Positions 1-64,000 of a stretch of DNA of 64,000 nt are shown piece by piece. Source of the stretch: a bacterium (GTDB lineage: Bacteria > UBA8248); NCBI GenBank assembly GCA_965200245.1, contig CBDATS010000005.1, forward strand, positions 736,001 through 800,000, in the 5' to 3' direction. A program made the position numbers and the translations under genes. Below the pieces are notes generated by a model. That model saw only the letters and a list, made by a program, of their open reading frames with translations. It was not told the DNA's origin and searched no databases. The first letter of the stretch is position 1. Every line of letters starts with the position of its first letter.

Positions 1-8691: not shown

Positions 8692-9573
8692 GTGCCTAAA
8701 ATCGTCGCATACCTGGGGCTCGGCACCATGGGCGGGGCCATGACCAACAATCTTCTGAAGGCGGGATTCGTAGTTCACGGATACGATCCGGCACCCGAGG
8801 CCCGCGCCCGGGCGGAAGAGGCGGGAGCGAAAACCTTCGGCTCCCCTGCCGAGGCGGCTTCCCTTGCGGACGTCATCTGCTCCTCCGTACCCGAAACCAA
8901 GGACGTCCACGAGACCTATCTGGGAGAAAAAGGTGCGCTTCTCACCTCGAAGGAGGGCGTCGTCTGTTTTGATTTTTCCACCATCTCTCCCGTCGGCAGC
9001 CAGGCCATCGCGAAAGAAGCGGCGGAAAAAGGTGCGATATTCCTTGATACGCCCGTGAGTGGCAGCGCACCCAGCGCAGTAAGCGCGGAACTCAACGTGA
9101 TGGTCGGCGGCGATGAGGCAGCGATGAACCGGCACCGCGACGTTCTTGAGGCCATCTCCGAGTCCATTGATTATTTCGGGCCGAACGGCGCGGGCCTGCA
9201 CATGAAACTCGTGGCCAACCAGATCGTCTCGGTGTTTCTCTCTGTGGTATCCGAAGGCCTCACCTTGGGTGAGCGCGCAGGACTCGACCCCGTGGAGATG
9301 ATGAAATACTTAAAGGGTGCTTCCATCCCCAAGATTCTGGCCATCAAGGGCTCTGCCCTGGCAAGCAGGGACTACACGCCTGCTTTCAGGGTCGACCTGA
9401 TGCGAAAAGACCTGCGGCTCATCTCTGAGATGGCCGAAGCGACGAAGACGCCGACGCCCTTCGCCGCGATGGCGCGACAGGTGTATATCGCTTCATCGGC
9501 CATGGGATTCGGCGACGTGGATCAAAACGCCGTGCGCGAGTTTTTCGACAAAACCGCGGGGCTCAACAACTAG
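8692..9573 (+). CDS. NAD(P)-dependent beta-hydroxyacid dehydrogenase (3-hydroxyisobutyrate dehydrogenase family)
   Basis: YLGLGTMG, LDTPVSG, MKLVANQ and MRKDL motifs. GTG 8692 follows GAAGGAG. Confidence 0.85.
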   Translation: MPKIVAYLGLGTMGGAMTNNLLKAGFVVHGYDPAPEARARAEEAGAKTFGSPAEAASLADVICSSVPETKDVHETYLGEKGALLTSKEGVVCFDFSTISPVGSQAIAKEAAEKGAIFLDTPVSGSAPSAVSAELNVMVGGDEAAMNRHRDVLEAISESIDYFGPNGAGLHMKLVANQIVSVFLSVVSEGLTLGERAGLDPVEMMKYLKGASIPKILAIKGSALASRDYTPAFRVDLMRKDLRLISEMAEATKTPTPFAAMARQVYIASSAMGFGDVDQNAVREFFDKTAGLNN

Positions 9574-9591
9574 TGCTGTACAACGGAAACC

Positions 9592-10581
9592 TCAAGTCGC
9601 CTGCTTGAAAAACCCTTCGACGGGGAGTTCTGCACCTACGCCTTGCACCTTCGCACGCCGGTAGAGTTCTGCACCCAAGGCTACGTCCTCTATCGCGACT
9701 CCCTGGCTCAGGAAGAGGTTGATTTCATCCTCAGATGCGCGCCCGGGCATCACGCCCGCCGCAATCAACCCAATCTCCGATACCTGACCCCACTGGATGA
9801 CTTTCGCCCGAATGGCACCGACCAAGTCGCCGCTCTCGAATTCGGCGCCTTCCAGATTATCCGTTACGATTCTCCCTCCCGCTGCACGACGGAAAGTTTC
9901 GTCGTCCACTTCACGGTTCGTGACGCGGTTCGAACCTGCCGCAATGACCGTCGTACCCGGCTCCAGATCGTTTCCATCAAATACCGGTTCGCGCGCCGTG
10001 GTAATGGTGCATACGATTTGCGAGCCTTTCACGGCCTCGCTCGCCGATTCCACCAGAACGAGTTCCGTGCTCACCTTACCCTGCATCGCCTGAACGAATT
10101 TTTCTCTCTTCTCGGCGCGGCGGCTGTGCACTTTCACCATTTTGAGGTCGCGCGCGCAGCAGAGGGCTTCAAGTTGCGACCTCGCCTGCCAGCCCGTGCC
10201 GATCAGCCCGGCCACCGAAGCGTCATTTCGCGCCATGTATTTCGCGGCGACGCCGCTCGCAGCTCCCGTGCGCATCTGCCCCTGCACGTTGGCTTCCATG
10301 AGTGAGAGCAACTCGGAGGTGTTCGCGTCCCACAACAGGAAAATGAACCGCACACCGATACCCGGAAACGTGGTATAGACCTTGAGACCCAAATAGCCCT
10401 CGTTTTCATCCACGATCCCGCCAAACATGACGTGCATCGTACCCTTGGGGACAAATACCCGTCGCCTCGGCTGATTCGGCGCACGCCCTTCCCCCTGGGC
10501 CTTGAAGCATTTTTCCACCACGTCCATGACATCGGACATGTTCACCAGTCTCTTTACGTCGGATTCATTCAAATAAAGCAA
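9592..10581 (-). CDS. Ornithine cyclodeaminase / mu-crystallin family protein
   Basis: MRTGAASGVAAKYMAR, IGTGWQARSQ and SQGVAIED motifs. Confidence 0.88.
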   Translation of the reverse strand: MLYLNESDVKRLVNMSDVMDVVEKCFKAQGEGRAPNQPRRRVFVPKGTMHVMFGGIVDENEGYLGLKVYTTFPGIGVRFIFLLWDANTSELLSLMEANVQGQMRTGAASGVAAKYMARNDASVAGLIGTGWQARSQLEALCCARDLKMVKVHSRRAEKREKFVQAMQGKVSTELVLVESASEAVKGSQIVCTITTAREPVFDGNDLEPGTTVIAAGSNRVTNREVDDETFRRAAGGRIVTDNLEGAEFESGDLVGAIRAKVIQWGQVSEIGLIAAGVMPGRASEDEINLFLSQGVAIEDVALGAELYRRAKVQGVGAELPVEGFFKQAT

Positions 10582-10628
10582 CGATCCTTTCTCCTCTGCA
10601 ATTCAAGATGTACGGGAATCAAATCATT

Positions 10629-11876
10629 TCAGGTTAAAGCCACACTCGAAAAAGTGACCGTTCCGTTTGGGTCAGGCCATTGTGAATAGCGGAGCACCTC
10701 CCCTTCGCAACCATCCAGAACACGCAACATGGTGTAGATGGGCGCTAGACCGCACACGTTTCTCGCGTCCCCATCGTTGACCACGCTCCAGTAAAATGCT
10801 TCCGCATCTCCACGGCACACCGCCTCCAAAGATTTCCCATCCGCTTGGGCGAGTTCTTTCAGCCGCACCTCATCCACGGGAGTTTCATCGCCGAACTGAG
10901 GGCCGACATGGGCGAAATCCACACTCGCTATCAGGCAGACCTTCCCTCCGTTTTGACGGTGCGCCGCCATTGTCTCTTTCAACGCGGAGACGAAAGTCTC
11001 CACCTGCCCATCACCTCGGGGAGATCGTCCCTCCGAGACAAACCCGTGAAACGAACCCACCAAGACGGGAACGAACCGGACCGGCCGAACGTCAGCAAAG
11101 AGATATTGCAGAAAAACCGCCTGAAATTCGATGGAATGTTCACTGCGATGTACAAATTCATCCTGAAAGGAGTTCACCGCCAACCTGTCCGAGAGCTGTT
11201 CCACGAACCCTGTGTCCGTCTGCAACGCGCCGAACGGCGTCTCGAAAGATTTGCACGTGAGGTTATAGATGTACTTCGTCATAGCGTGGACCGTTCCCAG
11301 AACGACGAACAAATCGGCGTCGGCTTTTTCTGCGATAGCTTTATACGCCCACGCGAATGTGGAGCCTCCGCAATGAAAATCGATATGCGGGGCGACCACA
11401 CCCCGAAGCGGCTCGGCCGGCGACCGGGAAATATTCACGGGCATCCCAGGGCCTTCGGCGTCCATGAAAAAACCATCGATTCGGGAGCGTAAAAGCGCAG
11501 GGTCCGCATCGTAGCTTTTGCCCGCCAGAAAACTCGGGCGCACCGGATCACGCAGGTAAGCCTCCCGGCAGGAAGCGCTCCAGGAGGCGAAGTCGTCTCC
11601 TTCCAGGAAATGCGCCTCCTCGAGCCGGGCAATCATCGCCCTGTAGCTCTCTTCAGAAATATGCATCCCGTGGAGGGATCTGCATTGCGCCTTGATGTCT
11701 TCGAAAGTGTGGCGCCCATCGAGCAGGCTCAACACCGGAATCAGCGCCATAGGAGCATAAAGAACGGCCTCGCTCAGATGAAGTGGATCTCTGAGCACCA
11801 ACATTTTCTGGCCTTGATGTTCAGCAGGGGCGGCCTCCACGGGCCTCAGCTTCATCCTCTGTAACGTCACATCCAA
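10629..11876 (-). CDS. amrB: AmmeMemoRadiSam system protein B (MEMO1 family) with N-terminal extension
   Basis: AGKSY, VAPHIDF, EHSIEFQ, SVDFAHVG and NVCG motifs. Confidence 0.85.
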   Translation of the reverse strand: MDVTLQRMKLRPVEAAPAEHQGQKMLVLRDPLHLSEAVLYAPMALIPVLSLLDGRHTFEDIKAQCRSLHGMHISEESYRAMIARLEEAHFLEGDDFASWSASCREAYLRDPVRPSFLAGKSYDADPALLRSRIDGFFMDAEGPGMPVNISRSPAEPLRGVVAPHIDFHCGGSTFAWAYKAIAEKADADLFVVLGTVHAMTKYIYNLTCKSFETPFGALQTDTGFVEQLSDRLAVNSFQDEFVHRSEHSIEFQAVFLQYLFADVRPVRFVPVLVGSFHGFVSEGRSPRGDGQVETFVSALKETMAAHRQNGGKVCLIASVDFAHVGPQFGDETPVDEVRLKELAQADGKSLEAVCRGDAEAFYWSVVNDGDARNVCGLAPIYTMLRVLDGCEGEVLRYSQWPDPNGTVTFSSVALT

Positions 11877-11882
11877 AATCCC

Positions 11883-13091
11883 TCACCCCCTGCCTTGATC
11901 GGCATGACGCCCGAAAAACGGAGCACACAATATCCCGATGAGGGATACAACCGACAACACGTAGAAACCCGGACCGAACGAGCCGGCCCAGTCCCTTATC
12001 GCTCCAATCGTCCAAGGACCGACGAAGCCGCCTAGATAACCCATACCGATAATCAAGCCGCCCGCCCTACCCACCTGGCTTTTCTGTACGTATTGCGCGG
12101 GATAGGCCAGGCAGAACAAAAACCAGTAATTCGTGGTGAGGCCCAAAGCGGCGGTTCCCGCCGCAACGATCCATGCGTTTCCCGCCGGCATGAGGGCCAG
12201 TACCAACGCCGTGAACAACCCGCACAAAGCTATCATGACCCGTTCGCCACCAATGGCCAGCGCTATTTTGTGCGCGCTCAGGGAAGCAAAAATTCCGAGT
12301 AAAGGCAAACTTGACACGATAAGTGCGGCACTCGCCTGCGACCAGCCTTTCACTATGAGAACCGTGGCCAGCCAACCCAAGCTCGTATAAAAGACGATGT
12401 TGTTGACGAACAGAGAAGTCCCGACCGCCCAGACAGCAGGTAGTCGATACACCATGACGCTTTGGGTCGAAGCGGATTCGGTTTCCAGGTCTACAGTGAG
12501 CGAGGTTGTGCTTTTTTGCCAAACGATAAACGCCACAACCAAAACTAGCGCCCAACCCAGATAGCCGCCGCGCCAGACATTCCCTCCCCACCCGGCGGGC
12601 AAAATCGCTACGGCCGGTGCCATGTAGTGCGAGGCTGCAACACCCAAACCCGCGCCTGCTATGATGGAAGCCGTGTAGACGGCGGAACCCAACTCATTTC
12701 GTTGAAGAGGAACTATCGTCCCCACCACTTTCGGCATGACGGGAAACACCAGTCCTGTGCCCGCACCCACGAGCGCGATTCCCGAAGCGAGCGACCAGAA
12801 ATCTCCGCTCGAGAGACGGACAATTCCTCCCAGCAGAGTGAAGCATACACCGCTCACGACCACCTTCTTGACACCCAGTCGATCCACCAGTCGCCCACCT
12901 GCGACCGCGAAAAAAGCAATCAACGGAAATGGTGCGGAAAGCAGAAAACCGCCCGCGCCATAGGTGAGGTTCAAATCATCCCGTATGAAACCAATGAGTC
13001 CGCTCGTCGAGACCAGTGAGCCAAAAACGGCGAAAATGATGAAACAGGCGGCTCCCAGTATCGGTCGCCAGTGCGGATTTTCTTCGCTCAT
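11883..13091 (-). CDS. MFS transporter (CynX-like)
   Basis: About 12 hydrophobic segments and GRLVDRLG motif A. ATG 13091 overlaps the upstream TGA (ATGA). Confidence 0.85.
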   Translation of the reverse strand: MSEENPHWRPILGAACFIIFAVFGSLVSTSGLIGFIRDDLNLTYGAGGFLLSAPFPLIAFFAVAGGRLVDRLGVKKVVVSGVCFTLLGGIVRLSSGDFWSLASGIALVGAGTGLVFPVMPKVVGTIVPLQRNELGSAVYTASIIAGAGLGVAASHYMAPAVAILPAGWGGNVWRGGYLGWALVLVVAFIVWQKSTTSLTVDLETESASTQSVMVYRLPAVWAVGTSLFVNNIVFYTSLGWLATVLIVKGWSQASAALIVSSLPLLGIFASLSAHKIALAIGGERVMIALCGLFTALVLALMPAGNAWIVAAGTAALGLTTNYWFLFCLAYPAQYVQKSQVGRAGGLIIGMGYLGGFVGPWTIGAIRDWAGSFGPGFYVLSVVSLIGILCAPFFGRHADQGRG

Positions 13092-14041
13092 TCGTCCAAC
13101 CCCAGGAGGCGCGCCGCATTCCCTCCCAGCCATTTCTCCATCACGGCCGGCTTGAGAGGGAGATTCATCGCCTCCTCTAAAATCTCCCCGAGAGATATCG
13201 GCAGAAGCGGCCAATCGGTTCCGAACAGAATTTTATCCTGTATTGTGGAATTGCCGAAATGAAGGAGCATCTCCCAGCCCGAATGCGGCGTAGCAAAATA
13301 CTTCCATCTGTGACCTGAGGGGTCAATGTAGAGATTCGGTTGCCGCCAAGCGGCGGCGACCATCTCCGGCACCCAGGGCCAGCCGCCGTGGCCAGCGATA
13401 ACCTTCAGGTCGGGCATTTCGCCGCAGAGGCGATCCAAAGCCAGAGGTCTACCGAGTTCCATTGGATGAGCGGGCGCCCAGTTTACCGACGTGTGAATCC
13501 ATACGGGAACACCCAGTTCAACGCACTTTCTGTAGACGGGACGATATTCAGGCGCATCGGCGGGCAAGCGATGCAGAAAAGGAACGAGAAACGCTCCGTG
13601 CAGACCATATTTGCGGATGCCCTCTTCCAGCGTGACCGCCGCATTGTCCTTGTTGGGGTCGACGCCCTGAAAGGCCAGAATCCGTTCCGGATACGAATCC
13701 ACCGCACGGGCGAGGACATTAGGGTCGAGCGGTGAAACGCCGGTAGTGCTCTCCTGATCGATGCTGAATACAACCGCTTTGTCGTAACCCGCTGCACCCA
13801 GAAGTGATATGAACTCTTCAATGGGCCGTCCGAGCCTCGCGGATATTTCCTCAATGAAGCTGTGGATTTCCGATGGCGTCGTCCCCACCACCTTGCTGCG
13901 AAACTCCTCTTCCTCGACGCCGCAAAAAGCGCTCAAGCCCTTCGCGAACATTTCCAGGTAACCGGGAATCGACGCCCAGCCCGAGAGGCGGGCGCGATAG
14001 GACTCCGCTACGGGCAAGAAGCTACAGATGTCGATAATCAA
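13088..14041 (-). CDS. Amidohydrolase 2 family protein
   Basis: VWIHTS, AGHGGWPW and ILFGTDWP motifs. Confidence 0.88.
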   Translation of the reverse strand: MIIDICSFLPVAESYRARLSGWASIPGYLEMFAKGLSAFCGVEEEEFRSKVVGTTPSEIHSFIEEISARLGRPIEEFISLLGAAGYDKAVVFSIDQESTTGVSPLDPNVLARAVDSYPERILAFQGVDPNKDNAAVTLEEGIRKYGLHGAFLVPFLHRLPADAPEYRPVYRKCVELGVPVWIHTSVNWAPAHPMELGRPLALDRLCGEMPDLKVIAGHGGWPWVPEMVAAAWRQPNLYIDPSGHRWKYFATPHSGWEMLLHFGNSTIQDKILFGTDWPLLPISLGEILEEAMNLPLKPAVMEKWLGGNAARLLGLDE

Positions 14042-14843
14042 TGCGGTCGGCCCTGGGTCTGCCCGGAAAAAGCGCTCGACCGAAAGAGAAAGAAATCATT
14101 TTGACTTAAAGTCAATCGTACAGAACCCACCTGTATTGCCAGGATAAAAACGATCAGGATGGCCAAAGAACCGCTCCTTCTCACGTCTCCTCCTCTCCTG
14201 ATAGCGTCGATAAGCAGTTCGAACAACAACACGGCGCAACCTACAAGAAACATTATGAAGGGTGACCCACCTGACACCAGTATTCCCTCCACGAACCCGG
14301 AATCCCTGAGTAAAGCCAGCCTGCGACGATCCCGTCTGCATCATGTAAAGAGCAAAAGGCAAACCTCGCGCCGATTTGTACCCAACACGTGCCGCTTGGC
14401 ATCGTAGCGGTACTCTACCAACTGAAGGTTTTTCCTCCAAGAAACATGAGAACATGACCGCCCACCGAAAACACTGAAAGACAAAAATGCGCTATGACCC
14501 ACAAAAAAGATGAGCCCGTGATAAAGCACCCGTTCCACGCCTCTTCCTGGATAAGTAGGCATGGAGTCATACCACAGAGCACGAACATCCAGACCAACCC
14601 TGCACTCTGCATGGCGAGTTCGTCCCATCTGGGGTCTATGCCCTTCGAGACGCGGGACTTGACAAGCAGGGTGAAAACAGCGTCGCCGCAGACGAACACT
14701 CCCGCCAGGGCGAAGGGGAAATAAAAAACGCCGCCAATAGATGATCAGGGAGCGACAACGCTTCCTGAAATGGAAATGGCACCGCAGTTTCCCAATCGAA
14801 TGCGAGATGCACTGCAACGTCTGGACGAGAAAAACCGATTCAC
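14038..14843 (-). pseudogene. Decayed polytopic membrane protein
   Basis: Hydrophobic frame broken by TGA (~14745), TAG (14415) and a frameshift near 14295. The final TGA overlaps the amidohydrolase TTG start. Confidence 0.45.
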
Positions 14844-14849
14844 CAGAAG

Positions 14850-15968
14850 TTATATTTTCACAACCTGTCTCGCCAGATATTTTTCGAGTTTATCGTCATC
14901 CAGAACGACGCCCAACCCGGGCGCGTCGGAGATCGTATGCCGGCCTGTGCTCATGTCGACCGGAGAATCTACGACGTCGTCAAGCATTTTCTCAGGGCCG
15001 ACGGATTCAATCGACGCAAGGAAAGCATTCGAAGTCGCCGCCACGTGAATCTCGCCCAGCGTGTAGGGCGACAGCCCGAATCCGTGGCCGATTACCAGCT
15101 TCATGCGGGCAGCCTCTGCCGTAGCGACCATGTCCCGAACCCGAAGGGGGCCGCCTTGCTTCATGATTTTGACCTTGACGATATCGGCGGCTTCCGCCCG
15201 AATAATCTCAAGCAGGCTCTCCGGCCCGAACACGCACTCATCCGCCATGACGGGGATGTTGATGGAGCGGCGTACTCTGGCGAGCCCTTCGATGTCGGTT
15301 CTCGGAACAGGTTGTTCGAAGTGGTGGATATCGGCTCCCTCTACTTCACGAGCGAGAGCAATGGCGTCTTCCACGTTGCCGTAGGATTCATTCGCATCGA
15401 TTCGTATCTCGAAATCATCCCCCGTCGATTCGCGCACGGACAGCACCCGTGCTGCGTCGGATTCTACATCTCCCCCCGTCTTCACCTTGCACGCACGCCA
15501 CCCACGCTCGTAGAAACCCCGCGCCTCGCGCCCCGCCTCATCGGGCGCCTTGATGCCGATCCAGGCGTTGAAGCGCACCTCCTTCTTCACCGCGCCGCCG
15601 AGAAGCTCATGCAACGGAACGCCCAGGTATTTCGCATGCAGGTCCGCCATAGCGAGTGACAGGGCGCCCTTTCCGCCGTCGAAGCCATCACAGACATCGT
15701 CCATTTTCCGTGTAATCTCGCGCGAGGCTCTCGGGTTCGCGCCGATGAGCGCGGGTGCGAGCTTTTGTTCCACGGCGTCTGCGATATCGTCGCGATTCAA
15801 ACCGGAATACCCTGCCACGGGTTCGACGTCGCCGATTCCACAAAAACCGTTGTCCGAAGTCACCCGGACGACGACCGCAGGCTGGACGTTGTGATTGTGG
15901 TTCGCGTTCTTGAAAAAATCCCGCATCGGCATGTCGACGCGGAATACCTCAATGGATGCGACTCTCAC
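14850..15968 (-). CDS. Mandelate racemase / muconate cycloisomerase family (enolase superfamily)
   Basis: KVK, IDANE, EQP, ADE and KIMKQGG motifs. Confidence 0.9.
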   Translation of the reverse strand: MRVASIEVFRVDMPMRDFFKNANHNHNVQPAVVVRVTSDNGFCGIGDVEPVAGYSGLNRDDIADAVEQKLAPALIGANPRASREITRKMDDVCDGFDGGKGALSLAMADLHAKYLGVPLHELLGGAVKKEVRFNAWIGIKAPDEAGREARGFYERGWRACKVKTGGDVESDAARVLSVRESTGDDFEIRIDANESYGNVEDAIALAREVEGADIHHFEQPVPRTDIEGLARVRRSINIPVMADECVFGPESLLEIIRAEAADIVKVKIMKQGGPLRVRDMVATAEAARMKLVIGHGFGLSPYTLGEIHVAATSNAFLASIESVGPEKMLDDVVDSPVDMSTGRHTISDAPGLGVVLDDDKLEKYLARQVVKI

Positions 15969-16016
15969 GTATAATCCTCCCTCATCCAGAGCAGGCCGAA
16001 GTACCTCGAACGTACC

Positions 16017-19000
16017 TCATTCCGCTTGTGCCACGACCTCGCATACGTGCTTTCTTAACACATCATCTACACGGCGAGAAACGTCTACGCCCGGACGCAG
16101 GAAAGAAAACACGAGGTCATCCACTTCCAGACCGGTCACCGCCTCAAGCGCCATGACATAGGCACCCCCCTGGTTCTCATAGAACGATGCCTTCTCTTCC
16201 TCCTCGCCTTCGGCAACCTTATCCGTCTTGAAGTCCACAATCGTCAATTTCTCTTTTTCCTCGAACACCAAGTCGATGAATCCCCGAATCACCCTGCCCT
16301 CCAATTCGAACATGAAGGGCAACTCCTGCCAGCGCCTCGGTGCTACGCCTGCACGCGCAAGAATACCATTCTCCAAAGAATTCCGTATCAAATCCATGGC
16401 GAACGCAACGTCGTCTTCGCCCAAATCGAGTGTGTGGGCGAAGGCAACGCCCACTTCCTGCAAACTCTCCAAACATTCGCGCGTAGGCGGCTCAAGACGC
16501 GCGAGGATAGCATGAACAAGGTTCCCGAACGCCGTGCCTCCTGCGTGAACCTCCTGGTCTTGTGGCGTCTCCTCATCTGGATGCGTCCATGAGGTGACAG
16601 ATTCTTCTGCATCCAGACCTTTCGCGAGTCCGCTGGGAGCCAAGGGTTTTTTCATGTCGATCGGCTTTTTCAGGCGTTTTAGTCTCTCATCGAGAGCAGC
16701 ACGCCGCGTGAGGATGATCCCCGGCTCCCCGTTTTCTGGACAGAACGCTTCGTCGCCAAGCCGCAGGATGGGTTCAGCAGGTTTCGACGCCTCCGGCAAA
16801 ACTTCGATGACGGAGACCATCTGACTCATTTTTTCTATCTCGTCCTCGCCCAGGCCCGCGTCTTTCATGAAAAAACGAAAACCCGATTCCGGCCAGAGCA
16901 GATAATCCTCCGCCCGCGTCGCCGCCACGTACCAAAGACGCTTTGTTTCCGCCTGCTGGAACCGGTCTTCGCGCCCAAGCGCATCCATATAGCCCAGCGT
17001 ATCGAGTCGTCTGTTTCCCGAACCCAGATGCAGATCGACCGCTTCGTTTCCTTTCTCGTGGCTCGCGATACGCTCCCTGGGGTGCCGATCTACACTTCCC
17101 TCCAAATCGGCCAAGGCAACGACAGGAAATTCCAGCCCCTTGGCCTGGTGAACGCTCATCAACCGAACCGCTCGTCCCTCATGAGCATCCAAAAACGCCT
17201 CTGGTTCCTTGACATCGCGCTCTGGTCCGTACTGCGCTACCAGATGCGTGGTGAAAGCATCCACGCCCCCCACCCCCCCGCCTGCGAACTCGTGCGCCAT
17301 GTCGAGGAGTTTTTCCAGATTGGCGACGCGCTGTTCTCCGTTTGATGAGGCCATGAACAACTCGAGCGCTCCCGTACGGCGGTATATTTCCTCCAAAAGG
17401 GAACGCGCGCTCGAATCTCTCTTCATCTTGTGAAGCAGGCGCATTTCTCGAACCGCCTCTTGCAACTCCCCAGGCGGGTCTTGCGTTTTCAAAAAGTAAC
17501 GGGCGAGTTCCACGTCCGAAAAACCGTACAGGGGAGAGCGCAGGGCGGCGGAAAGTGCAAGCGGGTCGCCGGGCCACACCGCAGCGGCCAAAACCGAGAT
17601 GACCGAGCCAACCTCGAACTTGTCGTAAAACCCGTGCCCACCATCGGTCACGAACGGAACCTCCGCAGCGCGAAAGGCACCCTCAAACTCCGCGTAACCC
17701 GTTCTCGTGCGGAACAAGACGGCGACATCACCATAGTGGACAAACCGACGCTTGTTTTGCTCTTTATCGCGAATTTCTACCTTCCTCTCCACCAAATCGC
17801 GAATCGCCATGACAAGGCATGCGGCCTCACTCTTTCTCCTGTCTTCTGCTGTCACCTTGCTACCCTCGGCTGGTCTGTCTCCCCCTTCTTGTCTTCTGAT
17901 CAGGAAAACGGCCGGTTCCAAGGATTCGCGATGCGCAACGAGTTCGACGTATTCAGGCTGGACAGCGGTGTTCGCGGAGTCGTGAACGATGACGCGTGAG
18001 AATACCTCATTCACGAAATCGACCACGCCGGGGGTACTGCGGAAATTTTCTTGAATGTACAGTACTCGTCCATCCGGGAGATCCCCAATCTTCTCCCGCA
18101 CTTCATGGTAGATGGCGATATCCGCCCGGCGGAAGCGATAGATGGATTGTTTTGGGTCGCCTACGAGAAACAGCCTGGCGTCATCCATCCGCACTGCTCG
18201 CCAGTCAGCGTTATCTCCTGTTCCTGCAAGCAAGAAAATTAACTCGACCTGCAGTAGGTCTGTATCCTGAAACTCATCGACAAGAAAATGCTTGATTCCC
18301 TCGCGGATTCTCCTTCGCACACCGGGGTTTTTCCGGGCGAGCTTCGTTGCCAGAAACAGCATGTCCTGATAGGACAAAAGCCCCGCTTCGCGAAGACCCT
18401 GCTCGAAAGACTCGGTGAAGTCTCGAACGAGCGGAACCAGACCGGCGATCATCTCGTGGGCGATTAACGCGGCTCCTTCTCGCAAGAACCTATCGTATTC
18501 TCTCCGGAAGTGTTTTAGGTTTTCTCTGCCTTCTTCTTTTGAACTCCCCCAGTTCGCCGCTGAACCTACCCCCTTGTTCAGTTTGAACCCGGGATTCCAA
18601 AACTCACGCAGAAGCTCGGTTTGCGAAAGTTCGGAGAGACCCTCTATCCAGCTTCTCGCCATTTCCAGTTGCTGGAAAGCCTTGTCTTTTTTATTCATGC
18701 AGTGGCGCCCCACCTCCGCCCAAGTACTGAACGCTTCCGCTACTTCCGTGTAGATTCTATCGGGAGAAACGTCTCGTGAACGGGGGAAATGTTCTCTCAA
18801 CTCCGGCAGGTCGAGCAGGGCGTCGCGGATTCTCTCCAGATCGGCCACCTGGAAACCGAGTTCCAGAAAATCACGCAGTTGCGCATCCTCGCCGTTCAGC
18901 ACCTGCGTCAGCCAGTCGCGCCAAGCCGTGTCGCGTCGCGCCTCGTACTCGATTTCATCCACATTTCCTGCTTCGGGGGGAAGCCCTGCGTCCAGCGAGA

Positions 19001-19349
19001 AACTCCGCAAGAGGTTGAGGGCGAAGCCGTGGATCGTGGAGATGCGCGCGGATTCCAGGTTCTCCAGCGCATCCTGCAATCGCGCTCTCGTTTCTTCGCC
19101 CTGTTCTTCAAGCGCCGCTGCGCGAATCCCACGGCGGATCCTGTCCTTCAGTTCCGCAGTCGCTTTTCGCGTGAAAGTGATGGCAGCTATCTCATCAAGA
19201 CGCACGCCTTCACTTAGAATCAGGTGAAGGATTCTATCCACGAGCAGGGTCGTCTTGCCCGTACCCGCGCCCGCTTCGACGAGAATGGGGCCGCGCGTCC
19301 AAGTCGTGGCCTCGCGTCGCTGCACCTGATCGCGTGGGTGTGCGTTCAT
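16017..19349 (-). CDS. addA: AddA-like ATP-dependent helicase/nuclease subunit A
   Basis: AGAGTGKT, TIHGF, VDEFQD, VGDPKQSIYRFR, SVHQAKGLEF, YVAATRA; C-terminal RGFIDLV...VDFKT nuclease. Start at 19349 overlaps the addB stop (ATGA). Confidence 0.9.
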   Translation of the reverse strand: MNAHPRDQVQRREATTWTRGPILVEAGAGTGKTTLLVDRILHLILSEGVRLDEIAAITFTRKATAELKDRIRRGIRAAALEEQGEETRARLQDALENLESARISTIHGFALNLLRSFSLDAGLPPEAGNVDEIEYEARRDTAWRDWLTQVLNGEDAQLRDFLELGFQVADLERIRDALLDLPELREHFPRSRDVSPDRIYTEVAEAFSTWAEVGRHCMNKKDKAFQQLEMARSWIEGLSELSQTELLREFWNPGFKLNKGVGSAANWGSSKEEGRENLKHFRREYDRFLREGAALIAHEMIAGLVPLVRDFTESFEQGLREAGLLSYQDMLFLATKLARKNPGVRRRIREGIKHFLVDEFQDTDLLQVELIFLLAGTGDNADWRAVRMDDARLFLVGDPKQSIYRFRRADIAIYHEVREKIGDLPDGRVLYIQENFRSTPGVVDFVNEVFSRVIVHDSANTAVQPEYVELVAHRESLEPAVFLIRRQEGGDRPAEGSKVTAEDRRKSEAACLVMAIRDLVERKVEIRDKEQNKRRFVHYGDVAVLFRTRTGYAEFEGAFRAAEVPFVTDGGHGFYDKFEVGSVISVLAAAVWPGDPLALSAALRSPLYGFSDVELARYFLKTQDPPGELQEAVREMRLLHKMKRDSSARSLLEEIYRRTGALELFMASSNGEQRVANLEKLLDMAHEFAGGGVGGVDAFTTHLVAQYGPERDVKEPEAFLDAHEGRAVRLMSVHQAKGLEFPVVALADLEGSVDRHPRERIASHEKGNEAVDLHLGSGNRRLDTLGYMDALGREDRFQQAETKRLWYVAATRAEDYLLWPESGFRFFMKDAGLGEDEIEKMSQMVSVIEVLPEASKPAEPILRLGDEAFCPENGEPGIILTRRAALDERLKRLKKPIDMKKPLAPSGLAKGLDAEESVTSWTHPDEETPQDQEVHAGGTAFGNLVHAILARLEPPTRECLESLQEVGVAFAHTLDLGEDDVAFAMDLIRNSLENGILARAGVAPRRWQELPFMFELEGRVIRGFIDLVFEEKEKLTIVDFKTDKVAEGEEEEKASFYENQGGAYVMALEAVTGLEVDDLVFSFLRPGVDVSRRVDDVLRKHVCEVVAQAE

Positions 19350-22300
19350 ACCGCTCTCTCCCGCAACACGAGAAGTTCGTTTATTTCCGGCGCTCCCTCT
19401 TTTCGTGCGGCGCGCTCGATCCTGTCGGGCCCGCAAACCATCCTGTAATTGCAATACCTGCAGCCAACGTCGGATGGAGTCGGAAAAAACCGTCCCTTCC
19501 CGGATGAGGCAAGGAAATAATCCAGGAGCGCATCCACATCCGCCATGCGGCCTTCGATATCCTCAGAAGATCGCACGCGCTCTTCGGCACCCTCTTCTTC
19601 CGTAAGATAGACGTATGCGCCGCTTACTCTGGCACTCTCCGGCAAGGCGTCCGTGCGCGCGCGCAGATGCCGCGCGTAAAGATGAAGTTGAAGACTCGCG
19701 CCACCGTCCAGAATTTTTCCTTTGGCAGGAAGTGAATTTTTTCTTCCCCAGGTCTTAAAGTCGATGACGCGGTATTCCCCCGCTTCATTTTCCTCTAGCA
19801 GGTCCATCCGACCACTCAGGGCGAGTTCTCCCGCCTGAAGCGTTATCCGTAATGGCTCCGAACCCCGGCCGCCGAATCTCTCTTCCACGCTCACCGGCTG
19901 CCTGCCCGTTTGCTCCGCGCGTGTTTGCTCCAGGTAACCCTCCAAGCGCCTGTATAATGTGTTTTCGAGCACCGCCCATGGCAACGCGAGCAGGGGCGGC
20001 GATTCAGCCGCATCCGCCTCCTCACGCAACGCCTCGTGAATCGCATCTAGGAGCGCGCCCTGAGCGGTCGTTTCATCGAGCGCGTCAATAGACCGGTTCT
20101 CCCGCTTGAGCCATAGATGAAAATGTTCGAGAGCCCTGTGCGTCAACTGCCCTCTCCTCCTCCCGTCCAAGACGAAAGGGGGTAGAGGTTCCTCGCGCTT
20201 TTCCATGCGCGGATACAGGCGCTCGTTCACGAACCGATACGGGCAACCGAAAAAAACCTCTACCGCAGTGACGCCGAGGGGCCACGCGGGCGAGTGAATC
20301 CTCTCCCGGATGATTTGCAGCAAGTCGGGGGTCGTGAGCATACCGTCAAATGCGGTCAACGCACCCTGCCGCCATCGCTCGGCCAGGGCGTTTCGTTTGC
20401 GGAGAAACCCGGGGAAATCGTTCATGTAGGCGAGGGCACCCGCCTCGGACCGCCTGATCTGCTCCACCATGCGCGCCAAGTCATACTCTCGCAGTTGAAC
20501 GGGATTCCCGGAACAGGCTCCGACATTCGGTGTCGTGGTGGCGGTGTTGCTGCGCAAGCCCGCGAAAAGGCCCCACGCGCCGTCTCTCGCCTCTCCCAGC
20601 GCATCGGCCAGATAATGCAGGTAAAGGCTGGGGAAAGACGCCGTCTCATTCCCCGTGCCATCCTCGACACTCGTCACCGTAATAACGAGCCGTTTCCTCA
20701 CCGACTGGAGGATCGTCCACAACTGAAAACGCGCTTCATTGTCACGGTATTTCTTGAGCGGAAGCGCCATTTCCCTCTCCGGGAAGCGCTGTTTCGCCAC
20801 GCGGTTCAACACCTCGCGGGTGGAATCGGGCAGGAGCGGGTTTTCGCTCCCCTGAGCCGGAAACAGGCCCTCGCCCATGCCTGCGAGCACGACCGTGTCA
20901 AAGGAAATCCCGCGCGCGCTCTGGATAGAGGAGAGACTCGCCAGATGCCTTTCTTCCAACTTGTTCACGCTCTGGGGGGTTTTCTCGAAAAACAGCTCGC
21001 AAAGATCGTAGAACGCCTCACGCGTCATCTCGCCGGTAACAGCATCCAAATCCGCCAGCAAACGGACCACATCCTTAACTGCTTTAGCGTCGACCAAATC
21101 GCATGTCGTCTCTGAGAAGACTTCCAGAGCCGATTGAACGAACAAAGAGAGCGACCCCGCTTCGGGGATCCTCTCCATGAGATCGACGACTTCGGACATC
21201 GAGATGGCAAGGGAATAGGCAGCAGGACGCTCCTCATCTCCTTCTTTCATTCTCTCCAAGGCGTCATCGAGTTCTGCGCACCAGGCGTCCGCACCTCTCA
21301 GGTAAGGCAGGCTTCTCGAGAAAAACTCCCATCTGGACACAAGGATGTCGTCACAGACAAGTTCTTCGAATCCGTATTTCTCGGCAAGATACCGAAACCT
21401 CGGCGTGCCGATGAAGCCTCCCTCCCCTAGAAAGCGCATCAACTCGGCGCGCGGATAGCCCTCAACCGGAAGACGAAGCATCAAAAGAAACAACCGGGCG
21501 GCGGACGTTTCCGACAGAGGATTCCTTCCTTTGGTCAGACAGGGAATTTCGAGGGTTTGAAACGTCTCCTCGAATAAGTCCTGATAGCCGCCTTGCTCGG
21601 TCATCAGGACGCATACCTCATCTTCACTCTCGAAATCCTCCCGTGCCCGGAGCATCTCCCGGCAGGCTTCCCGGACTTCTCGGCCTCTTGTGGGGGCAGC
21701 TACGACGCGCATGGCATCCGCCGCCAAAGGCCCGGCCTGCGCTCCATGGCGCGAAAAGATCGCTTCGGCCAGTCCCGAAAGCGGCCTGGACGCGATCGGC
21801 CCCGCTTGTTCGCGCTGGAAACCCTGCTCCTCTAGCCAGTGGATAAAGGGCAGCGCGTACGCGCAGGCGGGCGCGTCGGTTTGAGCAGGTACCAGGGCTT
21901 GGGACTGCGCCTCCCGGCAGACAGCCGCCGCCAGCCTGCGCTGAATCGCATTCATCTCTGCAAAACCGTAGAAAATAGTGGGTACGCGCGGGGGGTCGGC
22001 TTCCGCCCTCTCGCACGCGGTCAGGAAAAGCGAGGATAGGTCGTAAAATCCGCGTTCACGCATGCAATTCCTGTAACGCTCGATCAAAACCCCCAAGTCC
22101 CACAGTCGCGCCGCATCGGGGCCGGGAATCTCCTGGCTGAGTTTCCTCAAATCATGGGGCGAAAAGTTCGCCTCAGCCAGGTCCGTCAAAGTCGCGTAGA
22201 GGTTCTCTCCGTATCCCACTGAATCGGAGGGGTAGAAGGCGAACTCTCCGCGCGTGCACTCGAACACCTCTTTGGCCAGGGTTTCGGCCAAAGCCGGGTG

Positions 22301-22573
22301 GATCCGCCTGAGTTCCGCCAAGGAGCGCTCGGGTTCGGCAATCTTACGCGCTAAGTCGATCATGCCCAGAACCTCCACCCCTGCGAAACTGCTCGCGCGT
22401 GCAAGAACGCTCTGAACGTGATCACGCAGCCTGCTCGAGATGACGACCACTCTCCTGTGCGCCAGTGGATCTCCGCAACCCATGCCGCGTACGCGGGAAG
22501 CAAGGGATGACTCGAGATGGTGGAAAGGAGCGGTGAAGAGAATTTTAGAGACTGACGCCATGAGGAGTTCCAT
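19346..22573 (-). CDS. addB: AddB-like PD-(D/E)xK nuclease subunit B
   Basis: Degenerate helicase fold; CPYRF, GRMDL, IDFKT, QLHLY and C-terminal CRYCNYRMVC (Fe-S staple). Start could be 22561. Confidence 0.85.
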   Translation of the reverse strand: MELLMASVSKILFTAPFHHLESSLASRVRGMGCGDPLAHRRVVVISSRLRDHVQSVLARASSFAGVEVLGMIDLARKIAEPERSLAELRRIHPALAETLAKEVFECTRGEFAFYPSDSVGYGENLYATLTDLAEANFSPHDLRKLSQEIPGPDAARLWDLGVLIERYRNCMRERGFYDLSSLFLTACERAEADPPRVPTIFYGFAEMNAIQRRLAAAVCREAQSQALVPAQTDAPACAYALPFIHWLEEQGFQREQAGPIASRPLSGLAEAIFSRHGAQAGPLAADAMRVVAAPTRGREVREACREMLRAREDFESEDEVCVLMTEQGGYQDLFEETFQTLEIPCLTKGRNPLSETSAARLFLLMLRLPVEGYPRAELMRFLGEGGFIGTPRFRYLAEKYGFEELVCDDILVSRWEFFSRSLPYLRGADAWCAELDDALERMKEGDEERPAAYSLAISMSEVVDLMERIPEAGSLSLFVQSALEVFSETTCDLVDAKAVKDVVRLLADLDAVTGEMTREAFYDLCELFFEKTPQSVNKLEERHLASLSSIQSARGISFDTVVLAGMGEGLFPAQGSENPLLPDSTREVLNRVAKQRFPEREMALPLKKYRDNEARFQLWTILQSVRKRLVITVTSVEDGTGNETASFPSLYLHYLADALGEARDGAWGLFAGLRSNTATTTPNVGACSGNPVQLREYDLARMVEQIRRSEAGALAYMNDFPGFLRKRNALAERWRQGALTAFDGMLTTPDLLQIIRERIHSPAWPLGVTAVEVFFGCPYRFVNERLYPRMEKREEPLPPFVLDGRRRGQLTHRALEHFHLWLKRENRSIDALDETTAQGALLDAIHEALREEADAAESPPLLALPWAVLENTLYRRLEGYLEQTRAEQTGRQPVSVEERFGGRGSEPLRITLQAGELALSGRMDLLEENEAGEYRVIDFKTWGRKNSLPAKGKILDGGASLQLHLYARHLRARTDALPESARVSGAYVYLTEEEGAEERVRSSEDIEGRMADVDALLDYFLASSGKGRFFPTPSDVGCRYCNYRMVCGPDRIERAARKEGAPEINELLVLRERAV

Positions 22574-22623
22574 TTCAGCGTTGGTGAGCGGTTCCGCTGG
22601 ATGAAGTAGATCCGAACGATCGA

Positions 22624-23589
22624 TCAGGTGTTCAGCACACTCTCACCGAAGAGTTCTTCCACCTCAAGCAGGCCGGGCGTGAGGCCCTGCTGGTGGGCAT
22701 AGGAGAGGAGTTTTTCGAGAGACGTGCGGTTCGCCTCCACCCCGTAGGGCCAGAAATTATCGCCAAAAATCTCGCGTGTCTCATCCATCACAGAGGGTAG
22801 AAACGGAATCATGGCCGAGAGGGCACCGTTATCGCTCAAAAGTTCCATCGTCTTTTCGCGCGCCTCGCACATGGCCTGGTAAATGGATCCAAGCGCCCAG
22901 GGGGTTTTCACGTGAATATCGCGTCTCAGCACAACGCAGTGCATCATGGGATGAACACCCGTTCGCTTGTAGTACGCCGTCTCGGCGGCCTTGTAGTTCG
23001 GGAAGAGACGCTTGACGCGTGGCGAGCCCTTAGCGAAGCACTCGGGCACCTGATGAATCAGCGCTCCGTCTACCTCGCCCGAATCGAGCATGCTCGAAAC
23101 CGTCTGGCCGGGCTTCATATAGCGGATGCGCGCGCCGGGCGGCATGGGAATCGGTACGCGCGGCTCAATGGCCGCCACCCAATCCACCGAACTCACGTCG
23201 AGGCCGTATTCTTCGGCGAGAATGCCCACAATCCACACCACCGCCGTCATTCCCCATTCGCGGATCGCGATTCGCTTGCCGTTCAGGTCCGCCACCTGAT
23301 TGACGCCCGCATCAGTGTTGGCATAAACCATCGAATGCCGGAAGACGCGGCTCGGAAAAGCTGGCATCCCCACGAAGGGGCTCTCGCCCTCACCGAGCAG
23401 GAACATGTGCGCACCCATCGACATTTCCGACAGATCGAACTCCTGGTATCTGCACATGCGGAAGAATATCTCGGTGGGCGGCAAGGAAAGCACCCGGAGA
23501 TTCACCCCCTCCGGGCGAACCGCACCCATCTTGAGAATGTTGGTCCGATCATAATCGCCAAACGCCGCTGTGAGTTCCAGAGCCGGCAT
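22624..23589 (-). CDS. 4,5-dihydroxyphthalate decarboxylase-like protein (Pht5/OphC family)
   Basis: GDYDRT, FDLSEMS, FPSRVFRHS, HPMMH and WPYGVEANR motifs. ATG 23589 follows AGGGG. Confidence 0.75.
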   Translation of the reverse strand: MPALELTAAFGDYDRTNILKMGAVRPEGVNLRVLSLPPTEIFFRMCRYQEFDLSEMSMGAHMFLLGEGESPFVGMPAFPSRVFRHSMVYANTDAGVNQVADLNGKRIAIREWGMTAVVWIVGILAEEYGLDVSSVDWVAAIEPRVPIPMPPGARIRYMKPGQTVSSMLDSGEVDGALIHQVPECFAKGSPRVKRLFPNYKAAETAYYKRTGVHPMMHCVVLRRDIHVKTPWALGSIYQAMCEAREKTMELLSDNGALSAMIPFLPSVMDETREIFGDNFWPYGVEANRTSLEKLLSYAHQQGLTPGLLEVEELFGESVLNT

Positions 23590-23795
23590 GTTTTCCCCTT
23601 TCACGTCATAAATCCTGAAAACACCTATTCTTGATAATCGCGGAACGGCCCTCAGGTTTCTCATAATTTCCTTCTCTCAGCAACGAGGCGCATCCTTGTG
23701 CGCGTGAAAAATGCGGTTGACCGCCCGCCACCCGACGTGGCATGAAGAGTCGGGCAGTCACAGGATTCCGAATTGACAACCGAAAAGGATAACGC

Positions 23796-24839
23796 TTGGC
23801 CAATAAGACAAGGGTGATCATTTGCGGGTTCGGGCGCGTGGGACGTGAATTCGCGAGACTCATCCACAAAAAATCAGAGTTCATGCGCACGGCTTATGAC
23901 CTCGATCCGGCCATTGTTGGCGTGGGAGAACTCAACGGGAGCCTGCACTGCCCCGTTGGAATCGACCCCGCAACAACTGCGGACACCTTCGAGCGGACAG
24001 GCAGTTTCGAAGGGAATCCTCATCTGGAAGCCGATTGGAGTGGAATCGACCTCATTCGCTCGGCAAGCACCGACATACTCATTGAGACGACGCCCACCGA
24101 CATCCGCACGGGCGAGCCGGCCATGAGCCACATACGCGAGGCGCTCTCAAGAAACATCCACGTTGTGAGCGCGAACAAGGGACCCTTCATCCGCGCCTAC
24201 CGCGAACTGACTGCGCTGGCGCGTGAGAAAAATTCAAGTCTCAAAATCTCCGCCGCTGCTGCAGCTGCCCTCCCGACCATAGACGTGGCGGAGATATGCC
24301 TCGCGGGTGCCGAGATTCTTGGCATAGAAGGCGTACTGAACGGGACAACGAATTTTATACTTTCCAGAATGCGGACAAACGGCAAGAGTTATGAGGAGGC
24401 GCTCGCAGAGGCGCAGTCGCTCGGTATCGCGGAGACCGACCCCACGCTCGACGTGGAGGGTTTCGACACGTCGAACAAGCTCGCGCTCATCGCGAACGTC
24501 TGCATGGGTGCGGACCTGATGCCCGCAGACGTGAAGCGTACGGGTATCACCGGCATATCACTCGAAAAAGTGCAACGCGCGAGTGCTGCGGGCAAAATCA
24601 TGCGTCTGGTGGGCACAGCCAAGCGAGGCGAGAGCGGGCGCGTCTCGGCCTGCGTCGCGCCCGTGCTACTCTCGCCCGATCATCCCTTGGCAGGGGTTGA
24701 GGGTGCAGAGAAGGGAATCACCTACACGAGCGATACCATGGATCGTGTCACCGTGACGGGCGGAAAGAGCGATCCGCGTGGCGCGGCCGCCGTTTTACTT
24801 AAAGACCTCATCAACATTTATCGTCATTCATCATCCTGA
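23796..24839 (+). CDS. Homoserine dehydrogenase-like protein (no ACT domain)
   Basis: GFGRVG, SANKGP, GVLNGTTNFIL and AETDPTLDVEGFD motifs. Confidence 0.82.
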   Translation: MANKTRVIICGFGRVGREFARLIHKKSEFMRTAYDLDPAIVGVGELNGSLHCPVGIDPATTADTFERTGSFEGNPHLEADWSGIDLIRSASTDILIETTPTDIRTGEPAMSHIREALSRNIHVVSANKGPFIRAYRELTALAREKNSSLKISAAAAAALPTIDVAEICLAGAEILGIEGVLNGTTNFILSRMRTNGKSYEEALAEAQSLGIAETDPTLDVEGFDTSNKLALIANVCMGADLMPADVKRTGITGISLEKVQRASAAGKIMRLVGTAKRGESGRVSACVAPVLLSPDHPLAGVEGAEKGITYTSDTMDRVTVTGGKSDPRGAAAVLLKDLINIYRHSSS

Positions 24840-24853
24840 CGCGGAGATTTCCC

Positions 24854-26455
24854 ATGAACAACGCAGATTTAATCGTCAAAACCATGAAGGAAGCGGGCGT
24901 CACGCACTGCTTCGGCATTCCGAGTGGAAACGTGCTGCCCATGCTCGAGGCCATGCGCAAAGGGGGAATCACCTTTGTCCTCACTGCGCACGAGGGCTCG
25001 GCGAGCTTTTCCGCTGACGTGATGGGCCGCCTGACGGGCGCGCCCGGGTTTTGCATCGCCACCCTGGGACCTGGAGCTACGAACCTCTCGACCGGCGTGG
25101 GCAACGCCTATCTGGACCGCTCTCCGCTCATCGCGCTGACCTGCAACTTGCACACGCACCAGTTGGGACGTCGTATTCAGATGTACATTGACCATCACAC
25201 CCTCTACAGGCCCATCAGCAAAGCGAGTTATCCGCTCAGGAAAGGTCGTGTCGCCTCCGTGCTGGAACAAGCGATAGGCCTCGTGTTAAGCGAGCCGCAC
25301 GGCCCCGTCCACCTGGATTTGCCAGAAGACGTGTCGCTCGCACCCGCTACCGAGGATATACCGCCCATCCCTCAGGGCAAACGTCACCGCCCCGCACCTG
25401 AGAGCGCATTCTCAAAACTGGAATCCCTTCTTCAGAACGCCAAGCGGCCCGTCGCCGTTCTGGGCTCCACGACCATGCGGATGGAAAACCCAGCGCTTCT
25501 TCGCGCCTTCATCGACAAGCACCAGCTACCCTTCGCCACGACCACCATGGCCAAAGGGATGATAGATGAAGACCATCCGCTTTCGGTCGGGTGCATCGAA
25601 CGCGGCAAGCGCCAAGTGCAGCGAGAGTTCTTAAGAAGCGCCGATTTGATTCTGGGGATTGGCTACGATGTCGTCGAGGTGGAATACGAGCAATGGATCA
25701 AGAACGTGCCCCTCGCCAGCGTGGACATTGACCCGGTGGATGCGGATGCTTCTGTCGATATCACGCACGAGTTGGTGGGCAACCTTGATGCGTCTTTGAG
25801 ACGCATGAACAGCTTCGCCCCCGGCAGCTTTGAGTGGCCTTCAGACGCCGCCTTGCGCCAAAAAGAAAAATTCCAGAAGGCCCTGCGCCCCGATGTTCCA
25901 AACTTCGCGGCTCATCAGGCCATCGACGTGGTTCGCGAAGTGACGCCAAAGGAGGGAATCCTGTCCTTTGACGTGGGCGCACACACGCACCAGATAGCCA
26001 GCCAGTGGACCGTTCACGAGCCGCGCACGTTCCTCATCACGAACGGGTGGTCCTCAATGGGCTTTGGTCTGCCGGGGGCTATCGCCGCGAAGCTCGCATG
26101 TCCAGAAAAACCCGTGGTTGCCCTTATCGGGGACGGGTGTTTTCAGATGACGTGCGGCGAGGTAGCAGTCGCCAAGAGAATGGGCCTCGCCATTCCCATA
26201 GTCGTGCTGGACGATCGCTGGCTCTCGCTCATCCAGGTGAAACAGGACAGGCGCGCTTACGGCCGCTACGGCACCGAACTCCAGGCTGAGGAATACCAGG
26301 CGCCGCCCGCCCATTATTTCGGCGTGCCTGCCGTGGGCGCACGAACGCCGGAGGAACTTCAAAAGGCGCTCCGCCAGGCTTTCGACGCTGACGGGCCGAC
26401 TATCATCGAAGCGGTGGTGGACACCGGGCACTACGACGACACGGTATTCGACTAG
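24854..26455 (+). CDS. Thiamine diphosphate-dependent enzyme (acetolactate synthase-like family)
   Basis: FGIPSG, HE, TLGPGATN, SSMGFGLP and GDG motifs. Confidence 0.88.
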   Translation: MNNADLIVKTMKEAGVTHCFGIPSGNVLPMLEAMRKGGITFVLTAHEGSASFSADVMGRLTGAPGFCIATLGPGATNLSTGVGNAYLDRSPLIALTCNLHTHQLGRRIQMYIDHHTLYRPISKASYPLRKGRVASVLEQAIGLVLSEPHGPVHLDLPEDVSLAPATEDIPPIPQGKRHRPAPESAFSKLESLLQNAKRPVAVLGSTTMRMENPALLRAFIDKHQLPFATTTMAKGMIDEDHPLSVGCIERGKRQVQREFLRSADLILGIGYDVVEVEYEQWIKNVPLASVDIDPVDADASVDITHELVGNLDASLRRMNSFAPGSFEWPSDAALRQKEKFQKALRPDVPNFAAHQAIDVVREVTPKEGILSFDVGAHTHQIASQWTVHEPRTFLITNGWSSMGFGLPGAIAAKLACPEKPVVALIGDGCFQMTCGEVAVAKRMGLAIPIVVLDDRWLSLIQVKQDRRAYGRYGTELQAEEYQAPPAHYFGVPAVGARTPEELQKALRQAFDADGPTIIEAVVDTGHYDDTVFD

Positions 26456-26604
26456 AATATCTCCAGAACAGACGATACCGAGACGTTTGAACGAAAGAAA
26501 TCGCAGTTTAGGCCTTATAGGTAATGTCGCATCCATTCTGAACACACCGTGGATTCTTCTTCGGGCGGGGCATTTCACCGGGCGAATTCGGGCATTATCC
26601 TTAT

Positions 26605-27030
26605 ACGTTGAAAGTCATGTTTTTCCGTTCCACGCGAACATAAAGAAACACAAGGTGAAATCGTACAACTCCTACTTGCGAGACAGGGGCATTGTCTCAC
26701 ACCCCACCAAGTGCAGGACGCGCTCGCAGGCCACCCGATAACGGAGCGAGAGAGCTTCGTCATGGAGAAGTTGCTCGTCGCCGTCCCGCCCCGGTAGATG
26801 GCGAGTTTCTATCGCACCTTGGCGGGCGCGGAGATCGACCCCATATTCGAAATTTCAGGAAAAAACGGTCACAGGCTACTGGGATCAAAACATGGTCACT
26901 CCGGGGTCTCGGCAAGGGTTTCCGTCACGCCTGTGAGGATTTAAGGCTCGAACGCGCTTTTATCGTCTGTCCGGGGGAGGAGTACTACCCCGTCACGAAG
27001 GACACGGGGTGGTTGGCCTGCGGAAGATGG
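26605..27030 (+). pseudogene. Remnant of an AAA+ ATPase / DUF4143 gene (C-terminal part)
   Basis: Fragments in different frames: PFHANIKKHKVKS..YLRDRGI; ESFVMEKL..*MASFYRTLAGAEID; LGKGFRHACEDL..ERAFIVCPGEEYYP. Confidence 0.7.
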
Positions 27031-27068
27031 TCTCTATCATACTGCACGGGGAGGAACAGCCAGAGGCA

Positions 27069-27446
27069 CTAGAGAAACCTGGCGCCCTCGATGATCGCCT
27101 CACCGAAGTTTACACCTTCGATGTCCGCGCCTGTCAAATCCGCGTCGCGGAAACTTGTGCCCGCGACGTCGGCATCGCTTAGGAGCGCGTCGCGCAGGAC
27201 GACGCCCTCCAGATCGGCGTTTCGCAAATCCGTCTCACGCAAGTCTGCGCCCGAAAGATCGGCGGCGCTCAAGTCCGCGCGTACCAGACTCGCGCCTCTT
27301 AATTTGGCGTCGGTAAGGTCACACCCGCTCAGGTCCGTCCAAGAGAGGTCTTCACCCTCCATGGAGAGGGGCTCGCCTTTTTGCGCGGCTTCTTCAATAA
27401 GTTGTTCCAACTTCTCGCGCGGCATGTTCATGTCGGGGAAAATCAT
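27069..27446 (-). CDS. Pentapeptide repeat protein
   Basis: Tandem A-D-L-x-x pentapeptides (ADLSA ADLSG ADLRE TDLRN ADLEG). Confidence 0.9.
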   Translation of the reverse strand: MIFPDMNMPREKLEQLIEEAAQKGEPLSMEGEDLSWTDLSGCDLTDAKLRGASLVRADLSAADLSGADLRETDLRNADLEGVVLRDALLSDADVAGTSFRDADLTGADIEGVNFGEAIIEGARFL

Positions 27447-27645
27447 AGATCAGACAGGCGAACTTGCAAGGCCGGATTGACAAGAATCCGACGTGATGCC
27501 TACAAAGACACTCACGTACAGACCCTTTGAAGATGTGCAAGCGCCCCTCTTCGAAGAACCATCAAACTGAAAATGCGCGCTTGAAATTCTTGCAACGAAG
27601 GCGGAGAGCGCTCTCCCCGCCGCTGAAAATCGACAGGAGAATTCC

Positions 27646-29427
27646 ATGAAGGTGAAACGGGTAGGCGTCATCGGTCTGGGGACGATGGGTTCGAACATCG
27701 CCATCGTCTGCACTCGGGGTGGCAAGGAAACGACGGTTTTCGAGGCAAACGCGCAGGCCATGGAGGCGGGCATGACGCGGGTACGCTCATTCCTGGACGC
27801 GGGCATCGAGAAGGGCAAGACCTCTCCTGAGGAGAGAAAAGCGATGCTGGGTCGAATTACGCAAGCCGAATCGATCTCGGGACTTCAAGATTGTGACCTG
27901 GTGATCGAGGCCATCACCGAAGATAGCGAGGAGAAGAACAAGCTGCTCCGCAGCCTGAACGCCGTACTAGGCAAAAAGGCCATCATCGCTTCCAACACGA
28001 GCACACTCTCCATCTCCCACATGGGAGCGGCATCGGGACGCCCTTCGAAGACCATCGGCACGCATTTTTGCCTACCGGCAGCACTCAACAGACTCGTGGA
28101 AGTTGCCCCTGCCCTCCTCACGAGTCAAGAGACCACGAGTGCGACCATGGCCTTTTTGGAAGATGTCGGCCAGACGCCCGTTCTGGTGAAAGATGCACCC
28201 GGCTTCGTGCTGAATTACTTCCTCGTGGCGTTCCAGAACGACTGCATCCGCCTTATCGAATCAGGCTACACGAACCCGGCGGATCTGGACACGGGCGTGC
28301 GCCTGGGCCTCGGCTACAGGATGGGTCCCATGCGCCTACTTGACATTGAGGGACTGGATATCCACCGCACAGTCTCGCTCTCGATGTACGAACAACTGAA
28401 AGACCCGCGCTACATCCCTCCGCCGCTGGTTGACCGCATGATAGATGCGGGCTATCTGGGCGCCAAGACGGGCAAGGGGTTTTACACCTATAAGTCCGCC
28501 GGCGTGTTCGGCGTCGCCGAACCGGAAGAAGACGCAGCGAATGCGCGCGACCTCTCCTCTGGGCAGACCATCGCGGACGCAGTGAAGAAAGTCGGCGTCA
28601 TCGGCCTAGGGGCCATGGGTTCGGGCATCGCACAGGTCTGTTTGACCGCAGGGCTGGAAGTCACTGGTATCGAGGTGAGCGCGGAGACTCTCGAAACGGG
28701 CCTCAACCGCATCCGCAGGAACCTCGACGGCGCAGTGAAACGCGGGAAAATGGACGAAGCCAAAAAAGAGGAAACGCTCGCGCGCCTTGACGGTTCGACC
28801 GATCTGGGGGCGCTTTCCGATTGCGACCTCATTATCGAGGTGATCATCGAAAACCTCGACGCCAAACTCGAACTCTTCGAAAAACTCGGAGAAATAGCGA
28901 AAGAAAGAGCGATCATTGCGTCGAACACTTCTTGCCTCTCCGTGACCGCCATGGCGGCCAAGACGAAAACCCCTGAGCGCGTGGTGGGCCTTCACTTTTT
29001 CAACCCACCCTACGCCATGCGGCTCGTTGAGGTGGTCGAAGCCATCCAGACCGCACCCGAGATCACAGAGTTCGGCATCGCGTTCTGCCACCGAATCGGC
29101 AAGACACCTATTCCCGTCAAGGACAGACCCGGTTTCCTGGTGAACCGCTTGCTAGTCCCTTATCTCAATCACGCCGCCCATGCGTTCGATGAAGGCCTCG
29201 CGGACAGCGAGAGCATGGACAAGGCCATCAGCATGGGACTCGGACACCCCATGGGGCCACTCACGCTCATCGACCTGGTAGGCGTAGATGTGCAGACCTT
29301 CGTTGCCGACTCGATGGCCGAAGAGTTGGGCGAGGCGAGATTCTACGCCCCGCCCATCCTGCGCCGGATGACCTCGGCTGGGTGGCTGGGCAGAAAGACA
29401 GGCAAAGGTTTTTATGACTACGAATAA
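27646..29427 (+). CDS. Tandem double 3-hydroxyacyl-CoA dehydrogenase
   Basis: Two full units, each with GVIGLGxMG, ASNTS, KDxPGF and GxKTGKGFY. Confidence 0.9.
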   Translation: MKVKRVGVIGLGTMGSNIAIVCTRGGKETTVFEANAQAMEAGMTRVRSFLDAGIEKGKTSPEERKAMLGRITQAESISGLQDCDLVIEAITEDSEEKNKLLRSLNAVLGKKAIIASNTSTLSISHMGAASGRPSKTIGTHFCLPAALNRLVEVAPALLTSQETTSATMAFLEDVGQTPVLVKDAPGFVLNYFLVAFQNDCIRLIESGYTNPADLDTGVRLGLGYRMGPMRLLDIEGLDIHRTVSLSMYEQLKDPRYIPPPLVDRMIDAGYLGAKTGKGFYTYKSAGVFGVAEPEEDAANARDLSSGQTIADAVKKVGVIGLGAMGSGIAQVCLTAGLEVTGIEVSAETLETGLNRIRRNLDGAVKRGKMDEAKKEETLARLDGSTDLGALSDCDLIIEVIIENLDAKLELFEKLGEIAKERAIIASNTSCLSVTAMAAKTKTPERVVGLHFFNPPYAMRLVEVVEAIQTAPEITEFGIAFCHRIGKTPIPVKDRPGFLVNRLLVPYLNHAAHAFDEGLADSESMDKAISMGLGHPMGPLTLIDLVGVDVQTFVADSMAEELGEARFYAPPILRRMTSAGWLGRKTGKGFYDYE

Positions 29428-29498
29428 ACGTACCCGGCAGTCGCCCCGGGAATAGCGATGCGCATCCCGGTTGCTGCACCTATCATCCCGCGAGAGAA

Positions 29499-30452
29499 GT
29501 GATGAGCCGCGCGTTTCCAAAGCCAGTAGTCGTGGTGAGCAAGTGCTTGGAGTTCGAGGCATGCCGCTACAACGGCGAGCGAATCTCGGCACCCTTCATC
29601 GAACGGCTCGAACCCCATGTGCGTTTCCGGCCCGTCTGTCCCGAGGTGGCGATTGGCTTGTCCACGCCAAGAGACCCGATACGAATCCACTTACAAGACG
29701 GGAAGAAACGTCTCTACCAGCCCACCACGCAGAGGCAACTCACACGAAAGATGAACACCTTTTCCAGACGGTTTCTTGAGAATATCGAAGAAGTTGACGG
29801 TTTTATTCTCAAGGCAAAATCACCATCGTGCGCGATCACCGACGCCAAGATTTTTCCTTCCGCTGCAGCGGGCGATCACGTAACCTTGGGGTCGGGCCTG
29901 TTCGCAGGCGCCGTTCTCGAGAGATTCGGCGCGCGCGCGTTCGTGGACGAAACCGAGTTGAACGACACCGAAGTCCGTGAAGGTTTTCTCACCAAAATCT
30001 TCGCGCTTGCAGCCTTTCGCGAAGCCCGGGAATCAGGCCACCCCGCCAGCCTCACCCGCTACCACGCGGAGAACAAGCTCCTGTTCCTGGCCTATGACCA
30101 AGAGATAATGAGGGGGATGGGGCACATCGCGGCGAACCGCGAAAAATACGCGTTCCGTGAGGCCATCTCCACATACGAAGGCGCACTCACGAGACTTCTC
30201 TCCCGTTCACCTACGCGCGCCTCATGGGTGAACGCTCTCACCCACGCTATGGGACATTTTTCGAAAAAAAATGGATCGAGAGACAAAGCGCTCTTTCTCG
30301 ATGCGATAGAAGAATATCGTCAGAGAAAAGCCCCGCTATACGAGTTGATCGAAACCCTCAGAGGGTGGATCGCGCACCTTGGTTCTAAATATCTCGAGGC
30401 GCAGACTCTTTTCGAGCCCTATCCGAAGGAATTGGGGGGTGGGATAACCTGA
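29499..30452 (+). CDS. DUF523 (TudS-like) + DUF1722 protein (YbgA family)
   Basis: VSKCL..CRYNG, VCPEV..G..TPR, KSPSC, NALTHAMGHF and YLEAQTLFEPYP motifs. Confidence 0.88.
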   Translation: MMSRAFPKPVVVVSKCLEFEACRYNGERISAPFIERLEPHVRFRPVCPEVAIGLSTPRDPIRIHLQDGKKRLYQPTTQRQLTRKMNTFSRRFLENIEEVDGFILKAKSPSCAITDAKIFPSAAAGDHVTLGSGLFAGAVLERFGARAFVDETELNDTEVREGFLTKIFALAAFREARESGHPASLTRYHAENKLLFLAYDQEIMRGMGHIAANREKYAFREAISTYEGALTRLLSRSPTRASWVNALTHAMGHFSKKNGSRDKALFLDAIEEYRQRKAPLYELIETLRGWIAHLGSKYLEAQTLFEPYPKELGGGIT

Positions 30453-30879
30453 CATCGAAACGAAAGGCCCAGTATCTTGGGCAACAGGGTTTGCGCAAAG
30501 TCATGCAATGTCCTGATGGATTATTGAAGTTAAACGTCGGGGTGATGACTACCACTCATCATGGATTGAACGGCCATTCTGTAATGACCTGGAAAAGAGA
30601 AAAACGAACTGTTTCAGATTGCCAACGACCATTGTTGCAGGTTTCTGAAAATCAAATCGTTGGAATCGGGGGTGAGCCGGGTAAGCTGGCGCCTTCCGGT
30701 GTAACGACATCTGGACCCACCCGCCTCCGCACATCCTGAAAGTAGATACCTCATTCCAGGTCAAAAATTTATACCCATTCACTCCACACCCCCGGATAAC
30801 AATCTCATGGCGAAGCAACCCGATTTGGTGATATAATGAGGACTTTATTCCAGGGAGTTGAATCACTGAGGACATTGCA

Positions 30880-31521
30880 ATGCCAAGACGCCATAAAGTG
30901 CGCAAATTCAAGCCCTATCTCATGCGCTACCTTCATTCGGACGACCCGAACTACGAGCCCGTGCTGAGAGATCTGCTTGAGCACGAACATGAGGTCTATG
31001 ACGAGAGTACCGTCGGCGAGGGCGCGGAGGCGACCCGTGGGGAGAGGCTTCCTCATATGTGGCACGTTGTCTTTACGGAACTTACCGACATTCTCACCCC
31101 ATTCCACATCGAACAGCTTTTCGAGCGTCTGGAGAGAGATTTCTCGGCTACGTGCCAAACGATTCGAGAGATGTCCGACCCGCAGCCGATGAAGGAAGAC
31201 CCTGAGTTCCGGCACTACCTCATGCGGTACCTCAACACGAACGACCCGAACTACGAACCCGTGCTGAGAGATCTGCTCGAACACGAACACGAGATTTACG
31301 ACACCATAACAGCGAGAGAAGATATAGATTTCCAGCGCGGCGAACGCGGTACGCTCACGTGGCAGGCCGTCCACAGCGAACTCTCGACAGTCGCCTCGCC
31401 AGAGCAGATTCGGGAACTCTTCGACAAGCTGGAGAAAGATTTCTCGGCTACCTGCGCGCTATTCCACGAAATGGCCGAGGCGGAAAAACTCATTCAGGAA
31501 GAGGAAGGCGGACCCGGCTAG
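30880..31521 (+). CDS. Hypothetical protein made of two 100-aa repeats
   Basis: 213-aa ORF, GAGG upstream, exact 300-nt repeat period. Confidence 0.8.
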   Translation: MPRRHKVRKFKPYLMRYLHSDDPNYEPVLRDLLEHEHEVYDESTVGEGAEATRGERLPHMWHVVFTELTDILTPFHIEQLFERLERDFSATCQTIREMSDPQPMKEDPEFRHYLMRYLNTNDPNYEPVLRDLLEHEHEIYDTITAREDIDFQRGERGTLTWQAVHSELSTVASPEQIRELFDKLEKDFSATCALFHEMAEAEKLIQEEEGGPG

Positions 31522-31647
31522 TCTTGCTTTCAAGCCTCTTGCCACTACAGACCGTGGGATCCTTGGGATATAAAGCTTATCGAGTCATAGACAACCGGAC
31601 ACGGCTTCAAAACCGAAGTTCACAACTTATCGATAAGGGAGGCCCGC

Positions 31648-32034
31648 ATGGCGAAATACTCATACGATCATCTCCATTTCAGGAGCGAGGATCCGCACGT
31701 TGCCCGTGATTTCTGGATCAACATGTTCGACGCCAACGTCGTGGAAGAGAGAACGTTGGGAGGCGCACCGTCGTTCAAGTTGGACCTGAACGGCATGGTG
31801 TTCCTCGTTTCGGGCCGAGCTGAGGGAGAAGACCCTGTGCGGACGGGCTCCGAACCCCGCTACGGGCTGGACCATTTCGGACTCCTGGTCGACGACATGG
31901 ACGAGGCTCAAAAAGAACTTACCGAGAAGGGTGCCGAGTGGATCTGCGAACCTTGGGAAATACGCCCGGGGGTGAAAATCGCCTTCATCAAAGGTCCAGA
32001 CAACATCAGTATCGAAATGGCACAACGAAGCTAA
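31648..32034 (+). CDS. VOC/glyoxalase family protein
   Basis: YDHLH, GLDHFG and AFIKGPDNISIE motifs; GGGAGG RBS. Confidence 0.88.
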   Translation: MAKYSYDHLHFRSEDPHVARDFWINMFDANVVEERTLGGAPSFKLDLNGMVFLVSGRAEGEDPVRTGSEPRYGLDHFGLLVDDMDEAQKELTEKGAEWICEPWEIRPGVKIAFIKGPDNISIEMAQRS

Positions 32035-32145
32035 TTCCGTTCGAAGTAGCCCCTGATAGCATGCATCCACATGTAGCGTGTCGTCATCAAATTCGCTGGG
32101 TGATACTGTTTTCCGAGGGTAGTCCCGCCGCCAGGGAATTTCGCC

Positions 32146-32832
32146 ATGAAAAAATGGAACAGACGAAAACTGCTGAAAAACTTCCTGCTGGGCCTGACCG
32201 CGCTCTCTTCAAGCGCTTTTGGGCTTTACAAGAATCTCTCCCCTACGCCTGCCTATGGGGAACTGGGGGAATTCGGAAAATTCCTGATCGCGAAAGGCGA
32301 GAAACTCGATGAGGTTCCGCCCAAAAGACGAAAGCCGACAGCTTCGGATTCCATGGGACCTTATTATAAAGAGGGGGCTCCTTTCCGCGGCCGCCTGATG
32401 CCTCAGGGAGCACCGGGCTCTCCCATGATCATCCGTGGCCACGTCTACGGGTACGACACTCAAAAACCGCTTGAGGGCGCGACGATTGACGTATGGCAGG
32501 CGGATACAAACGGTAGCTACCACGGCATGGGTGAAAAGGGGAATTATCTCTACAGAGCACGCATGCGCACCATACACCAAGGTCTCTATCAGTTCGAAAC
32601 TGTGCATCCGGGACGCTACGGCTTTGGCTTCTGGGCGAGGCCGTCACACATTCATTTCTATGTCCGCCATCCCGATTACCAGTCACTGGTTACGCAACTG
32701 TATTTTCGCGGCGACCCGAGACTGGGAGACCATGAACAATTGCGGCCCTCTTTGATCATCCCGCTCAAGAAAGTTTCCTGGGGAAAAACCTACGAACTGG
32801 GTAATTTCGACATTGTTCTGATGCGGAAATAA
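32146..32832 (+). CDS. Intradiol ring-cleavage dioxygenase family protein with twin-arginine-like leader
   Basis: NRRKLLK, GPYY, DVWQAD..G.Y, PGRY, RPSHIHF and TQLYF motifs. Confidence 0.82.
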   Translation: MKKWNRRKLLKNFLLGLTALSSSAFGLYKNLSPTPAYGELGEFGKFLIAKGEKLDEVPPKRRKPTASDSMGPYYKEGAPFRGRLMPQGAPGSPMIIRGHVYGYDTQKPLEGATIDVWQADTNGSYHGMGEKGNYLYRARMRTIHQGLYQFETVHPGRYGFGFWARPSHIHFYVRHPDYQSLVTQLYFRGDPRLGDHEQLRPSLIIPLKKVSWGKTYELGNFDIVLMRK

Positions 32833-32879
32833 TATCCGACCTTTCCCATCATGGACAGGAAACCTGAAGGATCCGGCAA

Positions 32880-34196
32880 TCAGTCGTATAGTGCCGATTG
32901 AAGTTGCTCGCGTATTTTTTCGGGCTTGATTCCGAAGGCGTGAAGCATGTCCCCGGCTTCACGAATGACCTGATCGATATCCTCATAGATTTTGTATGCC
33001 TTCGTGTAGTCGGGATACTCGAAACCCATGGCTTGGCCGATAATCGTCATGAAATTTTCGACTTGAAATGGCTCATGCTTTTCTATATCGCATAATTCCC
33101 GATGGCAGCTATGATAAACCGTGAGCAGGGAATCCACCTGGGCGCGGCGTGCCGAATCGAAAAGTTTTTCTCGCATCGCCGCTTTCGCCTCAGGGATGAG
33201 CAATGTGGGGCACTGATAGCCGTGATCCGATAGTTGTTCAATTTCCACGAATTCAAGGCCAGGAACCATTTTCAGGATTTTCATGACGTTTTCCTCGACG
33301 CCTTCAGTGCCTCCATGCAAGTGCACGGCCACGCGTTTATCCACCTTTTGGGTAAACTCTTCTCGCAGGGTTTCCAGATTTTCCACCAGATATTGCGTGA
33401 TGTGGATAAACGGCAAGATTTCTTCCCTGCCAAGACCCGGCTCATCCGCAATGGGGAGAACCGGCCTTCCGGTGTAGAGATTTTGATACTCAGAGTATTG
33501 CATCTGGCAAGTGGGACAAAACGTAATGACTCTTTCCGGCGCATATGATTTGAAGTGCGCGAGGGAACGAGCACCCATCGCGGCTCCCGCCTCCAGATCC
33601 CCGCGCCTGATGTGGTTAATTCCGCAACAATGGCCCACACCGCCTGCCACTTCATAATCAAGCCCAAGACGGTCGAAAACATCGATACAGGAGAGCAAGA
33701 TGTGTGGAGTCTGGAGGATATTGCATCCAAAGTAAAACACTGCATCGACATTATCCGCCTCGGAGCCCCGCACGGCGGTAAGGCGCCTGAACTGCTCGGG
33801 TTCGAGTTGCAGTGCCGCCATGAAACGAATCTTCCTGCTCAAATCCTGAAAATAAGCCCGGCTGGTCTTCTGCAGTTCCACTTCTTCCGACTCGATCTTC
33901 TGAAGCTTGAGTCTGGCGTAGGTGAGCATTTCGCGTGGATTGACGTCCTCCGGGCAGGCCTCGATGCAAATCCCGCTTTTTTGACAAGCCTTGGCCCAAA
34001 TCGCCCCTTCCGTTTCGTGAGGACGACCGTTCAGGATGTCAACAACGGATTTCGTTACCCGTTCGGGATCCGCTCCTTTGGCACCCGAATACGGGACCAT
34101 CGGACAGACCTCATAACACTTCCCGCAATACGTACAGGCTTCGGTGATATGAGCGATCTGCGCTTCCATGTAACTCCTGTATACACTCGTTTCCAT
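32880..34196 (-). CDS. Fe-S oxidoreductase (ferredoxin-type dicluster + CCG domain; HdrD/GlpC-like)
   Basis: CTYCGKCYEVCP, CQKSGICIEACP, FGC, CCG and CPTC motifs. Confidence 0.85.
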   Translation of the reverse strand: METSVYRSYMEAQIAHITEACTYCGKCYEVCPMVPYSGAKGADPERVTKSVVDILNGRPHETEGAIWAKACQKSGICIEACPEDVNPREMLTYARLKLQKIESEEVELQKTSRAYFQDLSRKIRFMAALQLEPEQFRRLTAVRGSEADNVDAVFYFGCNILQTPHILLSCIDVFDRLGLDYEVAGGVGHCCGINHIRRGDLEAGAAMGARSLAHFKSYAPERVITFCPTCQMQYSEYQNLYTGRPVLPIADEPGLGREEILPFIHITQYLVENLETLREEFTQKVDKRVAVHLHGGTEGVEENVMKILKMVPGLEFVEIEQLSDHGYQCPTLLIPEAKAAMREKLFDSARRAQVDSLLTVYHSCHRELCDIEKHEPFQVENFMTIIGQAMGFEYPDYTKAYKIYEDIDQVIREAGDMLHAFGIKPEKIREQLQSALYD

Positions 34197-34480
34197 GGTC
34201 TTCCTACATGAAAGTGAAAAATACGGAGAAAATTCTATGAGAGCCTGCGGTCATGGTCAACCAAACGGATGGTGGGCGGCGTTGAGTTTCGTGAAAACGC
34301 CATGCCCTAGTCGGTCGTCTCGCCAAGGGTGTTTTTGACCCGATCCTTTCAATATGCTAGTTAGGAGCCAGTTTCCTGCTTTGTGGATTCGACGTAACAC
34401 CCCTGTGGAAATGGCCTCATACCCACATCTAAATTAACACATGCCATCTGGAACGGAAGGCTTGGAGGAGGTTTTGAGAA

Positions 34481-35989
34481 ATGCCGAATGCTACAGAAAA
34501 GTACGATGTCGTCGTCGTAGGTTGCGGTAATGCCGCCCTTTGCGCATCGCTTGCAGCTCGAGATCAAGGAGCGAAAGCGTTGGTGCTCGAAAAAGCGCCC
34601 GAAGCGTGGCGGGGCGGGAATTCAGCGTTTTCGGGAGGACTTTTCCGCTTCGCCTTCCATAGCATCGAAGACATCTACTCGCTCGTGCCCGATCTTTCAG
34701 ATGCAGAGAAAGAAAATATCGAGATCGACCCCTACACATCTGAAAAATTCTTCGACGATCTGGCCATGCTGACCGAATACCAGACCGATGGAGATCTGGC
34801 TTCCGTTCTGATCCACGAGTCGTTTCCAACCCTGAAATGGATGCAGTCAAAAGGCCTGCGGCTCATTCTCGCGAGCGGTCGACAGGCATTCAAGGTAGAC
34901 GGCAAGATGCGTTTCTGGGGAGGGTTGGTTCTCGAGATCGTCGGTGGTGGCCGGGGGCTTATCGACTCACTCCTCGACGCTGCAAACAACGCCGGCGTCG
35001 AGATTCGCTATGCATCGAAGGCTATGCGACTTATCACCGACCCAATGGGCACTGTGACGGGCGTCGAAGTTAAAGGCCCCGATGGACCCTATATAGTCGA
35101 AACCCACGGGGTCGTTCTGGCATCAGGCGGGTTCGAGGCAAACGCCGAGATGCGCTGCCGCTACCTCGGGCCGGGGTGGGAACTCGCAAAGGTCCGTGGT
35201 ACCCCATACAACACGGGGGACGGCATCAAAATGGCGCTCGATATCGGAGCGCAACCCTACGGCAACTGGAGCGGCTGTCACGCCGTCGCCTGGGATTTGA
35301 ACGCTCCCCCCTTCGGCGACCTCACGGTAGGAGAATCCTACCAAAAACATTCCTATCCGTTCGGTATCATCGTGAACATCGAGGGCAAACGTTTCGTGGA
35401 TGAGGGCGCCGATTTCAGAAACTACACCTACGCAAAATATGGCAGGAACATCCTGCAGCAGCCTCAACGAGCCGCTTTCCAGATATTCGATCAGAAAACG
35501 GTGCACATGCTGCGCGACGAATACCGCATCCGCGAAATCACCAAGGCCGAGGCCAACACGCTAGAAGAACTCGCGAGGCAACTGGAGATCGATGTGGACG
35601 TGTTTGCCAAAACCATTCAGGAATACAATGCCGCCGTTCAGCCGGGCGAATACAATCCGACTATCAAGGACGGCAAACGAACGAAGGGCATCGACCCCCC
35701 GAAATCGAACTGGGCACTTCCCATCGATGAGCCGCCCTATCTCGGTTTCGCTGTCACGACTGGCATAACATTTACCTTCGGCGGCATCCGCGTGACACCC
35801 AAAGCAGAGGTCATGAACACGGAAAACGAGGTCATCCCCGGTCTGTTCGCTGCGGGAGAACTCGTGGGCGGCGTCTACTATTTCAACTACCCGGGAGGAG
35901 CAGGGCTTACCCTAGGTTCCGTATATGGACGGCTGGCAGGTACCGCAGCAGGGCAGCGTGCTGCCGAAGCAAACGCGGCCTCCGCGTAA
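34481..35989 (+). CDS. FAD-dependent tricarballylate dehydrogenase TcuA-like flavoprotein
   Basis: VVGCGNAA, RGGNS, ASGGFEAN, VRGTPYNTGDG, RFVDEGAD, GITFTFGG and NYPGG motifs. Substrate not established. Confidence 0.82.
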   Translation: MPNATEKYDVVVVGCGNAALCASLAARDQGAKALVLEKAPEAWRGGNSAFSGGLFRFAFHSIEDIYSLVPDLSDAEKENIEIDPYTSEKFFDDLAMLTEYQTDGDLASVLIHESFPTLKWMQSKGLRLILASGRQAFKVDGKMRFWGGLVLEIVGGGRGLIDSLLDAANNAGVEIRYASKAMRLITDPMGTVTGVEVKGPDGPYIVETHGVVLASGGFEANAEMRCRYLGPGWELAKVRGTPYNTGDGIKMALDIGAQPYGNWSGCHAVAWDLNAPPFGDLTVGESYQKHSYPFGIIVNIEGKRFVDEGADFRNYTYAKYGRNILQQPQRAAFQIFDQKTVHMLRDEYRIREITKAEANTLEELARQLEIDVDVFAKTIQEYNAAVQPGEYNPTIKDGKRTKGIDPPKSNWALPIDEPPYLGFAVTTGITFTFGGIRVTPKAEVMNTENEVIPGLFAAGELVGGVYYFNYPGGAGLTLGSVYGRLAGTAAGQRAAEANAASA

Positions 35990-36085
35990 TTCTCCTGTCT
36001 CAGTAGCGAGAAAAGGCTCCCTTCGAACTTAAGTTATACAGCAACTGGAATCCGGGGTGTCGATGCCTGTTTTCAGGCATGAATA

Positions 36086-36664
36086 TCATTCCGTAACACC
36101 GCTCAAGGAGACCGATTCGCCATTCAGGCTCACTGAACTCTTCAGGGGAACAGCGGCCGTCACCATTTGTTCGGCGAAGCATCCTTGCTTCGCGTTCTTG
36201 ATGACAGCCAGAATTTTCTCTGCCGGTTCATCTGATTCCACCTCGAAGTGCGTGCGGACTTCGTTGCAGCCGGAATTCACCGTGCCCTTTAGAACGGAAC
36301 CCCGCAGAAAATAATCGAAATCCACGTGCACTTTCGCATGTGTAAAGGACACTTTCATCATATGCGCGTACCGCGCAAGCTGGGTGAGGAGTCAGAATCC
36401 CACTCCCATCGCGATATAGCAAAGCGGCTGTGGATGGGAATCCTCACCACCGATACGTGGCGGTTCGTCGCAATACACCTCGAAGTGTCTGTGTGTCCCC
36501 AGCTTGAGTTGACCTTTTCCTTCAATCGTTTCGGTGTCGGCGGACATGGTGAAGGCATAGCCCTGCGCGGGGAGTTCCGGCTTGTCGATGGCACGTTCAC
36601 CAGGAACGACGCTGTCTTTACGCGGATCGAGAGGTTCCACTTGTCTTGTCTCCTTTGGTGTCAT
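36086..36664 (-). CDS. OsmC/Ohr-like peroxidase-family protein, probable selenoprotein (UGA at 36392-36394)
   Basis: ORFs 36392-36664 and 36086-36361 are in one frame: DEPPRIGGEDSHPQPLCYIAMGVGF-(TGA)-LLTQLARYAHMMK...AKQGCFAEQ. Confidence 0.85.
36363..36377 (-). promoter_or_regulatory. Bacterial SECIS-like hairpin
   Basis: mRNA UGA-CUCCUCACCCAGCU-UGCGCG-GUA-CGCGCA: perfect 6-bp stem after a 14-nt spacer, with G first in the loop. Confidence 0.65.
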
Positions 36665-36760
36665 AAGAATGGCGGTAGAAAAACGCTATTATGCATGCAA
36701 GGGTGACGAAAGAAAATCACCTCGGCAATCATTCTCTGATGATCTCAAAGGGGCTATTCC

Positions 36761-37720
36761 GTGAACCGAATCGTAGTACCAGATGATTACCCTTCCGTTT
36801 TCACTGGTAGCAGCGCAGAGGATCGCCTACGGGAAATCGGCGATGCGGAAATACATACCTCGAACCCGCAAACGTCCGAAGAACTCATGAGACGTGTCTC
36901 AAGAGCCGATGGAATCATCAACATCCGGGCTTTTTGCAAGTTCGATGCGGAATTTTTCGCGAACTGTGAAGGTCTCAAGATACTTTCGATCTGGGGAACA
37001 GGCACGGACCATGTCGACTTGGGGGCGGCCGACCGCGCAGGTGTCATCGTATCAAACACGCCGGGTGTGGCCGCCGTTTCGGTAGCAGAGCACACCCTGG
37101 CCTTGATGATGGCTGTGGCGCGCCAGATTCCCGGAAACGATTCCGCCACGCGTGCGGGCGACTGGCCCCGGGGACAGATGAAACAATTGAACGGGAAAAC
37201 GCTTGGCCTCATCGGCTTGGGCGCCATCGGACGTCAAACGGCCCGCATCGCTGCCGGCATCGGTATGAAACTCATCGCCTGGACGTTTCACCCGGACAAA
37301 TATTTCGCTGAAGAGTTAGGACTCGAGTTTGTTGACTTGAACCTTTTGTATGAACGGGCCGACATCGTCTCAATACACGTGCGCCAATCACCAGACACTG
37401 TCGGAATGATTGGTGCGGAAGCTTTCTCCCGCATGGGGCCGAACACAATTCTGGTCAACACTGCACGGGGGCCCGTCGTAGATGAAGACGCGCTTGTTTC
37501 AGCTTTGGAAAATGGAACCCTGGCTGCAGCGGGTCTCGACGTGTTCGACCAGGAACCCTTGCCCGCGAATCATCCGCTTGGAAAACTGGAAAACGTGGTT
37601 CTCTCCCCGCACAATGCGGGCATCACACCCGAAGTGACCGAAGCAGGCCTTCTGATGTCAGTGGAAAATGTCGCCGCTGCCCTATCGGGCAACCCACAAA
37701 ACGTGGTGTATTCACCATGA
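36761..37720 (+). CDS. D-2-hydroxyacid dehydrogenase (phosphoglycerate dehydrogenase-like)
   Basis: SVAEH, GLIGLGAIG, NTARG, LDVFDQEP and SPHNA motifs. Confidence 0.88.
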   Translation: MNRIVVPDDYPSVFTGSSAEDRLREIGDAEIHTSNPQTSEELMRRVSRADGIINIRAFCKFDAEFFANCEGLKILSIWGTGTDHVDLGAADRAGVIVSNTPGVAAVSVAEHTLALMMAVARQIPGNDSATRAGDWPRGQMKQLNGKTLGLIGLGAIGRQTARIAAGIGMKLIAWTFHPDKYFAEELGLEFVDLNLLYERADIVSIHVRQSPDTVGMIGAEAFSRMGPNTILVNTARGPVVDEDALVSALENGTLAAAGLDVFDQEPLPANHPLGKLENVVLSPHNAGITPEVTEAGLLMSVENVAAALSGNPQNVVYSP

Positions 37721-38154
37721 TCTGCTGGAATGAAATAGACAAACATGTTTTTGTATTCTGTATTCCGCTGCAACGTATCTCTCGCTCAATAAACCTCTGG
37801 CAATTTTGACGCCCGAACGTCAAATGAACCCTTTCGGTATAGCCCGCGTAGCAAAAAAATCGGCACGTCTGAAGAGTCACTGTCAAATCTGTTGTATCGT
37901 CATCCCGAGTTCGATGTTGTTTGTTTTTCGTTCACCTTATTGATGCTCCTTGCCTCGGTGACCACGTCTGCCAGATGACGGAAGCCGCGCAGGCGGCATC
38001 GACCGCGTTAATCATTTCGCTTATTGGATAGCATCCATCATCGTCGGCGTTGAGGTGCCTCTGTGTATAACAACATGCGAATAAAAAAGAAGAATAAAAT
38101 ACAAATCCGCTCCGGGCGGCGCATCAGCACCCTGGAACTGTTTCGTACGTCCGT

Positions 38155-39117
38155 CTACGCGTTATCTGTAACAACATTGACGGGCGTGCCTCTCAGGAAC
38201 GATTCGATGTTCGCCACAGGCACGTCACGAAACCTCGCGTAGGTACCATCCGTAATCCACGCCGAATGCGGTGTGATGATGACGTTATCCAAAGAACGAT
38301 ATACCGAATCTCTCGGCAACGGTTCGAAAGGCTCGAACACGTCCAAGCCCGCGCCGGCGATGCGCCGTTTTCGCAAGGCATCCAGCAATGCATCCTCTTC
38401 CACAATCTGAGCGCGCGCCGTGTTGATGAAAAACGCCGTCTCCTGCATTTGAGCGAAGTTCTCTTTTGTCATAAAAGGCGCGGCACCCGCCGGCAAATGA
38501 AGATGGAGAGACACTACGTCGGCACCGAGACATTCATCGACGGAAGCCGCTTTCGCCCCTTCGGCTTGCGCGCGTTCAGGTGTCATAGAAGGAGAACAGG
38601 TGATGACCCTCATCCCGAAACCCAAGGCCATGCGACAGACCAAGCGAGCGATATGACCGAAGCCGATAAGGGCCAATGTCTTTCCGGCGAGCTCAACCCC
38701 TGGATCCTGAGGCCAGTCACCCTCTTTCAAAGCGGGGAACATGAACGGCATTCTTTTCGCGAGTGCCAGAATCAGCATCATCGTGTGCTCGGCCACGGAC
38801 GCAGCGCTCGCCGCAGGTGTCGTGCTCACCACGATCCCGCGTGCGTTGGCGCGACCCATGTCGATCATGCGCGGGCGTGTGCCCATTACGGAAATCATTT
38901 TGAGATGAGGAATATGATCGAGCAAATCGGTCGACTTGAAGTCGGTCTGGTACCTGGTCGTGAGAATTATCTCCGCATTCTTCAGTCGTTCGCGAAGCAA
39001 TTCTTCGGTGTCGGCATTATCGGTATAATAATGAACGTCACCCAAGACGCGTAATCGCCCAAGAGCTGCGGAATTTTCGAACAACTGAAAACAATCGTCG
39101 GGAATAACGATTTGCAT
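38155..39117 (-). CDS. D-2-hydroxyacid dehydrogenase family protein
   Basis: SVAEH, IGFGHIA, NTARA, GLDVF and TPHSA motifs. Confidence 0.88.
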   Translation of the reverse strand: MQIVIPDDCFQLFENSAALGRLRVLGDVHYYTDNADTEELLRERLKNAEIILTTRYQTDFKSTDLLDHIPHLKMISVMGTRPRMIDMGRANARGIVVSTTPAASAASVAEHTMMLILALAKRMPFMFPALKEGDWPQDPGVELAGKTLALIGFGHIARLVCRMALGFGMRVITCSPSMTPERAQAEGAKAASVDECLGADVVSLHLHLPAGAAPFMTKENFAQMQETAFFINTARAQIVEEDALLDALRKRRIAGAGLDVFEPFEPLPRDSVYRSLDNVIITPHSAWITDGTYARFRDVPVANIESFLRGTPVNVVTDNA

Positions 39118-39126
39118 CGTGAAGTT

Positions 39127-40206
39127 TTAACTGTCGCTCACGAGAATGACTGCCGCCTTGTCGATGGTCAACCTGACTTTGCTGCCCACGCCAAAGAACT
39201 CATATGGGTCGCCGATGACGCGAAGCGGCTCATTCAGACCCGGCACCTTCACGAGATAGTCCACCGTGCTACCGAAATAATAACCGCGCGTCACTTTGCC
39301 ATCGATCATGTTCTGAGAATCCGTGCCGCCTACATCAGCATTTTCTGAATGCACCTGAATCCGATGAGGCCGAATGGATACGAGTTCTCCTGTTTTTCCA
39401 CCGTCTTCGTTCATCATGAATTTGGCACCGTCGTTCGCCTGAAACAGCCCCGGAGCGCTTATCTTGCCAGGTATCGAGTTCGTTACGCCGACGAACTCAG
39501 CCACGAACTTCGTTGCCGGAGTGTCGTAAATATCGGACGGTTTGCCCACTTGCTCGATCTTCCCGCTATTCATGACGCAAATCCTGTCGCTGGTAACCAT
39601 GGCCTCGGCTTGGTCGTGGGTCACGTAAATGCTCGTGATGTTGAATTCATCGTGCAGACGCCTGATCTCGAAGCGCATCTCCTCACGCAGGTTAGCGTCA
39701 AGGTTCGAGAGCGGCTCATCAAGCAGCAACACTGCCGGTTCGACCACGAGGGCACGGGCCAACGCAACACGCTGCTGCTGGCCGCCCGAGAGTTCTGCCG
39801 GATACCGGGCACCCAGATGATCCATTTGCACGACCGACAGTAAGTTTTTTACACGCTTGTCCGCCTCGTCGCCTGTAATGCCGCGGAATTTCAACCCATA
39901 GCCCACATTCTGGGAGACCGTTTTGTGCGGCCAGATGGCGTAGCTCTGAAAAATCATGCTCATGTTGCGCCGTTCGGGCGGGATGACGCTACTTGCGTTC
40001 GAGACGGTCTCCCCATCCATGACGATCTCACCGCCGTTCGGCTCGATGAAACCCGCTACGAGGCGCAAAGTCGTCGTCTTTCCACAACCCGATGGTCCCA
40101 AAAGAGAGATCAATTCACCGTGTTCGATATGAAGATCTATTTCATCCACAGCCCGAACGTCGGTACCGAATATCTTCAACAAGCCTTTCAAGTCTAAAAC
40201 CGCCAA
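39127..40206 (-). CDS. ABC transporter ATP-binding protein (FbpC/PotA-like)
   Basis: GPSGCGKT, LSGGQQQR, LLDEP and VTHDQ motifs, TOBE-like tail. Confidence 0.92.
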   Translation of the reverse strand: MAVLDLKGLLKIFGTDVRAVDEIDLHIEHGELISLLGPSGCGKTTTLRLVAGFIEPNGGEIVMDGETVSNASSVIPPERRNMSMIFQSYAIWPHKTVSQNVGYGLKFRGITGDEADKRVKNLLSVVQMDHLGARYPAELSGGQQQRVALARALVVEPAVLLLDEPLSNLDANLREEMRFEIRRLHDEFNITSIYVTHDQAEAMVTSDRICVMNSGKIEQVGKPSDIYDTPATKFVAEFVGVTNSIPGKISAPGLFQANDGAKFMMNEDGGKTGELVSIRPHRIQVHSENADVGGTDSQNMIDGKVTRGYYFGSTVDYLVKVPGLNEPLRVIGDPYEFFGVGSKVRLTIDKAAVILVSDS

Positions 40207-40222
40207 CGCAAATCTCCCTTCT

Positions 40223-41968
40223 CTATCCAGCGGAACGCATAAAGTCTCTGCCCACCAAGCGGAAACCGACCCCTATCGCCACCAAAGTGATGAGTAAGAG
40301 CAAGACTCCCAAGGCTGATATGGGACCCAACAACGTTTCTTCATAAAAATCGACGATGACAACCGAGATGACTTTTGTGTTCGTCGTCCAAAGGAGGACC
40401 GAGGCACTCAATTCCCTGAGAGATGGCATGAATACCAATATCCACGACGCGATGACAGCTGTTTTGAACAAGGGAATCGTCACGTCCTTGAAAACCTGCA
40501 ACCGATTCGCCCCCATGATGCGGCAGCTCTCCTCAAGTTCTGGGTGAATACTCGTGAGACCCGCGTTCGATGTCTGATACGCAAGGGGCAGGTATTTGGT
40601 GAGATACGCCAAGAACATGATCCACAGCGTCCCGTAGAGTACGAACGGCTGTTTCGTGTAGGCCGCGAACAAACCTACCGCCAGGACGATGCCGGGGATG
40701 CCAATAGGCGCGGTCGCCATGAATCCCAGATATTGATGTCCCTTGATGAGCTTGCGCTGCGCAATGAAAGCGGATATCGCAGCTACTATCGTGGCGCCAG
40801 TCGCAGACATGATGGCAAGGAGAACCGTATTGTAGATCGACACTCTCACCGCATCATTCGTCAGGATGAAATGATAATTCCACAAGGTGAAATTCGACCA
40901 TACCAGTCCACCACCCAGGTTTTTCATGAACGAAGTGGTCAGCAAAGAGAATCCGGGCAGTACAATGGCGCAAACGAGCGGGATCAGACAGAGTATGAAA
41001 ATGGGTATTCGCCAAACGCCCAGCTTTTGCGGTCGCCTCTGACCTCCCTTGCCGCCAACGGTGGCGTAACCCCTGCGACCCAGAACAACGCCCCGCGTCC
41101 AGACCATACCGATTGCCAAAATAAGCATGGGCATAGCGTAGGCCGAGGCTAGTCCGAGAAGATCGTCTTCGGAAACCATGAAAGCGCGTAACTGGGTCGT
41201 CATCGTGTGCTGACCTGCAGGAATAGCCAAAACCGCGGGAATACCAAAAAGAATCATCGCTTCCAACGCGGCCAGGATGAACCCGGCAAACAGAGAGGGT
41301 GCCACGAGCGGTAAAGTGATGCTGAACATGGTGTGAAACGTACCGCCTCCCGCCACGTTAGCCGCATCTTCCACATCCGATGAGATATTGTTCAAGCCTG
41401 CCAAAACAACAATAAAGACGAGGGGGAACGTGTAGAGCGACATGGCGAATATAACGCCCTTCATCGTGAATATGTCGAACAGATAAAACTCTTCGCTTAG
41501 CCCAAATATCCAGCGAATCAAATTGTTTAGCCACCCTTCGTTTTTTCCCGCCAAGAATATCCAGGCGATGGCACCCAGGAAAGGTGGTGTAACGAAAGAA
41601 GCCAGGATGCCGTTTCTGATCAAGTTCGGGCAAGGTATATCCGTTCGGCTGACCACCCAAGCCATTACTGCCCCTACCACCAGTGATATGCCGCCTACAG
41701 AGATGGCGAGCATCATCGTGATGTATATCGGCTTGTAGTACTCCGTGGTCTTGAAAGCATCGATATAGTTCTGGAACGTGAAACCACCAGCCTCGTCATC
41801 AGATACAAAGAAGCTTTCCTTAAAAAGCTGAAAGATGGGATTCGCCACCAGGATGATCAAAAGAATGAAGATCACCACCCAGACAATGACGGTAAAATCG
41901 AATTTTCTCGTGGCCGAGGGACTCTGCCCCGACATCATTCCAGGGAGTTGTTGTGCATCCTGCGTCAT
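40223..41968 (-). CDS. ABC transporter permease (FbpB-like, two permease domains)
   Basis: Multiple TM segments and two EAA-like loops (VEDAANVAG, LEESCRIMG). Confidence 0.9.
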   Translation of the reverse strand: MTQDAQQLPGMMSGQSPSATRKFDFTVIVWVVIFILLIILVANPIFQLFKESFFVSDDEAGGFTFQNYIDAFKTTEYYKPIYITMMLAISVGGISLVVGAVMAWVVSRTDIPCPNLIRNGILASFVTPPFLGAIAWIFLAGKNEGWLNNLIRWIFGLSEEFYLFDIFTMKGVIFAMSLYTFPLVFIVVLAGLNNISSDVEDAANVAGGGTFHTMFSITLPLVAPSLFAGFILAALEAMILFGIPAVLAIPAGQHTMTTQLRAFMVSEDDLLGLASAYAMPMLILAIGMVWTRGVVLGRRGYATVGGKGGQRRPQKLGVWRIPIFILCLIPLVCAIVLPGFSLLTTSFMKNLGGGLVWSNFTLWNYHFILTNDAVRVSIYNTVLLAIMSATGATIVAAISAFIAQRKLIKGHQYLGFMATAPIGIPGIVLAVGLFAAYTKQPFVLYGTLWIMFLAYLTKYLPLAYQTSNAGLTSIHPELEESCRIMGANRLQVFKDVTIPLFKTAVIASWILVFMPSLRELSASVLLWTTNTKVISVVIVDFYEETLLGPISALGVLLLLITLVAIGVGFRLVGRDFMRSAG

Positions 41969-42039
41969 ATGCCCATGTATCCTTCTAGCTTCCAGGCGCC
42001 ATATAATTCTCTGGCCATTCCCATCGTCAAAATAACAAA

Positions 42040-42080
42040 GCGGGAGCGATTTCCTGGGTTATGCAAGAAACCGCTCCCGC
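42040..42080 (-). terminator. Stem-loop with U-rich tail after the SBP gene (terminator or mRNA stabiliser)
   Basis: GCGGGAGCGGTTTCTTG-CATAACC-CAGGAAATCGCTCCCGC followed by TTTGTTATTTT. Confidence 0.75.
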
Positions 42081-42088
42081 TCATGCTT

Positions 42089-43102
42089 TTAAACGCCGAA
42101 CAGCTTCTTGAACATCTTGCGCGTCGGCTTGTTCTTCTTCTTCAACTCGTCTCCACCGATGGCCATCAGATTGATGTCCTTGAGCGCCGGTAGTCCCTTG
42201 GGGTATTTCACATCGGGATTGCCCACATAGAGGAAGTAGTCCGCCAGAAGCTGCATGTTCTCCTTGCTGAACAGGTAATCCGTGAACACTTTCGCGGCGT
42301 TGGGATTCGGAGCTTTGGTGAAAATGCTGTTGGGCGAAGTCACCAACGCCAAGCCCTTGGGAGGAACGATGGGCTTGAGCGGCTCGCCTCTTTGCATCTG
42401 CTTGAGCAGGGCATAGGAAGTCGTGCCGGCACCCAGCCAGGCCTCCCCACGTGCGACAAGGGGAATGCCGCCAGCCGCGGATTGCACGATCTTCGGCTTT
42501 TGCTTGGCCATTTTCTTGTAGTAATCCCAGCCGAACCTGTTCACGATATTGATCATGCCGTTCGTGACGAACCCACTGTAACTCGGGTGCGAATGAACGA
42601 TTTTCCCCTTCCACTTGGGATCGAGGAAGTCGGCATATGTCTTCGGAGCGTCTTTCTCTTTGATTTTCTTGGTGTTGTAGAAAGGCATCAAAACGCCCGC
42701 GCGAAGAATCGTCCAGTAGTTGTCCTTGGTCACAAACTTCGGGTTGAATTTATCCGTCCCGGCAGGCTTGTAGGGCGTAATGATTTTCTTTGCTTTCAGG
42801 TTCAGGAAATGGCCCAGGTTCGACGTGTGAAGCACGTCAGCAACGAAAATGCCACCTTTGCGCTCCTGCAGATAACGACGATAGAGCTTGCCGGAACCGT
42901 CGCGGTGGAGGACGCACTGAACGCCCATTTTTTTCTTGTTGAAGTTGTTGCATACATGCTGTGCGATATTCAGGGTGACAGAGGAATACCAAGTGACTTT
43001 TCCCTCTTTCTTGGCAGCACGCATGGTTGCTTCATCCGCCGCAAACGCAGTTGCGCTCATAAAAGCGACCGCCATGAGACCAACAATAATTCCTTTCCAC
43101 AT
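42089..43102 (-). CDS. ABC transporter substrate-binding protein (FbpA/AfuA-like)
   Basis: Signal peptide ending TAFA; AAKKEGKV, LDPKWKG and APNPNAAK motifs. ATG 43102 follows GAGGAG. Confidence 0.9.
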   Translation of the reverse strand: MWKGIIVGLMAVAFMSATAFAADEATMRAAKKEGKVTWYSSVTLNIAQHVCNNFNKKKMGVQCVLHRDGSGKLYRRYLQERKGGIFVADVLHTSNLGHFLNLKAKKIITPYKPAGTDKFNPKFVTKDNYWTILRAGVLMPFYNTKKIKEKDAPKTYADFLDPKWKGKIVHSHPSYSGFVTNGMINIVNRFGWDYYKKMAKQKPKIVQSAAGGIPLVARGEAWLGAGTTSYALLKQMQRGEPLKPIVPPKGLALVTSPNSIFTKAPNPNAAKVFTDYLFSKENMQLLADYFLYVGNPDVKYPKGLPALKDINLMAIGGDELKKKNKPTRKMFKKLFGV

Positions 43103-43310
43103 TTTCCATTCTCCTCTGCTCGTGAAGTAACAGTTCAAAAAATAGAATGCGAAGAAACCAGATTTCCAGAATCTTCAGCGCACGTTCTATTCACCTGCCA
43201 ACCAATAAGCAAGATGCTTTACAAAAGGTGAGACAAATCGTATCAAAACTGCGTGCATCGTCAAGCAGACAAAATCGTGGGGATGAAACCTGCACCGCGA
43301 ACGTATGGTT

Positions 43311-44573
43311 TTATGGCCGTGAAGCCTGTGCTTCACCCTCCGGCGGCTTTTCGGCGGCGGAGAAACGCCGGGCGACAAAAATTGTGGCGACCGCTCCGAA
43401 GATGGCCACGACTCCCGGTCCGATAAACGCCCAGTTCCAGTTCACGGGCAGAGCACCTGATTCGTTGCTCATATCCAGAAATTTTCCCACCACCATGGGC
43501 GAGAGGGAGCCCAGCAAGAAACCTAACCCTGACTGGATACCCAGCGCCGAACCAAGGTGGCGTCTGGGCGTTAGTTCCGTGGTCAAGACCACCAGTACGG
43601 GAGCGTCTACGTGCATGACGATCACCCAAATCAGGCAAAGAAACTGTAAAACAGTGAACGGCACTCCGAAAGCGAATCCGATGGAAACTGAAATCAGACC
43701 ACTCAAAAACAGGCTCGCGACTATAGTGGGTGGCCTGCCGATGCGATCAGCGAACCATCCGCCGATGAGTTTCGAAATTGCGCTCAGGCCAATGATCAGA
43801 GCAGCGGATGTAGAAGCGAGGTGGAGTGCGCTCTCACGCGTCTCCGCACCCGTCATCACCAAAGATGCCGCCAGAAAGGTGACTATCCATCCCCTGAACG
43901 CGAACACTTCCCACCGGTGCGCTCCCACCACACCTATGAGCACCCACACGGTAGCCGGAAGCCTGGGCAATTCAAATCCAGTGTCTCCATCTCCCCTCGG
44001 TGAAGGCAAGGACGGAAGCAGAAACACCATGGCCAGGAAACCGGCGGCTGGCCCCAGAGAGGTAAGCGCGAATGCCGTGCGCCATTCGAAATTCGCGACG
44101 AACACGCCCGTCACGTAGATCGAGATGGCGACGCCAATGGTGTAAAAGAACGTATACACTCCGACCATCCGGGCGCGCCTTCCCTCCGGGGCGTATTCGG
44201 CCACCAGCCGAAGTGCAGGCGCATACGTGCCAGCCAGTCCCAAGCCCGTGAAACCCCGAAACACCGATGCGCTGATGAAACCATTGGCAAGAAGGGGAAA
44301 CATGAAATTCAGGAGGGCCAGCCAAAGGCTCGAGGCCAAATATATCTTTTTGGCGCTCATGTAATCCGTCGCAGTAGCCAGCACGGCGGAGGCAAGGATG
44401 TAACCCACGTAAAACGCCGTATAAATCGTACCGGCCTGCACATTCGTGAGATTCCACTCTGCCTTGAACAGCGGAAGCGCCGCCACATAGTTCGCATAGA
44501 CGAACATCATTGGCACCTGGGCCGCGCAAATCGCCCAAAGCCAATGGGTCGATGCTTCGTCGCGCTTCGTCAT
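43311..44573 (-). CDS. MFS transporter
   Basis: About 12 TM segments, GWFADRIGR and GLAGTYAP motifs. Start uncertain (44573 or 44672). Confidence 0.85.
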   Translation of the reverse strand: MTKRDEASTHWLWAICAAQVPMMFVYANYVAALPLFKAEWNLTNVQAGTIYTAFYVGYILASAVLATATDYMSAKKIYLASSLWLALLNFMFPLLANGFISASVFRGFTGLGLAGTYAPALRLVAEYAPEGRRARMVGVYTFFYTIGVAISIYVTGVFVANFEWRTAFALTSLGPAAGFLAMVFLLPSLPSPRGDGDTGFELPRLPATVWVLIGVVGAHRWEVFAFRGWIVTFLAASLVMTGAETRESALHLASTSAALIIGLSAISKLIGGWFADRIGRPPTIVASLFLSGLISVSIGFAFGVPFTVLQFLCLIWVIVMHVDAPVLVVLTTELTPRRHLGSALGIQSGLGFLLGSLSPMVVGKFLDMSNESGALPVNWNWAFIGPGVVAIFGAVATIFVARRFSAAEKPPEGEAQASRP

Positions 44574-44732
44574 GGAAAGTCCCCGGTCACAAAATAAAAA
44601 GAGAAAAAAAGAGGATAATGGATTCGATTCTCTCTGGCGAGATAACGCGCTTTCCCTCTCCCGACTATCCAAAAGCCAGGCTCCTGATGTAGTCTGTGTT
44701 CATATGAGATATTAATTTTACGGAACACGCGA

Positions 44733-45611
44733 ATGCCGACACCGATCATCGATTTTAGAGTCTCATGCCCTATTCCCGAAGGTCTGGACAGGTACCTGAA
44801 ACCGGTGGGCCGATTTGCGGACTATGCCAAACATTATGGGGATAAGGTGTACGGCAATGAGGAAGAGCACCACTATATGGAGCCGGAGGAGTTCGTCGCC
44901 TTCCTGGACAAACAGGGAGTGGACAAGGCGGTGATCAAGACCTCCGACATGACGACGATATCGGGCACGAAATTTCCTGCCGATGCCTTGCACGAATACA
45001 TCAAGGATTACCCGGACCGCCTAATTGGAACGGCCGGGTGCGACCCGTTCCGCGGTATGGACGCACTGCGCGATCTGGAGCGCGACGTGAAGGAGTATGG
45101 ACTCCGAGGCGTGAACATGGGGCCATGGGAACTCGGTCTCCATGCGAACGACAAGAAATTCTACCCCATTTACGCCAAATGCGTGGAGTTGGACATTCCC
45201 GTTATGCTCCACACGTCAATGAATCTTTCCAGTTCAAATCTGCTCGATTTCGGGCGTCCGATCTATCTGGACGAGGTAGCGAAGGATTTTCCCGAACTCC
45301 GCATCGTGGCAGTGCACGGGGGCTGGCCCTGGATACTGGAGATGATCGCGGTAAGCTGGAGACACCCCAACCTGTATATAGAAGTCAGCGGCACGATGCC
45401 CAAATATATCGCCACGCCTGATACCGGCTGGGAGCCTCTGCTCCGCTACGGGAATTCGGTACTCAAGAACAAGATTCTCTGGGCTTCGAACTGGCCGATG
45501 ATCAGCCCAAGTGAAAGCCTGGCGGAGCTCGAGAAGTTCCCGCTCAAAGACGAAGTGAAACGACTCTGGTTCGGCGAAAACGCTCTAAAGGTCCTCGGAC
45601 TTGAAGAATAG
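44733..45611 (+). CDS. Amidohydrolase 2 family protein
   Basis: MLHTS, VHGGWPW and LWASNWP motifs; paralog of 13088-14041. Confidence 0.88.
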   Translation: MPTPIIDFRVSCPIPEGLDRYLKPVGRFADYAKHYGDKVYGNEEEHHYMEPEEFVAFLDKQGVDKAVIKTSDMTTISGTKFPADALHEYIKDYPDRLIGTAGCDPFRGMDALRDLERDVKEYGLRGVNMGPWELGLHANDKKFYPIYAKCVELDIPVMLHTSMNLSSSNLLDFGRPIYLDEVAKDFPELRIVAVHGGWPWILEMIAVSWRHPNLYIEVSGTMPKYIATPDTGWEPLLRYGNSVLKNKILWASNWPMISPSESLAELEKFPLKDEVKRLWFGENALKVLGLEE

Positions 45612-45686
45612 GCACCGGCAGGCAAAGTAAACGAGGCCTTTCGCCTCCTCCCGTTCTTTCGTTTTGCTTCTCTCGTTCTGCGACGT

Positions 45687-46580
45687 TCAAGACGCCGCCA
45701 CTGCTTCTTCGACCAAGCCGTATTCCCTCGCGAACGCTTCCAGTTTTCTCATGTTGGCGTCAGAGGGCGCGCAGAGTGGCAGCCTGTATTCCAGTGCAAT
45801 GTACCCCATGATCGCCAAGGTCGCCTTGGCCGGAATCGGGTTCGTCTCGCAGAACATCATGTGGTTGAGTTCCCACATTTTGTAGTGCAACGCTTTCGCC
45901 GTTGCGGCATCTCCGTCAAGCTGAGCCTGGCACATCCTGGCCACGTCTGCGGGCGCGACGTTCGCCGTCACCGAAATCGTACCTACGCCACCCATTGCCA
46001 TCATCGGCAACGTGACAAAGTCATCACCTGAAAGCACGATAAAATCGTCCGGCACACAGGATATGATGTCGCAGCAGTTCGCCAAATTCCCGGTCGCTTC
46101 CTTAATGCCCACGATATTGGGAATCGTGGAGAGGCGTGCTACCGTGTCCGGCGCAATCTGCACCACCGTGCGACCCGGCACGTTGTAGAGCACGATCGGG
46201 ATGTCCGCCGATTCGGCAATAGCGCGGAAGTGTTGATAAAGCCCCTCCTGCGTAGGCTTGTTATAATAAGGTGCCACCAAGAGTGCACCGTCCGCACCGG
46301 CTCGCAAGGCGAACTGGGTGCGCTGAATGGCCTCGGCGGTACTGTTCGAACCGGAACCAGCGATGACCGGGACCCTTCCGTTTACCTGTTCGATCGTCAA
46401 CTCTATGACCCGGTCGTCTTCTTCATGGCTCAGCGTGGCGGATTCTCCCGTGGTGCCGCACGCCACAATTCCATGCGTTCCGTTTTCAATGTGAAATTCC
46501 ACCAGAGAGCGAATGCCCTCCTCGTCGAGCTTTCCGCCGCGAAACGGAGTCACCATCGCGACATAAGAACCTTTAAACAT
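45687..46580 (-). CDS. dapA: 4-hydroxy-tetrahydrodipicolinate synthase
   Basis: GTTGES, PYYNKP, YNVPGRT, GIKEA and NPIPAK motifs. ATG 46580 follows AGGAGG. Confidence 0.95.
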   Translation of the reverse strand: MFKGSYVAMVTPFRGGKLDEEGIRSLVEFHIENGTHGIVACGTTGESATLSHEEDDRVIELTIEQVNGRVPVIAGSGSNSTAEAIQRTQFALRAGADGALLVAPYYNKPTQEGLYQHFRAIAESADIPIVLYNVPGRTVVQIAPDTVARLSTIPNIVGIKEATGNLANCCDIISCVPDDFIVLSGDDFVTLPMMAMGGVGTISVTANVAPADVARMCQAQLDGDAATAKALHYKMWELNHMMFCETNPIPAKATLAIMGYIALEYRLPLCAPSDANMRKLEAFAREYGLVEEAVAAS

Positions 46581-46961
46581 GAGAAGACCTCCTTCTCCTT
46601 CCGCCCATGGCGGCAAAAAAGAATGTCATACCCTATTTTCGAGAGAACAAGCTTGAAACGCATCACCTTTGCGAACAAGGATTCGATCCAACACCCCTCC
46701 GATAGTAGGGATTTTATCAGAGCAACCGAACAGACGCAAGAAGTGGTGTGGAAGAGTAGTGGGTAGAATCGAGTTGTCACTACCAAATGGAAAGGCAACC
46801 ACAACGGAAAGGGGCTCCAGCCTCTCCAAAATCATTCCGTTTTGACAAACACGAGAAAAAAGTTTTTAATTGACTGACCGGAGTCCAGAAGGGGCAACAA
46901 TCATCCACTGGGCTCATTATGAAACCCGCCTTATCCGCCCGGGAAAATATAAGGGAAACGC

Positions 46962-48137
46962 ATGTATTCCGTTATGAGACTCGGTCGGCGATTCCGTCTT
47001 GCCATCGTTACGTTCGCACCGTTATTTGCATTTTTTCTCACGCTTGACGTCGATTCCGCATCTGCGCAACGAAAACGCCCGAAATCCGTCCCTTATCGCT
47101 CAATCCTGTTGATCGAGGCGAACACGGGACGCGTCCTGAAAGCGAAACACGAGCGGCTTCCCACGGAACCTGCCTCCATCGTAAAAATGATGACCGCCCT
47201 GATCGCGATGGAGCACGTGAATAGAAACACCATTCATCTTGAGGATATCATCACCACCAGTGCGAGCGCCTCGCGGATCGGGGGCCAGCAGGTGTATCTG
47301 AAGCAAGGGGAAAAATTTTCTCTGAGGGAATTGATGAAATCCATCATCATCAGTTCCGCAAACGATTCATCCTACGCCGTGGCGGAACATATCGCCGGAG
47401 ACACCGAAGCCTTCGTCGAAATGATGAACAAACGCGCCAAGGAACTCGGCATGACGGATACAATTTTCGTCAACGTAAACGGCCTTCCATCGGGCAAGAA
47501 CGAGCCGACCAATCAAATGAGCGCGCGCGACGCCGTCGTTCTGGCCCGCGAACTGATAAAATACCCGCTCATCATGAAGTGGAGCGCCACCAAGAATGCT
47601 CCATTCCGCAACGGGAGCTTCATATTGACCAACACAAACACCCTCCTCGGGCGTTTTCGCGGGATTGACGGACTCAAAACGGGCTATCACAGAAAAGCGG
47701 GATTCAGCATCGTCGCCACTGCCAAGCGTAAAAACCTGAGACTCATCACAGCCGTGATGGGCTCGAGCCACTCCAGACGTCGATTCAAAGAGGCGAAACG
47801 TCTGCTTGCATGGGGGTTCAATCAATTCAGCTGGCTCGATTTAGGCAAAATCAAAAAGCCGAAGATTAAGCAAATCAAAGTATCCAATGGCAAGAAACGG
47901 ATGGTACGCATCCGGCTCAAGGGAAGTGTCGAGGCGCTGGTGAGAAAGGGCGAGGGGAAAAAGATATCCATGAAGGTGGAGTTGCCGAAAGAGATTCCCG
48001 CTCCCGTCCGCGCTGGCCAAAAGGTGGGCCGTGTGACGTATGCTCTGCAAGGAAAGGAACTCGGTGGGGTCGACCTCGTGACTGTTGAATCGGTTGAAAA
48101 ATTGGGCTTTTTACAATCTTTGTTCCAGTTCCGCTAA
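46962..48137 (+). CDS. D-alanyl-D-alanine carboxypeptidase (peptidase S11, PBP5-like)
   Basis: SIVK, SAN and KTG motifs, signal peptide, PBP5 C-terminal domain. Confidence 0.92.
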   Translation: MYSVMRLGRRFRLAIVTFAPLFAFFLTLDVDSASAQRKRPKSVPYRSILLIEANTGRVLKAKHERLPTEPASIVKMMTALIAMEHVNRNTIHLEDIITTSASASRIGGQQVYLKQGEKFSLRELMKSIIISSANDSSYAVAEHIAGDTEAFVEMMNKRAKELGMTDTIFVNVNGLPSGKNEPTNQMSARDAVVLARELIKYPLIMKWSATKNAPFRNGSFILTNTNTLLGRFRGIDGLKTGYHRKAGFSIVATAKRKNLRLITAVMGSSHSRRRFKEAKRLLAWGFNQFSWLDLGKIKKPKIKQIKVSNGKKRMVRIRLKGSVEALVRKGEGKKISMKVELPKEIPAPVRAGQKVGRVTYALQGKELGGVDLVTVESVEKLGFLQSLFQFR

Positions 48138-48462
48138 ACGCACGAATCCTGGCAACTACTCTTGGCAATCTCACTCGCCCTGTCCATAACAGGCAAGGCG
48201 ACCACCGTGAACACGAGCATAAGACTCTCGGAATAGCCGAGTTGCATTCGAACACCCCGGCACTCAATAAACCCGCTGTCACGGCCAGTCTGCTCGCTAC
48301 CTGAAACCGCGTTTCCTCGAAAATTGCGCCCCTCGTTCCATTTTATCATGGCGGGCACGCAAACCATCAACAAACGAAAGGAGACAAGAGCAAAACCCCT
48401 GATTCGGTTGAAGCGCGCGATTTGATTTCCACTCTGTGGTGTCACCTCCCGAATAAATCGAT

Positions 48463-50250
48463 CTATGTAATGTTCCCCCCGTTCGCAGCACTTTTCGTTT
48501 CACCGGAAAGGGACATTTCCTCGTTCACAAACTGCATCTTGTAGAGCCTACGGTACAAGCCGCCCTGCTTCATCAATTCATCGTGCGTCCCCCTCTCCAC
48601 GATTCGTCCCCCATCCAGCACGATGATCGCATCGGCGTTTCGAACCGTGGAGAGCCTGTGAGCCACCACGAACGTGGTGCGATCTTTCATCAGAGGCTCC
48701 AGGGCTTCTTGAATCAATTGCTCACTCTCCGTGTCGAGTGCACTCGTGGCCTCGTCGAGCAGCAAAATAGCAGGGTCTCTCAAAATCGCGCGCGCAATGG
48801 CGATGCGCTGGCGTTCCCCGCCGGACAGGCGCACCCCCTCCTCGCCCAGCAGAGTCTCATACCCGTTTTCAAGCTCCGCAATGAAATCATGGGCATTGGC
48901 CGCTTTCGCCGCCGAGACTACTTCTTCACGGCTGACGGGACTTTTTGCGCCATAGGAGATGTTGTTCGCCGCCGTATCGTTGAACAGGATCACCTGCTGG
49001 GTCACCACGGCGATCTGGGCGCGCAGGCTGTTCAGTGAATATACGGACGCCTCTTTGCCATCGAAGAAAATACTCCCCCGACCGGGCAGATAGAAACGCG
49101 GAATCAAATCCAGCAACGTACTTTTCCCTGCACCGCTCATTCCAACGACGGCCAGCGTGCATCCCGCCGGCACTTCAATGTTGATATCTTCCAGCGTCGC
49201 TTCGTCCGTGTAGGAAAAATAGACATGCTCGAATCGAATGTTTCCGGAAAGCTGCTCCATCACTTCGCCAGCGGGGTTCTTGTTCTCCGGAGCATGCTCG
49301 TCGAGAACCTCGAAAACCGACTGTCCCCCCGCAATGCCCTCCACAAGACTGTGAAACACGCGGGTGAAGGATTTCAACGGGTGGTAGGCCATGCCGAGGG
49401 CGACAGCGAAACTCGTCAGCTTTCCCGGATCCATGTTCCCCTGTATGACCGCCTGCGCGCCGAACCACAGAATTCCCGCTCCCATCAGGCCCCCGATGAT
49501 TTCCACTATGGGGGCCGCCAGCGAACGAACGCGCATGGCGCGCATGATGGTATCGAAAAAAGAACGGGTGGCGCGCATGAAACGAGCCTCTTCCGCATCT
49601 TCGGTTCCAAATGCCTTGACGACGCGAATACCTCCATAGGTTTCCTTCATGAGGCTGCTCATGTCCCCCATGCGCACCTGGGTCCTCCGCGTGATTCGGC
49701 GAATCTTCTCTCCCATCGTCAAAACCAGAACCGCCACCAAAGGGACGAGCACGATGAAGATCAGCGCCATTCGGGGACTCTGGTAAATCGCCACTCCGAG
49801 CAGGGCGATGAAGGTAAACCCGTTTCGGAGCAAATCCCGCACAGATTCCGTCGCCGCATGCTGCATCAAGGAGATGTCGTATATGACTTTCGACATCAAC
49901 TCTCCGGTCGTCTTCATCTCAAAAAAACGGAGCGGCAAATTCACGAGGTGGCGGTGAAGCTCGTTTCTGACATCCATCACCACATGCTGACCGACCCAAA
50001 GCATGTAATAGTTCTGGCAATACGCAGCAAAGCCTTTCACCGCATAGACGACGACGAGGGAGAGACAAATCAACAGGACGATGTCGGAACGCTTGGAGAT
50101 CAAGATATCGTTGATGACGTGCTGAACGAGGTACGCGGGATATGCATTGAGACCGCCCACGACGATTGTGCAGACTACGGCGACACCGAACCGAAACCAG
50201 TATGGCCGCAGGTATTCCAAGAGTCTGAGATACACCCGGGTACGGCTCAT
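48463..50250 (-). CDS. msbA: Lipid A export ABC transporter
   Basis: TM domain plus GMSGAGKST, LSGGERQR and LDEATSALD; located in the LPS cluster. Confidence 0.85.
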   Translation of the reverse strand: MSRTRVYLRLLEYLRPYWFRFGVAVVCTIVVGGLNAYPAYLVQHVINDILISKRSDIVLLICLSLVVVYAVKGFAAYCQNYYMLWVGQHVVMDVRNELHRHLVNLPLRFFEMKTTGELMSKVIYDISLMQHAATESVRDLLRNGFTFIALLGVAIYQSPRMALIFIVLVPLVAVLVLTMGEKIRRITRRTQVRMGDMSSLMKETYGGIRVVKAFGTEDAEEARFMRATRSFFDTIMRAMRVRSLAAPIVEIIGGLMGAGILWFGAQAVIQGNMDPGKLTSFAVALGMAYHPLKSFTRVFHSLVEGIAGGQSVFEVLDEHAPENKNPAGEVMEQLSGNIRFEHVYFSYTDEATLEDINIEVPAGCTLAVVGMSGAGKSTLLDLIPRFYLPGRGSIFFDGKEASVYSLNSLRAQIAVVTQQVILFNDTAANNISYGAKSPVSREEVVSAAKAANAHDFIAELENGYETLLGEEGVRLSGGERQRIAIARAILRDPAILLLDEATSALDTESEQLIQEALEPLMKDRTTFVVAHRLSTVRNADAIIVLDGGRIVERGTHDELMKQGGLYRRLYKMQFVNEEMSLSGETKSAANGGNIT

Positions 50251-50359
50251 TCGTCATTCTCCGCAATATTGGAATCGTATAGCGGGCCTACCTGGCTCTG
50301 CACTGCGCATGGCTGGGGTGATTTCATAAGCACACGCTGAGGGTGTTCACGTCCTCAAT

Positions 50360-51147
50360 ACAGTTCCCACACAAGACGGTGCGCATGTACGCGTGACAGG
50401 CGGATTCTGCCAATACGCATAAACCCTTTAAGGCCCATCTTCAGGGAATAGCTCCTGAAAAAATGCAAGAGGACGGATGACGAAATCGGTGATACCGGGC
50501 TGCGCTCCGTGAAAAAACAATTCTTCCGTCGACAACCTAGCGAATTTCACCTGCTTTTGTAAAAACCGAAAAGCGAATCATCGCAGCTTTTAGCGATCCA
50601 AGGGGGATGCAAGTGCATCTACTCACCCTTTCGCCACCACGGACTTGCACACGCTTTTCTCGTTGAACAATCTGGCGTCTCGCCTGAACAATCGCCGTTC
50701 GCAATCCGGCCAAAGATCACCATGACGAGACCAGGAATCAAGGAATATGTTCTCCCGGGACACACAATGCCCATCACAAGGGCCATCGGCGGACAAAACG
50801 AAGAGAATTTCTTTCGCGAGTTCAGGACTTACGCACTCCTTCGCGTCCTGACTCAACATCCAGGAATGATTCGCCTTTGAGGAAACGAAATTTTGCGACG
50901 CACAACCTTGCCAGGGATTTTGAATAAACAACGCGCCATGTTCTCGGCAAATTTCCCGGGTGGCGTCTGCACTGCCCACATCCCCGACGAGGAACTCATG
51001 CGCCCGGGATGTGCTGTCGATACACGCGCCAACGCGCTTCGCTTCGTTTCGGACGATAATCGTGACGCTCACCGGTTTTCGTATCGATTTGAAAACAGGC
51101 TTGTTTCGCGCATCGGCTTCGGCAGACGTTTCCACCAAGCCGGACAT
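50360..51147 (-). pseudogene. Decayed GT2 LPS glycosyltransferase (WaaE/KdtX-like)
   Basis: SVTIIVRNEA start; eroded motifs (GDVGSAD, WMLSQDAKE). TGA at 50623, then further stops and a frameshift in a frame still reading VIRPLAFF..YSLKMG..WEL. Confidence 0.75.
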
Positions 51148-51151
51148 TTTC

Positions 51152-51349
51152 CTAACCTCTCCCCTCTGTTTTCTCCCACTCACCGAGCGGGATGGCTTCG
51201 TCTTCGAGCATAATCGGGATACCGTCTTCGATTTTATAGACAAGACCCGATTCCCGGGCGATCAAGTAATTCCCGTCCCCGCTCAACTCGAGCGGGGTCT
51301 TGGTGACGGGACAAGCCAATATGTCCAACAACTCCTTGTCGACACTCAT
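51152..51349 (-). CDS. Trm112/YcaR family protein
   Basis: LLDILACP..K..L...YKIEDGIPIML..EA. Confidence 0.9.
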   Translation of the reverse strand: MSVDKELLDILACPVTKTPLELSGDGNYLIARESGLVYKIEDGIPIMLEDEAIPLGEWEKTEGRG

Positions 51350-51441
51350 TTTCCGGTTATCTCCAATTTCCAATCAAACCCCTGAAAAACTGTTTTTTCT
51401 TTTTTGAAAGATCGCTAGTTTCGCATATTTCGCCATCTATT

Positions 51442-52491
51442 TCATGGGGCAGCCCGAAGACGGTTCAGCGCATCCATCGCATCTTCGATCCGCACGCGAT
51501 CCAGGCACTCGATATCGGGGCATTTTCTCGCATAGCAGTCGCTACAGGCGAGACGGTGATGCAAAACCGAATTCCCCTCTCCCCACGGACCGTTTCTCAC
51601 GGGTTTCGTGGGTCCCATAATCGCCAAGCATCGAACCCCCAAGGCAGCGGCAATGTGCAAAGGACCCGAGTCACCGCCGACAAAAAAAGAACCGCGCCGA
51701 ATCAGCGCCATCATTTCCCGAACACTCGTCGCGGGAGTAACGTGGGGCCGCGTTCTCGTGGCCGCGGTCACCTCCTCCACCATCTTTTCGTCCCCCGGAC
51801 CCCAAATCAGGAGAACATTTCCCAAGCCGCTTTCATGCCAGTAATCGGCGAGTTGCGCAAAACGGGCCGTGTCCCAGCGTTTTGTCACCCAACCGCCGCC
51901 AGGGTGAATCACTAGCAATGCAGCATCTCTGTGCATACCCACATTCTCAAGATACTTTTCCGCCCACTCACGCTCTTCTTTCGTTTCATGAAGCGGAAAG
52001 CGGTATTCATGTTTCGGAGGAGCTGGTAAGCCCAACGACTCCATGAAAGACAGGTTTTTCTCCACGACGTGGTGGGGACTTTCCGGCGGCTGCACGTGAT
52101 GTGTCGTGAAAAGCACGTTCATCCCCTCTCGGCAAAAACGATGCTCGAACCCGACGCGAACGGGCGCTCCCGACGCCCACGCCACAAAACCGCTTTTGAT
52201 CAGCCCCTGGGCGTCGACCGCCACGTCTGCACCTGCGTTCCTGACCGCCAACAAGTCGTGCCTGAGAGCAGAGAAACCGCCTGTGAGCACATTTTTCCGC
52301 CACACCCTGGTGTCGATAGTCAGGATTTCGTCGATATCCGGATTTTCCAGAAGCACTTCCCCCGGGACTGGCTCGACCACCCAAGTGATGTGAGAATCGG
52401 GCCGTGCATCCTTGATGGCCGACGCCAAGGGAAGGGTATGGACAACGTCGCCTATCGCTCCCAAGCGGACAATGAGGAAACGCTCACCCAT
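51442..52491 (-). CDS. waaC: LPS heptosyltransferase I (GT9)
   Basis: IVRLGAIGDVVHTLP, DAQGLIKS, KRW and GDSGPLH motifs. Confidence 0.8.
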   Translation of the reverse strand: MGERFLIVRLGAIGDVVHTLPLASAIKDARPDSHITWVVEPVPGEVLLENPDIDEILTIDTRVWRKNVLTGGFSALRHDLLAVRNAGADVAVDAQGLIKSGFVAWASGAPVRVGFEHRFCREGMNVLFTTHHVQPPESPHHVVEKNLSFMESLGLPAPPKHEYRFPLHETKEEREWAEKYLENVGMHRDAALLVIHPGGGWVTKRWDTARFAQLADYWHESGLGNVLLIWGPGDEKMVEEVTAATRTRPHVTPATSVREMMALIRRGSFFVGGDSGPLHIAAALGVRCLAIMGPTKPVRNGPWGEGNSVLHHRLACSDCYARKCPDIECLDRVRIEDAMDALNRLRAAP

Positions 52492-52555
52492 CCGTAGCCC
52501 CTTTTTCGATGCGCCCGGAAACCTTCTCCGGCTTGCAGTCCGTTCACGTTGATGT

Positions 52556-53548
52556 TCACACGCTCTCCCCCTCGAACACCGCCAAGAGTTCATGGGGCTC
52601 CACAACTGCAGTCCCCGCCTTCATCACCACCAGTCCAGCCGCGCGATTCGCTATCTCCGCCGCCTCGTGCATCGAGGCACCCGAAGCGAGCGAGAGCGTT
52701 AAAGCGGCGATTACCGTGTCCCCCGCCCCGGTCACATCGAGCACCTGTTCCGACCCATAGATGGGAATGTCCACTCCCGGAGAATCGCCCTCGAACAGCG
52801 TCATCCCCTTGTCGCCCCGGGTAAGCAGGACCGCCCGCGCGTCTGTTATTTCGAGCAAAGAAGTTCCCGCCTCATCCAGCCGATCCTTATCGGGCCGATA
52901 CCCGAGCAACCCTTCGGCTTCCTCCTCATTTGGCGTAATAGCCGTAGCCCCCGGAAACGAGTCTCCCGCATAGCGGCTATCCACCGTGACGATGAGTTCG
53001 CCGGATAACGCCCGCATAGCCTCCTTGACGCCCTTCGTCACCACGCCAAGTCCATAGTCCGAGATCAAAATAGCATCCAGCCCGTCATTTGCCATCCGCT
53101 TGATTTCACGCAACATCTGCGATTCGATTCTCTTGCCGAGTTCCAGTTTCTTTTCATGATCTACGCGGATCACCTGCTGACGCTTCGTGTTGCGTCCCCC
53201 CGCCATAATGCGTGTCTTCCTGGGAGTGACACGCCCGGAATCTTTCCATAAAAACCCGGTGTCGATTCGGCGGCCGCCCATCGCGTGAAGGATCGCTTCG
53301 CCCACTTCATCGGCCCCCAGCGCGCCGACGGCCCACACGTTCCCGCCCAGAGCTGCCGCATTCATCGCTGCATTGCCGCCACCGCCGGGAACGATCTCTC
53401 GATCTATAAAATCCAGAACGAGCACGGGCGCTTCGCGGCTGATGCGCGATGTGGCACCGTGGATGAACTCATCCGCAATGAAATCACCGATTACTGCCAT
53501 GCGGATGGACGAGAATTTTTGGATGTAACCTGCCAGATGCGCATCCAT
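52556..53548 (-). CDS. D-glycero-D-manno-heptose-7-phosphate kinase (RfaE domain I / HldA)
   Basis: RISREAPV, SDYGLG, TPN and DVTGAGDT motifs; no adenylyltransferase domain. Confidence 0.88.
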   Translation of the reverse strand: MDAHLAGYIQKFSSIRMAVIGDFIADEFIHGATSRISREAPVLVLDFIDREIVPGGGGNAAMNAAALGGNVWAVGALGADEVGEAILHAMGGRRIDTGFLWKDSGRVTPRKTRIMAGGRNTKRQQVIRVDHEKKLELGKRIESQMLREIKRMANDGLDAILISDYGLGVVTKGVKEAMRALSGELIVTVDSRYAGDSFPGATAITPNEEEAEGLLGYRPDKDRLDEAGTSLLEITDARAVLLTRGDKGMTLFEGDSPGVDIPIYGSEQVLDVTGAGDTVIAALTLSLASGASMHEAAEIANRAAGLVVMKAGTAVVEPHELLAVFEGESV

Positions 53549-53549
53549 G

Positions 53550-54152
53550 CTAGTGATTCCCAGTCTCGCGCAAGATGAGTTCTACAGCATGGTAGGCGTC
53601 TTCCGCCACGAAATCAGGTTGCCGGGGCCACTGTGCTCCGCGAAGTTCCCGCTCCCCCCGGCCATACCCCGAGAGCACAAGACCAGACCTGCAACCCGCG
53701 CGCCAGCCCGCTTCCAGATCGGAATACTTGTCTCCCAGCATGACGGATTTCTCCAAGTCGACATCGTGTTCCTCAGCCGCCTTGAGGATCATGCCAGGAT
53801 AGGGCTTGCGCATTTTGCAATCAATCGCGTAATCGAGGTCGTCTCCACTCGGAACGTGGGGACAATAGTAGACGGCGTCGAGCCGCGCGCTCTTAGCGCC
53901 CAGTTCATCCTGAAGCTTTCGATGCACCTTTTCGATCATTGTTTCAGGGAAGTAACCCCGCGCCACGCCAGCCTGATTCGTGATCAGGATGGCGAGCCAG
54001 CCCGCCTCGTTCACTTTCCGCACAGCCGCTGCCGCTCTCGGGAGGAGTTCGTACACATCAAGATGAGTAACGTAGCCAACGTCACGATTCAAAGTTCCGT
54101 CCCTGTCGAAAAACACGGCCGGTATTTCGCCTGACCTTTTTTCATTGCCCAT
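53550..54152 (-). CDS. gmhB: Heptose-1,7-bisphosphate phosphatase
   Basis: DRDGTL, TNQAG, YYCPH, RKP.PGM and GDK..D motifs. Confidence 0.88.
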   Translation of the reverse strand: MGNEKRSGEIPAVFFDRDGTLNRDVGYVTHLDVYELLPRAAAAVRKVNEAGWLAILITNQAGVARGYFPETMIEKVHRKLQDELGAKSARLDAVYYCPHVPSGDDLDYAIDCKMRKPYPGMILKAAEEHDVDLEKSVMLGDKYSDLEAGWRAGCRSGLVLSGYGRGERELRGAQWPRQPDFVAEDAYHAVELILRETGNH

Positions 54153-54189
54153 TCTTGCTTATCCTTCGTTTTTCGTTCAGCAATCCGGC

Positions 54190-54357
54190 GACTTCACTCG
54201 CCATCTGTTCGTTTCATGCAATCGTGATTAGTCAAAAGGGTATGTTCTCGCGTAACTCGGGGGACAATCGAGGGCCCTTGCGCATGTCCCGTTTCCATGG
54301 GCCTCTCGGCGTCGTTTGACGATAATCCGTGGGTCCGAACAGTGCAATCGTCGCCTC
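54190..54357 (-). pseudogene. C-terminal remnant of a GT9 heptosyltransferase (WaaF-like)
   Basis: Manual translation EATIALFGPTDYRQTTPRGPWKRDMRKG, then frameshifted LDC, SPSYARTYP and TNHDCMKR. No N-terminal part is present. Confidence 0.65.
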
Positions 54358-54516
54358 ACCTTGAATCACGGGGAAAAAACCAAAACCCCATTTCTTTCAA
54401 CGCTATCAACCAGCGTTACAGGCGTCAATGAACATGAAAACACGCTTTGCAATCCGCCAATCGCTCATATAGTGTGATGAGAACCCATCAAGACACCACA
54501 TCCCAGAGGGTTTCAC

Positions 54517-55734
54517 TTGAAGACATTGCACCGATATATCCTAGGTGAATTGGTGTCCTATCTTCTCATATCCTTGTTCTTCCTCACGTTCGTCCTCTTG
54601 TTGCACAAAATGTTTCAATTCACGGATTTGGTAGTGAACCGTGGAGTGCCGATCACCATTGTGGCGCAATTTCTTATCGCCGCCCTGCCTGTACTGCTCT
54701 CCGTCACCCTGCTTATGTCCATTCTCATTTCGAGCATCATGGTGTTCAGCCGCATGTCGAGCGACAGCGAATCGCTCGCGATGACCGCCTCGGGCATGAC
54801 TTTTTACTCACAACTCATCCCCGTGGCGGCCGTGGGGACAGTTGCAGCCGTCCTGAACGGATTTCTCATGGTGTTCGGCCTGCCCTGGAGTCACGACTTC
54901 ACCTCGGAACTCGGAAAGCGAATGCTTCATAGCAGGGTCGCCGCCTTCGATCTCAGAGAACAGGTTTTTCACAGCCAGTTCGATGGAGTCATGTTCTACG
55001 TGCAAAAAACCGAAGACTCGGGCAAGACGATGAAAGGCATCATCATTTCAGACACCAGAGAGGCCGGTACCAACCGGGTCATCTTCGCGGAACGCGGTAT
55101 GCTCATCAAATCGAAAGCATCCTCCGGAATTTGGCTGCGCCTCGTCGGAGGAACCGTCCACACCGTCAGCAGCTCAGAGAAAATTCCCGAGGACATAACT
55201 GATACGAGTGAAGATTTCTCTTACTCGGGAGACCACTATCAAATCGCGCGCTTCGAGAACTACGACCTCAATTTCGATTTCGCGCAATCCATCGGTAAAT
55301 CGAAAGCACTCAGGAGAAGCCTGCGATCCTTTCCCGTCGATGAACTCAGAAACAAATTGAAACAACACGAGCCGGGAACGGGCAGATACAACGCCATTCT
55401 CGTCGAATTGCAAAAGAAATTCGCGGCGCCTTTCACTTGTCTCTTGCTGGCGTTGGTGGGAGCACCGCTCGGCGTGCGGAACAGACGATCGGGACGACAC
55501 GGCGGCTTTGCCCTGAGCCTGGGTGTTATGATTCTCTATTACATGCTCGTCACCTTCGCCGAAGGCTTGGCGGAAAGCGGAAACATGACCGTTTCAGTCG
55601 CCGTATGGGGCCCGAACGCGTTGCTGGCCATTCTCGCCGGTTATCTGGTGCAAACCGTCGGACGGCGCGGCGCCATCAACACCTGGAGTCTGCTGTCGAA
55701 ACCCTTCTCCTTGTTCATCCGGCAAAAAACGTAA
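54517..55734 (+). CDS. lptF: LPS export permease LptF
   Basis: LHRYI, RMSSDSE..AM.ASG, ELQKKF, PLG and VWGPN motifs. Confidence 0.88.
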   Translation: MKTLHRYILGELVSYLLISLFFLTFVLLLHKMFQFTDLVVNRGVPITIVAQFLIAALPVLLSVTLLMSILISSIMVFSRMSSDSESLAMTASGMTFYSQLIPVAAVGTVAAVLNGFLMVFGLPWSHDFTSELGKRMLHSRVAAFDLREQVFHSQFDGVMFYVQKTEDSGKTMKGIIISDTREAGTNRVIFAERGMLIKSKASSGIWLRLVGGTVHTVSSSEKIPEDITDTSEDFSYSGDHYQIARFENYDLNFDFAQSIGKSKALRRSLRSFPVDELRNKLKQHEPGTGRYNAILVELQKKFAAPFTCLLLALVGAPLGVRNRRSGRHGGFALSLGVMILYYMLVTFAEGLAESGNMTVSVAVWGPNALLAILAGYLVQTVGRRGAINTWSLLSKPFSLFIRQKT

Positions 55735-55743
55735 AATCCCGCC

Positions 55744-56832
55744 ATGAGCATACTAGAACGCTACATATTGAAGCAGTTCTTCAAAATGGCGTTTCTTTGC
55801 CAATCGGGAGCCATCACTCTTTTCCTCATCGCGGAGTTCATCGAGCGAATCGACGATTTCATCGAAGAGAACGCGACGCTGACCGACGGGACGCTTTATT
55901 TTCTTTTCAAAATACCCCATCTCGTCTTTCTCTCCGTTCCGCTCACCGTTCTTCTGTCGAGCACGTTAACGCTGATCCTTTTCTCCAGGGAGAACGAGGT
56001 TCTCGCCATGCGCGCAGGTGGCCTGAGCCTATTCCGAATCATTGCGCCCATCCTCATCGCCAGCCTGGGGATCAGCTTTCTCACTTTCGGAGCGAATGAA
56101 TACATCGTTCCGTTCACCAACGAGCGCGTGGAATACATCTGGCGGGTCAAAATCAAGAAAACCGGGCCGCAAACGCATTCACAGAGAGGAAAAATCTGGT
56201 ACCGTTCGAAAGACGGCTCCATCTGGCGCATCACACACTACGATCCATTATCCAAAACAATGAGAGGCGTCACCCTGTACCGAATGGACGGGCGAAACCG
56301 CCTGAAGCAGCGCATTGACGCAGCCGAGGCGGTTTGGACGCCTGTGGAAAAACATTGGGAATTCCGCAAAGGTTTCATCCACGACTTTGCGGGCGAAGGA
56401 AAAATCAAGCAACAAACCTTTCAAAGAAAAGTTTTCGCGCTCGAAGAAGTGCCCAAGAACTTCGAAAAAACAGGCGCGAACCCAGAGACGATGAATTATC
56501 AGGAACTTGGTCGCTACATCAAAGACTTGCGCGACCGCGGCGCAAACACCACCCGCTACGCCGTAGACTTGTGGGCGAAAGTTTCCGCTCCATTCATTTG
56601 TTTCGTATTGGCCATTGTGGGTGTGCCTTTCTCCATACGAAGCAGCAGAAGCGGAGGAGCCGCCCTGGGTGTCGCCACTGCCATCGGAATCGGCGCCGTC
56701 TATCTCGTTCTTTTCCACGCGAGCCTGTCGTTCGGACACGCCGGACGCCTGCCGCCCATCCTGGCGGCATGGGGACCGAATGCAATTTTCCTCGCGGGAG
56801 GGGCCTATCTGCTCGCTTCCATCAGAACGTGA
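55744..56832 (+). CDS. lptG: LPS export permease LptG
   Basis: ILERYI, NEVLAMRAGG, PETMNY.EL and LAAWGPN motifs. Confidence 0.88.
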   Translation: MSILERYILKQFFKMAFLCQSGAITLFLIAEFIERIDDFIEENATLTDGTLYFLFKIPHLVFLSVPLTVLLSSTLTLILFSRENEVLAMRAGGLSLFRIIAPILIASLGISFLTFGANEYIVPFTNERVEYIWRVKIKKTGPQTHSQRGKIWYRSKDGSIWRITHYDPLSKTMRGVTLYRMDGRNRLKQRIDAAEAVWTPVEKHWEFRKGFIHDFAGEGKIKQQTFQRKVFALEEVPKNFEKTGANPETMNYQELGRYIKDLRDRGANTTRYAVDLWAKVSAPFICFVLAIVGVPFSIRSSRSGGAALGVATAIGIGAVYLVLFHASLSFGHAGRLPPILAAWGPNAIFLAGGAYLLASIRT

Positions 56833-56841
56833 TGTGGTCGT

Positions 56842-57927
56842 TCAATCTGAAAACGCCATTTTCTCGATTAAGTCACTCAGACTCACCTCATCGTCAATCC
56901 GCATCACTACACGAAGGACACGAAACGGTGCTTTGCTGAGCAAAGAAGACAGCTTCACCGCATCCTTTTCGGTGGTCAGAATGAATTCGGCCCCTGTGTC
57001 CTGCAACGACGAAACGATCCGCACTCCATCTGCCAGCGCGTAATTGGCATGATCCGGATATTCGTGATGCGCCAGCACCTCGGCATCCAGCGATTCAAGC
57101 AACTTCTCGAAGCCACGCGGATTCCCCAACCCGCTCACGGCGACGACCTTGACACCTCTCAAATCCTCCGGTGCGCCCGCTATCTCCCCTCGTGCATCCA
57201 GGAGCGCATCAGGCGCAAGATGTCCCGTGAAAATCGGAACATCCGGTGCAAGGGAGTGAATTTCCGATCTCGTTTGAGCACAGCACTCACCCGTCACCAA
57301 TACAACATTTGCACGCCCCAAAGCCGAAACGGGCTCCCGAAGAACGCCTGCGGGAACCACCCTGCCGTTTCCAAAAGGAAAATCCCCGCGCAAAACCACC
57401 ACGTCCACGTCGCGGTCAAGCGCCAAATGCTGGAACCCGTCGTCGAGCACGACGACATCGGCCTCGAATTCTTCCACCGCTTTTTCCGCAACGAAAGAAC
57501 GCTCGGCACCCGTCAAAACGACGAGGTCAGGATAGCGTCGCGCGAGCATCGCCGCCTCATCCGCGGCCGGCGGCGAGGTCATGAGGCTTCCCTTTCCGTC
57601 GCCCACGACCAGCACGTCCCTGGGCCTCGCGCCATAGCCCCTGCTCACGATAGCGGGTCTTCTTCCCTGCAAGGCCAGTTTTTCCGCCAGCCATGCGACC
57701 GTGGGCGTCTTGCCCGTCCCTCCGAGAGTGAGGTTGCCAATCGAAATGACGGGCGCAGGGTTTTTCGCGACACGGACTTTCCCTGTTTCATAGCGCCTGC
57801 GTCGACTCGCCATGGCGGCACCGTAGATACTTCCCAGTGGAGACAGGCTCTTCGCCAAGGCATGAGACCAGGCAGGGGAGGAGGGGTCGCTCTCCCAGGC
57901 CTTTAGAATCGAGCGCCGAAAACTCAT
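56842..57927 (-). CDS. lpxK: Tetraacyldisaccharide 4'-kinase
   Basis: GNLTLGGTGKTP, SRGYG, LDDGFQH and TTEKDAVK motifs. Confidence 0.93.
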   Translation of the reverse strand: MSFRRSILKAWESDPSSPAWSHALAKSLSPLGSIYGAAMASRRRRYETGKVRVAKNPAPVISIGNLTLGGTGKTPTVAWLAEKLALQGRRPAIVSRGYGARPRDVLVVGDGKGSLMTSPPAADEAAMLARRYPDLVVLTGAERSFVAEKAVEEFEADVVVLDDGFQHLALDRDVDVVVLRGDFPFGNGRVVPAGVLREPVSALGRANVVLVTGECCAQTRSEIHSLAPDVPIFTGHLAPDALLDARGEIAGAPEDLRGVKVVAVSGLGNPRGFEKLLESLDAEVLAHHEYPDHANYALADGVRIVSSLQDTGAEFILTTEKDAVKLSSLLSKAPFRVLRVVMRIDDEVSLSDLIEKMAFSD

Positions 57928-59195
57928 GAAGTTCCCCCGCACGATTCCTCAAGAACCTGAACGATGTATTTCGTGGTTCGTTCAGAAGCGCCCCGGTTGT
58001 TCTCCACCACACGGCGTGCGGCCTCGCCCGCTGTTTTTCGCGCCTTCGGATCTTCCAGCCATTCCATGATGGCAGCTTCCAGATTCTCCCGCCCGTCCAA
58101 TTGAACCGCGCCGCCTTGTTTGACCATCTCACGCGTTACCTCGGCAAAATTCTCCATGTGGGGACCACACAGGCACGGCGCGGCACAGCGGGCCGCTTCT
58201 ATCGGGTTCTGACCCCCATGCGGAATGAAACTTCCCCCTATGATGGCCATCGCCGCACATCCATAGGCGCCCGCGAGTTCTCCCATCATGTCCAGGATGA
58301 CCACCCGATGCCCAGTGTCCGTACTCTCGATGTGACTCCAACGCACGGTAGAGAGTCCTGCATCTCGAAGGTCCGCTTCCACTTGGGCCACCCGATTCAA
58401 GTGGCGCGGCGCGAGAAGAAGGCCGACACCCGGCATTTTCCGCTGAACGGAGGCGAGAACCGATCCAATCAGTTTCTCTTCTCCGGGGTGCGTGCTGCCC
58501 GCCACGATGATTTGCTCGCACGCGCCCAACCCGTACCCACCATGCGGAGGCTCCTGCGGGGACAATGGCGCATCGTATTTCACGTTTCCAGAAACACGCA
58601 CGGCAACTGCGCCCAATCCCGAGAATCGTCCGGCGTCCTCTTCCCCTCGCGCCAGCACGTCCATTACACGCTCGAGAATCGGAGCAAAGAAGAATCGAAA
58701 ACGCCTGTAGCGAAGATATGACCGTTCGGAAAGCCGCCCATTGACGATCGAAACGGGGATGTTGCACCTCGCTGTCTCCGTGATGAGATTCGGCCAAATT
58801 TCCGTCTCAATGATCGCAAGCATCGACGGTCGGATGCGCATCAATGCAGCACGGACGAGAGGAGGAAAATCCAGCGGCAAATAGATGAGTTGCTCGACGC
58901 CCGATATTTTTTTCGCCTCGTTTCTTCCCGTTTGCGTCACCGTGGAAATAACGACCCTGAGCTCTGGCTTTATTCTCAAAAGCGCAGGTACCAGGACAGC
59001 TGCCACGCCCACTTCCCCCACAGAGACGGCATGCAGCCAAAGACGGCCTTCCGCCGAATCAGGCAGTTCGGGAGGAAACCCGAATCTTTCACGAACGGCG
59101 CGCAATTCGAACCCGCGAAGCCACAAACGGACGAAAAAATATACGAGCAACGCCGGAGAAACGAAAAGAAGAACGAGGTTATAGAGAAACAGCAT
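57924..59195 (-). CDS. waaA: Kdo transferase
   Basis: WLHAVSVGE, ETEIWPN, GSTHPGEE, APRH and GGQNPIE motifs. Confidence 0.93.
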   Translation of the reverse strand: MLFLYNLVLLFVSPALLVYFFVRLWLRGFELRAVRERFGFPPELPDSAEGRLWLHAVSVGEVGVAAVLVPALLRIKPELRVVISTVTQTGRNEAKKISGVEQLIYLPLDFPPLVRAALMRIRPSMLAIIETEIWPNLITETARCNIPVSIVNGRLSERSYLRYRRFRFFFAPILERVMDVLARGEEDAGRFSGLGAVAVRVSGNVKYDAPLSPQEPPHGGYGLGACEQIIVAGSTHPGEEKLIGSVLASVQRKMPGVGLLLAPRHLNRVAQVEADLRDAGLSTVRWSHIESTDTGHRVVILDMMGELAGAYGCAAMAIIGGSFIPHGGQNPIEAARCAAPCLCGPHMENFAEVTREMVKQGGAVQLDGRENLEAAIMEWLEDPKARKTAGEAARRVVENNRGASERTTKYIVQVLEESCGGTS

Positions 59196-59202
59196 GAGCG
59201 GC

Positions 59203-59934
59203 CTACTTCCTCGATCTATTCTTCAGGTGGTATTGCGCCTCCTCGCTCGCATGAATCAACCGGTTTTCAATTTCCACGCGCATCTCTTCCAAGGTTCCTT
59301 TGTCCCGGGTGCGGGGAACATCCAGAGGCTCTGCACAGCAAGCAACGATTCTCCCAAACGGCAATGGGAGAATCGTCTTGTCCCACGTGGGGAAGGTGAA
59401 GAAGCGCGACGCCGCGAAAGCGACCGGACAAACCGGATACCCCGTGATGCTTGCCAAGGACACAACTCCCTTTTTCACCCGCTGCGGAGGGCCCTTCGGT
59501 CCATCTGGTGTAATCAGAAGATGGTGTTCCCCCTTCTTTGCCACTCTGACCATCTGCCGAATCGCAGAGGACCCACCTTTATCCGTTCCATCCACAGATG
59601 AGGAAGATCCTCTCACGCAATGAACCTTGAGCCACGCCAGGAACTGGGTCACCAATTCTCCGTCCCGGCTTCTGCTCGCCATGCCCGTGTAGTGATAATG
59701 ACCCGGGAAAAAAAAAGGGACCAGACCCAAATGATGATGCCAGTACGCCCAGATGAATTTTTCATCGAGCCTCAAGCGTATTTTCTCATTCGCTTCCGTT
59801 TTCGGAAAAATTTTCGAGGAGGTAGCTGAAACCGCTTTAAGATAACCTGCGATGATCGCGCCGCCCAACCACGCCGAAAGCGGCGCATCGGGATTCCTGC
59901 CCCATTCATCATAAGCGACCGACTCATCATCCAT
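59203..59934 (-). CDS. DUF374 lysophospholipid acyltransferase family protein
   Basis: WH, SRSRDGE, RGSS, TPDGPKGP and WDK..LP.PF motifs. Confidence 0.85.
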   Translation of the reverse strand: MDDESVAYDEWGRNPDAPLSAWLGGAIIAGYLKAVSATSSKIFPKTEANEKIRLRLDEKFIWAYWHHHLGLVPFFFPGHYHYTGMASRSRDGELVTQFLAWLKVHCVRGSSSSVDGTDKGGSSAIRQMVRVAKKGEHHLLITPDGPKGPPQRVKKGVVSLASITGYPVCPVAFAASRFFTFPTWDKTILPLPFGRIVACCAEPLDVPRTRDKGTLEEMRVEIENRLIHASEEAQYHLKNRSRK

Positions 59935-61114
59935 CCTGTATATCCTGTATTTCAAAACCGAGTTCCGCCGCGATATGCCCTGCTGCGCACGCATAGGGAT
60001 CCTCCCCTTCCAGGGCGTTACGGATTCTGTCGAAATCCCTGATTTGCCTTGCTCTCACGTCATCGTCCAGAAGCACTCCCCTCAATGCGTCCGCAATGGG
60101 CTGCGCGCGCACCTGTTTCTGGTGCAACTCAGGAACCGCCTCGTAGCCAGACAACAAATTCACAAGGCTAATATAGTCCACCTGAACCAGAAAATACTTG
60201 GCCAGCGTATGCGAAAGAATATCCGTCGCGTAGAGAACGACCATGGGCACACCAAGGAGAGCCGTCTCGAGAGAGGCCGTGCCGCTCGCCACAACCACGG
60301 CGTCGGCTGCGCGAATCACCGCCGGGGCGTCGCCCCGAACTACCCGTATCTCGACTCCGGACGTGCGAAGATGCTTCGCAACGTAGTCTTCGGGCAATGA
60401 CATCGCCTCCGAAATGAAAAAGCGCACCCCCGGTATTTGCGTATGGATGAGCTTTGCCGCATCCACCATGGCATTCAGATGAAAGTCGATTTCCTTGCGC
60501 CGGCTGCCGGGGAGAAGCGAGACCACCTTGTCACACATCGCTACGCCGAGTGAGCGACGGGCGATTTCTTTCGAAGGCGCGTTACGAAGCTCGTAGGCGA
60601 TGGGATTGCCGATGAAGAAGGCCCTCCCGCCCAGGTCATTGAAAATCCGGGGTTCGAACGGAAATATGTTCAGGGCCAGATCGAAAAGGTCCGCGATTGC
60701 GCGGGCGCGGCCTCTCCACCACGCCCATACCTGGGGCGTGATGAAATAGATGCTCTTGGGCGGTTGCCGCAGTCTGCGCATCGTACGTGCGCAGGAGAGA
60801 TTAAAGCCTGGATAATCGACGAAAATCACGGCACCCGGCTTGTCATCCTCAATCTTCCGCATCAAGTGTTTCTTGATTCTTTTCAGTTTGGGATACACAC
60901 GGGGAATCCCGGCAAACCCGACAATGGAGATGTCGCCGATGTCGTGCATGAGATCGACACCCGCCTCGGCCATCAATGGCCCTCCCATCCCGTAAAACTG
61001 CAGGTCGGGAATTTCAGCCCGAAGCACCTTCACGAGGTTCGCGGCATGAACGTCTCCGGACGGTTCTCCGGCGAGCACCATGACATTGTTCGCCAAGCAC
61101 TCATCCTTGTTCAT
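59927..61114 (-). CDS. lpxB: Lipid-A-disaccharide synthase
   Basis: AGEPSGD, DYPGFN, PQVWAW, LPGSR and SGTASLE motifs. Confidence 0.93.
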   Translation of the reverse strand: MNKDECLANNVMVLAGEPSGDVHAANLVKVLRAEIPDLQFYGMGGPLMAEAGVDLMHDIGDISIVGFAGIPRVYPKLKRIKKHLMRKIEDDKPGAVIFVDYPGFNLSCARTMRRLRQPPKSIYFITPQVWAWWRGRARAIADLFDLALNIFPFEPRIFNDLGGRAFFIGNPIAYELRNAPSKEIARRSLGVAMCDKVVSLLPGSRRKEIDFHLNAMVDAAKLIHTQIPGVRFFISEAMSLPEDYVAKHLRTSGVEIRVVRGDAPAVIRAADAVVVASGTASLETALLGVPMVVLYATDILSHTLAKYFLVQVDYISLVNLLSGYEAVPELHQKQVRAQPIADALRGVLLDDDVRARQIRDFDRIRNALEGEDPYACAAGHIAAELGFEIQDIQDG

Positions 61115-61931
61115 TTTCCTGCCAACCGACAATGACGATGCCACTTGCGTCGGCTTCCCGCACCAGGCGTTCCCGGTCGATGAGAAATGTTCGCTCCGCC
61201 TCCAGGATCAATACAGAAGCGCCGCCTTCGCGCATCGCCTGAAGGGTTTCAGGTCCCACAGCGGGCACGTCATAGCGCAAGTCCTGCTCAGGACGCGCCA
61301 CCTTGCAGACGACAGCCCCCTTCCCAGCGAGAGCACAACCCCTGCGAATCGCCTCGTTCGTGCCCTCTACGCCTTCCACTGCGGCCACAGTACCCTTGTG
61401 GACCACTACGGTTTGGCCGATGTCCAGGGCCGCGACACTCCGCGCCATCCGAAACGCGTATTGCACGTCTTTTCGCCGACTCCGGCGCAACCTCTTTTTT
61501 GTGATGCTTCCGTGCGGGGCGATGAGATGCGCGAGATACTCCGTCTGGGGAGCTACCCGCATTCCGTTTTCCTCTACGAACTCGATCACGGCGTCCATGA
61601 TCGTCGCATCGGCCGTGTTTTTCGCATTTTTCATGAAGCGCAAAGCTGTCATGTCGAAACGCAGGGACTGAAACAAAAGGCTTTTCTCGACCTTGCCCAC
61701 AAGTCCGATTTCCTCGACACCCTCATCCTTGAAAAAGCGGATAATTCTGTTCGGCTGGGTGGGAGGGATATGGGCGATGGAATCGGCCTGCCCGCAAAGC
61801 ACTTGTTCGACCTCGGGCAACAAGGCCACCACCGATACGCGTTTGCCCCGCCTTTTCGCACACGACACGAACTCCGAAGACAACCCGCCCGAACCTGCGA
61901 CGAGGCCCATTCTATCTAGGGAATCCAGCAT
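61101..61931 (-). CDS. lpxI: UDP-2,3-diacylglucosamine diphosphatase LpxI
   Basis: GLVAGSG, DIGQ, EGVEGT and QDLRYDVP.VG motifs. Confidence 0.9.
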   Translation of the reverse strand: MLDSLDRMGLVAGSGGLSSEFVSCAKRRGKRVSVVALLPEVEQVLCGQADSIAHIPPTQPNRIIRFFKDEGVEEIGLVGKVEKSLLFQSLRFDMTALRFMKNAKNTADATIMDAVIEFVEENGMRVAPQTEYLAHLIAPHGSITKKRLRRSRRKDVQYAFRMARSVAALDIGQTVVVHKGTVAAVEGVEGTNEAIRRGCALAGKGAVVCKVARPEQDLRYDVPAVGPETLQAMREGGASVLILEAERTFLIDRERLVREADASGIVIVGWQENEQG

Positions 61932-61939
61932 GGGAGGCT

Positions 61940-62911
61940 TCAGTAGGTTGTGGCCATAGTGCTTTTCAGCATCTCAACAACGCGAATAGCGACGTCCAGA
62001 GAGCGCAATTCCCTTTCCGGATCGGCGACGACCTCCGATGCCTGCACCGATTGAAGGAAATGCCGCAACTCCAGCTTCAGCGGATTGCCCTTGTGGACGA
62101 ATACTCTTTCCACCTGGAATTGCTCGCGGTATTTGAGTTGCTCCAGCGTCAGTTGGTGCTCGCTCATCGCCTGGCGATGGATTCGGAGTTCCTGATCTGC
62201 ATAATCGAGCGTGATGTACGCATCCGGCTGCGATACCGAGAGGGTCCTGATCTTGTTCTGCGTCACCCGGCTGGCGGTGAGATTCGCCACACACCCGCTC
62301 TCGAAGCATATCTGTACGTTCGCGACGTCGTCGCGATCCGACAAAACGCTGGCGCCTGTCGCCGAGAGTAAACCGATATTCTCATCCACCAACCGTAAAA
62401 CGATGTCGAGGTCATGAATCATCAAGTCGAGCACCACGCCATCTTCGCGCACCCTCTGGGTGAAGGGCCCCAGCCTGCGGCATTCAATCAAGGTGGGGGC
62501 ATCGACGATGTGGCCCAATTCCTGAACCGCTCCGTTAAAGCGCTCGACATGGCCGATGTGAAGAACCAGATCGTTACGGGTCGCCAAGTCGAACAATTTC
62601 CTCGCATCCTTCATGTTGGTGCAAATGGGCTTTTCCACCAGCACGTGAATACCGTTGTCGAGGAACAGGGAGGACACATCGAAATGCTGCAAGGTGGGAA
62701 CCGCGATGGTGACCGCATCGACGCGCCCGATCAGATCGGCCGGGTCGGAAAACGCATCCGTCCCGTATCTATCGGCCAATTCCCCGGCGCGCACGGGAAC
62801 AAGGTCGCAGACAGCCGCCAGTTTCGCCTCCAAAAGCTCGGAAAGCGCGGCCACATGATAACTGCCCATATGGCCGATACCGACGACGCCGACTCGCAAA
62901 GGATCCGGCAT
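61940..62911 (-). CDS. Gfo/Idh/MocA oxidoreductase (GnnA-like)
   Basis: GIGHMG, EKP, GHVERFN, DLMIHD and ASRV motifs; lies between lpxA and lpxI. Confidence 0.8.
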   Translation of the reverse strand: MPDPLRVGVVGIGHMGSYHVAALSELLEAKLAAVCDLVPVRAGELADRYGTDAFSDPADLIGRVDAVTIAVPTLQHFDVSSLFLDNGIHVLVEKPICTNMKDARKLFDLATRNDLVLHIGHVERFNGAVQELGHIVDAPTLIECRRLGPFTQRVREDGVVLDLMIHDLDIVLRLVDENIGLLSATGASVLSDRDDVANVQICFESGCVANLTASRVTQNKIRTLSVSQPDAYITLDYADQELRIHRQAMSEHQLTLEQLKYREQFQVERVFVHKGNPLKLELRHFLQSVQASEVVADPERELRSLDVAIRVVEMLKSTMATTY

Positions 62912-62940
62912 AACCTTTTAACCCCATGAACCAATTATGT

Positions 62941-63723
62941 TTATACGCGACCCTGATAGACGCCGTTCTTCGAACTCCGCACGAATTCTACCACGGAACG
63001 GATTTCCGCTCCTAATGGCACCTGCGCTTCAATCAGCTCCAGCTTTTGCACCACCGTACCCGATTCGTTGAAAAGAATCTTGTACGCCCGTTTTATGTCC
63101 GCTCTCGCATCGGACCCAACACCTCTTCTGCGTAATCCGACCACGTTCAGGCCGACCACGCGGAAAGGTTCACCCGCCATCTTGAGGAAAGGAGGCACAT
63201 CTTTCCTCACCCCGGCGGGACCTACCAGAATCGTCCCTTCTCCGATTCTCATTCGCTGATGCACGCCAATGAAGTTCGAGATAAAGCAATTGTTTCCCAC
63301 TCCCACATGTCCCGCCAGAGAGCAATGGTTCACCAGAATCACCTCATCACCGATGTGGCAATCGTGACCCACGTGCGCACCGACCATGATGTAGCATTTC
63401 TCACCTATCACCGTGTTCTCGCCCTGGCGCATCGACCGGTGAATTGTCGCCGTTTCACGGATGACCGTACCCGCTCCAATCTCCACCCCACCCGAATCCT
63501 GCTGCAAACCGACGACTTGCGCCTCCAGACCGATGGCGGCGTTCGGAAAAATCCGGCACCCCTCGCCAATGACCGCGGGACCCTGAATGATTGCGTTCGG
63601 CCCGACCTCGCACCCGTCTCCCAGAATCACGTCCTCGCCCACAAAGGCGCCACGTCCGATTTTCACGTCCCTCCCGATCTTCGCTTGCGGGTCGATATGG
63701 GAAGTGGGAGCTATGTCGTTCAA
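62941..63723 (-). CDS. lpxA: Acyl-ACP--UDP-N-acetylglucosamine acyltransferase
   Basis: Hexapeptide repeats; IRE..TIHR, HVGHDC, LAGHV, HQ and GLN.VGLRR motifs. Confidence 0.92.
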   Translation of the reverse strand: MNDIAPTSHIDPQAKIGRDVKIGRGAFVGEDVILGDGCEVGPNAIIQGPAVIGEGCRIFPNAAIGLEAQVVGLQQDSGGVEIGAGTVIRETATIHRSMRQGENTVIGEKCYIMVGAHVGHDCHIGDEVILVNHCSLAGHVGVGNNCFISNFIGVHQRMRIGEGTILVGPAGVRKDVPPFLKMAGEPFRVVGLNVVGLRRRGVGSDARADIKRAYKILFNESGTVVQKLELIEAQVPLGAEIRSVVEFVRSSKNGVYQGRV

Positions 63724-63729
63724 GGGGTA

Positions 63730-64000
63730 TCAGGCTTTCGGTACGGCATAGGCGGATAGAATACCTTCGGCGGCGGTTTGGCCCTCCGCAAGTGCCTGCA
63801 CTTCAAATCTCCAAAAAGTCCTTCTGTTTTTCAAAAGTTTCGCGCGCAACTCCAGCAAGTCGCCTGGAACGACGGGACGCCTGAACTTCACCTGCTGGAT
63901 TCCCGTGAAGAAGAATTCTGCGTCGGGTTCGATCAACTCCAACTCGAACAGACAAATCAGACCGGCCTGCGCCAAGGCCTCAATGACCAATACACCCGGC
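63730..64000 (-). CDS. fabZ: 3-hydroxyacyl-ACP dehydratase (5' end outside window)
   Basis: PGVLVIEALAQ and KFRRPVVPGD motifs; directly upstream of lpxA. Confidence 0.9.
   Translation of the reverse strand, partial: PGVLVIEALAQAGLICLFELELIEPDAEFFFTGIQQVKFRRPVVPGDLLELRAKLLKNRRTFWRFEVQALAEGQTAAEGILSAYAVPKA

Follow-up and report, generated by a model that had tools for sequence, protein, structure and literature searches.

A probable OsmC-like selenoprotein gene with an in-frame UGA and a SECIS-type hairpin in a bacterium of the UBA8248 lineage

Described OsmC-like selenoproteins and the gene in the window

OsmC-like selenoproteins were described in the selenoproteome of the Sargasso Sea by Zhang, Fomenko and Gladyshev in 2005, with UxxT as their redox motif and under COG1765 (PMC1088965, in the part that deals with this family), and they are listed again in the corresponding sections of two reviews of prokaryotic selenoproteomes, from 2022 (PMC9312934) and 2026 (PMC13188914). 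The family also has a curated NCBIfam model, NF041052, named 'OsmC-related (seleno)protein' (OsmC_like_Se). Metagenome-assembled genomes (MAGs) of Nitrospinota, with 48-54 selenoproteins, appear among the richest bacteria in the relevant part of the BSepDB paper (PMC13326102). The gene studied here is located in a window of 64,000 nucleotides from a bacterial genome of the UBA8248 lineage (contig CBDATS010000005.1, positions 736,001 to 800,000), and it is a member of this already known family, with a published motif (UxxT, here U-L-L-T) and a published mechanism of recoding. The original prediction had itself stated that this type of recoding was not new, in agreement with the curated model and with what the 2005 paper says on the family (PMC1088965).

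When compared with NF041052, the protein matches nearly end to end and with no difference of substance, apart from around 40 extra N-terminal residues that are common to other members. It shares with the Sargasso Sea family the Sec motif UxxT and, 3' of it, a SECIS whose apical G is conserved, and both appear to be the same subfamily with the same hairpin, as judged from the motif and the COG and Pfam labels given in the family section of that paper (PMC1088965). The present copies come from MAGs with titles that name Nitrospinota and relatives. With the OsmC/Ohr thiol peroxidases (PF02566; 1vla, 1n2f, 1zb9, 6ebc) it has in common the fold, the position of residue 91 at the helix Cys and a second conserved Cys near the C-terminus, whereas it would carry Sec in place of Cys, its identity to them is just 11-22%, and the cut-off of the Ohr equivalog is not reached. 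Instead of being grouped with the biochemically characterised OsmC or Ohr proteins, the family is placed under COG1765/YhfA in the passages on it of the 2005 and 2022 papers (PMC1088965, PMC9312934). Finally, as in bacterial SECIS elements of the E. coli fdhF type, the hairpin sits inside the coding region, just 3' of the UGA, and has a G as the first base of the loop; unlike them, this copy has a 3-nt loop, lacks a bulged U and has no match to an Rfam model. The fdhF element is longer than the 6-bp hairpin found here, and it was used for the comparison together with the bSECISearch criteria as general background.

As shown in Table 1, the gene lies on the minus strand. In the ORF list and its translations it appears as two open reading frames of 90 aa (36392..36664) and 91 aa (36086..36361), which are in the same frame and are separated by a single TGA. 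The codons that join them are GGA GTG GGA TTC TGA CTC CTC ACC CAG CTT GCG CGG TAC GCG CAT ATG, and translation of 36664..36089 with TGA as U produced a 192-residue protein in which U is residue 91 (IAMGVGF-U-LLTQLARYAHMMK). Each sequence detail on which the original prediction was built was present: the single frame of 192 aa with U at residue 91, the motifs at both sides of the UGA (CDEPPRIGGEDSHPQP before it and AKQGCFAEQ after it, the second Cys being residue 162), and a perfect stem with a G-first loop after a spacer of 14 nt.

Table 1. Location of the features of the gene within the window, with the strand and the evidence or position noted for each.
Feature	Position	Strand	Evidence or remark
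Predicted OsmC-like selenoprotein CDS, 192 codons from ATG 36664	36086..36664	-	Reading frame, NF041052 and Pfam OsmC matches
Terminal stop TGA of the gene	36086-36088	-	
In-frame UGA, codon 91, first residue of the U-L-L-T (UxxT) motif	36392..36394	-	Conserved TGA; Cys codons in some homologs
Thr94 codon ACC of the UxxT motif	36383..36385	-	Invariant in 29/29 proteins; column 17 is C in 114/115 DNA contexts
Cys162 codon TGC, in AKQGCFAEQ, proposed resolving Cys	36179..36181	-	Invariant in 29/29 aligned family members
SECIS-type hairpin, 6-bp stem UGCGCG/CGCGCA, loop GUA with G first	36363..36377	-	14 nt after the UGA
Alternative start GTG, codon 9	36640-36638	-	9 nt past AAGGAG (36655-36650)
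7-bp perfect inverted repeat ATGCCTG-N4-CAGGCAT between convergent gene ends	36063-36080	.	5 nt past the terminal TGA

Translation would start either at the ATG or at the GTG of codon 9, giving rise to a product of 192 or 184 residues, respectively. In an alignment of 29 rows of the family, the ATG is retained in the four closest rows, and distant rows place their Met near V9.

The gene is alone on its own strand. It is convergent with a gene for a FAD_binding_2 flavoprotein (502 aa, 34481-35989, plus strand), and a D-2-hydroxyacid dehydrogenase gene (36761-37720, plus strand) is divergent from it. The inverted repeat that separates the convergent genes may terminate transcription in both directions. 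Its helix has a centroid energy of -9.7 kcal/mol and a minimum of -10.5 kcal/mol with two added outer pairs, values that are not significant (z = -1.09), and, as the repeat has no T-run, it was not called in the terminator scan. It is not SECIS-like either, as its loop on the minus strand is AAAA. The scan for promoters and terminators at the gene detected one promoter-like site inside it, on the wrong strand, and a pair of terminator-like sites, neither of which belongs to it. When the whole window was scanned crudely for pairs of same-frame ORFs split by one TGA, 72 candidates came out, a noisy set made mostly of adjacent genes and non-coding frames.

Fold and possible chemistry of the protein

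The gene product has the OsmC fold and belongs to the curated family NF041052. The read-through protein matches this model with 180.8 bits (cut-off 95), with model positions 2-144 of 144 aligned to residues 40-182 of the protein, and the same gene scored 172.6 bits in a six-frame search of the genome. Pfam OsmC (PF02566) was also matched, at residues 73-175, with 48.6 bits against a gathering threshold of 27.5. By contrast, the score with the Ohr equivalog NF052637 was 14.7 bits, far from its cut-off of 240, and for this reason filing the protein as Ohr was rejected.

An AlphaFold2 model built from the 29-row alignment, which contains 24 Sec forms and 5 Cys forms, had a mean pLDDT of 91.8. In a Foldseek search of this model against the PDB, the best matches were all OsmC/Ohr proteins with probability 1.00, headed by 2onf (E = 9e-10) and followed by 6mjn, 3eer, 1lql, 1vla, 1n2f and 1zb9. 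In the model, U91 lies within a long helix (residues 80-102), and C162 separates helices 148-161 and 163-169. When the sequence was aligned to solved structures, directly and by profile, U91 fell on the conserved Cys of 3cje, 2opl, 1vla, 9wo1 and 2onf, and C162 matched the second Cys in 3cje and in 2onf, so the proposal that the UGA occupies the position of the catalytic Cys, with a second Cys further on, agrees with the first and second conserved Cys of solved OsmC proteins. Within the family, the U/C column, L93, T94, Q95 and C162 are invariant in the 29 rows, and U91-L-L-T94 corresponds to the UxxT pattern.

The NF041052 match is preceded by an N-terminal extension of around 40 residues (window positions 36551-36664, minus strand), conserved as PLDPRKDS..PGER.IDKPELP.QGY and common to the Sec forms of MAGs that carry the labels Nitrospinota and Betaproteobacteria. 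In the AlphaFold2 model it shows pLDDT values of about 87-89 and little regular secondary structure.

By analogy with the family to which it belongs, we consider moderately probable that the protein acts as a hydroperoxide reductase (peroxidase), with Sec91 as the peroxidatic residue and Cys162 as the resolving one. In this mechanism, the selenolate of Sec91, in the first long helix and within U-x-x-T, would attack a hydroperoxide, or an oxidised substrate akin to it. The selenenic acid formed at Sec91 would be resolved by the invariant Cys162 to give a selenenylsulfide, which a lipoyl- or thioredoxin-type thiol reductant would reduce in turn; both the resolving role of Cys162 and the identity of the reductant are what we infer for this cycle.

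It is also possible, if rather unlikely, that this is a real OsmC-fold selenoprotein with an activity other than hydroperoxide reduction, being either a thiol/selenol-disulfide oxidoreductase or a protein that handles sulfur or selenium. The name under which the family is filed, COG1765 (YhfA) 'Predicted redox protein, OsmC-like', in the entries devoted to it in the reviews (PMC1088965, PMC9312934) would be in line with such a role. The same can be said of the low score with the Ohr equivalog (14.7 against 240), of the nearest solved relatives (3cje, 2opl and 2onf), which were deposited as 'OsmC-like protein', 'Hypothetical protein' or 'putative', and of the conserved extension of around 40 residues outside the NF041052 match. 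By contrast, the fold and the two-Cys (Sec/Cys) geometry are those of the OsmC/Ohr peroxidases, and the replacement of a peroxidatic Cys by Sec is typical of peroxide-reducing selenoenzymes, both of which speak for the peroxidase.

The in-frame UGA and the hairpin downstream

The conservation of the UGA was analysed by tblastn. The codon aligned to residue 91 was TGA in all of the 136 HSPs that cover this column, which correspond to 133 loci: 4 NF041052 matches from the genome of the window, 29 from relatives, 80 from genome contigs and 20 from fetched regions. As many loci were fetched by two routes, and some hold two tandem genes, the 136 HSPs are reduced to 97 distinct contexts of 57 nt. 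The titles of the MAGs to which the genome-contig loci with TGA belong name Nitrospinota/Nitrospinaceae, Candidatus Tectomicrobia and Betaproteobacteria/Burkholderiales, with a few other labels that could be due to mis-binning. In a six-frame search of 61 genomes (that of the window and 60 others, from the same genus to the same domain), the NF041052 cut-off was passed in 43. In all 22 genomes of the same genus, a match with exactly one TGA scored 167 bits or more, and exactly one internal TGA was also found in each of the matches listed for the 61 genomes, besides which there are 161 further matches.

Forms with Cys at this column were also detected, in five near-full-length database proteins and in a metagenome scan seeded with these proteins, where the codon was TGA in 36 loci, TGC in five and TGT in one (42 loci), a ratio that is biased as a frequency because one of the two scan patterns spelled Cys. 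In the 29-row alignment, both halves of the protein are conserved across the TGA.

The hairpin listed in Table 1 has its apical loop at 20 nt from the UGA, and its energy was -7.8 kcal/mol alone (15 nt) and -8.6 kcal/mol in a 24-nt context. Single-sequence folding of a 71-nt context was no better than that of shuffled sequences (z = 0.32, with 118 of 200 shuffles as good), and the 15-nt hairpin taken alone gave z = -3.05 (4 of 200 shuffles as good). Having in mind that a single sequence is not striking, it is the comparison among copies, with its conserved TGA and its covariation, that indicates that the hairpin is more than chance. A scan of positions 35900-36900 against Rfam with E values up to 10 did not detect any SECIS family, the best matches being unrelated miRNA and HTH-XRE models with E > 1.

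In the 97 distinct contexts, the six pairs of the stem were standard in 96.7% of the cells, compared with 89.8% after shuffling of the columns, and compensatory double changes were found in three of the six pairs (28 cells), with C-G changed to A-U, G-C or G-U, G-C to A-U, and U-A to G-C as examples. None of 500 shuffles reached the covariation score observed, a control that overstates the significance because the rows of the alignment are kin to one another; in another control, sliding the 3' partner by 1-3 columns made pairing fall to 5-76%. The same helix was obtained independently with RNAalifold, which added two invariant outer pairs (CA/UG) and thus extended the element to 36359-36382.

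The stem overlaps the codons of a conserved peptide, A-R-Y-A-H, and constraint on the protein thus accounts for some of its conservation. The 13-nt core of the hairpin, GCGCGGUACGCGC, which doubles as the codons of A-R-Y-A, is almost invariant in copies from MAGs of different phyla. Some of the compensating changes tie a non-synonymous site to a synonymous third position elsewhere (e.g., GAG/GGG at Ala with GCU). When the contexts from metagenomes were pooled, the 115 distinct Sec contexts had all six pairs in 95 cases, five in 19 and four in one, in contrast to the four distinct Cys contexts, which keep only two or three of the six pairs, one of them in spite of retaining the peptide R-Y-A. 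Regarding third codon positions, column 27 of the element was G in 115/115 and column 30, the first base of the loop, was G in 114/115, compared with majorities of just 58-78% in the 14-nt spacer. Taken together, third positions that are nearly fixed and a hairpin tied to the TGA forms constitute the mark of a constraint at the RNA level, this is, the sequence signature expected of a SECIS.

Decoding of the UGA, gene copies and annotation

The machinery for selenocysteine was searched for in the genome of the window (15 contigs, 3.68 Mb, completeness 95.84, contamination 8.11). Both selA (572.7 bits) and selB (391.9 bits) scored above their cut-offs. They are located on the same contig, around 1 kb apart and with selB downstream, and their frames (485 and 641 aa, respectively) are open and without internal stops. 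The match for selD (338.6 bits, G000:C8:72779-73741, minus strand), also above the cut-off, contains one in-frame TGA, and SelD is probably a selenoprotein itself in this genome. A single tRNA-Sec was detected, with 75.9 bits against a gathering threshold of 47 and the anticodon tca (ARAGORN).

With these data, the observation made in the original prediction is confirmed, and its interpretation as a recoded selenoprotein is supported: the column of residue 91 holds TGA or Cys codons and nothing else, the hairpin covaries in the Sec forms and is absent from the Cys forms, and selA, selB, selD and tRNA-Sec are all found in the genome. On the evidence of sequences, UGA-91 almost certainly encodes selenocysteine, and the gene would be that of a selenoprotein. 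For this, the hairpin would act as a bacterial SECIS that recruits the complex of SelB, GTP and Sec-tRNA(Sec) to the ribosome, in such a way that the UGA would be read as Sec and not as a stop; the insertion of selenium at the UGA and the binding of SelB to the hairpin are both parts of this proposal. Since the stop of the gene itself is also TGA, decoding as Sec must depend on context. The whole picture, in which an OsmC-fold protein of NF041052 has its UGA-91 decoded as Sec by means of the SECIS hairpin, is highly probable in our opinion, with the Sec91/Cys162 chemistry proposed as its less certain, moderately probable part.

Two other explanations of the UGA were weighed. The UGA could be read in another way and without SelB-dependent Sec, either through a general reassignment of TGA to Trp or Gly or through near-cognate read-through with Cys or Trp. 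Genetic codes in which TGA is a sense codon exist in some bacteria, and nothing specific favours one here. A general reassignment is unlikely because the gene ends in TGA, the frames of selA (485 aa) and selB (641 aa) have no internal stops and the homologs that lack the TGA have Cys at the column, neither Trp nor Gly; as the hairpin is, in addition, tied to the TGA forms, we regard these alternative decodings as very improbable. The split of the gene by plain gene calling into ORFs of 90 and 91 aa, and the 208 short halves in public databases, could also suggest a pseudogene or a sequencing or assembly error, in which case the TGA would result from a nonsense mutation or from an erroneous base call and nothing but fragments, if any product, would be made, but a TGA at the same column in 136/136 HSPs (97 distinct contexts, MAGs of several phyla), with both protein halves conserved across the break, excludes such a mutation or base-call error, and the covariation of the hairpin and the presence of the Sec machinery also stand against it, which leaves it with a practically negligible probability.

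The genome of the window contains two more paralogs of the family (G000:C5:487357-487782, plus strand, and G000:C4:527382-527783, minus strand), with 158.9 and 153.3 bits, respectively, each of them with one TGA and with the same hairpin with small variations. Several copies, some of them in tandem, are also found in relatives, for example two genes in each of L031, L082 and G028:C4. A fourth and more distant gene of the OsmC type is present in the same genome (G000:C4:424722-425117; locus L029, around 1438-1929, plus strand), whose score with NF041052 was 60.8 bits, under the cut-off of 95. It has an in-frame TGA at the position of the helix Cys (AGHAG-U-GLYTL), the classical second Cys in NCPIHN, and a 7-bp hairpin (CGCUGCU-GGG-AGCAGCG) 10 nt past the TGA, and to judge from these features it probably represents a second kind of OsmC-like selenoprotein.

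Such a number of Sec paralogs per genome (three above the cut-off and a distant fourth one here, with higher numbers, at times as tandem copies, in some relatives), together with the near-invariant 13-nt core and the N-terminal extension, could be taken as a specialised module for selenium-dependent detoxification, repeatedly duplicated or transferred, with a substrate or partner unlike those of classical OsmC/Ohr, an idea that we put forward as doubtful.

The prediction that standard annotation would miss the gene was right for plain gene callers, as the protein database contains 208 matching half-length proteins (30-104 aa, mostly 83-92 aa) and just 6 near-full-length ones; a pipeline that uses NF041052 would be expected to recognise the gene. 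Some of the half-length proteins are encoded on contigs of 2-3 Mb, and they are named 'hypothetical protein', 'OsmC family protein' or 'uncharacterized OsmC-like protein'. Another outcome of gene calling is the NCBI 'hypothetical protein' P0004 from a Nitrospinaceae MAG (180 aa), a chimera across a tandem pair of these OsmC-like genes. It opens immediately after the Sec codon of one gene, takes in the C-terminal part of that gene and the spacer, and continues through the N-terminal part of the following copy to end immediately before its Sec codon.

In terms of annotation, the 90-aa and 91-aa ORFs are to be merged as one selenoprotein gene, in a family that public calls commonly split. The gene raises no new question, as the family, the motif and the mechanism of recoding are in print and in a curated model. 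What it would provide is one more redox selenoenzyme for a lineage listed among the bacteria richest in selenoproteins in the pertinent part of the BSepDB paper (PMC13326102).
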